The notes beneath the pieces are model-generated. The model did no database searches. It saw nothing but the letters and a program-made list of their open reading frames with translations, and had not been told where the DNA came from. From NCBI GenBank assembly GCA_950097015.1, contig CATNEN010000024.1, forward strand, positions 2,232,001 through 2,296,000: DNA of 64,000 nt. The letters run 5' to 3'. Made by a program: the position numbers and the translations under genes. Every line of letters begins with the position of its first letter. The first letter of the stretch is position 1. Shown one piece after another: positions 1 through 64,000 of this stretch. Source of the DNA: Macrostomum hystrix (taxonomy: Eukaryota; Animalia; Platyhelminthes).

Positions 1-1470
1 GCGCCGCCAGAAGAACTCTCGCGAAATTTAGGTTTGACAAGCTGCGCCGATTCGCTGATAACACCGTTATGACCATTACACCATTGAATTCTTATCCAGT
101 GCTGCCGATGAGGATGAATGGCATACTTCTGCTTGATTGCCGCCTTCCAGCCGGAGATCGCGCTCTCATTCCTTCTCTCATACTTCTGCTGCCGAATTTG
201 CTTGCAGTTTGCCGAATTTGAATGCAGTTGGATCAGTATGATGGGCTTGTGCCATAGATATTTTTGTATCTGGTTGAGCTGGTGCCGAATTTAAATGCAG
301 TTTGCCGAATTTGCTTGCAGTACAAAAGTATAGCCATAGAGGTTGTCCGAATTTGAATGCAGTTTTGTTGAACTTGATTGCAGAAATGACGAATTTGAGT
401 GCAAAAAGGTGTAATATTGATATAACGGGTGTCCCAAAAAAGGGTAACACTTTGTGCGCTCACTGTGAGTGAGCAGTTAGGCCTATAGCCCAGTAATTTA
501 ACAGGTCTACAGTAAACATGTAAGTTTTTCCCACAAAAATTTGGTTACGAAAAATTGCTCTAGAGGCGAGTTATTGAGCACAGAAGTGTACGCTAGCTTT
601 TCTGCCAAGCTTTGCCTACACAGCTGCCATAGACAATATTTTGCTTAAAAATCTTAAGGAGCATAGACTCTGAGACGGTGTGTGGTGGAGCTTGTGTGGT
701 GCGCGATGGCACACATACGAATCAAAGATCTTCCTCCAACCAAAATTATATGAATTTTACGATGCTAATCTAATATTTCTGTGCCTCCTGCTGCTGCAGA
801 GCAACTTAGAGACTCATACTGGAGCTGCAATGCCGGCAAATCCATTAAAAACAGGAGAGCAAGCTTGAGCAGTGAAGTGGATTAAGTCTTTGAGTTTTAA
901 GACCAGTTGGAAATTGCTGGGATTTGTGCGAGCTACCGACTATCAAAATGAGGATTAAGACAGTTAAGAATAATCCCCAGTCTCGAACCTAATTAGCAGA
1001 GAACAGTTCGAAAGGTGAGTTTTACGAATGGCAAAAAACTGATTTTCTAATTGTCAGAAAAATGCGTGCTACTTCTAACCTGTCACGTTTTCTAGAAATA
1101 AGCGGTGCCAAAGGTATTCTTGGCGTGAGTCAAGGCAGATGAGCATCACGCTTTGGGCGGTATGGCTCTAGCTGAGTATTTTCCAGGATAAATCATGACT
1201 GCTGGTCGTGACGTCAGCTCAGAGGAGTTCAGGTGTGGGTTGCTATGGGGAGTGAAATAGCGTAAACAATTTTTTTAACCATACATAGTGTTTTAACAGA
1301 CTCAAAGAATGCTTTTAATCGTACGGATTTTCGCAGAGCTGCAGACGAATTTAAATTTAGAATAGTGCTGATTTGTTGGACAAAACACCTAGTGCAGTTT
1401 TGGTCAAGACATTTTAATTCTGTTTTATAGATTGCTCATATATTTGTAGATGCAGCAGTTGAACGGATTT

Positions 1471-1975
1471 GGAATTGCTAATCTATTCCATGGGTCAACG
1501 AATAGAATGGATTGCTAATCTATCCCATGGGTCAACGAATAGAATGGATTGCTAATCTATCCCATGGGTCAACGAATAGAATGGATTGCTAATCTATCCC
1601 ATGGGTCAAGGAATGGAATGGATTGCTAATCTATCCCATGGGTCAAGGAATAGAATGGATTGCTAATCTATCTCATGGGTCAAAGAATAGAATGGATTGC
1701 TGATCTATCCCATGGGTCAAAGAATAGAATGGATTGCTAATCTATCCCATGGGTCAAGGAATGGAATGGATTGCTAATCTATCCCATGGGTCAAGGAATA
1801 GAATGGATTGCTAATCTATCCCATGGGTCAAGGAATGGAATGGATTGCTAATCTATCCCATGGGTCAAGGAATGGAATGGATTGCTAATCTATCTCATGG
1901 GTCAAGGAATAGAATGGATTGCTAATCTATCTCATAGGTCAAGGAATAGAATGGATTGCTAATCTATCCCATGGA
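1471..1975. repeat. 37-bp minisatellite (GATTGCTAATCTATCCCATGGGTCAAGGAATAGAATG), ~13 copies
   Basis: Period 37 read directly (AATAGAATGG at 1501 and 1538). A degenerate relative lies at 58998-59220. Confidence 0.95.
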
Positions 1976-2363
1976 TGAAGTATGAAAGCATTTCCTAACT
2001 CACTGGGCAAAGGTGCGGCTTCTCAAGTGTGGGCCTGACACGAGCAGCAGCCTTTGCAGCCTATGCTAATTCTGTAGCTGACTCCGGTATTGAATTGAAT
2101 TGAATGATTGAATTTCGAGTTAGTCGATAATCCACGCCATCGAGACTCGGCTGCAACTTGTTTGGCAGCTTTCAGGCCAGCGCCTCCACAGACGGCTGGC
2201 CGCGATCGAAGCCGAGTCTCAGCTCTGATTGGCCGGGCAGTTGGACACAGGGAGAATGCCAGGACTCAAATATTAGCCGAGAAGCCCAGGAGGAACAGAA
2301 GAAGCCTAGTCAGGGACCAGCTGGGAGACAGATCCTTGGATACCGAATCCTCAGTGCATAGGC

Positions 2364-5300
2364 ATGCTTGAGCACACCAATGCTTTGTCTGCGGTGCTTC
2401 GCAATGCAACAGCGGACGATGCTGCCACCGCTGCGCCTGCGGAGTCCGGCTCAAGCCCGGCAACCTCCGCCTACTATGCCTTGTCCATCCGCGTCTTCGT
2501 CTCACTGGTCGCGTCTTCGGCCCTGTTCATCGGCCTGACTGGCAACGCCTTGGTGGTGGCGGTGGTTCTCAGGGTCCGCAGCCGGATGCTCACACCCACC
2601 AACTGTTACCTGGTGTCCCTGGCTGCCTCCGACCTCCTCGTACTGTTGCTTGGCTGCGTCAGCATCTTGGTCGAATTGAATGTCGTCAGGGATCGCTGGC
2701 ACCTGTTCGGCCAGGCTGGCTGCAAAATGAATGTCTACCTGACCTACGTGGCCGTCAACACAAGCGCCTTCGCCATCACGGCCTTCTCCGTCGAGCGCTA
2801 CGTGGCCATCTGCCGGCCAATCCGGGCGCAGGCTCTGTGCACCGTCAGCCGGGCCAAGCGGATCATCTGCGCCATCTGGCTGAGCTGCCTGGCCTACAAC
2901 TCGCCCTGGCTCTACCTGGCGACCCTTATGCCGGTGCGCCGGAACAATGACACCGTGCCCGCCTGCGGCCATCGGCTCAGCCGGACTGACCCCGGCTACG
3001 CCGCACTGTACGTTGGCGACCTGCTGCTGTCCTACCTGGCGCCGCTCATCCTGCTTAGCGTGTTGTACACCGCCGTAGCCAGGGTGCTGTTCCGGTCATC
3101 CGCTCCTGCCGCCGACTCCGGCCAACCGATTCGACCGCTGCGCACCTTCAACACGGCCAGGTCGCTGCGAAGTCGCATCCAGGTAAGCGAAGATGCGAGG
3201 ATAGCACCCCATGATTGTCAGCTCAGTTGAGTAAATTCAGTTGCACAGGAAGCAGTTGAAAATGATGAGATGGAAAATTTGCGACTCAGAATATTTAGCT
3301 ACTTAGTTTGCAAGCTCGCTGTAGTCTGGGCGCACTCATGAATGCAAGCCCGACATTGGGCTCCAGGCACTCAATGAGCCCTCGTGCTTGACTTCAAATG
3401 CGGCACGTACTTCATTGGCGACACTCAGTGCTATGAAAAAGGAATGCCTCGATTAGATCACATCATGCTATCACCTTCTTTCTGCCCAAATCATTCCCTT
3501 ACAATCTTTCACCCCTGATCTCCTTTCACCTCCTTTTAAAATACATAATTATGCAACATTTCTGAAAAATTCATTTACCGAACTCTTATCCTTCATGTTT
3601 TATTCCTTCGTTCGACTCCCTTACCCCTCACTGCCTTACCCCTCACTGCCTTACCCCTCACTGCCTTACCCCTCACTGCCTTACCCCTCACTGCCTTACC
3701 CCTCACTGCCTTACCCCTCACTGCCTTACCCCTCACTGCCTTACCCCTCACTGCCTTACCCCTCACTGCCTTACCCCTCACTGCCTTACCCCTCACTGCC
3801 TTACCCCTCACTGCCTTACCCCTCACTGCCTTACCCCTCACTGCCTTACCCCTCACTGCCTTACCCCTCACTGCCTTACCCCTCACTGCCTTACCCCTCA
3901 CTGCCTTACCCCTCACTGCCTTACCCCTCACTGCCTTACCCCTCACTGCCTTACCCCTCACTGCCTTACCCCTCACTGCCTTACCCCTCACTGCCTTACC
4001 CCTCACTGCCTTATCCCTCACTGCCTTACCCCTCACTGCCTTACCCCTCACTGCCTTACCCCTCACTGCCTTACCACTCACAGTCGTCGTTCGTCGTTTA
4101 ACATATTATCATTTTAACTCAAGCTTTAAGTTAGTTGCAGAAAGTGTGATTTTATCCGCATTGTCTTATAAACTTTACACATTCAATCCACTCGAGGAAG
4201 TTCATCCTTGCTCTAGGCAGGTCACTCCGTGTGTTAAATAAAGCATCCATTAATGCGTAGAGTCCTGTCCTAACACCTGGTTTCTACCTTGCTTCTTCCC
4301 GACATTATTTAGCAGTTCGGCCAAGTCAGCTGATGAATGGTAGCCTACGCACAAGTCTAGATATAATTCTGACTAACACAATTCTGACTCCTGACTAACA
4401 GGTGACACTCCTGTCTAACAGGTGACACTCCTGTCTAACAGGTGACACTCCTGTCTAACAGGTGACACTCCTGTCTAACAGGTGACACTCCTGTCTAACA
4501 GGTGACACTCCTGTCTAACAGGTGACACTCCTGTCTAACAGGTGACACTCCTGTCTAACAGGTGACACTCCTGTCTAACAGGTGACTCGTAGAATACTCG
4601 TAGAATTTCTACCCCAGCAGATGCTAGTTCCTAATTTACAGCTTACTAAACTTAAGCGATTCGGGTAATTAATTATCTCTGTCAAGGATACAAATTGAAT
4701 CGAACTCCGGACCTCACTAACCAAAGCTCTAAGTCCAATGTTCTACAAGCCCCCAGTCCTGCAAAGAAGGAGATAAGACAGGAAAGTTATTCGTTGCTCG
4801 TCAGCTGTTCACTTGGAGTACAAATATAATAAATATTCAGTTAATATGCAAGCAGATACGACAAGAACGCAGACAGCAACAACCAATTTGACTGGCAATT
4901 CAAGCTTTGCTATGCGCGGTTCCAACATAGTCCATTTTTGCTTTCGGCAGGTGTTGCTACGCCAGCTTTTCTCACTGACGACCCACAGCAATAAATATTG
5001 CAAATGGAGGATTTACAGTCAGATCAAATAAGCTCACAGCCAGTCCTGTGTGATTGAAGTCAACACAAAAGTCTTTGCACACTTGCCTATTTTTCAACTT
5101 TTGGCTTTTTATGCGCAGCACAAAATGTTTAAGGGCTGCTTTGTTTGCTTTCGATTTAAAGTGAGCCCTTTCTGAATTGCGAGAAACAGTTAATAATAAC
5201 AATCTCACTGCTATAGGCTTGTCTAGACAACAGTCATAAACAGACATCATATCTGAAAAACGGAACATCTAACAGGTGACACTCAATATCTAACAGGTGA

Positions 5301-6437
5301 CACTCAATCTCTAACAGGTGACACCTAACATCTAACAGGTGACACTCAATCTCTAACACGTGACACTCAATATCCAGCCAATCACCCAGCCAATCCTCAA
5401 CCAGCTAATCCTCACCCAGCCAATCCTCACCCAGCCAATCCTCACCCAGCCAATCCTCACCCAGCCAATCCTCAATTAGCCAATCCTCAACCAGCCAATC
5501 CTCACCCAGCCAATCCTCACCCAGCCAATCCTCACCCAGCCAATCCTCACCCAGCCAATCCTCACCCAGCCAATCCTCACCTAGCCAATCATCGCTGACC
5601 CGCAGGTGGTGAAGATGCTTCTTGTGGTGGTCGTGATGTTCGCCATCCTGTGGCTGCCGTATCGCCTGATGGTGGCTTTCAACAGCTTCGTGAGTTCAGA
5701 GTTTCGCATCAGCTCAGAGTGGTACCGCGTGATCAGCCGCCTTCTGGTGCTGATCAATTCGGCCATTAATCCGGTGATCTACAATGCGATGTCCGTGAAA
5801 TTTCGGCGAGAATTTCGCTGCCTCCTACTCTGGACCTGTGAGTCGCTACCCGTAAAGAGTTGATGCCGAACTCCTGATTCCTCAGTGGATGATGCTGCAT
5901 TCCTGATCCCTCACGTCCATCGCCCATAAACCTCCAAACAGGAGGTTTCCAAACAGGAGGTTTCCAAACAGGAGGTTTCCAAACCGGAGATTTCCTAGAT
6001 TTGATTAAGACATCAGCCAATGCGTTCTGTGTAAGCAAACCGTCAGCGAAGCAGAAGGGCTAATGAACTGCAAATGTTTCTAAAAATACTTTTTAGATAT
6101 TACGTCATCGCCCATAAGCGAAGCGTTGCTAAAAATAAATACAGAGACGCGAATTCTTGTAAAAATGTACATAAATAAACGCTTCTAAAAATAGAAACAT
6201 CACAGAATTCCCTAACTTTTATTGTCACTTTAACTTGTTTCAGTCCGTCGTCCAGGCGGCGCGGGCGGTGGGCTCGGCGCTGGAGCCGCTGGTGGCATCG
6301 GCCACGCAGCCACGCTAAAATACGCGGCCAGCGTCACAACTGGCCGGTCGGGCAGGTCGCCGCAGCAGCTGATGTCACGCCGAATGGGAATCGCGGCTGC
6401 CAACGGTCACAACGCCCGCGACGAGCTGCTAGAGTAA
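2364..6437 (+). CDS. TRHR: Thyrotropin-releasing hormone receptor-like class A GPCR; exons 2364-3182, 5606-5837, 6244-6437
   Basis: TRHR-type motifs PTNCYLVSLA, ERYVAICRPIRAQALCTVSRAKRII, RSRIQ|VVKML and NPVIY. Splice sites CAG|gtaagc 3183, cgcag|GTG 5606, |gtgagt 5838 and tttcag| 6244 keep the frame to TAA at 6435-6437. Confidence 0.88.
3613..4079. repeat. 15-bp minisatellite (CCTTACCCCTCACTG), ~31 copies, GPCR intron 1
   Basis: Near-perfect tandem array; it produces the spurious GKAVR and LPYPS ORFs. Confidence 0.97.
4388..4587. repeat. 20-bp minisatellite (CTAACAGGTGACACTCCTGT), ~10 copies
   Basis: Period 20; a related 21-bp array lies at 5266-5372. Confidence 0.92.
5266..5590. repeat. 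Adjacent 21-bp (CTAACAGGTGACACTCAATAT) and 15-bp (CCAGCCAATCCTCAC) arrays ending at the GPCR exon 2 acceptor
   Basis: Direct reading; the last 15-mer grades into ctgacccgcag|. Confidence 0.9.
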
Positions 6438-6540
6438 CAGGAATACAAGTCGAGGTGAATGAACGTTCTCACAGTTTCTTCACTGTATTAGTCACGGAAT
6501 TTGCAATAATAAAGATACCATCGACTGTTTGTAGAAGCTT

Positions 6541-6600
6541 GTAGCCCAGTGCTTAGAGCTTCGGACTTGTGAACGAGAGGTCGTGGGTTCGAATCTTAAG
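6541..6600 (+). mobile_element. tRNA-derived SINE head (family B), truncated
   Basis: A-box-like TAGCCCAGTGC and B-box GGGTTCGAATC; no CCA-side acceptor stem; similar to 10816-10855. Confidence 0.55.
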
Positions 6601-6959
6601 CTAATTTAAACGGCTAATGAATTAACCATCAACGCTGATTTCGTGTTTGATCTCGAGCCAATCATTCGATGTGTACGAGCTACTTCTTGCGTGTTTAAAA
6701 ATATTGTCGAAAAACTGAGTTATATTACTTTCGAGAAGGTTTTTAATGGAGTCCGGTGGTAACTTGTCCTTTCGTAAGCCGCAATGTAAATTAGAAAGTA
6801 AGTTTAACATGCTAGAGCCACCAAGAGATTGTATTGATTGTGCGCAAATATCTGTACTAGTAATCAAAGCTTTCAGTTTGGCACAGTGAATGTTTTGCTA
6901 AAAATATTTTTTTTCTTGTGTTTACCAGTTTAATCATTTTGGGTGTGCAAATCTCTTCA

Positions 6960-7930
6960 CTGGATGAAGCTCACTGGATGATGCTGCAGTCCTGATACCT
7001 CGGTGGATGATGCTGAAGTCCTGATACCTCACTGGATGATGCTGCAGTCCTGATACCTCACTGGATGATGCTGAAGTCCTGATACCTCGGTGGATGATGC
7101 TACAGTCCTGATCCCTCACTGGATGATGCTGAAGTCCTGATACCTCACTGGATGATGCTGCAGTCCTGATCCCTCACTGGATGATGCTGAAGTCCTGATA
7201 CCTCACAGGATGATGCTGAAGTCCTGATACCTCACTGGATGATGCTGAAGTCCTGATACCTCACAGGATGATGCTGAAGTCCTGATACCTCGGTGGATGA
7301 TGCTGAAGTCCTGATACCTCGGTGGATGATGCTACAGTCCTGATCCCTCACTGGATGATGCTGCAGTCCTGATCCCTCACTGGATGATGCTGAAGTCCTG
7401 ATACCTCGGTGGATGATGCTGAAGTCCTGATCCCTCGGTGGATGATGCTGAAGTCCTGTTACCTCACAGGATGATGCTGAAGTCCTGATACCTCGGTGGA
7501 TGATGCTGCAGTCCTGATACCTCACTGGATGATGCTGAAGTCCTGATACCTCACTGGATGATGCTGAAGTCCTGATATCTCGGTGGATGATGCTGAAGTC
7601 CTGATACCTCGGTGGATGATGCTGCAGTCCTGATACCTCGGTGGATGATGCTGCAGTCCTGATCCCTCACTGGATGATGCTGAAGTCCTGATACCTCACT
7701 GGATGATGCTGAAGTCCTGATACCTCGGTGGATGATGCTGAAGTCCTGATACCTCGGTGGATGATGCTGCAGTCCTGATACCTCGGTGGATGATGCTGCA
7801 GTCCTGATCCCTCACTGGATGATGCTGAAGTCCTGATACCTCGGTGGATGATGCTGCAGTCCTGATCCCTCACTGGATGATGCTGCAGTCCTGATACCTC
7901 GGTGGATGATGCTAGAGTCCTGATACCTCA
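6960..7930. repeat. 29-bp minisatellite (CTCGGTGGATGATGCTGAAGTCCTGATAC), ~33 copies
   Basis: Period 29 (7021 and 7050); degenerate units also at ~5865-5915. Confidence 0.95.
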
Positions 7931-8747
7931 TTCAGATGGATGTTGTACGATATAGTACTCTAATGCAAATACTTTTCGTTCATAGTTTTCAAAACCGCCA
8001 TTGTTAGTCGAATGTTATTGTGATGTAAAAAGCTTTACACATTCCGTCTCATGAAGGAATGCTTTTTGTCTTGCTCTACTACAGCTAGTGCAATTTTCCT
8101 ATCATGAGTGTCTAAATCTTTGCTTTATATTTTCGTAGATTTAAATAAAGCTAACTAGTATTATTTAGTCGCTTTTGGATGTTGTAAAAATCAGTCTGAT
8201 AAATAAATTTCGAATAGGACCGGCAGAAACGGATAAACGGATTCTTATGAACTTATTTATTAACTGCACATTGAATATGTGCATGGGCGGAAACGCCTCC
8301 CGCTGCATCCTAAGGATGCCCCCTGCAGCTAAGTCAAGTAAGTCAAGCACATTGAATATAATGATCGAAATAAAATTGTAAAACAGATCATTGATTTGGG
8401 AAAAAATATTTTCTATTTTCACTTGGGTCACATTGACCCACATGCTTTGTATGGGTAGAGTCGTGTGTTTCATCCTAGATATTTGATAGTACTTTTACCA
8501 TAGACAATGTAGTACATTTTACAAGGCAATACGCTTTACGTGTGCATTAGAGAATGCAAAGTATTTGTACTTGAAGTACGGTACAGAATGGGTTGTAGAT
8601 TTACCATAGACAATAGCTAGTACCGCTGGTTTCCACCCAAATATAAGTTAAAATAAAAGTATATAAGTGCGTGTTAAAGCTCCATGAGAATACATAGTAG
8701 GAAATTTTAGTATTCTTATCGAGAAGTGGATATGTGCAACTGCAAAT

Positions 8748-9395
8748 CAAGGACCACTTGAAGAAGAAGGACGGGAAATTTCATTTCTTGGAAAATTTAT
8801 TAAAGGCTGATTTTCACGGAAAAATGCACTAGCGAGATAAGAGCTTTTCACTTTTTTCACATTGAAATGTTGATAAATTTCTATTGGAAGCAGATCCAAG
8901 GCTGTTCTTTTAATATATCTTGCAAAACATGTTGCTTCAACGAATTTTAGATAGCTTTATTTATGAATAATTGATATTGATATTATTTTCATTTATTTAT
9001 AATAAAGCATAACAGCTAGTCAAAAGCTATCTCGTGACTAACTCAATTTTACAGTCACTTTGAAATTAAGTACAGGTGTGTTAATAGAAAAACGATAGAT
9101 TTAAAAAAACTTGTAGACCAAGCTACAGGCTAATTTTATGTCTGATTGGTTGTTATTGTGCTCAATGATAAATAAACTAAAATAAAATGAAGATCAATTA
9201 TTCATAAATTGTTTTGCACGATATATTAAAAGAACAGCATTGAATCTGCTTCCAATAAAAATTTATATTCGTTTAAAAAACGTGAAAAGTTCCTATCTCG
9301 CCAGTGCATTTTTCCGTGGAAATTTTATTTCCAAGAAACAAAATAAATTTTCCAAGAAACAAAAGTCCCGTCCTTCCATCTTCTAGTGGTCCTTG
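8748..9395. mobile_element. Foldback MITE with ~250-bp imperfect TIRs and 8-bp TSD (P- or hAT-like)
   Basis: CAAGGACCACTTGAAGAAG at 8748 mirrors CTTCTAGTGGTCCTTG ending at 9395. Flanks are CTGCAAAT and TTGCAAAT. End fragments recur at 23231 and ~46180-46230. Confidence 0.8.
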
Positions 9396-10039
9396 TTGCA
9401 AATACATACAATATATTCAATGATTCTCAGCCAATAGCTACGTCACAAAGAAGCGGCAACAAAAATTTAGCACCTCCCAAATTAAAGGCCTCTAAATACT
9501 AGCTAGAAATTTGCAAAAAAAACTGACATTTTTTCACGCGAAATAGAATATTTGGTGATTAAAAGCCACCCCAGCAACGTCAAAAGCAAATTTTTTACAC
9601 TGTGAGAACCTGGATAAGAAAGCGGCTTGGATTAACGAAGGGATTAACGAGGTGGACTGGGGAAATGGGCCGATTGAGACTCCTTTAGAGAGAAGCAACC
9701 TACTGACCAGTGACTTGTTAGATTCGCTTTGTCAATGATTCATCATTCCCCAATGGAAAATAGAGCACTTGATTTGCTAAGCTCTTGTGTTAATAGCCTG
9801 CTCGAAAAACTCCCAAGGGAATTTTACTGAAAATCAGTGACATTGAAATGAAAGAAATAAAGTAAACTGTGCAAGAACTTAGGCCTAGAAATCAGTGCTG
9901 TGCTATAAAAATGCGAACTAGCTCAATAAGCTGTTAACTAGCCGCACAAGATGCTGGCTAGCCTAATAAATTACGATTTATAAATAGCATAGTGAGATAC
10001 TAACTAGCCTAAAAGGATATTAATTGCATGCGCAATAGA

Positions 10040-10490
10040 GCTAACTAGCCTAATAAGATGCTAACTAGCTTAATAAGATGCTAACTAGCCTAATAAGATG
10101 CTAACTAGCCTAATAAGATGCTAACTAGCCTAATAAGATGCTAACTAGCCTAATAAGACGCTAACTAGCCTAATAAGACGCTAACTAGCCTAATAAGATG
10201 CTAACTTGCCTAATAAGATGCTAACTAGCCTAATAAGATGCTAACTAGCTTAATAAGATGCTAACTTGCCTAATAAGATGCTAACTAGCCTAATAAGATG
10301 CTAACTAGCCTAATAAGATGCTAACTAGCCTAATAAGATGCTAACTAGCCTAATAAGATGCTAACTTGCCTAATAAGATGCTAACTAGCCTAATAAGATG
10401 CTAACTAGCCTAATAAGATGCTAACTAGCCTAATAAGATACTAACTTGCCTAATAAGATGCTAACCATCCTAATAAGATGGCTAACTAAC
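10040..10490. repeat. 20-bp minisatellite (CTAACTAGCCTAATAAGATG), ~22 copies
   Basis: Direct reading. Confidence 0.95.
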
Positions 10491-10815
10491 AAACCGAATG
10501 CCAAAGTGTAATGCAGATGTTTTCTATTGGGTGTTTTCTATTAGTCAAATTTATCAATACAGTTTACAGTGTCAGTCCATGACCCACATAAACATGGCGA
10601 CTTTAAATTGTGAAGGCAATCAAATTTTTTGCAGAAAACAGATTTATAATGTAGCATTCAGGTAGCGTGTCTTCAAAAATTGTTTTAATGTATCCGATCG
10701 ATGCTGGCAAACCACACACAAAGGGCACGAAATAAAAGATGAATAGAAAGGATTTATTTAAACAAAATGTTTTGCTGCTTCTATATTATTATTTTTATGG
10801 TAAAATTAACTTCTT

Positions 10816-10930
10816 CGGACTACTGATCGAGTGAGGTCGGGAGTTCGAATCTCAGCCCTTTGTTTGCCTGAGCAAAGCACTGATTTCTTATTGCTTCAAT
10901 TCACCCAGCTATAAAATTGGTACCGAAATT
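10816..10930 (+). mobile_element. SINE family B fragment (tRNA B-box plus core)
   Basis: GAGTTCGAATCTC followed by CCTGAGCAAAGCACT and TTCACCCAGCTATAAAATTGGTAC, shared with 23325-23400 and 39140-39190. Confidence 0.65.
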
Positions 10931-11689
10931 AGCAGAGCTGGAGCAGCTGAAGCAGTATTTGATGGTCTCTATTTGACGAGTTTGACAGTAGGCTGTCACT
11001 TGTACTTAAAGTGATCTATTATTTTCGCATGTGAAGGTTAATACTTCAAGCATTATTGATATGTGAAATGTCCATCTTTCTACTTGTCACTGTTATTTTC
11101 TGCGGCATCCTTTCATCTTGACATGATTGATTGACGGGTGATTATTTTAAATTTGACAGATGATTGAAGGTATTTAAAACCATTTTTTTATATTAGGGAT
11201 TCGTTATACCGTAATTTTTTTTCTGCGTGAAGAACTACTGAGTACTCTTATGAGTAGTGTGTTTAAAGTTTTGTTGCTTTTTTATGCTACATGCTCAAGC
11301 TATCGCGAGCTGATCCGCCTTCTGGGTTCCAGGCAAGCCCGTGTCGATCGAAAAGACTATCGCCACCAGTGTAGAGACAGCGAGACCTATTTGTAGTAGA
11401 CTTTGAAGCATTTTATGGATTGATGCATATCTAATAAATATCCATGCATTGGTAGCAATTTAAACTTAGAGGCAGTTACAGCAGTTCAGAAGGCAGAAAA
11501 TACTGAAAAAGACAATAATAGTATATTGCTTTTGTCGCGCTATGTGGAACAGTGGACATGCAAAACGGAACGGCCCGTGGAATTCTATGGCCAAGCGTCT
11601 GAATTCACACGAGAAAGTAAGCCATAGACAACTGAATTTTTCATGCTATATGGAACGATGAGCCAGAATAGAAGGAAGAGACAACACGC

Positions 11690-12160
11690 TTTCATTTTCT
11701 TGAAAACTTGTGGACCCGGAGATCGCAGGGCAGGTCGGCTCGTGGACACCCAGTGAAGCGCACGGTGACAACCCAGAGGGGCCCTAACGCTACGGTTTGC
11801 ATGGCAATTTCGTCGGAGTTCGGGTTGGTGCATTCTGTCATCCAGAGAGGTGGCCAAACGCAGAAAATTTTTTAAGAATTTTTAGACCACCTAGCAGACC
11901 GCTGCCATCAACTGGACCCTACCGGAGACTGGGTAATTTTTATGGAGATCCGAGAGAACCATCGGGACAGAATTACGACACGAATCCTACCCCCGTATTC
12001 ACCATTTCTAAACCCGACCGAATTTGCTAACTCTGCGTTGAAGTCAAATCTCAAGAACTGTTTGGCGGTAGAAGGCATAGTTGAGGATGAGCAAGTTCCA
12101 CCAGAAGGAGTGACACTTGAGCAGTGGAGATTCATGCTACTTGAACGAGAGGCGACTTAA
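11690..12160 (+). pseudogene. DDE_3 (IS630/Tc1-like) transposase remnant
   Basis: One frame reads NLWTRRSQGRSARG...RGPNATVCMAISSEFGLVH...F*EFLDHL...LPPYSPFLNPTE; in-frame TAA at 11873-11875; the first and second catalytic Asp motifs are missing. Confidence 0.85.
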
Positions 12161-12597
12161 GCTGTTGGTCAAGCAATCACTGCTGACAAGTGCGCTGGCT
12201 GGGATCTGCGCTGCAATCTATTGTTTGGATCACAGATTCTATATCACCAAAATATAGAATATAGAATCTAATATAGAATCTGTGGTCTGGATTGTGTTTG
12301 CAGCGACATCTGTTTTAGGGGCTGAAATTGTGTAATTTTTTATGCATTAATCTCTGGCTTAAAATACGATTTATTTGAATGCAACTCTGAAAAATGTTCT
12401 GTTTCTGCTTTCCTTTATAGAATCTAAAGGTTTTTGCTGCAAAAGGGAACTAAAAAATCGTTCCTTTTATTCTGGATCATCGTTCCACATAGCATGACAA
12501 TTTGAGTTGTCTATGGCTTACTTTCTCGTGTGAATTCAAACGCTTGGCCATAGAATTTGGGCCATTACATTTTGCATGTCCACTGTTCCACATAGAG

Positions 12598-13272
12598 CAG
12601 GGGTAGGCAAACTTATTTGCTGGCGGGCCAAAGAGAGAACCTAAAAGACGACAGCGGGCCGCATTGACTGTATAAATAAGAGATAGGGGAGAGATGAGAC
12701 ACGGGAGAGATGAGACACAGGAAAGACAAGACACGGGAGAGATTAGACACAGGAGAGATTAGACACGGGAGAGATTAGACACGGGAGAGATTAGACACGG
12801 GAGAGATTAGACACGGGAGAGATTAGACACGGGAGAGATTAGACACGGGAGAGATTAGACACAGGAGAGATTAGACACGGGAGAGATTAGACACGGGAGA
12901 GGTTAGACACGGGAGAGATTAGACACGGGAGAGATTAGACACGGGAGAGATTAGACACGGGAGAGATTAGACACGGGAGAGATGAGACACGGGAGAGATT
13001 AGACACGGGAGAGATTAGACACGGGAGAGATTAGACACGGGAGAGATTAGACACGGGAGAGATTAGACACGGGAGGGATTAGACACGGGAGAGATTAGAC
13101 ACGGGAGAGGTTAGACACGGGAGAGATTAGACACGGGAGAGATTAGATACGAGAGCGATGAGACACGGGAGAGATGAAACAGGACACTGTAGATGTCAGA
13201 AGGGGCAACGGGCCGGATTTGGGAGCTTCGAGGGCCGCATCTGGCCCGCGGGCCGGAGTTTGCCGACCCCTG
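12598..13272 (-). mobile_element. hAT (Charlie/Buster-like) MITE, copy 1, carrying a 16-bp minisatellite
   Basis: TIRs CAGGGGTAGGCAAAC and GTTTGCCGACCCCTG; exact 8-bp TSD ACATAGAG with central TA. Strand is arbitrary (opposite to copy 2). Confidence 0.92.
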
Positions 13273-13787
13273 ACATAGAGCGACAAAAGCAATATTAAAC
13301 AAGACGAGCTTTCTTAGAAAACTCATAAAATGCTTTCTTAAAAGCGTTGCAGTTTGTGCGCACAAGCAGACAAGCTGTTTTACTGCTGCTGCTTCTGCTA
13401 TAATTGCAAATTCACGAATTCTAGCCAGTCAAAGCTGACTAAATTGAGTTAGTGTCAGGAGAACCCGCAGGAGAGTACTTGGTGGGGGGTTGAAGCACTC
13501 CCTCGGAGACCACAGACAAGAACCACTTTTTGTTCTGCACAGTCTGCACACTCTTGCGCTGGTCAATAAACTGTTTCGGAGTAAATGTATTGTAACGACT
13601 TAAACATAAAATACTTCTTGTTCGAGTATAAATTAACTCAGCACTCCATATGACAAGCACTTCAAAAGTTTCAAAAAAATTAAAACTATATATATTAAAA
13701 AGCTATACATTTCTTTGTTTCTTCTGCTAAACAACAGGCCAAGTGCTCTTTCTGACTAAACACAGAAAGTTGAACACCGTCTGTGAC

Positions 13788-14953
13788 ATGCTGAGCTCAG
13801 CATTCAGAATGCTTATTGCGATCCTCTGGCTTGGCTTAATAGCTCTGTCCAGCACCGAAACTGCTCAGCCCACTGAGCTGCCACAGCAACTGACTGCTCT
13901 GGACTCTGCCAGTGGTGAGCTGCCGGCGTCAGTTCTGCCAGAATAGCAGGCAATTTCTCATCCGCTAGCGGTCATTCAACCCGCTACCAATACCTTTCTG
14001 GTCATTCAACCCGTTACCAATACCTTTCTGGTCATTCAACCTGTTACCAATACCTTTCTGGTCATTCAACCCGCTACCAATACCTTTCTGGTCATTCAAC
14101 CCGTTACCAATACCTTTCTGGTCATTCAACCCGTTACCAATACCTTTCTGGTCATTCAACCCGTTAGCGATACCTTTCTGGTCATTCAACCCGTTACCGA
14201 TACCTTTCTGGTCATTCAACCCGATAATAATACCTTTCTGGTCATTCAACCTGTTACAAAATACCTTTCTGGTCATTCAACCCGTTACGATATTTTTCTG
14301 GTCATTCAACCCGTTACAAATTCCTTTCTGGTCATTCAAACTGATACTAATACTTTTCTGGTCATTCAACCCGTTACAAATACCTTTCTGGTCATTCAAC
14401 CTGTTACAAATACCTTTCTGGTCATTCAACCTGTTACAAATTCCTTTCTGGTCATTCAACCTGTTACAAATTCCTTTCTGGTCATTCAACCTGTTACAAA
14501 TTCCTTTCTGGTCATTCAACCTGTTACAAATTCCTTTCTGGTCATTCAACCTGTTACAAATTCCTTTCTGGTCATTCAACCTGTTACAAATTCCTTTCTG
14601 GTCATTCAACCTGTTACAAATTCCTTTCTGGTCATTCAACCCGTTACCGATACCTTTCTGTCATTTAAACAGTTATTTATTACCTTCTAGGTAATTAAAA
14701 CATCACTTGACACCTCTAAATTATTTTAAGTACTCGTGCATTTGTACTTGTACTTTCCCGTAAAATTCTCAATTTTTTTATATTTCAGCTCAAGCTCAAA
14801 GCGCTCCAATTTACGATCCAAATCAGTAAGTACATTTCAGTTCGTAATCCATCTTACTTGGCGTAAAAAACTCGTTTTCAACATTTTTTCAGATGCTACT
14901 TCAGATACAACGTGGACGATAAGGTGTACAGAATCTGGTGCGGTTTCTTTTAG
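13788..14953 (+). CDS. Small secreted protein (74 aa) with a C-terminal two-Cys loop; exons 13788-13914, 14789-14825, 14893-14953
   Basis: Signal-peptide-like MLIAILWLGLIALSS. Canonical sites G|gtgagc, tttcag|, CA|gtaagt and ttttcag| join in frame to ...APIYDPNQCYFRYNVDDKVYRIWCGFF*. Confidence 0.75.
13970..14660. repeat. 30-bp minisatellite (TCTGGTCATTCAACCCGTTACCAATACCTT), ~23 copies, inside the peptide gene's first coding intron
   Basis: Period 30. Confidence 0.95.
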
Positions 14954-15124
14954 AGTTGCCGCTTGAAGTTTTATCTCAGAACGACACTTATCTCAAACTT
15001 ATCGATTTTTTAGAGTATTTCTTGTGTAAATTAGTTTCTTTCTCAGCAGAGCAACTCATTTTATATTCCATTTTTCGTATGAGACCATCAAGCCTCCCGG
15101 TATTCTAGGACCGCCACACCACAC

Positions 15125-15700
15125 CAAACCTTGTAGGACCGCCACCCCATCCCAGCCTTATAGGACCGCCACCCCATCCCAGCCTTGTAGGACCGCCACC
15201 CCCTCCCAGCCTTGTAGGACCGCCACCCCATCCCAGCCTTGTAGGACCGCCACCCCCTCCCAGCCTTGTAGGACCGCCACCCCCTCCCAGCCTTGTAGGA
15301 CCGCCACCCCCTCCCAGCCTTGTAGGACCGCCATCCCCTCCCAGCCTTGTAGGACCGCCACCCCCTCCCAGCCTTGTAGGACCGCCACCCCCTCCCAGCC
15401 TTGTAGGACCGCCACCCCATCCCAGCCTTGTAGGACCGCCACCCCCTCCCAGCCTTGTAGGACCGCCACCCCCTCCCAGCCTTGTAGGACCGCCACCCCA
15501 TCCCAGCCTTGTAGGACCGCCACCCCCTCCCAGCCTTGTAGGACCGCCACCCCCTCCCAGCCTTGTAGGACCGCCACCCCCTCCCAGCCTTGTAGGACCG
15601 CCATCCCCTCCCAGCCTTGTAGGACCGCCACCCCCTCCCAGCCTTGTAGGACTGCCACCCCCTCCCAGCCTTGTAGGACCGCCATCCCACTCCAAGCTAG
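15125..15700. repeat. 27-bp minisatellite (CCAGCCTTGTAGGACCGCCACCCCCTC), ~21 copies
   Basis: Period 27 (15241 and 15268). Confidence 0.95.
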
Positions 15701-16471
15701 GAGGACAGCCACCCCAAAATAATTCGCACTATCTCAAAAATTGATATCGATATCAGTTTAGCAGGCTGGCCCGCAGGATTGCACCCGCACTGGTTTTTAC
15801 TTGCACGCGTGCGTGAAAATAAAAGTGCCCATACGAGCGTATTTTGCCACTGGCTGATGTTTTGAGAAACTTAAGAAAATATATATTAAGAGTTTAGAAA
15901 TTCTTTGGAACTTTCTTGCTGAAAGAAAGAGTCTACAAGAAAACAGAGGAACGTTAAAACAGGTAAAATAGGGTGAAGGTGGGTGTACGAGCGTACACTT
16001 ATGTGAGCTCTAGATTCACTTGCAAAGTAATAATTGCATTTAAGTGGTTGCAATGCCTGCAGACAGTTGAGATACAACAACTCAAAATAGGAAAGTTGTA
16101 GCGTTTGCAACAATCCTACTATAAGTAGATCGGTGAAGATTTTTTCTTAAGGAAACGTAGTCCAGTCAAAAAAATAGCAACTGAAAGTCCCATGCACTTG
16201 TACGATTGAAAAGCGTTTAGATAAAAATTAAGGAAGTACAAAAGGTACTCAGCTACGGAAATTCGAAAGTACAGTTGTACAGATGACAATAAGAAAGTGT
16301 CTTTGTTAAAATCATCCTCAATATGAATTACTAAAAACTAATCTATTCAAGTTCTTAATATCAAAATAATATGCCTGCAGCTCAAACAAAGTATTTGGCT
16401 GGTCTAGCTCACAAACGACTCTCACAGCCAAAGTCAGGTTTGGAATCTCAAAGCAGCGCCTGCAAGCCTCA

Positions 16472-19400
16472 TCAGTGGTCACCATCCACAGCCTCGACTT
16501 CTGCCGCAGCTGCCGCGGCCTCCGCCTCGCGTCTCTTCTTCTCTGCCTCCTCTGCAATCAGTGCGTGAGGGCTGCTGGACTAAGCAGAACTGATTTGCCA
16601 CCCTGCCCTGCATTCCCTACACAACTGCCTGCATTCCCTACACAACTGCCTGCATTCCCTACACAACTGCCTGCATTCCCTACACAAATGCCTGCATTCC
16701 CTACACAACTGCCTGCATTCCCTACACAACTGCCTGCATTCCCTACACAAGTACCTGCATTCCCTACACAAGTACCTGCATTCCCTACACAACTACCTGC
16801 ATTCCCGACACAACAGCCTCCATTCCCTACACAACAGCCTCCATTCCCTACACAACAGTCTCCATTCCCTACACAATTGCCGGCATTCCTTACGAAGCTC
16901 CCTGCATTCCCTGCACAGCTCGCGGCATTCCCTGCATAGCTCCCGGCATTCCCTGCACAGTTCCCTGCATTCCCTGCACAGCTCCCGGCATTCCCTGCAT
17001 AGCTCCCGGCATTCCCTGCACAGCTCCCTGCATTCCCTGCACAGCTCCCTGCATTCCCTGCACAGCTCCCTGCATTCCCTGCACAGCTCCCTGCATTCCC
17101 TGCACAGCTCCCGGCATTCCCTGCACAGCTCCCTGCATTCCCTGCACAGCTCCCTGCATTCCCTGCACAGCTCCCTGCATTCCCTGCACAGCTCCCTGCA
17201 TCCCCTGCACAGCTCCCTGCATTCCCTGCACAGCTCCCGGCATTCCCTGCACAGCTCCCTGCATTCCCTGCACAGCTCCCTGCATTCCCTGCACAGCTCC
17301 CTGCATCCCCTGCACAGCTCCCTGCATTCCCTGACCAGCTCCCTGCATCCCCTGACCAGCTCCGTGCACCTACCAATCTCCGCTCGAGCCTTCCAGGTGG
17401 CGCGGTTCTCCTTGATGACGGCCGCCCAGGGTCGGCAGAAGCAGGGCGCGCCGCTTTCGCTGGCCGCTGTGGAACAGAAAGTTGCAGAGCGGGTGGTTGT
17501 TGCAATTAAAAAATCAGTCAATTATTTCAATTTTTAATGCCACGATTGAAGCGAAGTGAACTCACAGTCGTCATCATCGCCAGTGGCGGCGTTGCCTGCT
17601 GCCTTTCGCTGCTGCTCAAACAGCGGCACTAGAATCTTCTCGAGCATGTCGCCGAGAACGTTGAAGCTCGGCTCCATGATGAAGTCGATGAAGCCTGCGG
17701 GTCGGTGATGAAAGGCCTTGCTGAAGAAGTTGTTTAGAGAAAATTTATTTCCCGTTTGAGATTTTTAATTAACAATTTTCGCCGTTAATTAACTCATGAA
17801 ACGGCTAGTTAAATTTGCTACTCGGTGTTTTCATTTGTTTGTTGTTTATCATTTCGTCCATTTTCTGCGTTTTTCGATATTTTTTCTGATTAGACCGCCC
17901 TAGTTAGCTCATTTTCCTAGTTCCTCAAAATATTTGCTCGTCCATCTTTTATATGTACGCTCGTATTAGTATTATTGCAATGTATTAGTTTGCACAAGCG
18001 TAAATTTCTTTGCACAACGATTTGAATAGTTCATTGATATTTGAATAGTTCTTCCATATTTGAATAGTTCGTCGATATTTGAATAGTTCGTCGATATTTG
18101 AATAGTTCGTCGATATTTGAAGAGATCCTATAGATCATTTCATCTCTGTCTCGTAGATGGGTGCCACATGATAACTCAGGCAAATGCCATTCGGTCCGAA
18201 CTCTCACCAACTTGCGACTGGGCCACCATGGTTGCAGTCCTGTCGCACAGAGGCGAGCATGGCAGGTCGAGGGCTCGTTCTCGATCGCCCTGAAATTCAA
18301 TTGAAAATATATCGATGTTTAAAAAATCGACATCGTGTTTTGTGTTAATTCTGCAGCCAGTTGCACATGCAGGTTCGGCTATTGCGTCCATGGACAGGGG
18401 AGGCTGCCGCACCCACCAGCTAATGCTAGTGGGGGGTGAGTCGGTGAGTGGCAGAGCGGTCTAACGCCTTTACCTCTCGCACCAAGGTCCCTGAGCTCGA
18501 TTCCGAGGCGAGGCCACATTTATTTCGGGCACAACCACAGAGAGAATGCTTGGGGGCTTGTCGTGCAATTCACGCCCTTGAGGGCCAACCTCCAAGGCAC
18601 AGTGAAAGTGTAGAGAAAGTCAGGGCAGATATGTAACTCAGGAGTCAGCGGAATGGGCAGAACTGCCTCCTCGCTGGCTGCGGGTCTGGTGTGACGAAAT
18701 GTTTGCAGCCCTAATGCAATTATTATTATTATTATTATGCATGAAGGCATGAACTGTGAATCCCAGTTTGACCTGTCTAAAGAACTCCTCCAATAGTCCC
18801 ACGGTCCAGCGGTAGTGCAGATCCCAGCGTTTGCCAGGATGGCTGATGTCAGCGCAGTGCAGCATCAGGGCCAGCGCCTTCTCCTTGTCGATCCTGTTTT
18901 GGCCGAGTGTTTTTCCGGTGTTTTTTGTTATTCTCATTAGATTCAAGCATTAGATTTCGAGGCATATGCTAAGAAAGACACTTTCTTAGTAGGCAGTGAC
19001 GAGTCAATAATATGTGGAGTTTTTTGTTTAATTAATCTGTCAATAGGATAGACAGTCTAATTTTGTGTGCCTAGAAGAAATTTAAAAAATAGTTATTATT
19101 CAAGCGAGCTACTGGGGAAAGTGTGCCATCGATATTGTTAGGCGCGGCCTGTTTACACGAAACAGAAACAAACAATTTGTGCCGCCATGGCAACTAGCCT
19201 TCGAATAGAGAACAATAAAACAAATTGCACCTAACCAAAATAGGCCAGATGTACAGTCAATTGGGGGAGTTTTTCGCACTTAAACGCACAGCGCTCAGTA
19301 TGGGTTTTAGTTGATATTAAATTTGACAAGCTGGCTGTAGCTGCATAGCATAAAAGTACTTACACGTTGATGAAGACACTGCATTAGCAGCAAGTTTTAA

Positions 19401-22400
19401 AGATGAATAGATTTTTGGCAGAAATCGCAATAAATTGAAATAAATCAATAAAAAATAATAGAAACGCTAGTTATCAACTCAAGATATGTGAGCACTTTTC
19501 CAGTGGCAGTGAGCTATTGAAAAAACGCAAAATGTGGTTATTTAGGCTAAAAAGGTAGCTAAATCCTGTAGTTTCTGTGATGCCTTCTGCTCGAACGCTG
19601 ATTCGCATTGCCTAATAGAAATGCTTTGCTAAAAATGTCTAACTGCTCGCTAAATAAGTGAATAGACAGGAACTCGCCCGCATGGAAAAGTTGTCAGCAC
19701 AGTGCGCCTGGGGCGCATCAAGTTTGAGCCGTTTCCGAAGAAGAGCCACTCCTGCTCAGGCTCCCTGCGGTATTTACAGAGGACAGTTTTACTATTGGAT
19801 TCTATTGGCTGGGGCGGCACATAACAGAGGGAGCTGATTGGCTGGCTGTCTGGGGTGGTTGGCAAGAGAGAGCTCATTGGCTAGCTAGCTGGGGTTTTGC
19901 AAGACAGAGAGAGGGAGCTGATTGGCTGGCTGCTTGAGGTGGCTGGTGGGAGAGAGGTGTCCCTGGTAGAGAGGCTGAAAGTATTGATCCAGAAAAAGTC
20001 GCCCTTATCTGCTGAAGTTGTGATGTACATCAAAGCATTTTACGCGCCACAATTTAATAGAATACTTATTTACATTTTTTGAAGACATATTGTCATAAAA
20101 ATTGTTTAAATATTGCCTTAAACTAACTGTAAGTGGGCATCTTATTTATTACTCCAGATTGAGTAAACAAGTAAAAAATGCTTCTCTATATTTTCTCGAC
20201 TTCAGAAACCGTGCACCAAAATCATCACAACCCACGCCATGGCAGCACCGTAACTTCAAAGCATTAGCAACGCCCTAGCAACACAAAAGACTCACTTCTC
20301 TGGCATTGATAGCAGCTGCTTCATGTTTTTAATCTGCTGGAAGTGCAGGCTCATGTCCGTGTTGAGTACCATGTCGATCACCAGAGCTCGGAATTCCCTG
20401 AATGCGATGAGGGTTGATTAACTCAAACTCAAGATTCGATTGAGGATCAAGGATTTGGCGAAACCCTTCGTAAGTGGGAAATCAGAACTTCGGGGATCTC
20501 ATTGTTAGGCTTATAAGTCCCAAATGAGGATTTAAAGTAGGGGTCGGCAAACTCCGGCCCGCGGGCCAGATGCGGCCCTCGAAGCTCCCAAATCCGGCCC
20601 GTTGCTCCTTCCAACACCTACAGTATCCTGTCTCATCTTTCCCCTGTCTTATCTCTCTCTCATCTGGCGATGAGGAGTCTCATCTCTCCCGTGTCTCATC
20701 TCTCCCGTGTCTCATCTCTCCCGTGTCTCATCTCTCCCGTGTCTCATCTCTCCCGTGTCTCATCTCTCCCGTGTCTCATCTCTCCCGTGTCTCATCTCTC
20801 CCGTGTCTCATCTCTCCCGTGTCTCATCTCTCCCGTGTCTCATCTCTCCCGTGTCTCATCTCTCCCGTGTCTCATCTCTCCCGTGTCTCATCTCTCCCGT
20901 GTCTCATCTCTCCCGTGTCTCATCTCTCCCGTGTCTCATCTCTCCCGTGTCTCATCTCTCCCGTGTCTCATCTCTCCCGTGTCTCATCTCTCCCGTGTCT
21001 CATCTCTCCCGTGTCTCATCTCTCCCGTGTCTCATCTCTCCCGTGTCTCATCTCTCCCGTGTCTCATCTCTCCCGTGTCTCATCTCTCCCGTGTCTCATC
21101 TCTCCCGTGTCTCATCTCTCCCGTGTCTCATCTCTCCCGTGTCTCATCTCTCCCGTGTCTCATCTCTCCCGTGTCTCATCTCTCCCGTGTCTCATCTCTC
21201 CCGTGTCTCATCTCTCCCGTGTCTCATGTCTTATCTCTCCCCTGTCTCATCTCTCTCTCGGCTAATAAGTTTGCCGACCCTTGATTTAAAGGGAAACCGG
21301 TGTGCTCACTTGTACTCCTCCCTTGTGAGTCCGGTCAGGATATTGTAGTCGTCCTCCCGCATCAGAATGAAGATGGCGCTGACGTGGTAGTTCTCTAGCA
21401 CGCCTTTGTCATTGTACAGGAGCGCCAGGTCCGAGCTGGTGTTGATGTGAAAGTTGTTCGTGGTGCCCGTGTGCTCGTAGTCGTGAATGAGGGCGGCGAT
21501 GATAGTGGCGAAGATCTCCAGGTCTGTCAGCCAGTTCTTTCAATAGAAATATGAATTTTTGCTGGATTGAATCGCTTAAATCGTCAACTGCCGGTCTGAA
21601 TCTAGAAACGCACGTACCGCATAGCGCGTAGCAGCCATACAAGTCAGAGCATATGGATACAGCATAGCAACCATACCAGTTAGAGCATATAGATACTGCA
21701 TAGCAACCATACCAGTTAGAGCATATAGATACTGCATAGCAACCATACAAGTCAGAGCATATAGATACCGCATAGCAACCATACCAGTCAGAGCATATAG
21801 ATACCGCATAGCAACCACTCAGCTTAAGCCTAGATACCGCATAGCAACCATACCAATTAGAGCATATAGATACTGCATAGCAACCATATCAGTCAGAGCA
21901 TATAGATACTGCATAGCAACCATACCAGTTAGAGCATATAGATACCGCATAGCAACCATAACACTCAGAGCATATAGATACCGCATAGCAACCATACCAG
22001 TTAGAGCATATAGATACTGCATAGCAACCATACCAGTCAGAGCATATAGATACCGCATAGCAACCATACCAGTTAGAGCATATAGATACCGCATAGCAAC
22101 CATAACACTCAGAGCATATAGATACCGCATAGCAACCATACCAGTTAGAGCATATAGATACTGCATAGCAACCATACCAGTCAGAGCATATAGATACCGC
22201 ATAGCAACCACCCAGCTTAAGCCTAGATACCCCATAGCAACCACCCAGCTTAAGCCTAGATACCCCATTGCAACCATCCAGCTTAAGCCTAGATACCCCA
22301 TTGCAACCATCCAGCTTAAGCTTAGATACCCCATAGCAACCACCCAGCTTAAGCTTAGATACCCCATCCATAGCAACCACCCATCTTAAGCCTAGATACC

Positions 22401-25400
22401 CCATTGCAACCATCCAGCTTAAGCCTAGATACCCCATAGCAACCACCCAGCTTAAGCTTAGATACCCCATAGCAACCACCCAGCTTAAGCCTAGATACCC
22501 CATTGCAACCATCCAGCTTAAGCCTAGATACCCCATAGCAACCACCCAGCTTAAGCTTAGATACCACATAGCAACCACCCAGCTTAAGCCTAGATACCCC
22601 ATAGCAACCACCCAGCTTAAGCCTAGATACCTCATTGCAACCATCCAGCTTAAGCCTAGATACCCCATTGCAACCATCCAGCTTAAGCCTAGATACCGCT
22701 TAGCAACCATACCAGTCAGAACATATCGATACCGCAGAGCAACTCAGCTATGTGGTACTCAAACTTCGAACAGTTTGTTGTCCTTAGTTATGTTGCTTAG
22801 AATTGAATAATCAGCGCTCACCACCAGCTTGGAGTCGTGCATGATGAAATGGCAGGTCTGAGCAACATCGGCTCCGTGGACCAGGTTGTGGTACGGGTTG
22901 CCCCACTTGCTATAGCCCTCCTCGCATTTGTACAGAAAATTTTCTAACACGCTGGAGTTGATCTGTCGAGGTATTTTAAGTGATATTTTTTTTTAACTCA
23001 AACCCATTGATGCACAGAATAGAGCTAATTATAAACGAATTACATCTAAGCATTACCTTGAACTTGTTGATTAGGTCGTATTTGTGCAACAGCTCAAAGC
23101 CGACATACTTCATGGCGTGATTCTCCGAGACTTCATTGAGCTCGAATATGTCGAAGCACCATTCGTCCAGGCCAGCCTGTGGCAAGTAATAATTTATTCG
23201 TAAGGAGTCCGTCTTCCCATTGCCCTGACCCAAGGACCACCAGGAGTAAAAAAGGGAAACTACGTTTCTTAGAAAACGTTTAGAAGGCAGTTTTCCGCAA
23301 AAAAATTACACTACAGAGACGAATTTTTGTGTCCTTTAGCAAGACACTTAACTCTGCATTGCTTCAGTTCACCCAGCTGTTAAATGGGTACAAGCATCAG
23401 CTGGGGTAATTGAGGGTGGGTGTGGCGTCCCCCCAGTCCATGGACTGAACAGCCGTACGCAGCCTTCAGATGCGCCGCGCAATAGCTGCGGCTGTGCTGT
23501 CGGCTGCACATCTGGCCCAATTGGGGCAGATCCAAAGCTCTTCTTTTGATAAGAATTCCCTACTATGTAGCCCGAACGTATTTGACAATTGAACCAATAG
23601 GGATTAAGCGATACCTTCTACTTATAATGGTCCTGATTGTGATTTGATTGTGTTTGACCTTTAAACTATGAAGACTGTGTTTAGATTGGTTGCTTTCAAT
23701 GATTTCGGAACTTTTATCGTAGATTCACAGTTGCCAAGCATTAAGATCATGCAACTCACTTTGAGCAGCAGCAGAACATTGGGCGGCACGCTGATGCTGC
23801 TGGAGCTGGATAAACGACGGTAAATTCTAGAAAAAGGATGGGAAAGAATGACGCTTTCAAAATGATTTTGCCTTTCCCTTTCGACCTGCTTAAAAAGTAA
23901 CCTTAAATTAGCACTTGTCTCGCCCAAAGGTCCCTGAGCTCGATTCCGCGGCGAGGCCACATTTAGTTGAGAAGGCTTGGTGGCTTGTCGCGCAATTTAC
24001 GCCCTTTACGCACAGTGAAGTTGTACACTGCCTGACGATGAGAAAGTCAAGGCAGATGTACACACCTGTGTGAGCGTGTGCCTGCGTAGGGTATCTGTGT
24101 GCGTGTGTGCTCAGGAGTCAGCGAAATGGGCAGAATTGCCTCCCCGCTGGCTGCGGGTCTAGTGTCACCAAATGATGTGCCATTGCCCGCAGCCCTCCTG
24201 CAATTATTATTATTATTATTGTTAACATCTTTATTAGTCAGAGTATTGTTAAGGTTATGGTATGTACGATTACAGTAGGCCTACAGTAAATTGTTTAAAA
24301 CGACAAAATGTTTTTATATTATAATTTGACTATGAAGGGAGACCCGCGGAATTGCAGTGGGCTTTCGGCTGCTTAAAATAAGCACGGAATTTGAAAATTA
24401 GCAGTTAAACAAGGCCGGACAGGTTGACGAAAGGCTGCCCACCTCTCCACCATGATGCCGGCCCTAATGGCGTTGGCGACGCTTCTAAAATGCGGCTTCT
24501 CCTTGTTCTGCTTCAGCGAAGTCTGCGAGCGGGTGAAAGTCGAAGCCAGCCAGTCGCGAACTTCGCTGGGCACATCGTTGGGCGACACGTCTGGCAGGTC
24601 GTCGTCCTCGTTGCAGAGGCGCCTGCGGATGGGTGGCATTTGAGAATATTCTTTATGCGGAGGCTTCAAAAGCTCACTTAATCAAGAAATAACGCTCTTG
24701 AGTCCATTGCCACTTACTTAGTCTCATCTGCGTAGACGGCCTCGAGTACCTGTACAGCGTACTGCAGATTCTGCACCAGGGCCGCCTTATCGATGGTGTC
24801 CTCTTCCACCAGCTTGGCTATCTTCTTCAGCCTGAAATAGAAATACACACTTGCTTGTATTTCTCCGGGGTGTCAGGGCAGGCAGTTGGGTGTCAGGGCA
24901 GGCAGTGGGGTGTCAGGGCAGGCAGTGGGGTGTCAGGGCAGGCAGTCGGGTGTCAGGGCAGGCAGTGGGGTGTCAGGGCAGGCAGTGGGGTGTCAGGGCA
25001 GGCAGTCGGGTGTCAGGGCAGGCAGTGGGGTGTCAGGGCAGGCAGTGGGGTGTCAGGGCAGGCAGTCGGGTGTCAGGGCAGGCAGTGGGGTGTCAGGGCA
25101 GGCAGTCGGGTGACAGGGCAGGCAGTCGGGTGTCAGGGCAGGCAGTCGGGTGTCAGGGCAGGCAGTCGGGTGTCAGAACTGACCGCACTGAGCAGGCAAA
25201 GCTGGCCTCGGGGGTGCCCACTGACGGCATCTTCTCGGTGGCCAGCTCGCTTTCCGCGTACTGTGTGCTTGGCGCCTTCTGCAGGCTGTTGTACATGAGA
25301 CTGCTCAACGGCTCCACGTCTGAGGGATTAATAGTGAGACCTGCAGCATCTTAGTGTCACTTGCAGAAGGACTAATTAATTTTTTTAGAGAACGAAACGG

Positions 25401-26499
25401 GTTGATTGCCGAGCGTCTCAAAAGTTTCACCTTCGTTTCTCTCAGATTTTTCACTCATCTCTTCTCTTTTCGTCCCTTCCTTTGCTAGTGAGTGATTAGA
25501 GATTTGGTCTGAAATGGTGAGGTGTGAGCGCATGACAGGAAAATATCCAAGCATGGCCATTACTATAAATTTGGTATATGACAATCGTGACAATTTGACA
25601 GGATGATAGAGTGACAGGGTGACAGGGTTATAGGATGATAGAGTGACGGGGTGACAGGATGATAGAGTGACAGGGTGACAGGGTGATAGAGTGACAGGGT
25701 GACAGGGTGATAGAGTGACAGGATGATAGAGTGACAGGATGATAGAGTGACAGGGTGACAGGGTGATAGAGTGACAGGATGATAGAGCGACAGGGTGACA
25801 GGATGATAGAGTGACAGGATGATAGAGTGACAGGGTGACAGGATGATAGAGTGACAGGGTGATAGAGTGACAGGATGATAGAGTGACAGGATGATAGAGT
25901 GACAGGATGATAGAGTGACAGGATGATAGAGTGACAGGGTGATAGAGTGACAGGGTGACAGGGTGATAGAGTGACAGGGTGACAGCTGGTGATAGAGTGA
26001 CAGTGTGACAGGGTGATAGAGTGACAGAGTGACAGGGTGACAGGATGACAGGGTGACAGGATGATAGAGTGACAGGTGACACAGTGACCGTCAGTGGGAC
26101 AGAAAGTGTGGCACATCGATGGCCTCAGCCTGACCTTCTCTCGCTGGAGTGTCGGGTCGCCGGACTGGCTTCACTTCGACAATGCGAGCTGCGGTTGCTG
26201 AGTTCGGCTGGCCGTTACGCTGCGGCTGCGAGGGCGGTGGCGACGGCGGTGATCGAGGCTTGTGGACTGCCTGCAGGAATTCAAATCAGTCTATGGGTGT
26301 GCTACATATTGCCTAATAGTGTTAGGCAATCGAGTCTACAGACCTCTGGCTTGAATGCTTTGTTAGTCTGGCCTCGGTGGGTGGCACCGGCTGTGACGGC
26401 GGCGGGGGCGGCGGCGGCGGTCGCGCTGGCGGGTTGGTCCGGGGGCACACTGGCTCTGACAGGCGATTGGGGTCCAACTGATGAGATGCAGCTGCCCAT
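16472..26499 (-). CDS. PDE1: Ca2+/calmodulin-dependent 3',5'-cyclic nucleotide phosphodiesterase 1, 634 aa, 15 coding exons: 26499-26344, 26270-26135, 25340-25184, 24831-24718, 24622-24443, 23826-23760, 23176-23057, 22962-22822, 21536-21310, 20397-20296, 18893-18773, 18289-18208, 17694-17566, 17466-17374, 16551-16472
   Basis: All junctions are GT-AG and in frame (1905 nt in total). PDE1 N-terminal motifs NLQYAVQVLEAVYADET and KPHFRSVANAIRAGIMVERIYRR; catalytic motifs NPYHNLVH, HDYEHTGTTN, HCADISHP, EEFFRQGDRE and SQVGFIDFI. Confidence 0.96.
16600..17365. repeat. 21-bp minisatellite filling the last PDE1 intron (CATTCCCTACACAACTGCCTG grading to CATTCCCTGCACAGCTCCCTG)
   Basis: Period 21; source of the CRECREL and AGNAGSC ORFs. 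Confidence 0.95.
18431..18737 (+). mobile_element. tRNA-headed SINE family A, (ATT)n tail, in a PDE1 intron
   Basis: A-box GTGGCAGAGCGGTCTAA, B-box-like GCTCGATTCC and (ATT)n tail; homologous to 23918-24220 and 57620-57976. Confidence 0.85.
20538..21283 (+). mobile_element. hAT (Charlie/Buster-like) MITE, copy 2, with expanded 16-bp minisatellite, in a PDE1 intron
   Basis: TAGGGGTCGGCAAAC...GTTTGCCGACCCTTG; exact 8-bp TSD ATTTAAAG; body is the reverse complement of copy 1. Confidence 0.92.
21625..22740. repeat. Compound 36-bp/33-bp minisatellite sharing ATAGCAACCA...TAGATAC, in a PDE1 intron
   Basis: Periods 36 (21664 and 21700) and 33 (22201 and 22234). Confidence 0.92.
23325..23535 (+). 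mobile_element. SINE family B body and tail
   Basis: GTCCTTTAGCAAGACACTTAACT...CACCCAGCTGTTAAATGGGTAC...GGACTGAACAGCCGTACG; relatives at 39140-39305 (+) and 55975-56075 (-). Confidence 0.7.
23918..24220 (+). mobile_element. SINE family A copy, 5'-truncated
   Basis: GGTCCCTGAGCTCGATTCCGCGGCGAGGCCACAT... ending in (ATT)n. Confidence 0.85.
24865..25176. repeat. 20-bp minisatellite (GGTGTCAGGGCAGGCAGTSG) filling a PDE1 intron
   Basis: Period 20. Confidence 0.95.
25585..26085. repeat. Irregular GTGACAGG/ATGATAGA short-unit array in a PDE1 intron
   Basis: Mixed 8- and 15/16-bp units. Confidence 0.9.
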
Positions 26500-27424
26500 G
26501 TGATTGGCACTCACTGTGAGTGACAAAGATTGCGAAAGACAAGAGCTACCGTTAGAGAATGCGCCGACTGGGGAAACGAAATTAATCCGACACGGATATT
26601 CCCAAAGGGGAGAATGTTTTTTAATGAATAAATCTTAGAGCGGCCTCACTTGAGGAGGCAACTCGAGAAATTGAGCAGTTGTTACCTGCAGCCGCTGTCC
26701 CTTCCTGGATGCTGGCTTGGCTGTGTGTCTTACGGTGTTGTCATGGCAACCGATTCGGTGCAGCTTCCCTAGCTTCGATTAGTTTAGAAGGAAAACAGAC
26801 TGCAGGACAGGGCGGCAGGGCACAGCTGGGGCGCGAGCAGGCGTTGCTGGGGGCAGACGGTAGACGGCAGGACAAGGCGAGGCCGAAATCCTAATTTCGC
26901 TGCTGTGCCCGGCTTTATCTCTCCCCGATGCTCCCGTCCGCCTCCCCCGATTTCCAAGCCTCTGCACCCGTCCCCATCCCCCAATCACCTCTAGTGGAAG
27001 CGCGCGGAGGCGGACTTCGCGGGATTCCGCCGAGCTTTCCCGTCTCATTCCCGTTCCGTGCCCCGCTGCTCAAATCTCCAGATTCGCACAGCGGGAAGAA
27101 ATCTGGCCGATGAAGGCTGCGGCGGCTGCGGCGGCGGCAGGCAGGTAAAGGAGAAACACAAAGGTAAGACAAGTGCGGCGTGACGGGCAGGAAGAAAGTA
27201 GACAAAAATATTCCTCTCTGCCTCCTCTCTCTCTGGCTGCGGGGCAGAGCCGGACTGGCGATCTGAATGCGAACTCAGCCCTAATAATGGGATGCGCCGA
27301 GCCCTGCCTCATTAGTTAAAATCCTCATCTTCTACGGCCCAGTGAATCTCCTGATGCTCGGCTGCTTTCGTAACGAAAAAATGATGATTGTCAAACTGCA
27401 TAATACCACCATTTATAGTTTCCA

Positions 27425-27870
27425 GCTGCCTCCTCTGCCTCCACTGCATCCTCTGTATCCTCTGCCTCCGCTGCATCCTCTGCATCCACTGCCTCCTCTG
27501 CATCCACTGCCTCCTCTGCATCCTCTGCATCCACTGCCTCCTCTGCATCCACTGCCTCCTCTGCCTCCACTGCATCCTCTGCATCCACTGCCTCCTCTGC
27601 CTCCACTGCATCCTCTGCCTCCTCTGCATCCTCTGCCTCCTCTGCATCCTCTGCATCCACTGCCTCCTCTGCCTCCACTGCATCCTCTGCCTCCTCTGCA
27701 TCCTCTGCCTCCTCTGCATCCTCTGCATCCACTGCCTCCTCTGCATCCACTGCCTCCTCTGCATCCACTACCTCCCCTGCATCCACTGCCTCCTCTGCAT
27801 CCACTGCCTCCTCTGCATCCACTACCTCCCCTGCCTCCCCTGCCTCCTCTGCCTCCTCTGCCTCCAGAGT
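27425..27870. repeat. 9-bp-based array (CTGCCTCCT/CTGCATCCA)
   Basis: Open in several frames on both strands; no splice context found. Confidence 0.9.
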
Positions 27871-29035
27871 TAGGCCCCAGAAGTGTGAAAAATTATCCAT
27901 CGATCAAAACCTGGGCTATGTTCAGGGATCAATTTTTCAATGCAGTCTGGTTTTGATAATCAGTGATGGGTGTGGAGGTTAGCGCCCTCCCAAAGCGAAT
28001 ATAAAATATTTCCCCCAGCTGAAATAAATGTCCAGATACTTTCCAAGAAGTACAAAAAATTATATTTCAAGCGTGTCTTCATTTAGTATAATTTCTGTAC
28101 TCACATTTTGAAATATAATTATAACTTTTTTTACAAATCTACCTAATTTTAGGATTCCATTAAAGAGATTCGACACTTTGCAATAGCCAGTTACCAAGGG
28201 TTCAGGCTTCAGTCTAGCATGCAGCAAGCACTCTCCTCTTTGATGTAGCTGGCGATCTACTCGGCCGCTACCTGCTAATGAAGGAACTGACTCGGGCCGC
28301 TATAGGCAAAGTTCGCTTAATGGGACGGCTTTACCTGGCCTGCTTTGCGCAATCGGGTGCATCCTGTGCGAGCTAGTGTTTCTCGCGTTGCTATGGCATC
28401 CATCTCAAAACCAGTCAGTCTCACCTTGGCAAATTAGCCTCAGTCGGCCTTGCAAACAGGACAGGATCAGTATAATTGCTTGTCCCCTTCCAACTAATCC
28501 GCAGTGTGACTGGAAATCCCAAAATACTCAAACTAACTCGAGATCGACTTTGAACTATGTGTAGCAAACTGTGTTAATAACCTTCCTCCAAAAGTCTATG
28601 TGCTCAAATGAGGGAGTAAGAAATACTGCCGAACAAGCGTCTCGAGATCATTAAGGATTTTGACAACGCCGAATTTAGCAACGCGTATGAGAAATTAAAA
28701 ATAAGCTCGACAGTCTGCATGCGTGCCCATGAAGCCTGTGGGGCCACTGGAAACTAACACTCCGAGTTGAATTACAAACTTGGATTTCATCGAAGTCGAT
28801 GACAAATGGAAACATCTATGGGGACCGACGTTCAACGCACTATCGGCCGCTTTTTTGCGTCGATATTTGCGCAAAATAAGACTAATTTTGCGTCTTTTTT
28901 TCAACATTATTTTTTGGCTAACGAGCACTTTTTTGTTTCGCCGGATTTCTCCTGCTGCTCAGAAAGAGTCTGTCAGGGTCCAGGGTCTCGTTCAGTTTTA
29001 GAGCAGAACACAGTGGCGTAGCCAGCATTTTTTAT

Positions 29036-32000
29036 AGGGGGGCGCTACGACTAGGGGGGCGCTACGACTAGGGGGGCGCTACGACTAGGGGGGCGCTACG
29101 ACTAGGGGGGCGCTACGACTAGGGGGGCGCTACGACTAGGGGGGCGCTACGACTAGGGGGGCGCTACGACTAGGGGGGCGCTACGACTAGGGGGGCGCTA
29201 CGACTAGGGGGCGCTACGACTAGGGGGGCGCTACGACTAGGGGGGCGCTACGACTAGGGGGAAGCCACTACTAAGGGAAGCCACTACTAAGGGAAGCCAC
29301 TACTAAGGGGAAGCCACTACTAAGGGGAAGCCACTACTAAGGGGAAGCCACTACTAAGGGGAAGCCACTACTAAGGGGAAGCCACTACTAAGGGGAAGCC
29401 ACTAGTAATTGAGGAAGCCACTACTAAGGGGAAGCCACTACTAAGGGGAAGCCACTACTAAGGGAAGCCACTACTAAGGGAAGCCACTACTAAGGGGAAG
29501 CCACTACTAAGGGGAAGCCACTAGTAATTGAGGAAGCCACTACTAAGGGGAAGCCACTACTAAGGGGAAGCCACTACTAAGGGGAAGCCATTACTAAGGG
29601 AAGCCACTACTAAGGGGAAGCCACTACTAAGGGGAAGCCACTACTAAGGGGAAGCCACTACTAAGGGAAGCCACTACTAAGGGAAGCCACTACTAAGGGA
29701 AGCCACTACTAAGGGGAAGCCACTACTAAGGGAAGCCACTAGTAATTGAGGAAGCCACTACTAAGGGGAAGCCACTACTAAGGGGAAGCCACTACTAAGG
29801 GGAAGCCACTACTAAGGGGAAGCCACTACTAAGGGGAAGCCACTACTAAGGGGAAGCCACTACTAAGGGGAAGCCACTACTAAGGGGAAGCCACTACTAA
29901 GGGGAAGCCACTACTAAGGGGAAGCCACTAGTAATTGAGGAAGCCACTACTAAGGGGAAGCCACTAGTAATTGAGGAAGCCACTACTAAGGGGAAGCCAC
30001 TACTAAGGGGAAGCCACTACTAAGGGGAAGCCACTACTAAGGGGAAGCCACTAGTAATTGAGGAAGCCACTACTAAGGGGAAGCCACTACTAAGGGGAAG
30101 CCACTACTAAGGGGAAGCCACTACTAAGGGGAAGCCACTACTAAGGGGAAGCCACTACTAAGGGGAAGCCACTACTAAGGGGAAGCCACTACTAAGGGGA
30201 AGCCACTACTAAGGGGAAGCCACTACTAAGGGGAAGCCACTACTAAGGGGAAGCCACTACTAAGGGGAAGCCACTACTAAGGGGAAGCCACTACTAAGGG
30301 GAAGCCACTACTAAGGGGAAGCCACTAGTAATTGAGGAAGCCACTACTAAGGGGAAGCCACTACTAAGGGGAAGCCACTACTAAGGGAAGCCACTACTAA
30401 GGGAAGCCACTACTAAGGGGAAGCCACTACTAAGGGGAAGCCACTAGTAATTGAGGAAGCCACTACTAAGGGGAAGCCACTACTAAGGGGAAGCCACTAC
30501 TAAGGGGAAGCCATTACTAAGGGAAGCCACTACTAAGGGGAAGCCACTACTAAGGGGAAGCCACTACTAAGGGGAAGCCACTACTAAGGGAAGCCACTAC
30601 TAAGGGAAGCCACTACTAAGGGAAGCCACTACTAAGGGGAAGCCACTACTAAGGGGAAGCCACTAGTAATTGAGGAAGCCACTACTAAGGGGAAGCCACT
30701 ACTAAGGGGAAGCCACTACTAAGGGGAAGCCACTACTAAGGGGAAGCCACTACTAAGGGGAAGCCACTACTAAGGGGAAGCCACTACTAAGGGGAAGCCA
30801 CTACTAAGGGGAAGCCACTACTAAGGGGAAGCCACTAGTAATTGAGGAAGCCACTACTAAGGGGAAGCCACTAGTAATTGAGGAAGCCACTACTAAGGGG
30901 AAGCCACTACTAAGGGGAAGCCACTACTAAGGGGAAGCCACTACTAAGGGGAAGCCACTAGTAATTGAGGAAGCCACTACTAAGGGGAAGCCACTACTAA
31001 GGGGAAGCCACTACTAAGGGGAAGCCACTACTAAGGGGAAGCCACTACTAAGGGGAAGCCACTACTAAGGGGAAGCCACTACTAAGGGGAAGCCACTACT
31101 AAGGGGAAGCCACTACTAAGGGGAAGCCACTACTAAGGGAAGCCACTACTAAGGGAAGCCACTAGTAATTGAGGAAGCCACTACTAAGGGGAAGCCACTA
31201 CTAAGGGGAAGCCACTACTAAGGGGAAGCCACTACTAAGGGGAAGCCACTACTAAGGGGAAGCCACTACTAAGGGGAAGCCACTACTAAGGGGAAGCCAC
31301 TACTAAGGGGAAGCCACTACTAAGGGGAAGCCACTACTAAGGGGAAGCCACTACTAAGGGGAAGCCACTACTAAGGGAAGCCACTACTAAGGGGAAGCCA
31401 CTACTAAGGGAAGCCACTACTAAGGGAAGCCACTACTAAGGGGAAGCCACTACTAAGGGGAAGCCACTACTAAGGGGAAGCCACTACTAAGGGAAGCCAC
31501 TACTAAGGGAAGCCACTACTAAGGGAAGCCACTACTAAGGGAAGCCACTACTAAGGGGAAGCCACTACTAAGGGAAGCCACTACTAAGGGGAAGCCACTA
31601 CTAAGGGGAAGCCACTACTAAGGGGAAGCCACTAGTAATTGAGGAAGCCACTACTAAGGGGAAGCCACTACTAAGGGGAAGCCACTAATAAGGGAAGCCA
31701 CTACTAAGGGAAGCCACTACTAAGGGGAAGCCACTACTAAGGGGAAGCCACTAGTAATTGAGGAAGCCACTACTAAGGGGAAGCCACTACTAAGGGGAAG
31801 CCACTACTAAGGGGAAGCCACTACTAAGGGGAAGCCACTACTAAGGGGAAGCCACTACTAAGGGAAGCCACTACTAAGGGGAAGCCACTACTAAGGGGAA
31901 GCCACTACTAAGGGGAAGCCACTACTAAGGGGAAGCCACTACTAAGGGGAAGCCACTACTAAGGGGAAGCCACTACTAAGGGAAGCCACTACTAAGGGAA

Positions 32001-32810
32001 GCCACTACTAAGGGGAAGCCACTACTAAGGGGAAGCCACTACTAAGGGAAGCCACTACTAAGGGAAGCCACTACTAAGGGGAAGCCACTACTAAGGGGAA
32101 GCCACTAGTAATTGAGGAAGCCACTACTAAGGGGAAGCCACTACTAAGGGGAAGCCACTACTAAGGGGAAGCCACTACTAAGGGGAAGCCACTACTAAGG
32201 GGAAGCCACTGCTAAGGGAAGCCACTACTAGGGGGAAGCCACTACTAGGGGGAAGGCACTGCTAAGGGGAAGCCACTGCTAAGGGAAGACACTACTAAGG
32301 GAAGCCACTACTAGGGGGAAGCCACTACTAGGGGGAAGGCACTACTAAGGGGAAGCCCTTATAGTAGGGGGAAGCCACTACTAGGGGGAAGCCACTAGTA
32401 ATTTGGGAAGCCACTACTAAGGGAAGCCACTAGTAGGGGGAAGCCACTACTAGGGGGAAGCCACTAGTAATTGGGGAAGCCACTACTAAAAGGAAGCCAC
32501 TAGTAATTGGGGAAGCCACTACTAAGGGAAGCCACTAGTAATTGAGGAAGCCACTGCTAAGGGGAAGCCACTACTAAGGGAAGCCACTAGTAGGGGGAAG
32601 CCACTACTAGGGGGAAGCCACTAGTAATTGGGGAAGCCACTACTAAAAGGAAGCCACTAGTAATTGGGGAAGCCACTACTAAAAGGAAGCCACTAGTAAT
32701 TGGGGAAGCCACTACTAAGGGGAAGCCACTACTAGGGGGAAGCCACTACTAGGGGGAAGCCACTACTAGGGGGAAGCCACTACTAGGTTGAAGCCACTAC
32801 TAGGGGGGAG
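29036..32810. repeat. 3.8-kb G-rich 17-bp satellite: ACTAGGGGGGCGCTACG (29036-29260), then AAGCCACTACTAAGGGG with 16- and 19-bp variants
   Basis: Direct reading; preceded by TIR-like CAGTGGCGTAGCCAG at 29011. Confidence 0.97.
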
Positions 32811-33229
32811 AGGCGCCCCTGGGAACATTTCTCAACGACTGCCCTTAGCTATAAATGTGTCTAATCAGGAAACCTCAACGAGAAAAATTCATATTTTACT
32901 AGTTATTTCCGTCACGAGACACTCTCGCTACGCATAGACTCGCAAAGAAGACACTGGGAGGTCGAAGCTGACATGCTGAGTCGTCAGCTGAAACTGAGAC
33001 GCTTACGCTTACTCAGACTAGTTCGCTTGCAGAGCAGGAAATTGAATAGTGAAATTCCCGGCACAACTGCGCTTAGAAATCCGGTTCGGGATAACGCTCA
33101 AACAGGCCAGATGACTTACTGAGAACTGTCAGAGCAATTCTCATCATTATGCCGCATTCGCAATACATTTGGCTGAACTTAGGCTCTCTGAACTGTATCT
33201 ATCATTGTTCTCCACTCGATCACAATTTC

Positions 33230-33880
33230 CTGCATCCATCACAATGTCCTCTATGCATCACGGTGGCACCCATCCATCTCAATGTCCTCTTTGCATCACA
33301 GTGACATACATCAATCACAAAGTCCTCAATCCATCACAATGTCCTCAATCCACCACAATGTCCTCAATCCATCACAATGTCTTCAATCCATCACAATGTC
33401 CTCAATCCACCACAATGTCCTCAATCCATCACAATGTCTTCAATCCATCACAATGTCCTCAATCCATCACAATGTCCTCAATCCATCACAATGTCTTCAA
33501 TCCATCACAATGTCCTCAATCCATCACAATGTCTTCAATCCACCACAATGTCCTCAATCCACCACAATGTCCTCAATCCATCACAATGTCTTCAATCCAT
33601 CACAATGTCCTCAATCCATCACAATGTCTTCAATCCATCACAATGTCTTCAATCCACCACAATGTCCTCAATCGATCACAATGTCCTCAATTCATCACAA
33701 TGTCCTCAATTCATCACAATGTCCTCAATCCATCACAATGTCCTCAATCCACTACAATGTCCTCAATCCACTACAATGTCCTACATACATTACAATGTCC
33801 TATATCCATTACAATGTCCTATATCCATTACAATGTCCTATATCCATTACAATGTCCTATATCCGTCATCAGGTCCTCTA
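33230..33880. repeat. 19-bp minisatellite (CAATCCATCACAATGTCCT)
   Basis: Period 19 with degenerate edges. Confidence 0.92.
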
Positions 33881-34529
33881 TCCATCATAACATTCTTTAT
33901 CTAGCAATGATAGGTCTTTTTACGCAAGTGGGGTCTAATTAACTACAAATAAGCTGAAGAATCCATAACCATAATGACACAATAATAGTACTGCAGCTAA
34001 GCCTACAATCATATTGAAGGGTCAGAAAAACAACAAAGTCAATTACGAAGAACAAAGCAAAGAAACAGTTTTGTAAATAGAAAGCATATTCGTATTTCTA
34101 CCACACGCAGGCGGCTAACAAGGTAGCAGTTAATCTCATTAAAAAGTTTTAATGAAACCAGCAAATTCCATGGTACTTACTATCATCAGTAGTAAGTATA
34201 TCAAACTGTAAACATTAATTTTTAAAGGAAGCTGCTGGCACGCGGCGACAGATTCAACGCTGATATAAAAAAAATAGCAGAGTATATATTCGATAGCTGA
34301 CATCGACAACCCGATCGATATTTTAATACCTAATAATCAATCAGACAAGAGGCTAAGAAACAGCAACGAGTAAAAAATATGCTAGAAACAGTCAACATTT
34401 GAAAACGCATAGCAGAAATTCATTTTTAAGTCCTTTCTAAACATTAAACAGCACAAATAATTTTATAAGAAACTTTCTGCTGAATATTACTGCTGAATCT
34501 GCCATTAATAAAACTTATTAATGCTTGCA

Positions 34530-35362
34530 CAATCATCCAACTGGGGATTTGAGAACTCGCTCAATCATCCAACTGGGGACTTGAGAACTCGCTCAATCAT
34601 CCAATTGGGGGCTTGAGAACTCGCTCAATCATCCAATTGGGGGCTTGAGAACTCGCTCAATCATCCAACTGGGGACTTGAGAACTCGCTCAATCATCCAA
34701 CTGGGGACTTGAGAACTCGCTCAATCATCCAACTGGGGATTTGAGAACTCGCTCAATCATCCAACTGGGGACTTGAGAACTCGCTCAATCATCCAATTGG
34801 GGGCTTGAGAACTCGCTCAATCATCCAACTGGGGATTTGAGAACTCGCTCAATCATCCAACTGGGGATTTGAGAACTCGCTCAATCATCCAACTGGGGAT
34901 TTGAGAACTCGCTCAATCATCCAACTGGGGATTTGAGAACTCGCTCAATCATCCAACTGGGGATTTGAGAACTTGCTCAATCATCCAACTGGGGACTTGA
35001 GAACTCGCTCAATCATCCAACTGGGGACTTGAGAACTCGCTCAATCATCCAACTGGGGACTTGAGAACTCGCTCAATCATCCAACTGGGGACTTGAGAAC
35101 TCGCTCAATCATCCAACTGGGGACTTGAGAACTCGCTCAATCATCCAACTGGGGACTTGAGAACTCGCTCAATCATCCAACTGGGGACTTGAGAACTCGC
35201 TCAATCATCCAACTGGGGATTTGAGAACTTGCTCAATCATCCAACTGGGGATTTGAGAACTTGCTCAATCATCCAACTGGGGACTTAAGAACTCGCTCAA
35301 TCATCCAACTGGGGACTTGAGAACTCGCTCAATCATCCAACTGGGGACTTGAGAACTCGTTC
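34530..35362. repeat. 32-bp minisatellite (CAATCATCCAACTGGGGACTTGAGAACTCGCT), ~26 copies
   Basis: Period 32 (34531, 34563, 34595). Confidence 0.95.
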
Positions 35363-36829
35363 AACCAATATAAATCAACAATAAAAAAATCAACAATTAA
35401 CAGTCAAATTCCTAATGCGCAATATAATGGAGCAAAGCCAAATATAAAGAAATACAGGTAGATTAAGTGCGTGCTTTGAATTGAGGAAGATAATTGACAT
35501 AGCACATGTACGCGTCGCATAAAAATAAATTGCGAAAATATGCGAATGAACAATGAACAATGAACAATGAACAAGGAGCAAATAAAAAACTTTGTGAAGT
35601 CGATTTAAAAAACACCATTTTATGCATGGGACTTTTAATTCAGGAAGATAAGAAACAAGTAAATTAAATGTAGATCAGAGAAATCATAAAGACAGGGTCC
35701 GTAGCAAAAGACGGCATTTTGTTAAAACGACCAGCAAACTCAGTTGCTAACGAAAAACAATATTTGTGATCATTGAGAGTAAAAACTGGGAAAAATAGTT
35801 ATTTGTTAAAATCGGCTTTCGTTTAAGTAATAAAGAAGTCTATTAATAAGCCATATTGAATGTATAAAATTTTAAAACGTGTTAAATGTGTTAAATGTGC
35901 TAAGGGTGGCAGTTGCCGCCCTTAACACATTCTTTTTTATCCTAATTTCCTGGTTTTGTTACACCAAATAATTTCCGTGTTTTGTTAATCGTAAAAATTT
36001 CCGGGTTTTTTAATTGATTTCCGTAGTTGCTTATTCAAAAATTTCCGTGTTTTGTATATTTAAATATTTTTCGGGTCCGCCAATTCGAAAATTTTCCGGG
36101 TTTTATTTATTTCTATAAGTTTCGTGTCTGCGGTTAGTTTATTGTACTCGAATATATATATGGTAAATATCACTATTGTTTCTGTTTCTCGTTATTACGA
36201 AAAATAGTTTTTTGCTACCTTAAACGAAAACGTTTGGTCTTGCGTTTATTCTAACTGTGTTCCCGTTCTTTATTGAAGAGTCCCGGAGTTTTGATGGTCC
36301 TATTCTCTTACCTATTGTTTCCAGGTTATTTAATTTAAAACCACAGTTACTTCTACCAATTTAATCTTAACAATATAAAATTAGAGAAAGTTATATAGCC
36401 AAAGAAATGTAATCAATAGTAAGCAGGTAAAAAAACTGAATCAGTGCTCGAGCGAAGAGGTTGAGAACTAGAAAAACGTTGTCCTACAACAAGAATGAAC
36501 AACCATTAAAACAGTCAAACAGTACTAATAAAGTTAGCAGTTGATAAAAGCTGGTCAGTTTTAAATTCAATTTGAGCACAAGCGGAAGAACAGTGATGGG
36601 GTAGTCAAGGAGCGCCAGTAAATGATACTAAAAATTTGGTGACTCTCTCTCAGTATTTTTGCGAATTAATATTAGCTAAAAATATTAGAAACATCAGAAA
36701 ATTTATTAGCTAAGTTTTTAAAAAAGCATATGATTTACTTGAAACTGGTAACCCGAGATTTCGAAATACTGAATCACAATTTCGAATCCATGAATAAAAT
36801 TCTGAAACCGTAATTCGAATTACTTAAAC

Positions 36830-37625
36830 GACAATTTCGAATTCTCAAACCAAAATTTCGATTTGTCAAACTGCAATTCCGAATTCTTAAGCCACAATTC
36901 CGAATTTTCAAGCCAGAATTCCGAATTCTTAAGCCAGAATTCCGAATTCTTAAGCCACAATCCCGAATTCTCAAACCAGAATTCCGAATTCTCAAACCGC
37001 ATTTCCGAATTCTCAAACCACAATTCCGAATTCTCAAACTGCAATTCCGAATTCTCAAACTGCAATTCCGAATTCTCAAACTGCAATTCCGAATTCTCAA
37101 ACTGCAATTCCGAATTCTTAAGCCAGAATTCTGAATTCTCAAACCGCATTTCCGAATTCTTAAGCCAGAATTCTGAATTCTCAAACCACATTTCCGAATT
37201 CTCAAACCGCATTTCCGAATTCTCAAACTGCAATTCCGAATTCTCAAACCGCAATTCCGAATTCTCAAACCACAATTCCGAATTCTCAAACCACAATTCC
37301 GAATTCTCAAACCACAATTCCGAATTCTCAAACCGCAATTCCGAATTCTCAAACTGCAATTCCGAATTCTCAAACTGCAATTCCGAATTCTCAAACCAGA
37401 ATTCCGAAATTTCAAACCGCAATTCCGAATTTTCAAACCGCAATTCCGAATTTTCAAACCGCAATTCCGAATTCTGAAACCACAATCCGAATTTTCAAAA
37501 CGAATTCCGAATTCTGAAACCACAATTCCGAATTTTCAAACCGCTATTCCAGATTCTTAAGCCACAATTCAGAATTCTCAAACCACAATTCCGAATTTTC
37601 AAACCGCAATTCCAAATTCTGCAAT
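36830..37625. repeat. 21-bp minisatellite (CAATTCCGAATTCTCAAACCG/CTG)
   Basis: Period 21. Confidence 0.93.
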
Positions 37626-37811
37626 TCTGAATCCGAAAAGAACAACTAAAAAAATGCAGAGTTTTAGTTTAAATTTCGGTTGCTTTAAAGAATAAATTGG
37701 ACAGAAAGTATTGAGATAGAAAAAAGATAGCAAACATATTTCAATTAATTTTCAGCATAAAAATATGGCAACAAGATTAATTAGAAAAATTAAAGAATTT
37801 AAATTTACGAA

Positions 37812-40800
37812 TCACTCGTCCTTGCCGTTGGAGTAGAGATAGTTGGCCAACTTCTTAACCATCAGGCCGAACCAATACAGCTGCATTGATATGAGGGCCA
37901 ACATGCCTAGGTTGCAGTGCAGCGGCAGCAGGCCAAACACCCGGATGACTGGTACGCCACGGTACTGAGCGTAGGCGTAATAAATATAAAACAGCACCAC
38001 AATGCGCGATAGGAAGAATGTGATCACCATCACTATGCCGTTCCACAGGTACAGAGGCAGGCTGGTCATGCCGAGCTGTGTGATCATTGTGGCGAATCGG
38101 GAGGGATAATTTTTTCACATATCCTGCATGAGGATAATTTGACAAATCTACAAACCTTTATGATGGTCTTAATAGTCTAGATTCGGGATAATTCAACAAA
38201 TTTATCCACTTTGGAAATAATTGTACGAATCTATATCCAGTCTGGGGATAATTCTACAAATCTATCCAGTCTGGGGATAATTCTACAAATCTATCCAGTC
38301 TGGGGATAATTCTACAAATCTATCCAGTCTGGTGATAATTCTACAAATCTATCCAGTCTGGGGATAATTCTACAAATCTATCCAGTCTGGGGATAATTCT
38401 ACAAATCTATCCAGTCTGGGGATAATTCTACAAATCTATCCAGTCTGGGGATAATTCTACAAATCTATCCAGTCTGGGGGATAATTCTACAAATCTATCC
38501 AGTCTGGGGATAATTCTACAAATCTATCCAGTTTTGGGGATAATTCTACAAATCTAAGATCCAGTCTGGGGATAATTCTACAAATCTATCCAGTCTGGGG
38601 ATAATTCTACAAATCTATCCAGTTCTGGGGATAATTCTACAAATCTATCCAGTTCTGGGGATAATTCTATAAATCTATCCAGTCTGGGGATAATTCTACA
38701 AATCTAGGATCCAGTCTGGGGATAATTCTACAAATCTATCCAGTCTGGGGATAATTCTACAAATCTATCCAGTTTTGGGGATAATTCTACAAATCTAAGA
38801 TCCAGTCTGGGGATAATTCTACAAATCTATCCAGTCTGTTGATAATTCTACAAATCTATCCAGTTCTGGGGATAATTCTACAAATCTATCCAGTCTGTTG
38901 ATAATTCTACAAATCTATCCAGTTCTGGGGATAATTCTACAAATCTATCCAGTCTGTTGATAATTCTACAAATCCAGTCAGGGGATAATTCTACAAATCT
39001 AAGAACCAGTTTGGGGGTAATTCAACAAATCTAGGATCCAGTTTGGGGGATAATTTTACAAATCTATCCAGTTTATGCAAAGGGATAACTCTGAAAAAAT
39101 ATTTTATATGGGGTCTACATATAGGAATGCCGAGTTAGTATGCAGTTATCAATTGTGTCTGTTCACCCCAGCTATTAAATTGGGTAACAGCTCAGTTTGA
39201 GTAGAAGTTTGGTTTTGGCGGCCTCTAGTCCGGGGACTGAACAGCTGTACGCTGTACACAGCTCACCGTACAGCTGGCCTAATTGGGTTAGGAGCGATTT
39301 CCCCCAGTTTGAGCAATAATCCGATTAACAAAGTGCCACAGAACTCACCCTGTACATAATGTGGCGAATCTGAATGAACGGCACAGCCAGTTCAGCTAGG
39401 AAGAAGCAGCCGACAAGGAAGTCGCATTTGCCATTGCGGAACCACTGCAACAGTCAATAGATAGCTAATGGATAGCTAACGAAAATAGTCGCTTGAAAAA
39501 ATAATTGGACGACGAGGCAATCGATTATTAAATAAAAATGCATAGTTACTCCCGCCCTTTACTAACAGTGTTTGATAAATCTGTCCTTATTAAACTCACC
39601 ACCAGGGTTGGATAGTACACCAGGATGATTAGCAGATGATGAGTGAGCATCATTGGCTGATTCTTAGAGTAGCTACGCAACACCTGCAGACTACCACCTT
39701 GCTGATTGGAGTCCAGGCCGAAGCAGTACGGCTTCATAACCGAGTCGTAGGCATAGTAGCCAAAACCAAAGCACACCCAGAATGATACCAGCCAGAACCT
39801 GCGAAATAGATTAGCAATCCATTAGCCACTCGGTCTCGGCTAATTCAATGCGTTCCTGATGATTTAATACATTATTTAACCTTTCTTGATCCTCAGATTA
39901 GGAATATCAGCTTCCCAATTGATCCTCAGATTAGGAATATCAGCATCCCAATTGATCCTCAGATTATGAATATCAGCATCCCAATTGATCCTCAGATTAG
40001 GAATATCAGCATCCCAATTGATCCTCAGATTAAGAATATCAGCATCCAATTTAATCAAGTTGGTATTTTTGACACTTACTTGTCGCGCACAAGATCATTG
40101 TTGCGTAGCCACAGAACACTAATTAGGCCAGCAGCAAAGGTCATTAGGGAGTAAATGGCTGTGACAATCCTGTGAATTTTGCGAATGAAGATAACACATA
40201 TTACAGAAATATAAAAAGTAAATAGAAATACTCACTGCTTATAAAAAGCAAAAATCTAATAAAGATGAAGGCTAAATGTCACTAATTTAAGGCTAGGCCT
40301 ATACAATAAAAGCATTAAGAGAAATTAATAAACTATTTAGCCATTTATGAACTATTTAGTAAAAAAATTACACACCATAATTAGTAACTATGAAAATGTA
40401 GCATGTAACATTTTTTAATTTCTATATCATTCAATTGATACAAATCCAAAGCCTAATAATCATTTTATATAATTTATTCATTTATATAAAACCAACAATC
40501 TAGACCTAGGTAGACTAACCTAACTGTCACAAACTAGCACTATAGATAGTGCCTGAAATAATATATATGAAAATAAATCAAAGATCAAAGAGGCTACCAT
40601 ACACAATATAAAGTGTGCTACCAGTAATCATAAACTAATGTGGTATTGAAATATTCAAGACAATTTAAGGTGATGAAATAAGATAGTTCCAAATGGAGTA
40701 GAGGCTTTCACATAATTTTTAATTAGGGCCAAGTAGATTTCTGGTTAGAAATTATAAGTCAAAATATCATTAAGATTTTTACTTAAATTACTTAAGTTAG

Positions 40801-41045
40801 TCAAAAAAAGAGGTTAGGCCTACATTAAAATTTAGAGCCATTAGATTAGATTAGACTTGGCTTACTCACTTGATAGAAATATCATAACAGTCAGTATCTG
40901 TTAGTGTGCGACTATTCCAGATGGGTATATTTTTGTATCTTCTGAGGAACGATACGCACATGTAAAAAAGTAATGGAAAGAAAACAATGCCAGAGAGAAG
41001 TTCGAGAGCTGTGAACAAATGCATTGCAGCAACAGTATTCATCAT
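37812..41045 (-). CDS. TLCD3: TLC-domain membrane protein, TLCD3/FAM57-like, 274 aa; exons 41045-40870, 40169-40080, 39798-39600, 39444-39349, 38075-37812
   Basis: In-frame GT-AG joins (825 nt). Motifs FFPLLF...DCYDISIK, YYAYD, HHLLI, CDFLVGCFFLAELAVPF, NGIVMVITFFLSRI and PLHCN...QLYWF recall FAM57A/B. Confidence 0.88.
38230..39075. repeat. 29-bp minisatellite (TCTACAAATCTATCCAGTCTGGGGATAAT) in TLCD3 intron 4
   Basis: Direct reading. Confidence 0.93.
39140..39305 (+). mobile_element. SINE family B body fragment
   Basis: GTTCACCCCAGCTATTAAATTGGGTA...GGACTGAACAGCTGTACG matches 23360-23460. Confidence 0.6.
39888..40050. repeat. 33-bp minisatellite, ~5 copies, TLCD3 intron 2
   Basis: GATCCTC at 39921 and 39954. 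Confidence 0.88.
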
Positions 41046-43296
41046 TCCTATTGAATGTTAATTAGATTTTCTTAAAAGTGCTTTTAATTTGAAATCTGAA
41101 AAGCGCTTTTATATATATTAATTTTTAAAAGCAACTTATGACAGTAAAAAACTTGTGTAAGTAAACACTACAATAATTAATATAAATTAATTAATTAACA
41201 TGACAATGTCAGTTTAAATTTTAACGACAGACGCAATTTTGAATTTTTTAATTCTGTGCACTACCTTGGATTTTCAAAGAAATCAACCGTTATAAGAAAA
41301 TTATTAAATATCAATATATAAAAATGCAGTCGCCTGCAATACTGATTGCAGAAAGGTAAACAATACTTTTATTCTTGATTAGATTACTTTCAGATTACTA
41401 ATTGAAAAAGCTAACTATCATTTTACGAATTAGGAATACGAATACGAATAGCCTAAAACGAATATTTTTTTACGTTACCAATGGGTCTACGACAATTTAC
41501 TGGCACAATTTGACCGTGGGCGTTGGCTATTTGACTACCAAGCGATTGGACTGTTGACAAAACTGACTTTTGTATTTCTTAAAAAATCAAATTAAATGAG
41601 ACGTCAAGGAAAGGCTATATTGAACAGATTGATTGGCTTGAGTCGAGAGTTATCATTTTGTAGTGCAAAATGGGACCTGTGCTGAGCGAGTAATTCTATG
41701 CATAGAAAAGTATTTGTGAAGAACGAGGCAGCGGGACAGATGCACAGATTCTATGAACTAAAATAAATGTTACAAGCCGAACGCAAGAAAAGTGCTGCGA
41801 AAAGGTCAAGGAATTTCGGAGAAAACATTTCCGAAAATTATTTATTATAGCATGCACGCATTGTCGAAAGCCAGATGTAGCAGCTTTATTTTTGTGTCGT
41901 TAGCATTGAATAAATGCAAGCATGTCCCAGTCAAACTGTATCAATAAATTTGTCAACAATCGAATTGTTCCGTCAAATCGTCTCAAGGACGTCAAGTTAT
42001 GCTATCGAAACTCCATTTCGTGCACACGTTACTAATTAACCTGTATACTTAATACCCTATAATCGTGATAAATATTTACTTAATATATGCTATCGAACAA
42101 AAGCCATAAAAGTCTTGACTGTTTTCTTGTTTGTTGGTTTGTTTTATTTCTTTATTTGTTTGTTTTATTGTCTGCTTATACTTGTTTGTATATAATTTGT
42201 ATAAATTGTTTAGTTTTTAGTATATTTGCGAGGCCCCTTGCGATTAATTCCGATACGGCATAGTACAGTTTACATTTATTATACCTCCGAAATTCCTCTC
42301 CAGAAAATATCGGCTGTAAATTGCTCGCCAACAAACCTAATTTATATAGACGTCACGCACCTAGCTAGAGCTGTTTTATCTTAGCGACACGCCTTGAATT
42401 ATCGTTTGTCGACAGTTTTTTTGCAAACGCTTTTCTAACTATACTGCTACTACTGAAAGTATTATAGATCAGGTACCGTAGTGACTTCAATAAACTTTCA
42501 AACATTTTACACTCCTTTCAAAACGCAACAGTCGCTGTGTTTATTACGCCAGTTTAACTAGTCGATCAGTGTATCGAAATTGTGAGTGTACATCAGAGCA
42601 AGAATCTCGAAGCCCTGATAGATGTATTGAATTAGATAATTCGCTACTTTTTTCTCCATTTACATTACATTTACATACGCACATACGACAAGCTGCAGCA
42701 TTCACTGGGAGATGTTTAATTAACAGCGATAAGCTGAAAAAGCTAGCCAGCTGAGAGAGAGAGAGAGGAAAGAATTAGGCCATTGAGTGCTCCGCTACAG
42801 CACGCAGTCACGAGCTTGCACTAGGACACAGGAGCAGCGCGTGATGACTTTGCTTCAATATTAAAATGACAAAGCTGCATGCAGTATTCGCAGTGCCAGA
42901 GGCCGATGCTCATTCTGCTGAGATTTTGATCATCTTTTGATAGCTGATCTTCACTGGTGGATGGGGTTCTCCTGAGTCCTTGCTCATGAATTAGACCACC
43001 ACAATTATTAGTTGCAAATGAGCACTACTCAAGCACTAAATGATGACAGCGTTAACTGGTTTCAGAGCCAAAAATAAATTATCCAGCCCTTGCGAGGAAA
43101 GTTCTCTTGCAAGGTCTTTAAGTGCAACGCCTGCCATAGTAAATCTTTCCGGGCAAAGATAGTCAAAAAATTAAAAGGGAAATTTAATCTAAGGATCTGC
43201 ACTAGATTTACCCCTTCATCATCAATGGGAGAGATCTAATATATACTTTGTATTGTATCATTATTGCATCAAGTGAGAAGAGGTAATTCAGTTCAT

Positions 43297-43372
43297 TCCG
43301 CTGACTCCTAAGCACACACGCACACAGATGTACAGGTGTCACAGGTGTGTACATCTGCCACGGCTTTCTCAC
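43297..43372 (-). mobile_element. SINE family A internal fragment
   Basis: Reverse complement of GCAGATGTACACACCTGTG and ATCTGTGTGCGTGTGTGCT...GGAGTCAGCGG. Confidence 0.65.
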
Positions 43373-45189
43373 TGTCATGTTTAAGTACTACACATAGGAT
43401 TATTACACGTATAATCTGCCATGAGATTATTGCTGAGTGCTGAGATAATTATTATGTTTACAGTAAATCTCAATGTGTAATTGATGACGGAAATCTTAAT
43501 GAGATTATCCCAAGGCTGTTATGAGATTAAGGAAAGGTGTTATAAGATTATCGCGCAATGGGGTTATCATAAAGTACTTCGTAGCTACGATATGATTATA
43601 TCAAAGCTGTAATCAGCATTGAAATTTGATTGAGAATTGAGATGAGATCATAGCATATTAAGAAAAGTTTCCTGCTTTGGGGAAGTCGACAAATTAGGGG
43701 AGAAGTCAGCAAATAGGGGGAATCGGCTAATTGAGGCATTTAACAACTGGATTTTATTTAGGTTATGCACAGTGACGCGAGTGTTAACAATGGAAACGAC
43801 TTAACTTAGTGCATGAACGATTACAAAAGTACGGTAAAAAATAAAAAATATTGTTTTGCCCTTTTATCCCATTTTGGGATTCACTGGACAGGGAAGAATA
43901 TTTATTCGCAAAAGCAGCCGCACTTTTCAATGAAAAAAAAATGGTGTCAAACAATGTCGAATTTCCGGGAAACAAAATTCATAAAGCTTATTGACGGATT
44001 CCATCGTTAACACGAAACTGCGGAAATTTGGACGGTTCTAAAAAAAAAAAAAATTAATTTAGCTTTGCTTTTTAATGCTTTTGAGCTGGTCTGTGTCGAG
44101 GCTTTGAGCAGGCCAACCTTCTCAACTGTCCTGCTCTTTTTTTTCAGCGCGAAGGGAAATGGTTGAAAACTGGCTCACTGCAGCTTACTGGCACATGCCA
44201 TCAGAGGGTGTAAAAATGCTTCAGCTAGAAATATGTGATGATTTGGTTTGGATTTCAACATTTGCTGATCATTTTTTTCAGCAAGGTGTATAGGTGTTTG
44301 AATAAAAATGAGGGAAGACACATAGTCCAACTTCTACTAGAGAACATTTTAAACATACATTTATTGTGCTGAAAAACCATTATTACTATTACTATATACT
44401 ATTACTACTTCGTGAGACCATAAGGTAAAATTCTTAGAAAGAAGTACGAAAATTATTTTTAAGAAACGAACAGTGCACGAGCAGTGCTCGGCAGTTCTTA
44501 AGGACGAGCCACGCTTGTAATGCTGAGAATATGCCACAACCAAGCCTGTGCTAAGGACGTATTTCCAGCTGAAATAGCAGCAGCAGCAGCAGCAGCAGCA
44601 GCAGCTTTCAAACCCTATTGCCTCTCTCTCTCCCGCAAAAACTCCGTCAAGAAATTTCTAACAAAAGCGCGCTCCGTGGAGTTGAGTTTGGCGTTGAGCT
44701 CTCTATCTGTTTCACTCTCCACTTAACAGATTGGGGGCTCAGTTCAATCGAACAAAATAAAATTTACTTTACGCGTTGCAGCCAATCTAAAAAAGAACGA
44801 GTGAAATTTTATCCTGCTGAATTGGTTAAGGGATTATAATCGAAAATTGCAAAGATTTTATTGAATAGTACGTATATATAAACTGAAAACTGCAGAGAAT
44901 TAACAAAAGCACCGCGCACGCATGCATTCACACAGCAGTTATAGGTAGCTTTTTCCTCGATTTACTCACGACCTATTTATAACATAAGGCTATACACCCC
45001 CGCAGTTCCGCCCACACACACAGGCTATTAGAGAGAATTGTTGGCCCGACAGTCTGCTAATCTGCTTGTTTTCTGGCCAATTTCAATTTTCGTACTTTTA
45101 AATTTGGTAGCCCATTTTGACCAGAGAATATTTAGTATTATTGCATAAAATGCCAATGTATGAGTCTAAAGTGAAGCCCAGTTGAGAGT

Positions 45190-45870
45190 ACGACGTTTGC
45201 TTGCCGACTTTTGCTTGTGGAAGTTTGCTTGCCGACGTTTGCTTGCCGACTTTTGCTTGTGGAAGTTTGCTTGTCGAAGTTTGCTTGCCGACGTTTGCTT
45301 GCCGACGTTTGCTTGCCGACGTTTGCTTGCCGACTTTTGCTTGCCGAAGTTTGCTTGCCGATGTTTGCTTGCAAGAAGCTTGCTTGCCGACGTTTGCTTG
45401 CCGAGGTTTGCTTGTGGAAGTTTGCTTGCCGAGGTTTGCTTGTGTAAGTTTGCTTGCCGAGGTTTGCTTGTGGAAGTTTGCTTGCCGAGGTTTGCTTGTG
45501 GAAGTTTGCTTGCCGAGGTTTGCTTGCAGGAAGTTTGCTTGCCGAAGTTTGCTTGTGGAATTTTGCTTGTCGAAGTTTGCTTGCCGACGTTTGCTTGCCG
45601 ACTTTTGCTTGCCGAAGTTTGCTTGCAAGAAGCTTGCTTGCCGAAGTTTGCTTGCAAGAAGCTTGCTTGCCGATGTTTGCTTGCAAGAAGCTTGCTTGCC
45701 GAAGTTTGCATGCAAGAAGCTTGCTTGCCGAAGTTTGCTTGCCGAGGTTTGCTTGACGACGTTTGCTTGCCGAGGTTTGCTTGTGAAAGTTTGCTTGCCG
45801 AGGTTTGCTTGCAGGAAGTTTGCTTGCCGAAGTTTGCTTCTGGAATTTTGCTTGCCGAAATTTGCTTGTG
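45190..45870. repeat. ~14-bp degenerate satellite (AAGTTTGCTTGCCG)
   Basis: Direct reading; a weaker relative lies at ~190-400. Confidence 0.92.
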
Positions 45871-46733
45871 GATTTGATTTAGCCTGTGCTAAACGCAGAT
45901 TCTTAGCTTAGATTCTGAATTGTAGATTTTGAATTGTAGATTCTGAATTGTAGATTCCGGGAGAAACAAAAAATAAAGCCCGCAACTTGACTGAATGCTT
46001 GCCACTGCGGACAACATTCCTTTTATATAATTTCTTGCTCACAGCACCTAAAATAAACCCTAAACTAAACACCTAAACTCGTAATTCTAGTCTATGGTCT
46101 AAAGCCAAAACTTCCTGCGGAACCCGAAAATCGGCTTCACTTTGGATTTCTTACCGTTAAAATCAGTCAGTAACAAATTTTCCAAGAAACGAATTAAGTG
46201 TCCCATCCTTCTTCTTCTAGTGGTCCTTGGACTCAACTTCGATTTAAGCGCACTGCTTTTATCTATGGCAAAAAGCCGCTCAGTTAGACGATGCTTTGAG
46301 TTGTACCATAGACACTATAGCGATTGTTTGTTATACTAAGGGTTCATCAAGGACTTTGCAAACCGCTCGCGTCCATCAGAAATAAAAAAAAGTTTGTCTA
46401 AACCCGAAGCAGTTTCCAGGTAGGAGAGCAACTAGGAAGAAAAGAAAGATTGATTGCCAAATCTCGCTACAATAGGATTTTAATTTACTTAAACTCATTT
46501 CAAACCCTCCAACTAACTGGGCCAGGTCAGGCTGATGTGGGAATGGGAAAATCTATCCGAGAGCAAGCGGCGGGGGTGGAGTGGGCGAAGGCAGCCAATC
46601 GGATCGCACTGGCTGTCACTGGTCTGGCGAACTAAATCAAAAGCCATAAAACTAAAAGCATCGGCCGGGAGAGAAGCTCTCCACTGAAGCTCTCCAGCCT
46701 AGATTCGGTTAAGTAAGCCTCACAAAGTCTAGA

Positions 46734-47900
46734 ATGCGCTCCCTGGCACAGAAGGCCAGCGGCTCAAGCCACGGCAGCACGCCAAGGACGTCCGTCAACA
46801 CGGACCTGAGCGGCAGCAGCGGCGGAGGAGGCGGCGGCGTCCTCACCCAGGCGGAGGTCGAGCGGCAGTTCGCCCTACACAGAGAAGTAGGACGCGGCAC
46901 CTACGGCAGGTGTGTACTGGCCACCTGCCGGGATACTGGCAGGCGGCTTGTGCTCAAACTGATGGACAAGCGGACCACGCGACTGAAGGACTTCCTGCAG
47001 GAGCTGCACACTAGTACTCAGCTCTCCAAGCATCCGCACGTCATCGAAGCCTACGGAGCAGCCTTCGAGACGGTTGAGTGTTTCGCATTCGCGCTGGAGT
47101 TTGCACCGTTGGGCGACCTGTTCGAGTTCGTGCAGCCCGGCCGCGGACTAGCCGAATCGCTAGTCAAGACGGTGTCAGCTCAGGTGGCCTCGGCTCTGGA
47201 ATTTCTGCACAGCCAGTCCGTCTGTCATCGCGATCTGAAGCCGGAGAATGTGGCCGTGTTCGAGCCGGACCTGAGCCTCGTCAAGCTGGCCGACTTCGGC
47301 ATGGCCCGGTCTACCGGAGCGCTGATCCGCAAGGCCGGCTCGCCGATTCCCTACACGCCGCCTGAGATTGCCCAGGCGGCAAGAGATGAGACCTATCGGG
47401 TGCATTGCGGCACTGACGTCTGGTCATTCGGCGTGCTGATCTACTGCTGCCTGACTGGCAGCTTTCCATGGCAGGTGGCGTCAGAGTCGGATCCCAGCTA
47501 CCGCGACTTTGTCCGCTGGCATCAGCGGCGAAAGCTGGTCCAGCAGCCGCAGCCGATTCCCACTGGCTTCCGGGAGTTCACGCCCCGGCTACAGAAGCTG
47601 CTGCGCCGCCTGATGGAGCCGCGGCTGTCGGCCCGGGCCAGCGTCGCCGAGCTGCGTCGGTACCTCGCCGACAATTGGACTGTGCTGATTGGGGGCCGGC
47701 CTCCCAGGCAGGCTGGCGTTACTACTGCGGCTGCGGCCGGAGCTACAGAAGCCGCTGAGAGACAGGAGATGGACAGCCTGCGCCAGATGCTTGAGCGCTT
47801 CGGCGTGGACACCCAGGGAGTCACGGGCCAGGCGAGGGAGCATCGAGTGCGGCACTGGGTGCGGATGGCGTCACCTTCTGTTGGCCTGTCCCCTGACTGA
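46734..47900 (+). CDS. SBK1: SBK1-like (SH3-domain-binding kinase family) Ser/Thr protein kinase, single coding exon, 388 aa
   Basis: GRGTYG, VLK, HRDLKPEN, KLADFG, IPYTPPE, DVWSFGVLIYCCLTGSFPW and FVRW match SBK1/Meng-po kinases. Confidence 0.9.
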   Translation: MRSLAQKASGSSHGSTPRTSVNTDLSGSSGGGGGGVLTQAEVERQFALHREVGRGTYGRCVLATCRDTGRRLVLKLMDKRTTRLKDFLQELHTSTQLSKHPHVIEAYGAAFETVECFAFALEFAPLGDLFEFVQPGRGLAESLVKTVSAQVASALEFLHSQSVCHRDLKPENVAVFEPDLSLVKLADFGMARSTGALIRKAGSPIPYTPPEIAQAARDETYRVHCGTDVWSFGVLIYCCLTGSFPWQVASESDPSYRDFVRWHQRRKLVQQPQPIPTGFREFTPRLQKLLRRLMEPRLSARASVAELRRYLADNWTVLIGGRPPRQAGVTTAAAAGATEAAERQEMDSLRQMLERFGVDTQGVTGQAREHRVRHWVRMASPSVGLSPD

Positions 47901-47969
47901 CGATTGAATTTAACATAAGATTGCGATGCAGTCACATCCGGGATGTACGCTAGAAACGCAGATTCTTAG

Positions 47970-48780
47970 CTTAGATTCTGAATTGTAGATTCTGAATTGT
48001 AGATTCTGAATTGTAGATTCCGAATTGTAGATTTTGAATTGTAGATTCCGAATTGTAGATTCCGAATTGTAGATTCTGAATTGTAGATTCTGAATTGTAG
48101 ATTCTGAATTGTAGACTCCGAATTGAAGATTCCGAATTGAAGATTCCGAATTGCAGATTCCGAATTGTAGATTCTGAATTGTAGATTCTGAATTGTAGAT
48201 TCTGAATTGTAGACTCCGAATTGAAGATTCCGAATTGAAGATTCCGAATTGCAGATTCTGAATTGTAGATTCCGAATTGAAGATTCTGAATTGTAGATTC
48301 CGAATTGTAGATTCTGAATTGTAGATTCCGAATTGTAGATTCTGAATTGTAGATTCCGAATTGTAGATTTTGAATTGTAGATTCTGAATTGTAGATTCCG
48401 AATTGTAGATTCTGAATTGTAGATTCTGAATTGTAGATTCCGAATTGTAGATTCTGAATTGTAGATTCCGAATTGTAGATTCTGAATTGTAGATTCCGAA
48501 TTGTAGATTTTGAATTGTAGATTCTGAATTGTAGATTCCGAATTGTAGATTCTGAATTGTAGATTCCGAATTGTAGATTCTGAATTGTAGATTCCGAATT
48601 GTAGATTTTGAATTGTAGATTCTGAATTGTAGACTCCGAATTGAAGATTCCGAATTGAAGATTCCGAATTGCAGATTCTGAATTGTAGATTCCGAATTGA
48701 AGATTCCGAATTTTATATTCTGAATTGCAGATTCTGAATAGTAGACTCTGAATTGTAGATTCCGAATCGCTGATTCTGAA
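47970..48780. repeat. 14-bp minisatellite (GAATTGTAGATTCY), ~58 copies
   Basis: Period 14; same leader and unit at 45892-45960. Confidence 0.96.
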
Positions 48781-49835
48781 TCCGGATAAGAGATTTCTAT
48801 GAGAAAATGATAAGCTCAAGAAAATCTCATGCTGAGGATTCGTTTTGATTCAGGCTTATTTTGTATTACGAATATTACTGTAAATTTCTCAGAGATTACA
48901 CTTTATAAAAATCATAGATTGTATAGATTTTACTGGGTGAAGGAACTGACACAGGTGACGGCGTACCCGATTGCTTTCTTGTGAAACTACAACAGTTTTT
49001 TGTTCTTGCTTGCGCTGCTTAAAGAATTACTATTTTGTATAGAAAAAAATGCGAATTTTGAGATTGTTCCTTTTGAAAGCTCGTTAACTGTATTTTTTAA
49101 AGTACATTTGCTTGTCAACCAATGATATAAATATTTATCCCCCAATATGTTTACAGTGAGCACAAAAAAGCCTAGCAATCTAGGAAGAGCATAGGTCATT
49201 TCACCAATGGATTTCCTACACAAACAATGTCCTATAATTACATAACCATAACAATGCCACCGTGTAAATAAGGCTAATTAAATCTAATAATTTAGCCTGA
49301 CAGTCAGCTGTCAAATACTTTCTTCAAACTGTCCGTCAATCATAAAAAATTGTAGGGATGAAATTCGAATTTGAAATTCCAGTCCTGTTGCAAAAGCTAT
49401 ACATTCTGCCATTTCCGCAACATTGAATGTGACTAGGAAAGCAACAGGGATTTCCTATAAAATCAATATCAACAGCGAATCATTGATGCAACTTACACAG
49501 CCCGGGGCCGAACACGAGACTTGACACGTGACTGGCAATCCAGAGCAGGTCTGCACTTTTCCTATCTGCATCACATCTCCCCAGCGTCTGCTGCCCAACT
49601 TAGCAACAGAACTCGACAACCCTCAGGGGTCTAGCGAGATTAGCTCGCGCTTTCAGCATCTTGAGTTGGCAGCCACATGCACTGGCAATCAATGTGCTTT
49701 CTCTGCTGTAGACTTTTATCAACAATATTCCATGCACTAATTCATAGCGAAAAAAAATAATTGCAATTTTGCCGATTGAGAAGATTACAAATTGACGATT
49801 ACATTTGTAATTACACGTATATTATTCCTATGCAG

Positions 49836-51760
49836 TCACTCCCATTCCTACAGCCAGTCCCATTCCTACAGTCACTCCCATTCCTACAGCCAGTCCCATT
49901 CCTACAGCCAGTCCCATTCCTACAGCCAGTCCCATTCCTACAGTCACTCCCATTCCTACAGCCAGTCCCATTCCTACAGCCAGTCCCATTCCTACAGCCA
50001 GTCCCATTCCTACAGTCACTCCCATTCCTACAGTCACTCCCATTCCTACAGTCACTCCCATTCCTACAGCCAGTCCCATTCCTACAGTCACTCCCATTCC
50101 TACAGCCACTCCCATTCCTACAGTCAGTCCCATTCCTACAGCCAGTCCCATTCCTACAGTCACTCCCATTCCTACAGTCAGTCCCATTCCTACAGTCAGT
50201 CCCATTCCTACAGCCAGTCCCATTCCTACAGTCACTCCCATTCCTACAGTCACTCCCATTCCTACAGTCACTCCCATTCCTACAGCCAGTCCCATTCCTA
50301 CAGTCACTCCCATTCCTACAGCCACTCCCATTCCTACAGTCAGTCCCATTCCTACAGCCAGTCCCATTCCTACAGCCAGTCCCATTCCTACAGCCAGTCC
50401 CATTCCTACAGCCAGTCCCATTCCTACAGTCACTCCCATTCCTACAGTCACTCCCATTCCTACAGTCAGTCCCATTCCTACAGTCAGTCCCATTCCTACA
50501 GCCACTCCCATTCCTACAGTCAGTCCCATTCCTACAGCCACTCCCATTCCTACAGTCAGTCCCATTCCTACAGTCAGTCCCATTCCTACAGCCAGTCCCA
50601 TTCCTACAGTCAGTCCCATTCCTACAGCCAGTCCCATTCCTACAGTCACTCCCATTCCTACAGCCACTCCCATTCCTACAGTCAGTCCCATTCCTACAGT
50701 CAGTCCCATTCCTACAGTCACTCCCATTCCTACAGTCAGTCCCATTCCTACAGCCAGTCCCATTCCTACAGTCAGTCCCATTCCTACAGTCAGTCCCATT
50801 CCTACAGTCACTCCCATTCCTACAGCCAGTCCCATTCCTACAGCCAGTCCCATTCCTACAGCCACTCCCATTCCTACAGTCAGTCCCATTCCTACAGTCA
50901 CTCCCATTCCTACAGTCAGTCCCATTCCTACAGTCAGTCCCATTCCTACAGTCACTCCCATTCCTACAGTCACTCCCATTCCTACAGTCACTCCCATTCC
51001 TACAGCCAGTCCCATTCCTACAGTCACTCCCATTCCTACAGTCACTCCCATTCCTACAGCCAGTCCCATTCCTACAGTCAGTCCCATTCCTACAGTCAGT
51101 CCCATTCCTACAGTCACTCCCATTCCTACAGCCACTCCCATTCCTACAGTCAGTCCCATTCCTACAGTCAGTCCCATTCCTACAGTCACTCCCATTCCTA
51201 CAGCCAGTCCCATTCCTACAGTCACTCCCATTCCTACAGCCACTCCCATTCCTACAGTCAGTCCCATTCCTACAGTCACTCCCATTCCTACAGTCAGTCC
51301 CATTCCTACAGCCAGTCCCATTCTTACAGTCAGTCCCATTCCTACAGCCAGTCCCATTCCTACAGTCACTCCCATTCCTACAGCCAGTCCCATTCCTACA
51401 GTCACTCCCATTCCTACAGCCAGTCCCATTCCTACAGTCAGTCCCATTCCTACAGCCAGTCCCATTCCTACAGTCACTCCCATTCCTACAGCCAGTCCCA
51501 TTCCTACAGCCACTCCCATTCCTACAGCCACTCCCATTCCTACAGTCAGTCCCATTCCTAAAGTCAGTCCCATTCCTACAGCCAGTCCCATTCCTACAGC
51601 CAGTCCCATTCCTACAGCCAGTCCCATTCCTACAGCCAGTCCCATTCCTACAGCCAGTCCCATTCCTACAGTCAGTCCCATTCCTACAGTCAGTCCCATT
51701 CCTACAGTCAGTCCCATTCCTACAGTCAGTACCATTCCTACAGTCAGTCCCATTCCTACA
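49836..51760. repeat. 18-bp minisatellite (CCATTCCTACAG[C/T]CA[G/C]TC), ~107 copies
   Basis: No indels across 1.9 kb. Confidence 0.97.
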
Positions 51761-51877
51761 GTGAATGTGCATCAGCAGCCGAAGCCTCACAAGGCCAGCC
51801 TGAAGACCAAGATGAAATCAGAGTTGGGCAGATTCCAGCAGCCAGCAGCGGATGAGTGGGGAGTTCTAGGGGCCTAA
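49836..51877 (+). CDS. Candidate mucin-like terminal exon, (IPT[AV][ST]P)n plus a unique 39-aa tail; partial
   Basis: Acceptor cctatgcag| at 49836; this frame (absent from the ORF track) stays open through the array into VNVHQQPKPHKASLKTKMKSELGRFQQPAADEWGVLGA*. Upstream exons unresolved. Confidence 0.4.
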
Positions 51878-52539
51878 AGGGCAAAGTAGCTATAAAACAG
51901 GGAAGCTGCGCTGCTGTTGCGGCCAAGTTTGCGGAGTGGCAGCTCTCGCAGTTTGCTGGGATGAAGGGGATCTGCAGAGAGTGTAAGGGATAAAAATAGC
52001 CTCCCTATGCCGTGTCCCCAGCCGTTGCCCTCGGCGTTTTGAGGTCAAGAGCGGCTAGGAGTGAAGAGAGAATGAGAGAAGGAGCGAAGGGAGAGAGTCC
52101 TGTGCCGATATTTCAGCTAATTTTCCATTTCTCTCTCCAGTTCTTCGAAGCCTCGCAAGCCTACCAAACTGTTTTCTTTCTTTCTTCCGTTTGCAATAAA
52201 GTTTGGTCTAGCATCGAGGCTTTGCCTTCTACTAATAGTTCTTTAAGGTTTTCATCTTTGGGAAGCTCTAAAATTAGGAATTATAGATTCCTAATTCACT
52301 GCATTGATCTGAAGCGAGAGCTGCAAATTTTAACGGATACCACAGATACAGCAAGACACTCCACGTCTGTGTGCTTTTGCCTGTCCGTGGACACTCATGG
52401 CAGTCTTTCAAGATTACCTGTGAACCCTCGAGCTTGTTTTTGATGAGCGTCTTTAGACACCCTAGCCGGTCTTTGGACACTCCAGTCTGTCTTTGGCGTC
52501 CTTGGACAATGCAGTCTGTTTTTACACTTCAGCCTGTAT

Positions 52540-52870
52540 TTGGGAAGTGTCTCTTCAGGAAGTGTATCTTCAGGAAGCGTCTCTGGACATCTTCAGGATG
52601 TGTCTATGGACATCTTCAGGAAGTGTCTCTGGACATCTTCAGGAAGTGTCTCTGGACATCTTCAGGAAGTGTCTCTGGACATCTTCAGGAAGCGTCTATG
52701 GACATCTTCAGGATGTGTCTATTGACATCTTCAGGAAGTTTCTCTGGACATCTTCAGGAAGCGTCTCTAAACATCTTCAGGAAGTGTCTATGGACATTTT
52801 CAGGAAGTGTCTCTGGAAATATTCAGGAAGTATCTCTAGACATCTTCAGGAAATGTCTCAGGACTTCTTC
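52540..52870. repeat. Degenerate 23-bp array (GTCTCTGGACATCTTCAGGAAGT)
   Basis: Direct reading. Confidence 0.85.
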
Positions 52871-53714
52871 TGTCTCTGGGCTTTGATTCTATTCGGGAAG
52901 TGTCTAAGGACAACTGTGGGAGGTGTCTCTGGATACGCCAGCCAGTCTTGAGAAATGTCTGCGACACTCCAGCTTCCTTATCATTCAAGACTGTGGACAC
53001 TCAAAGGCGGTTAGTGATGGACTGCAAAAGTGCATATTTTCAATACCGGGAGAGTCGGTAGTAATCTCATCACAACCAGCTCTCATGCTATTCTTTAATG
53101 CTTTTAAGTTGAGAACATCCCGGATGTGGCACGAATCCTAATTCCAAATTACTATACTCTGTGGAATCGCATAGCAGCATGTAAAGATCCGTGCTTTAAT
53201 GTCAGAATTAATAGCAGTTATTAATGGGAGTTGCAGTATCTTGGCAATGCACCCGTTGCATGAGCTCTTATGGAGATGCAGGATGTCTGTCAATCCGATA
53301 GGAAGTATAGATAATCGAGTTTTTGGCTGAAATCTGAGTATGGAAAATTCCAAGATTTTGCGTTGAAAATCGATATTAATGATAAAAATGGATCCAACCT
53401 AGCTGCCACGCCAGTGTAAAATTTCCTGCTTCAAGGCAGCTGCCCTCGACATCTTGCTCGATTCTCGTCCGTGGGAATCGCTGCAGCTGCTAGTGGAGAT
53501 CTGGTGCGCCTGCCCCAGCATCTATTTTTGTAAACTGCAACAGCTCAAACAGTCCAGGGTGGGCAGTGCCAATTTTAGAAAGTACAAAACAGCTCATTTC
53601 TAGAGCCCTGTTAATTTCTGCTCCCTAAATTGGTTTCTCGATGTAACTTTCTCGAACCTTCATACGGTTCGCGAAATTCGGCCGAAAATAGGCTTTCCTC
53701 AGTTATAGTTCCCT

Positions 53715-55385
53715 GCTGCGATTCTATAGCTTTGGTCCTGCTACGATTCTAGCTGCGATTCTAAAGCTTTGGTCCTGCTACGATCCCATAGCTTTGGTCC
53801 TGCTACGATTCTAGCTGCGATTCTATAGCTTTGGTCCTGCTACGATTCTAGCTGCGATTCTAAAGCTTTGGTCCTGCTACGATCCCATAGCTTTGGTCCT
53901 GCTACGATTCTAGCTGCGATTCTATAGCTTTGGTCCTGCTACGATTCTAGCTACGATTCTATAGCTTTGGTCCTGCTACGATTCTATAGCTTTAGTCCTG
54001 CTACGATTCTATAGCTTTGGTCCTGCTACGATTCTATAGCTTTGGTCCTGCTACGATTCCATAGCTTTAGTCCTGCTACGATTCTATAGCTTTAGTCCTG
54101 CTACGATTCTATAGCTTTGGTCCTGCTACGATTCTATAGCTTTGGTCCTGCTACGATTCCATAGCTTTAGTCCTGCTACGATTCTATAGCTTTGGTCCTG
54201 CTACGATTCTATAGCTTTGGTCCTGCTACGATTCTATAGCTTTGGTCCTGCTACGATTCCATAGCTTTGGTCCTGCTACGATTCTATAGCTTTAGTCCTG
54301 CTACGATTCTATAGCTTTGGTCCTGCTACGATTCTATAGCTTTGGTCCTGCTACGATTCTATAGCTTTGGTCCTGCTACGATTCTATAGCTTTGGTCCTG
54401 CTACGATTCTATAGCTTTGGTCCTGCTACGATTCTATAGCTTTGGTCCTGCTACGATTCCATAGCTTTGGTCCTGCTACGATTCTATAGCTTTAGTCCTG
54501 CTACGATTCTATAGCTTTGGTCCTGCTACGATTCTATAGCTTTAGTCCTGCTACGATTCTATAGCTTTAGTCCTGCTACGATTCTATAGCTTTGGTCCTG
54601 CTACGATTCTATAGCTTTGGTCCTGCTACGATTCCATAGCTTTAGTCCTGCTACGATTCTATAGCTTTAGTCCTGCTACGATTCTATAGCTTTAGTCCTG
54701 CTACGATTCTATAGCTTTGGTCCTGCTACGATTCCATAGCTTTAGTCCTGCTACGATTCTATAGCTTTGGTCCTGCTACGATTCTATAGCTTTGGTCCTG
54801 CTACGATTCTATAGCTTTGGTCCTGCTACGATTCCATAGCTTTGGTCCTGCTACGATTCTATAGCTTTGGTCCTGCTACGATTCTATAGCTTTAGTCCTG
54901 CTACGATTCCATAGCTTTGGTCCTGCTACGATTCTATAGCTTTAGTCCTGCTACGATTCTATAGCTTTGGTCCTGCTACGATTCTATAGCTTTAGTCCTG
55001 CTACGATTCTATAGCTTTGGTCCTGCTACGATTCTATAGCTTTAGTCCTGCTACGATTCTATAGCTTTAGTCCTGCTACGATTCCATAGCTTTGGTCCTG
55101 CTACGATTCTATAGCTTTAGTCCTGCTACGATTCTATAGCTTTGGTCCTGCTACGATTCTATAGCTTTAGTCCTGCTACGATTCTATAGCTTTGGTCCTG
55201 CTACGATTCTATAGCTTTAGTCCTGCTACGATTCCATAGCTTTGGTCCTGCTACGATTCCATAGCTTTGGTCCTGCTACGATTCTATAGCTTTGGTCCTG
55301 CTACGATTCTATAGCTTTAGTCCTGCTACGATTCTATAGCTTTGGTCCTGCTACGACTCCATAGCTTTGGTCCTGCTGCGATTCT
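53715..55385. repeat. 25-bp minisatellite (CTATAGCTTTGGTCCTGCTACGATT), ~65 copies
   Basis: Period 25 (54121 and 54146). Confidence 0.97.
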
Positions 55386-55974
55386 GGCTGCAATTTTTGC
55401 TGCAATTATAACTACAGTCGAATTATTCCATTCCAAATTCAGAAGTTCTCAAAGCCGGTTATGTTTGTCGAGTCCTGCAACGCATTTTGCCGCCATTCCT
55501 GAAAAGCGAGGACTGAGCAATGGATTGGCACGCATAGAGTGACTTTTTGAGTCGATCGAGGCGGTCCACATAACAAACCCAATCATGAGACAAAGCATTT
55601 TAGGGAACGTAGGCGCTATTTATAGCTGTATTGTTTTGTTTTAGCAACTTGAGTTGAAGAAATTGGCTATAGTAAAAAACAATACTGGAGTTGGCTTCCC
55701 GGATGCACTTTTTCTTGCTTGCTTCTTCTCCTAGAAGAAAGAAAATTTATTGGCTAAGTGGAGACTTGAGTGGAAAAAATAAACTATAGGCGAAGTGAAG
55801 GACAATGGAATTTGGTGAGATGTTCAGTAAAACACTGTTAAACAGGTTCAAAGCAATAGGGTCCCACTCTAGCGTGGTCCTATGATCAAAGTTTGCCATG
55901 CATTAAGTCAGCGAAGTAATGCAGCGAAGCCATTTTCTATTATTTCTACTTATAGTAGAGCAAAAAAGATCCAC

Positions 55975-56075
55975 ATTGGGCCAGATGTGCAGCCGACAGT
56001 GCACAGCCGCAGCTATCTGGAGGCTGCGTACGGCTGTTCAGTCCATGGACTGGGTGGACGCCACACCTACCCTCA
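55975..56075 (-). mobile_element. SINE family B tail fragment
   Basis: Reverse complement of 23410-23525. Confidence 0.7.
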
Positions 56076-56149
56076 AATGCAGAGTAAATTGTCTTGTTCT
56101 ACCAAAGCGCCTGAGTTGCTTGTTTCAGTGACTGCAAAGAAAAGTCATG

Positions 56150-56770
56150 GATCATGGTCAACTGGGGGATCATTGTCAACTAGGGGATCATGGTCAACTG
56201 GGGGATCATTGTCAACTAGGGGATCATGGTCAACTGGGGGACCATTTTCAACTGGGGTATCATTGTCAACTGGGGGATCATGGTCAACTGGGGGACCATT
56301 TTCAACTGGGGTATCATTGTCAACTGGGGGATCATCGTCAACTGGGTGATCATTGTCAACTGGGGTATCATTGTCAACTGGGGGATCATTGTCATCTGGG
56401 GGATCATTGTCAACTAGGGGATCATGGCCAACTGGGGGATCATTGTAAACTGGGGGGATCATTGTAATCTGGGGGATCATTGTCAACTGGGGGATCATGG
56501 TCAACTGGGGGATCATGGCCAACTGGGGGACCATTGTCAACTGGGGGATCATGGTCAACTGGGGGACCATTGTCAACTGGGGGATCATTGTCAACTGGGG
56601 GATCATTGTCAACTGGGGGATCATTGTCAACTGGGTGATCATTGTCAACTGCGGTATCATGGCCAACTGGGGGATCATTGTCAACTTGGGGAACATTGTC
56701 AACTGGGGGATCATCGTCAACTGGGTGATCATTGTCAACTGGGTTATTATTGTCAACTGGGTGATCCTTG
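56150..56770. repeat. 18-bp minisatellite (GGGGATCATTGTCAACTG)
   Basis: Units of 17-19 bp shift the frame, so it is unlikely to be coding. Confidence 0.92.
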
Positions 56771-57145
56771 TAGCTTAAAAAAGCTGAAAATACAGCTGCT
56801 AAAAAGGTATATACAAGACGAATTAAAAATATTTCTGCTCCCCGAAGGGGGGCAAAACATGCTAGTCTAGTTCTAAAATGCTAGGTGAGGTTAGTTTTTT
56901 ATATAAATTAGCAATTTTTTATTATAATAAATTAGTATTTTAACAATTTACGGACTACGTGGAGCTACTCGTATTTAGTTAGCGCTCTGGATGTGCAAAG
57001 CCGCGCCTCGCATTGCCGATTCTATTTTTAGCACAAAAGGAAAGAATCTATTTTTAGAACGGTGGACGCGGGGAGGATGGGGTGGGCGGCTCAGGTTGCA
57101 GTGGAAATGCCCCGTTGGAAGCGCCAGCGTGGCACACGGACTGCT

Positions 57146-57153
57146 TATATAAA
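57146..57153 (+). promoter_or_regulatory. Putative TATA box upstream of the FBXO4-like gene
   Basis: TATATAAA 86 bp before the ATG; motif match only. Confidence 0.35.
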
Positions 57154-57231
57154 TGATATAGAATGTGCGTTTAGTTGCTGACAGGTAAAAACTCGTATAA
57201 TCCTCATAAGACTTGGCGATCAGCGCACACC

Positions 57232-58940
57232 ATGCCAGCCAGCCAATATCTGTCGCCAATAGAGCAGCTGCCAGACGAGCTTTTAGTACGTCTGTTCAGC
57301 AACCTCGGAGCGGACGATGTGCGCGCCTGCGCCTGCGCCTCGACCCGGCTGGCCCAGCTGACAGCCGATGAGCCGCTGTGGCGCCGCCTACTGAGCCGGG
57401 AGACCTGGCGCTGGTCGAGACTTTCTCACAACGCCTGCCCGCCGGAGCTTCTCACGGGGGCGTCGGCTAACGCCAGAACAGAGGAGACAGCCGAACTGCC
57501 AAGCTGTCGCAGTATCTACCTGTCTTGCCGTCCCAAGAAGCCGGTGCAAAGCAGCTGGTGAGGCTTCTACTAGCAATGTGAACACGTGATTAACTCTGCA
57601 AAGCTTAGATTAGGCTTAGGGAGGGGCAGAGCGGTTATCGCGTTTGCCTCTCGCAAAAAGCTGGTCCCTAAACTCGATTCCGCGGCGAGGCCACATCCAT
57701 TTGGGGCGCAGCCGCGGAGAGAAGGCTTGGGGGGGCTTGTCGTGTAATTTATGCCCTTGAGGGCCAACCTCCAAGGCACAGTGACACTGTGTACACTGCC
57801 TGTCGATGAGAAAGTCAGGGCAGATGAACACACCTGTGTGAGCGTGTGCCTGCGTACAGTATCTGTGTGCGTGTGTGCTCAGGAGTCAGCAGAATTGCCT
57901 CCTCGTTGGCTGCGGGTCTAGTGGCACCAAATTCTGTTCCATTGCCTAGAGCCCTCCTGCAATTATTATAATAATTGGGTTTTAACTTGAAGTTGGGTTT
58001 TAACGCAGGTCCGACGCGTGGCGCCTGCTGCGGCGCACCGCCCGCCAGCTGACCGACAGGGGCGCGGCGCCAGCGCGGATCGGCCTGGTCGGGCCGGGCA
58101 TCGAGCGCAGCGGCACTGGCAGCCAGGTATACGGCCAGGTGCAGAGCATTATGCTGCAGCCAAAGCCGGGCAGGTTGACAACCTCCGGCCTGCACGGGGT
58201 CGGATCCGGCCTGGCCTGCAGGTTGCCAGGTAGCGGCCGTTGTCTCCAACTGGTTGCTATGCACTCCGAGAGGAGAGACGTGCGCGAACGATGGCCGAGC
58301 GAGGCCGACCGTGTGCGGGCGAGCATCCTACTGGTGCCGGCCGAGGCTCCGAGCGGACCTGCTAGTCGGCGCGGAGCCGTTCTAGTTCAGAAGTATGAGG
58401 TGAGTATGGCCAGACTCAGTTGAGCCAGATGTACAGCAGTGTATTCGGTCCATCGACTGGGACTCGTGAAACCCACCAAATTTCTTAACTAAGCTAATCG
58501 GAGATTTATTAATTGGCTTAATTAGCGTCTCATTAAGGTTACGATTAGCTTGACAACAGGCTATAAAACCTTACACCATAATCATAATGCCGCTACTATC
58601 GCTGCAGACAATACCGGCTGTAGCCCGGCTGCAACTACAGGGCCTTGTCTACGTGGTGGACGGCGGCGCGCCGGCATCAGAGCTGTCCGCCTGCCGGCCT
58701 GAGCTGGACGCCTTTGTCCGTGCCATGCCCGCCGGGCGTCCGGTCCTAGTCCTGACGGTGTGCAACCCGGACCAGCGACTGCCGCTGGCCTGCCGCCAGG
58801 TGGTCGACTGTCTGCACCTGGCGGACAGCACCGGCCCGATGGCTGGACGGCCGTGGCTGGCGCAGAACTGTCAGCCAGAACAGCTGGACAGCCTGCTGCC
58901 CGAATGCCTGGACTGGCTGCTGGACAATGGCGGCATTTAG
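57232..58940 (+). CDS. FBXO4: F-box only protein 4-like, 349 aa; exons 57232-57557, 58009-58399, 58608-58940
   Basis: N-terminal F-box (IEQLPDELLVRLFSNL...EPLWRRLL). C-terminal GTPase-like domain with IGLVGPGIE, HGVGSG, GLVYVVD, GRPVLVL and PWLAQN...LDWLL. In-frame GT-AG joins (1050 nt). Confidence 0.87.
57620..57976 (+). mobile_element. SINE family A, near full length, in FBXO4 intron 1
   Basis: GGGGCAGAGCGGTT A-box, ACTCGATTCC B-box, shared body and ATT tail. Confidence 0.87.
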
Positions 58941-58997
58941 AAAACTGGATCACTGTTGTCTATCGCGTGGATGAAGGATTGATAATCCGCCCTGGAC

Positions 58998-59220
58998 TGG
59001 ATTGCTAATCCATCTCGTGAATGATGGAATAGAATGGATTGCTAATCTATCCCAATGATGAAGGAACAGAGTAGATTGCTAATCGATCCCATGGATGAAG
59101 GAATAGAATGGATTGCTAATCTATCCCATAGATAAAAGGAATAGAACGGATTGCTAATCTATCCCATTACGAAGGAATAGAATGGATTGCTAATCTATCC
59201 CATGTATGAAGCAATAGAAT
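58998..59220. repeat. Degenerate copies of the 37-bp unit found at 1471-1975
   Basis: GGAATAGAATGGATTGCTAATCTATCCCAT, about 6 copies. Confidence 0.88.
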
Positions 59221-59689
59221 TGATTCCACCGCATCATGGCTGGCCAGCAAAAATGGAAATTCAAAGTTCTTTTTTGTTACTAGCAAAGACGAAGCATGTA
59301 AATATTTTGTTTAGATCTGTTTCCGTGTTTTCTATAACCCTGTGAGTTGCTTATTTCACGAATGCGTGTCAAATAACGTAACTTTGTACTCTAAACTAGA
59401 TTTGTTTTATAAATTTCAACTTAAATAGAGAGTTGACTGTACACTCTTTCAATTAAATGGACTTAAAACTGTAATAGCAAGACGGCTTTGCATTGAGAAC
59501 TGTGAAATATTAGCAGGAGAAACTGTTATTAAGAGACATTAGAGACCAAGAATGATAAAACGAGACAGGTGTGAATTAAATTGAGAATAGTGAGAATGTT
59601 ATCAAGACTCGCCAATAGAGGGAGCCCTCATAATAGAATCCAGACAGACAACTTCAAGCCAGACACACATTTTTCAGGGCCTCCAAGTC

Positions 59690-61570
59690 AAAGTGTCACC
59701 TAGGTGACCTAGTCAAAGTGTCACCTAGTTGACCTAGTCAAAGTGTCACCTAGTTGACCTAGTCAAAGTGTCACCTAGTTGACCTAGTCAAAGTGTCACC
59801 TGGGTGACCTAGTCAAAGTGTCACCTAGGTGACCTAGTCAAAGTGTCACCTAGGTGACCTAGTCAAAGTGTCACCTAGGTGACCTAGTCAAAGTGTCACC
59901 TAGGTGACCTAGTCAAAGTGTCACCTAGGTGACCTAGTCAAAGTGTCACCTAGGTGACCTAGTCAAAGTGTCACCTAGGTGACCTAGTCAAAGTGTCACC
60001 TGGGTGACCTAGTCAAAGTGTCACCTGGGTGACCTAGTCAAAGTGTCACCTAGGTGACCTAGTCAAAGTGTCACCTGGGTGACCTAGTCAAAGTGTCACC
60101 TAGGTGACCTAGTCAAAGTGTCACCTGGGTGACCTAGTCAAAGTGTCACCTGGGTGACCTAGTCAAAGTGTCACCTAGTTGACCTAGTCAAAGTGTCACC
60201 TAGGTGACCTAGTCAAAGTGTCACCTGGGTGACCTAGTCAAAGTGTCACCTAGGTGACCTAGTCAAAGTGTCACCTAGTTGACCTAGTCAAAGTGTCACC
60301 TGGGTGACCTAGTCAAAGTGTCACCTAGGTGACCTAGTCAAAGTGTCACCTAGTTGACCTAGTCAAAGTGTCACCTGGGTGACCTAGTCAAAGTGTCACC
60401 TAGGTGACCTAGTCAAAGTGTCACCTAGGTGACCTAGTCAAAGTGTCACCTAGGTGACCTAGTCAAAGTGTCACCTAGTTGACCTAGTCAAAGTGTCACC
60501 TGGGTGACCTAGTCAAAGTGTCACCTAGGTGACCTAGTCAAAGTGTCACCTAGGTGACCTAGTCAAAGTGTCACCTAGGTGACCTAGTCAAAGTGTCACC
60601 TAGTTGACCTAGTCAAAGTGTCACCTAGTTGACCTAGTCAAAGTGTCACCTAGGTGACCTAGTCAAAGTGTCACCTAGGTGACCTAGTCAAAGTGTCACC
60701 TAGGTGACCTAGTCAAAGTGTCACCTAGGTGACCTAGTCAAAGTGTCACCTAGGTGACCTAGTCAAAGTGTCACCTAGGTGACCTAGTCAAAGTGTCACC
60801 TAGGTGACCTAGTCAAAGTGTCACCTGGGTGACCTAGTCAAAGTGTCACCTAGGTGACTTAGTCAAAGTGTCACCTAGGTGACCTAGTCAAAGTGTCACC
60901 TAGGTGACCTAGTCAAAGTGTCACCTAGGTGACCTAGTCAAAGTGTCACCTAGGTGACCTAGTCAAAGTGTCACCTAGGTGACCTAGTCAAAGTGTCACC
61001 TAGTTGACCTAGTCAAAGTGTCACCTAGTTGACCTAGTCAAAGTGTCACCTAGGTGACCTAGTCAAAGTGTCACCTGGGTGACCTAGTCAAAATGTCACC
61101 TAGGTGACCTAGTCAAAGTGTCACCTGGGTGACCTAGTCAAAGTGTCACCTGGGTGACCTAGTCAAAGTGTCACCTAGGTGACCTAGTCAAAGTGTCACC
61201 TAGGTGACCTAGTCAAAGTGTCACCTAGGTGACCTAGTCAAAGTGTCACCTAGTTGACCTAGTCAAAGTGTCACCTGGGTGACCTAGTCAAAGTGTCACC
61301 TAGGTGACCTAGTCAAAGTGTCAGTCACCTAGTTGACCTAATCAAAGTGTCAGTCACCTAGTTGACCTAATGAAAGTGTCACCTAGGTGACCTAGTCAAA
61401 GTGTCACCTAGTTGACCTAGTCAAAGTGTACCTAGTTGACCTAATCAAAGTGTCAGTCACCTAGTTGACCTAATGAAAGTGTCAGTCACCTAGTTGACCT
61501 AATGAAAGTGTCAGTCAGCTAGTTGGCCTAATCAAAGTGTCAGTCACCTAGTTGACCTAGTGGAAGTGTC
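59690..61570. repeat. 25-bp minisatellite (GACCTAGTCAAAGTGTCACCTAGGT), ~74 copies, containing a 14-bp palindrome
   Basis: Period 25 (59881 and 59906). Confidence 0.97.
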
Positions 61571-61985
61571 ATTCAAGATGCACTACCTGGAGAAAAACAT
61601 CTTAAGTTGTTTTATTTAGCTCGATTTGATCGAAAGCAAATGAAAATCTTTTCATTTTAGTTGATTCCTGTGCTTTAAGAGGGTTTGCTGAGAGTGGTGT
61701 TTTTATTCTATATTCTCTATGGCTACGCACAATAGCCATAATGGTAAAAATAATGCTTAGATTGACCCGCATTGAAAATTAAGAAACAAAAACACAATCG
61801 ATTCGATCAATACTTTTTGTCCAGTGGCGATTTTTAGCACAACCAACCGCACGGCAAGCAGCTAGCGGGCTAGACCATTCTCTATATTGAGCCTACGCGC
61901 CAGTTTGAGTGTAATGAAAGTCAATTCAACACTTGCACAGCTGGGCACAGACACCGTATTTGTCGTAGTTGATCTCGTAGTTGCG

Positions 61986-62327
61986 CTAATCAAACAGGCC
62001 GAATCCCATGTCGCCATCTTCCTCTTCAGACTCCTCCTTCTTGACCTCCTTTTTCTCTTCCTTCTTTGCCGCCGGGGCAGCGGCTGCGGCCGGGGCGGCG
62101 CCGGCGGCGGCAGCGGGCGCGGCGGCACCAGAGGGCACGCTGGCCAATTTCTTCTGACCGGAGGCGATCACCTCGTCGACTGATTTGCCCTTCATCTCGC
62201 TGATAAGCTTAGTGACTCGCTCCTCGTCGCAGTCGATGCCAACGGAGCCCAGGATCTTCTTGATGGCATCCTTAGTGGGCTCGTGGCCGCTCATGGAGGC
62301 CAGCAGGTAAGCAGCAACGTAGCGCAT
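61986..62327 (-). CDS. RPLP2: 60S acidic ribosomal protein P2, 113 aa, intronless CDS
   Basis: [10 protein letters not shown] start, Ala-rich hinge and [16 protein letters not shown] end. True ATG is at 62327, not the ORF-track start at 62405. Confidence 0.97.
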
Positions 62328-63128
62328 GTTTGTAGCCTGGCTGAGAACTGATGCTAAGGCACCACTACAGCTGTAACAACAGAGTGACATACTAGAAGAG
62401 TTCAAGTAATAAATAATGCTTTACTCATCTACGGAGACAAGTTTACGCCTGTGCCTAATTTAGTGACGAAATAAACATTTAAGAGAGGATAGCGCTCAGC
62501 CTATGAAATAAGGCACATTCAACATTCAACTGACAAAATCTACGTCACTGAATTCATTGGATGTAGGAACAGAAGTCAATATTAGGGCCAATGAATAAAT
62601 AAGAATAAAGGAATCAAGGAAACACCAATAATGAATAGACAACCACCCCCGATGGAGTGCTTAGCAAGAACGACAACGTGCAAGAAATGCGTAGGAATAG
62701 TCACATAATAGCAATACAACACAAGAAAACAGATCGGACTCCAGAGCTAGATATGAGGATGAATTTAAAGGGTGATCACTGCATTGACAAGACAGGGCAA
62801 TAGGCACGATGTGGACTTAGAAGGGTGTGAAAGTTGCGCAATAAGGCTAGGGTTTAAAGGCTGACTTGCAAGCAAAAAGAGGAGAATTTGGAGGGCAAGG
62901 AGCGAGGGTCAGCTAGCCAATGAAATCTAAACCTATAGAAAAGTTCCACTGTGTCGAAATTAAAATGAGCCAATGGTTATGAAGAAATCACAGAGTCCAA
63001 TGAGAGTCGCCCGGACACGTCAATGTGGGCCAGTTTGATCCATATAAATAAAAGACCCCGAGGGCTTCTGAGATGGTATAATTCACGAATCGTTCTGAAC
63101 TGAAGAAATAAAATAAGCATTAAGCAAC

Positions 63129-63827
63129 ATGAAGCAGGAGCCAGTGGATATGGACACAGACACGAACACAATTGAGCCCGACAAGGCAAAGGCAGAAGAA
63201 CGGGAATTGAGGCCAACAGAGCGAAAGACCGAGGCCCAATTGCATCAAAGTAGCAAACCAAGACGTGGTCGGCCACCTCGGCAATGCGTGGTCAATAGTT
63301 CAGCTCCGCAGCCGAAGAGAGCCGGCAGGCGTATTAGCAGCAGACTACCGGTCTATGTGGACCCGATGAGGCGAATCAAAATGCTGCAGATGCAAGTCGA
63401 AGCAGCAGTAACTTTGTCTGCCGAGGTACCTAGACAACAGCCTGATGCCCCTAGAACAACAGCACCAGAACATCGGCCTTCTGCCAGGTCAGCGCCACCA
63501 CCTAGCGAGCCAAAAACTCGTCCAGCTCTGACTCCGACTCGCCTGCGACCAATCCAGCCACGGCCTCCAGCTGCTCTTCGACAGAATTCGCCCCAGAGCC
63601 TACCATTGCCGCTGGTTTATCAGCCTCGGATTCAGCCCCGGCTGCTTAAGAACCCCCCACTGGAGCAGGTTCAGCAGCAGCTTCTGTTGCAGCAGCAGCA
63701 GCATCTTATGCAGTACACTGGACACCCTCTGCAGCAGAGCCCGGGCCAGGTGAACCCCAGTATGTTCAACATAGAAGTTCGATTGGTGCCTACAATTCTG
63801 GACTTGTCAGGGCTTAAAGACTCATAA
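63129..63827 (+). CDS. Orphan Pro/Gln-rich protein with a single AT-hook-like motif, 232 aa
   Basis: ATG-started 699-nt non-repetitive ORF preceded by an in-frame stop; contains KPRRGRPPR. No family recognised. Confidence 0.5.
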   Translation: MKQEPVDMDTDTNTIEPDKAKAEERELRPTERKTEAQLHQSSKPRRGRPPRQCVVNSSAPQPKRAGRRISSRLPVYVDPMRRIKMLQMQVEAAVTLSAEVPRQQPDAPRTTAPEHRPSARSAPPPSEPKTRPALTPTRLRPIQPRPPAALRQNSPQSLPLPLVYQPRIQPRLLKNPPLEQVQQQLLLQQQQHLMQYTGHPLQQSPGQVNPSMFNIEVRLVPTILDLSGLKDS

Positions 63828-64000
63828 GGCAAATTCAGAGTAGGCCTAGCTTCTTTGTGTCAATATACTTTCTGTTTCTTACTCGTAATGAACCATAGCA
63901 AAAATTTTACTTTCCTGTACAATAAGTATATAAATTAGTTCTACTGTATGACATTTTTAACATTGTATACAACTGTTAAAAAACATGCTGCAATGTAACC

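Follow-up and report, generated by a model that had tools for sequence, protein, structure and literature searches.

A single-copy, spliced three-exon gene of Macrostomum hystrix encodes the small precursor of a putative secreted peptide with a C-terminal cysteine loop

Within a 64-kb stretch of the Macrostomum hystrix genome (hereafter the window), at positions 2,232,001-2,296,000 of contig 24, we found a real, single-copy, transcribed three-exon gene for the small precursor of a putative secreted peptide with a cysteine loop at its C-terminus. From its layout and by analogy with known peptides, we estimate a probability of roughly 0.5 that the product is a taxon-restricted secreted bioactive or signaling peptide matured by signal peptidase alone. 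That share includes a small part for a derived peptide of the allatostatin-C (AstC)/somatostatin type. The practical value of the locus lies mainly in a cleanly validated small gene model of a kind missed by six-frame ORF tracks.

The gene lies on the plus strand, and its 74 codons are open from the ATG at 13788 to the TAG at 14951-14953 across coding exons of 127, 37, and 61 nt (Table 1). The initial annotation had described three exons with canonical splice sites assembled across a minisatellite intron. The sequence is as claimed, and both introns are of the GT..AG type in RNA contigs. The first intron splits an alanine codon (G/CT) and the second a glutamine codon (CA/A), and in exon 1 both alternative frames are interrupted by stops. 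The ATG at 13788-13790 is the first ATG of the transcript and has a purine at position -3; the 110-nt leader that precedes it (13678-13787) contains zero ATG and carries an in-frame stop (TAA) at 13728-13730. The position of the TATAAA motif fits a promoter directly upstream of the gene. Downstream of the gene, a motif scan found the sole canonical AATAAA at 15818. A length of at least 74 residues is attained by only 4.7% of the ATG-initiated ORFs in the six frames of the window.

Table 1. Features of the peptide gene and of the minisatellites around it (positions in the window; a slash marks an exon-intron boundary).
Feature	Position	Strand	Details and evidence
Candidate TATA box (TATAAA)	13627..13632	+	Motif scan; 46-51 nt upstream of the 5' end of the longest RNA contig (13678)
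5' leader, colinear with the genome	13678..13787	+	RNA contigs and sequence scan
Coding exon 1	13788..13914	+	127 nt; ends in phase 1; donor G/GTGAGC, confirmed by RNA contigs
Intron 1	13915..14788	+	874 nt; GT..AG; RNA contigs
Coding exon 2	14789..14825	+	37 nt; acceptor TTTCAG/C; donor CA/GTAAGT; encodes (A)QAQSAPIYDPN(Q)
Intron 2	14826..14892	+	67 nt; GT..AG; RNA contigs
Coding exon 3	14893..14953	+	61 nt; acceptor TTTTTCAG/A, RNA-confirmed; encodes CYFRYNVDDKVYRIWCGFF, then TAG at 14951-14953
3' UTR to the reach of the RNA contigs	14954..15156	+	Contigs end about 42-56 nt past 15100, inside the 27-bp minisatellite
Minisatellite in intron 1	13970-14665		30-bp unit, 23.2 copies
Minisatellite starting in the 3' UTR	15106-15715		27-bp unit, 22.6 copies; all RNA contigs break there
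Minisatellite	16607-16996		21-bp unit

Support at the RNA level came from four public sequencing runs, all from a single study and organism; of the words sampled from 13700-15100, about 30% were present in each run. We aligned the contigs of these runs to 13200-15100. Every run (4/4) yielded one contig of 464-538 nt that contains both splice joints and differs from the genome by 0-1 mismatches; the contigs start at 13678, 13699, 13700, and 13713. In all four, the first joint leads from 13913/4 to 14788/9 and skips 874 nt, and the second leads from 14825 to 14893 and skips 67 nt, with GT..AG borders in both cases. The runs themselves have no record as RNA. We read the contigs as spliced RNA, and not as a retrocopy, because both introns are missing from them while the sole genomic copy has introns. 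The junctions 13914-14789 and 14825-14893, which had been proposed as the RNA check of the gene model, are both present exactly as predicted, and transcription and splicing of the gene are confirmed. The word depth of the contigs (6-22) corresponds to modest expression.

A 5' UTR exon, which the initial annotation had deduced from an acceptor at 13737, does not appear in the assembled transcripts. From their starts at 13678-13713 through 13737, all four contigs follow the genome without a break, and the assembled mRNA therefore has an unspliced leader. Spliced-leader trans-splicing at 13737/8 may occur occasionally, as a variant that assembled contigs would leave undetected. In the contig of one run (X2), T replaces A at 14825, so that the codon just before that of the first cysteine reads CTA (Leu) and not CAA (Gln); at a depth of 6, this difference may be either a polymorphism in the coding sequence or an error due to low depth. 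The interruption of the contigs at their 3' end, inside the 27-bp minisatellite, is probably an assembly break.

The encoded precursor is small and has the arrangement claimed for it, namely a signal peptide, a Q/A/T-rich spacer, and a C-x14-C loop at the C-terminus. Exon 1 provides a 42-residue N-terminal part that begins with an n-region bearing one positive charge (MLSSAFR) and continues through a 13-residue hydrophobic core (MLIAILWLGLIAL) into SSTETA. Hydropathy exceeds 2 over residues 5-13 (2.0-2.8 in 9-residue windows), and small residues occupy candidate -3/-1 positions, e.g., A-L-S. Inspection of the n/h/c layout together with hydropathy thus points to an N-terminal signal peptide with predicted cleavage around residues 21-25. 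The spacer that follows starts within exon 1; Gln, Ala, Thr, and Pro abound in it, as does Ser, and it contains four acidic and zero basic residues. As had been claimed, there is no dibasic cleavage site: neither Lys nor Arg occurs from after residue 8 to the first cysteine. The precursor has only two cysteines, both encoded by exon 3, and the second is followed by GFF and the stop. The exon 3 peptide has a net charge of +0.74 at pH 7, a pI of 8.0, and 37% aromatic residues, and the whole mature chain is anionic. No C-terminal Gly amidation signal is present.

These features suggest a simple route of maturation. The signal peptide would direct the 74-residue pre-peptide into the secretory pathway and would be removed at the predicted site. 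Because the chain between residue 8 and the first cysteine is free of Lys and Arg, a prohormone convertase would be unable to free a short peptide. The mature product would be the whole remaining chain of about 50 residues, produced by signal peptidase alone. Its N-terminal part would be acidic, rich in Thr, Ser, Pro, and Gln, and probably flexible, and its C-terminus would form a 16-residue loop closed by one disulfide (Cys56-Cys71) with an aromatic GFF tail. The loop could adopt a two-stranded β-hairpin in which YFRYNV and KVYRIW flank a D-D turn, with the putative pairs C-C, Y-W, F-I, R-R, Y-Y, N-V, and V-K. Such a hairpin would present F, Y, V, I, and Y on a hydrophobic face and arginines together with aromatic residues on the opposite one. 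We propose that the loop may act as the binding epitope of a taxon-restricted extracellular signaling or bioactive peptide, whose release could be neuroendocrine or could occur through glandular or reproductive secretion.

We searched the genome (220,453,370 bases in 42 contigs) for paralogs by DNA and by the proteins of exons 1 and 3, and found only the intron-bearing locus itself. Inside the window, a regular expression for an aromatic-rich C-x10-18-C followed by a stop returned one unrelated chance match (61723-61788) and no paralog. Relatives elsewhere were sought exon by exon. A word-index protein search with exon 1 (48 aa and 61 aa, both including leader read-through; lengths of 26-107 aa covered) gave no match. 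Since this search was blank even for the peptide itself, the product of the transcript is absent from that collection. An exhaustive HMMER search with exon 1 (42 aa) against 1.84 billion representatives found no genuine relative; its sole match was rejected as spurious, being a protein of 570 aa that carries an unrelated tandem repeat (ALPSTETAWW...). No Pfam family matched exon 1 or exon 3 (28 aa) at E ≤ 10; a query of 19-28 aa has little power. PDB sequence searches with these exons matched no chain at E ≤ 10. In the literature on flatworm AstC/MCH-like or Cys-loop peptides, we found nothing relevant. "No relatives" is a weak statement for this gene, because the collections are without other flatworm genomes and the 19 residues of exon 3 are too short for a large protein search.

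In layout, the closest analogs appear to be the Drosophila sex peptide (Acp70A) and DUP99B, which we regard as analogs and not as relatives. Sex peptide has a signal peptide of 19 aa and a mature part of 36 aa, and it binds its receptor through the C-terminal segment bounded by cysteines (PMC11017328). It has in common with our peptide a very small precursor, a mature peptide of about 36-50 residues, predicted maturation by signal peptidase alone, and a variable N-terminal or middle part. In both, the C-terminal segment is bounded by two cysteines, this being the functional segment of sex peptide, and outgroup homologs are not detectable (PMC11017328). Read from the sequence, the gene thus has both the signal-peptidase-only layout and the Cys-bounded C-terminus of the sex-peptide-like class. 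The two peptides differ in that the loop of sex peptide is C-x11-C, contains a W-x8-W motif, and ends on cysteine, whereas the C-x14-C loop described here is followed by GFF; they share no sequence similarity.

This flatworm genus serves as a model of sexual conflict, regeneration, and neuropeptide evolution. Should the product prove to be a bioactive ligand, the genus would gain a secreted signal specific to its lineage, and a case of a peptide signal without convertase processing. A more specific form of this proposal is doubtful: a flatworm hormone or pheromone-like ligand, not described before, that is convertase-free and acts via the 16-residue disulfide hairpin, either as a Macrostomum-specific system or as a highly derived, expanded-ring ligand of the somatostatin/AstC type. 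Were the latter true, the somatostatin/AstC system would be placed in Platyhelminthes. At present, the peptide is one among many small, fast-evolving, homolog-less secreted proteins of such genomes.

Proteins of that description are well known in this genus. Small secreted gland and seminal proteins without homologs are common in Macrostomum and evolve fast (PMC5977470, PMC10468722), and a 2020 RNA-Seq study of M. hystrix covers adults, hatchlings, and regenerants (PMC7336406). An RNA-guided annotation accompanies the published assembly. It is possible, if unlikely, that the peptide is a non-signaling gland product (seminal fluid, adhesive, mucus, or eggshell) in which the disulfide loop is only structural or cross-linking. 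Signal peptides are enriched, and homologs often missing, among prostate-limited and tail-region transcripts of Macrostomum (PMC5977470, PMC7336406), homology-detection failure is known for its reproduction-related genes (PMC10468722), and the Ser/Thr/Pro-rich spacer is compatible with O-glycosylation. A very short, single-copy product without repeats is, however, unlike typical structural secretions.

The rings of known cyclic neuropeptides contain 6 residues in AstC, 10 in somatostatin, and 8 in MCH. Their cores are C-[YA]-F-N-x-x-S-C-F in AstC and F-W-K-T in somatostatin, and MCH, which has a dibasic release, carries (G)RVYRP in its ring. The initial annotation had noted short motif echoes of AstC and MCH in the loop and had already flagged them as potentially coincidental. 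The echoes are present in exon 3, where QCYF and a terminal Phe recall AstC and VYR-x-(W)C recalls MCH, but membership in these families fails on ring size, cleavage site, and core motif, and chance alone is expected to produce agreement over 3-4 residues.

We therefore consider it very unlikely that the gene encodes a divergent somatostatin/AstC (or MCH/urotensin) peptide, i.e., a rhodopsin-gamma GPCR ligand with a ring expanded to 14 residues and non-canonical processing. Precursors of the somatostatin type are short, with a signal peptide and, at the C-terminal end, a single cyclic peptide that is not amidated (PMC5627052). The layout found here fits that type: a spacer separates the signal peptide from a single non-amidated Cys-loop peptide, which forms the extreme C-terminus. 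The single C-terminal Cys-loop peptide, the QCYF motif, and the terminal Phe are common to both, but somatostatin and AstC have a mono- or dibasic site, while our precursor has no basic cleavage site upstream of the loop and lacks the FWKT and FNP-x-SCF cores. Precursors of the MCH type are known from deuterostomes only (PMC5818035); with these the peptide shares a C-terminal cyclic form and a V-Y-R shortly before the second cysteine, but its 14-residue ring has no dibasic site and no profile match. As noted, even at E ≤ 10 no Pfam match supported any of these families with the 19-28 aa query, for which the power is small.

Planarian prohormones also offer no counterpart. The npp, spp, and npy prohormones of planarians (Collins et al. 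2010) are defined by multiple dibasic sites and give rise mostly to amidated peptides (PMC2953531). Our gene shares with them a small precursor with a signal peptide but, unlike them, has neither dibasic sites nor an amidation signal. Its C-terminal motifs were not found in the prohormones of Table S5 of Collins et al., and none of the 51 planarian prohormones has a similar C-terminus.

A resemblance of the loop to β-hairpin defense peptides such as arenicin had also been suggested, and this comparison did not hold. It would make the product a host-defense peptide in which a disulfide β-hairpin of the arenicin/tachyplesin kind sits behind an anionic pro-piece. Arenicin-type peptides are strongly cationic (+4 to +7) and are released from a BRICHOS precursor. 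The peptide shares with arenicin and tachyplesin a disulfide-closed, aromatic- and Arg-rich C-terminal segment of 16-21 residues whose pattern is compatible with an amphipathic hairpin, and the combination of an anionic spacer with a slightly cationic C-terminus loosely recalls antimicrobial peptide precursors. In contrast to arenicin and tachyplesin, the charge of the loop is only about +0.7, or close to +1, the whole mature chain including the acidic spacer is anionic, and the hairpin lacks a cleavage site for its release. Moreover, Pfam showed neither BRICHOS nor another pro-domain, no solved chain matched the loop sequence at E ≤ 10, and the gene is single copy and not part of an expanded variable family. 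The chance of a defense role is slim, and a membrane-active antimicrobial peptide is not the reading that we favor.

It is just as improbable that the transcript is non-coding or spuriously coding, with an ORF and a signal-peptide-like start that arose by chance. An open frame of 74 codons that starts with a hydrophobic stretch can occur by chance in a non-coding transcript, no relatives were found, expression is modest, the locus lies amid minisatellites and a high-copy repeat, and the one difference among the four runs is non-synonymous and adjoins the first cysteine; but the ORF starts at the first ATG and stays in frame across two confirmed junctions, a textbook signal peptide is followed by a polar region, the two cysteines both fall in the last exon, and the joint chance of such features is well below 1% per transcript.

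The placement of the gene tail-to-tail with PDE1 agrees with the initial annotation. A PDE1-type (Ca/calmodulin-dependent) phosphodiesterase gene lies downstream on the minus strand (16470-18946), with a Pfam PDEase_I domain at 18179-18946, and among solved structures its closest relative is PDE1B, which scores 56 bits against 35 bits for PDE4. The apparent C-terminal coding end of this gene, near 16470-16557, is Glu/Ala-rich. The three minisatellites around the peptide gene are unrelated; their units measure 30, 27, and 21 bp and are repeated about 19-23 times, and one of the arrays fills most of intron 1.

In the interval 12600-13285, upstream of the gene, a young dispersed repeat of high copy number has its end in the last 90 or so bases (13190-13285). 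A first look gave at least 1149 candidates for this end across the genome, and identity is 96-100% for the 40 that were scored. RNA contigs connect it, on both strands, to a great variety of sequences, and its summed depth in them runs into the thousands. Since no Rfam family was matched over the whole window, the very deep RNA signal at 13200-13279 is not a spliced-leader gene; it belongs instead to the dispersed repeat. The interval 12600-13285 also holds a 16-bp minisatellite of 30.6 copies (12687-13175) and has weak inverted ends (GGGGT[A/C]GGCAAACT). Altogether, it looks like a MITE-like element that carries a minisatellite and is often embedded in transcripts.
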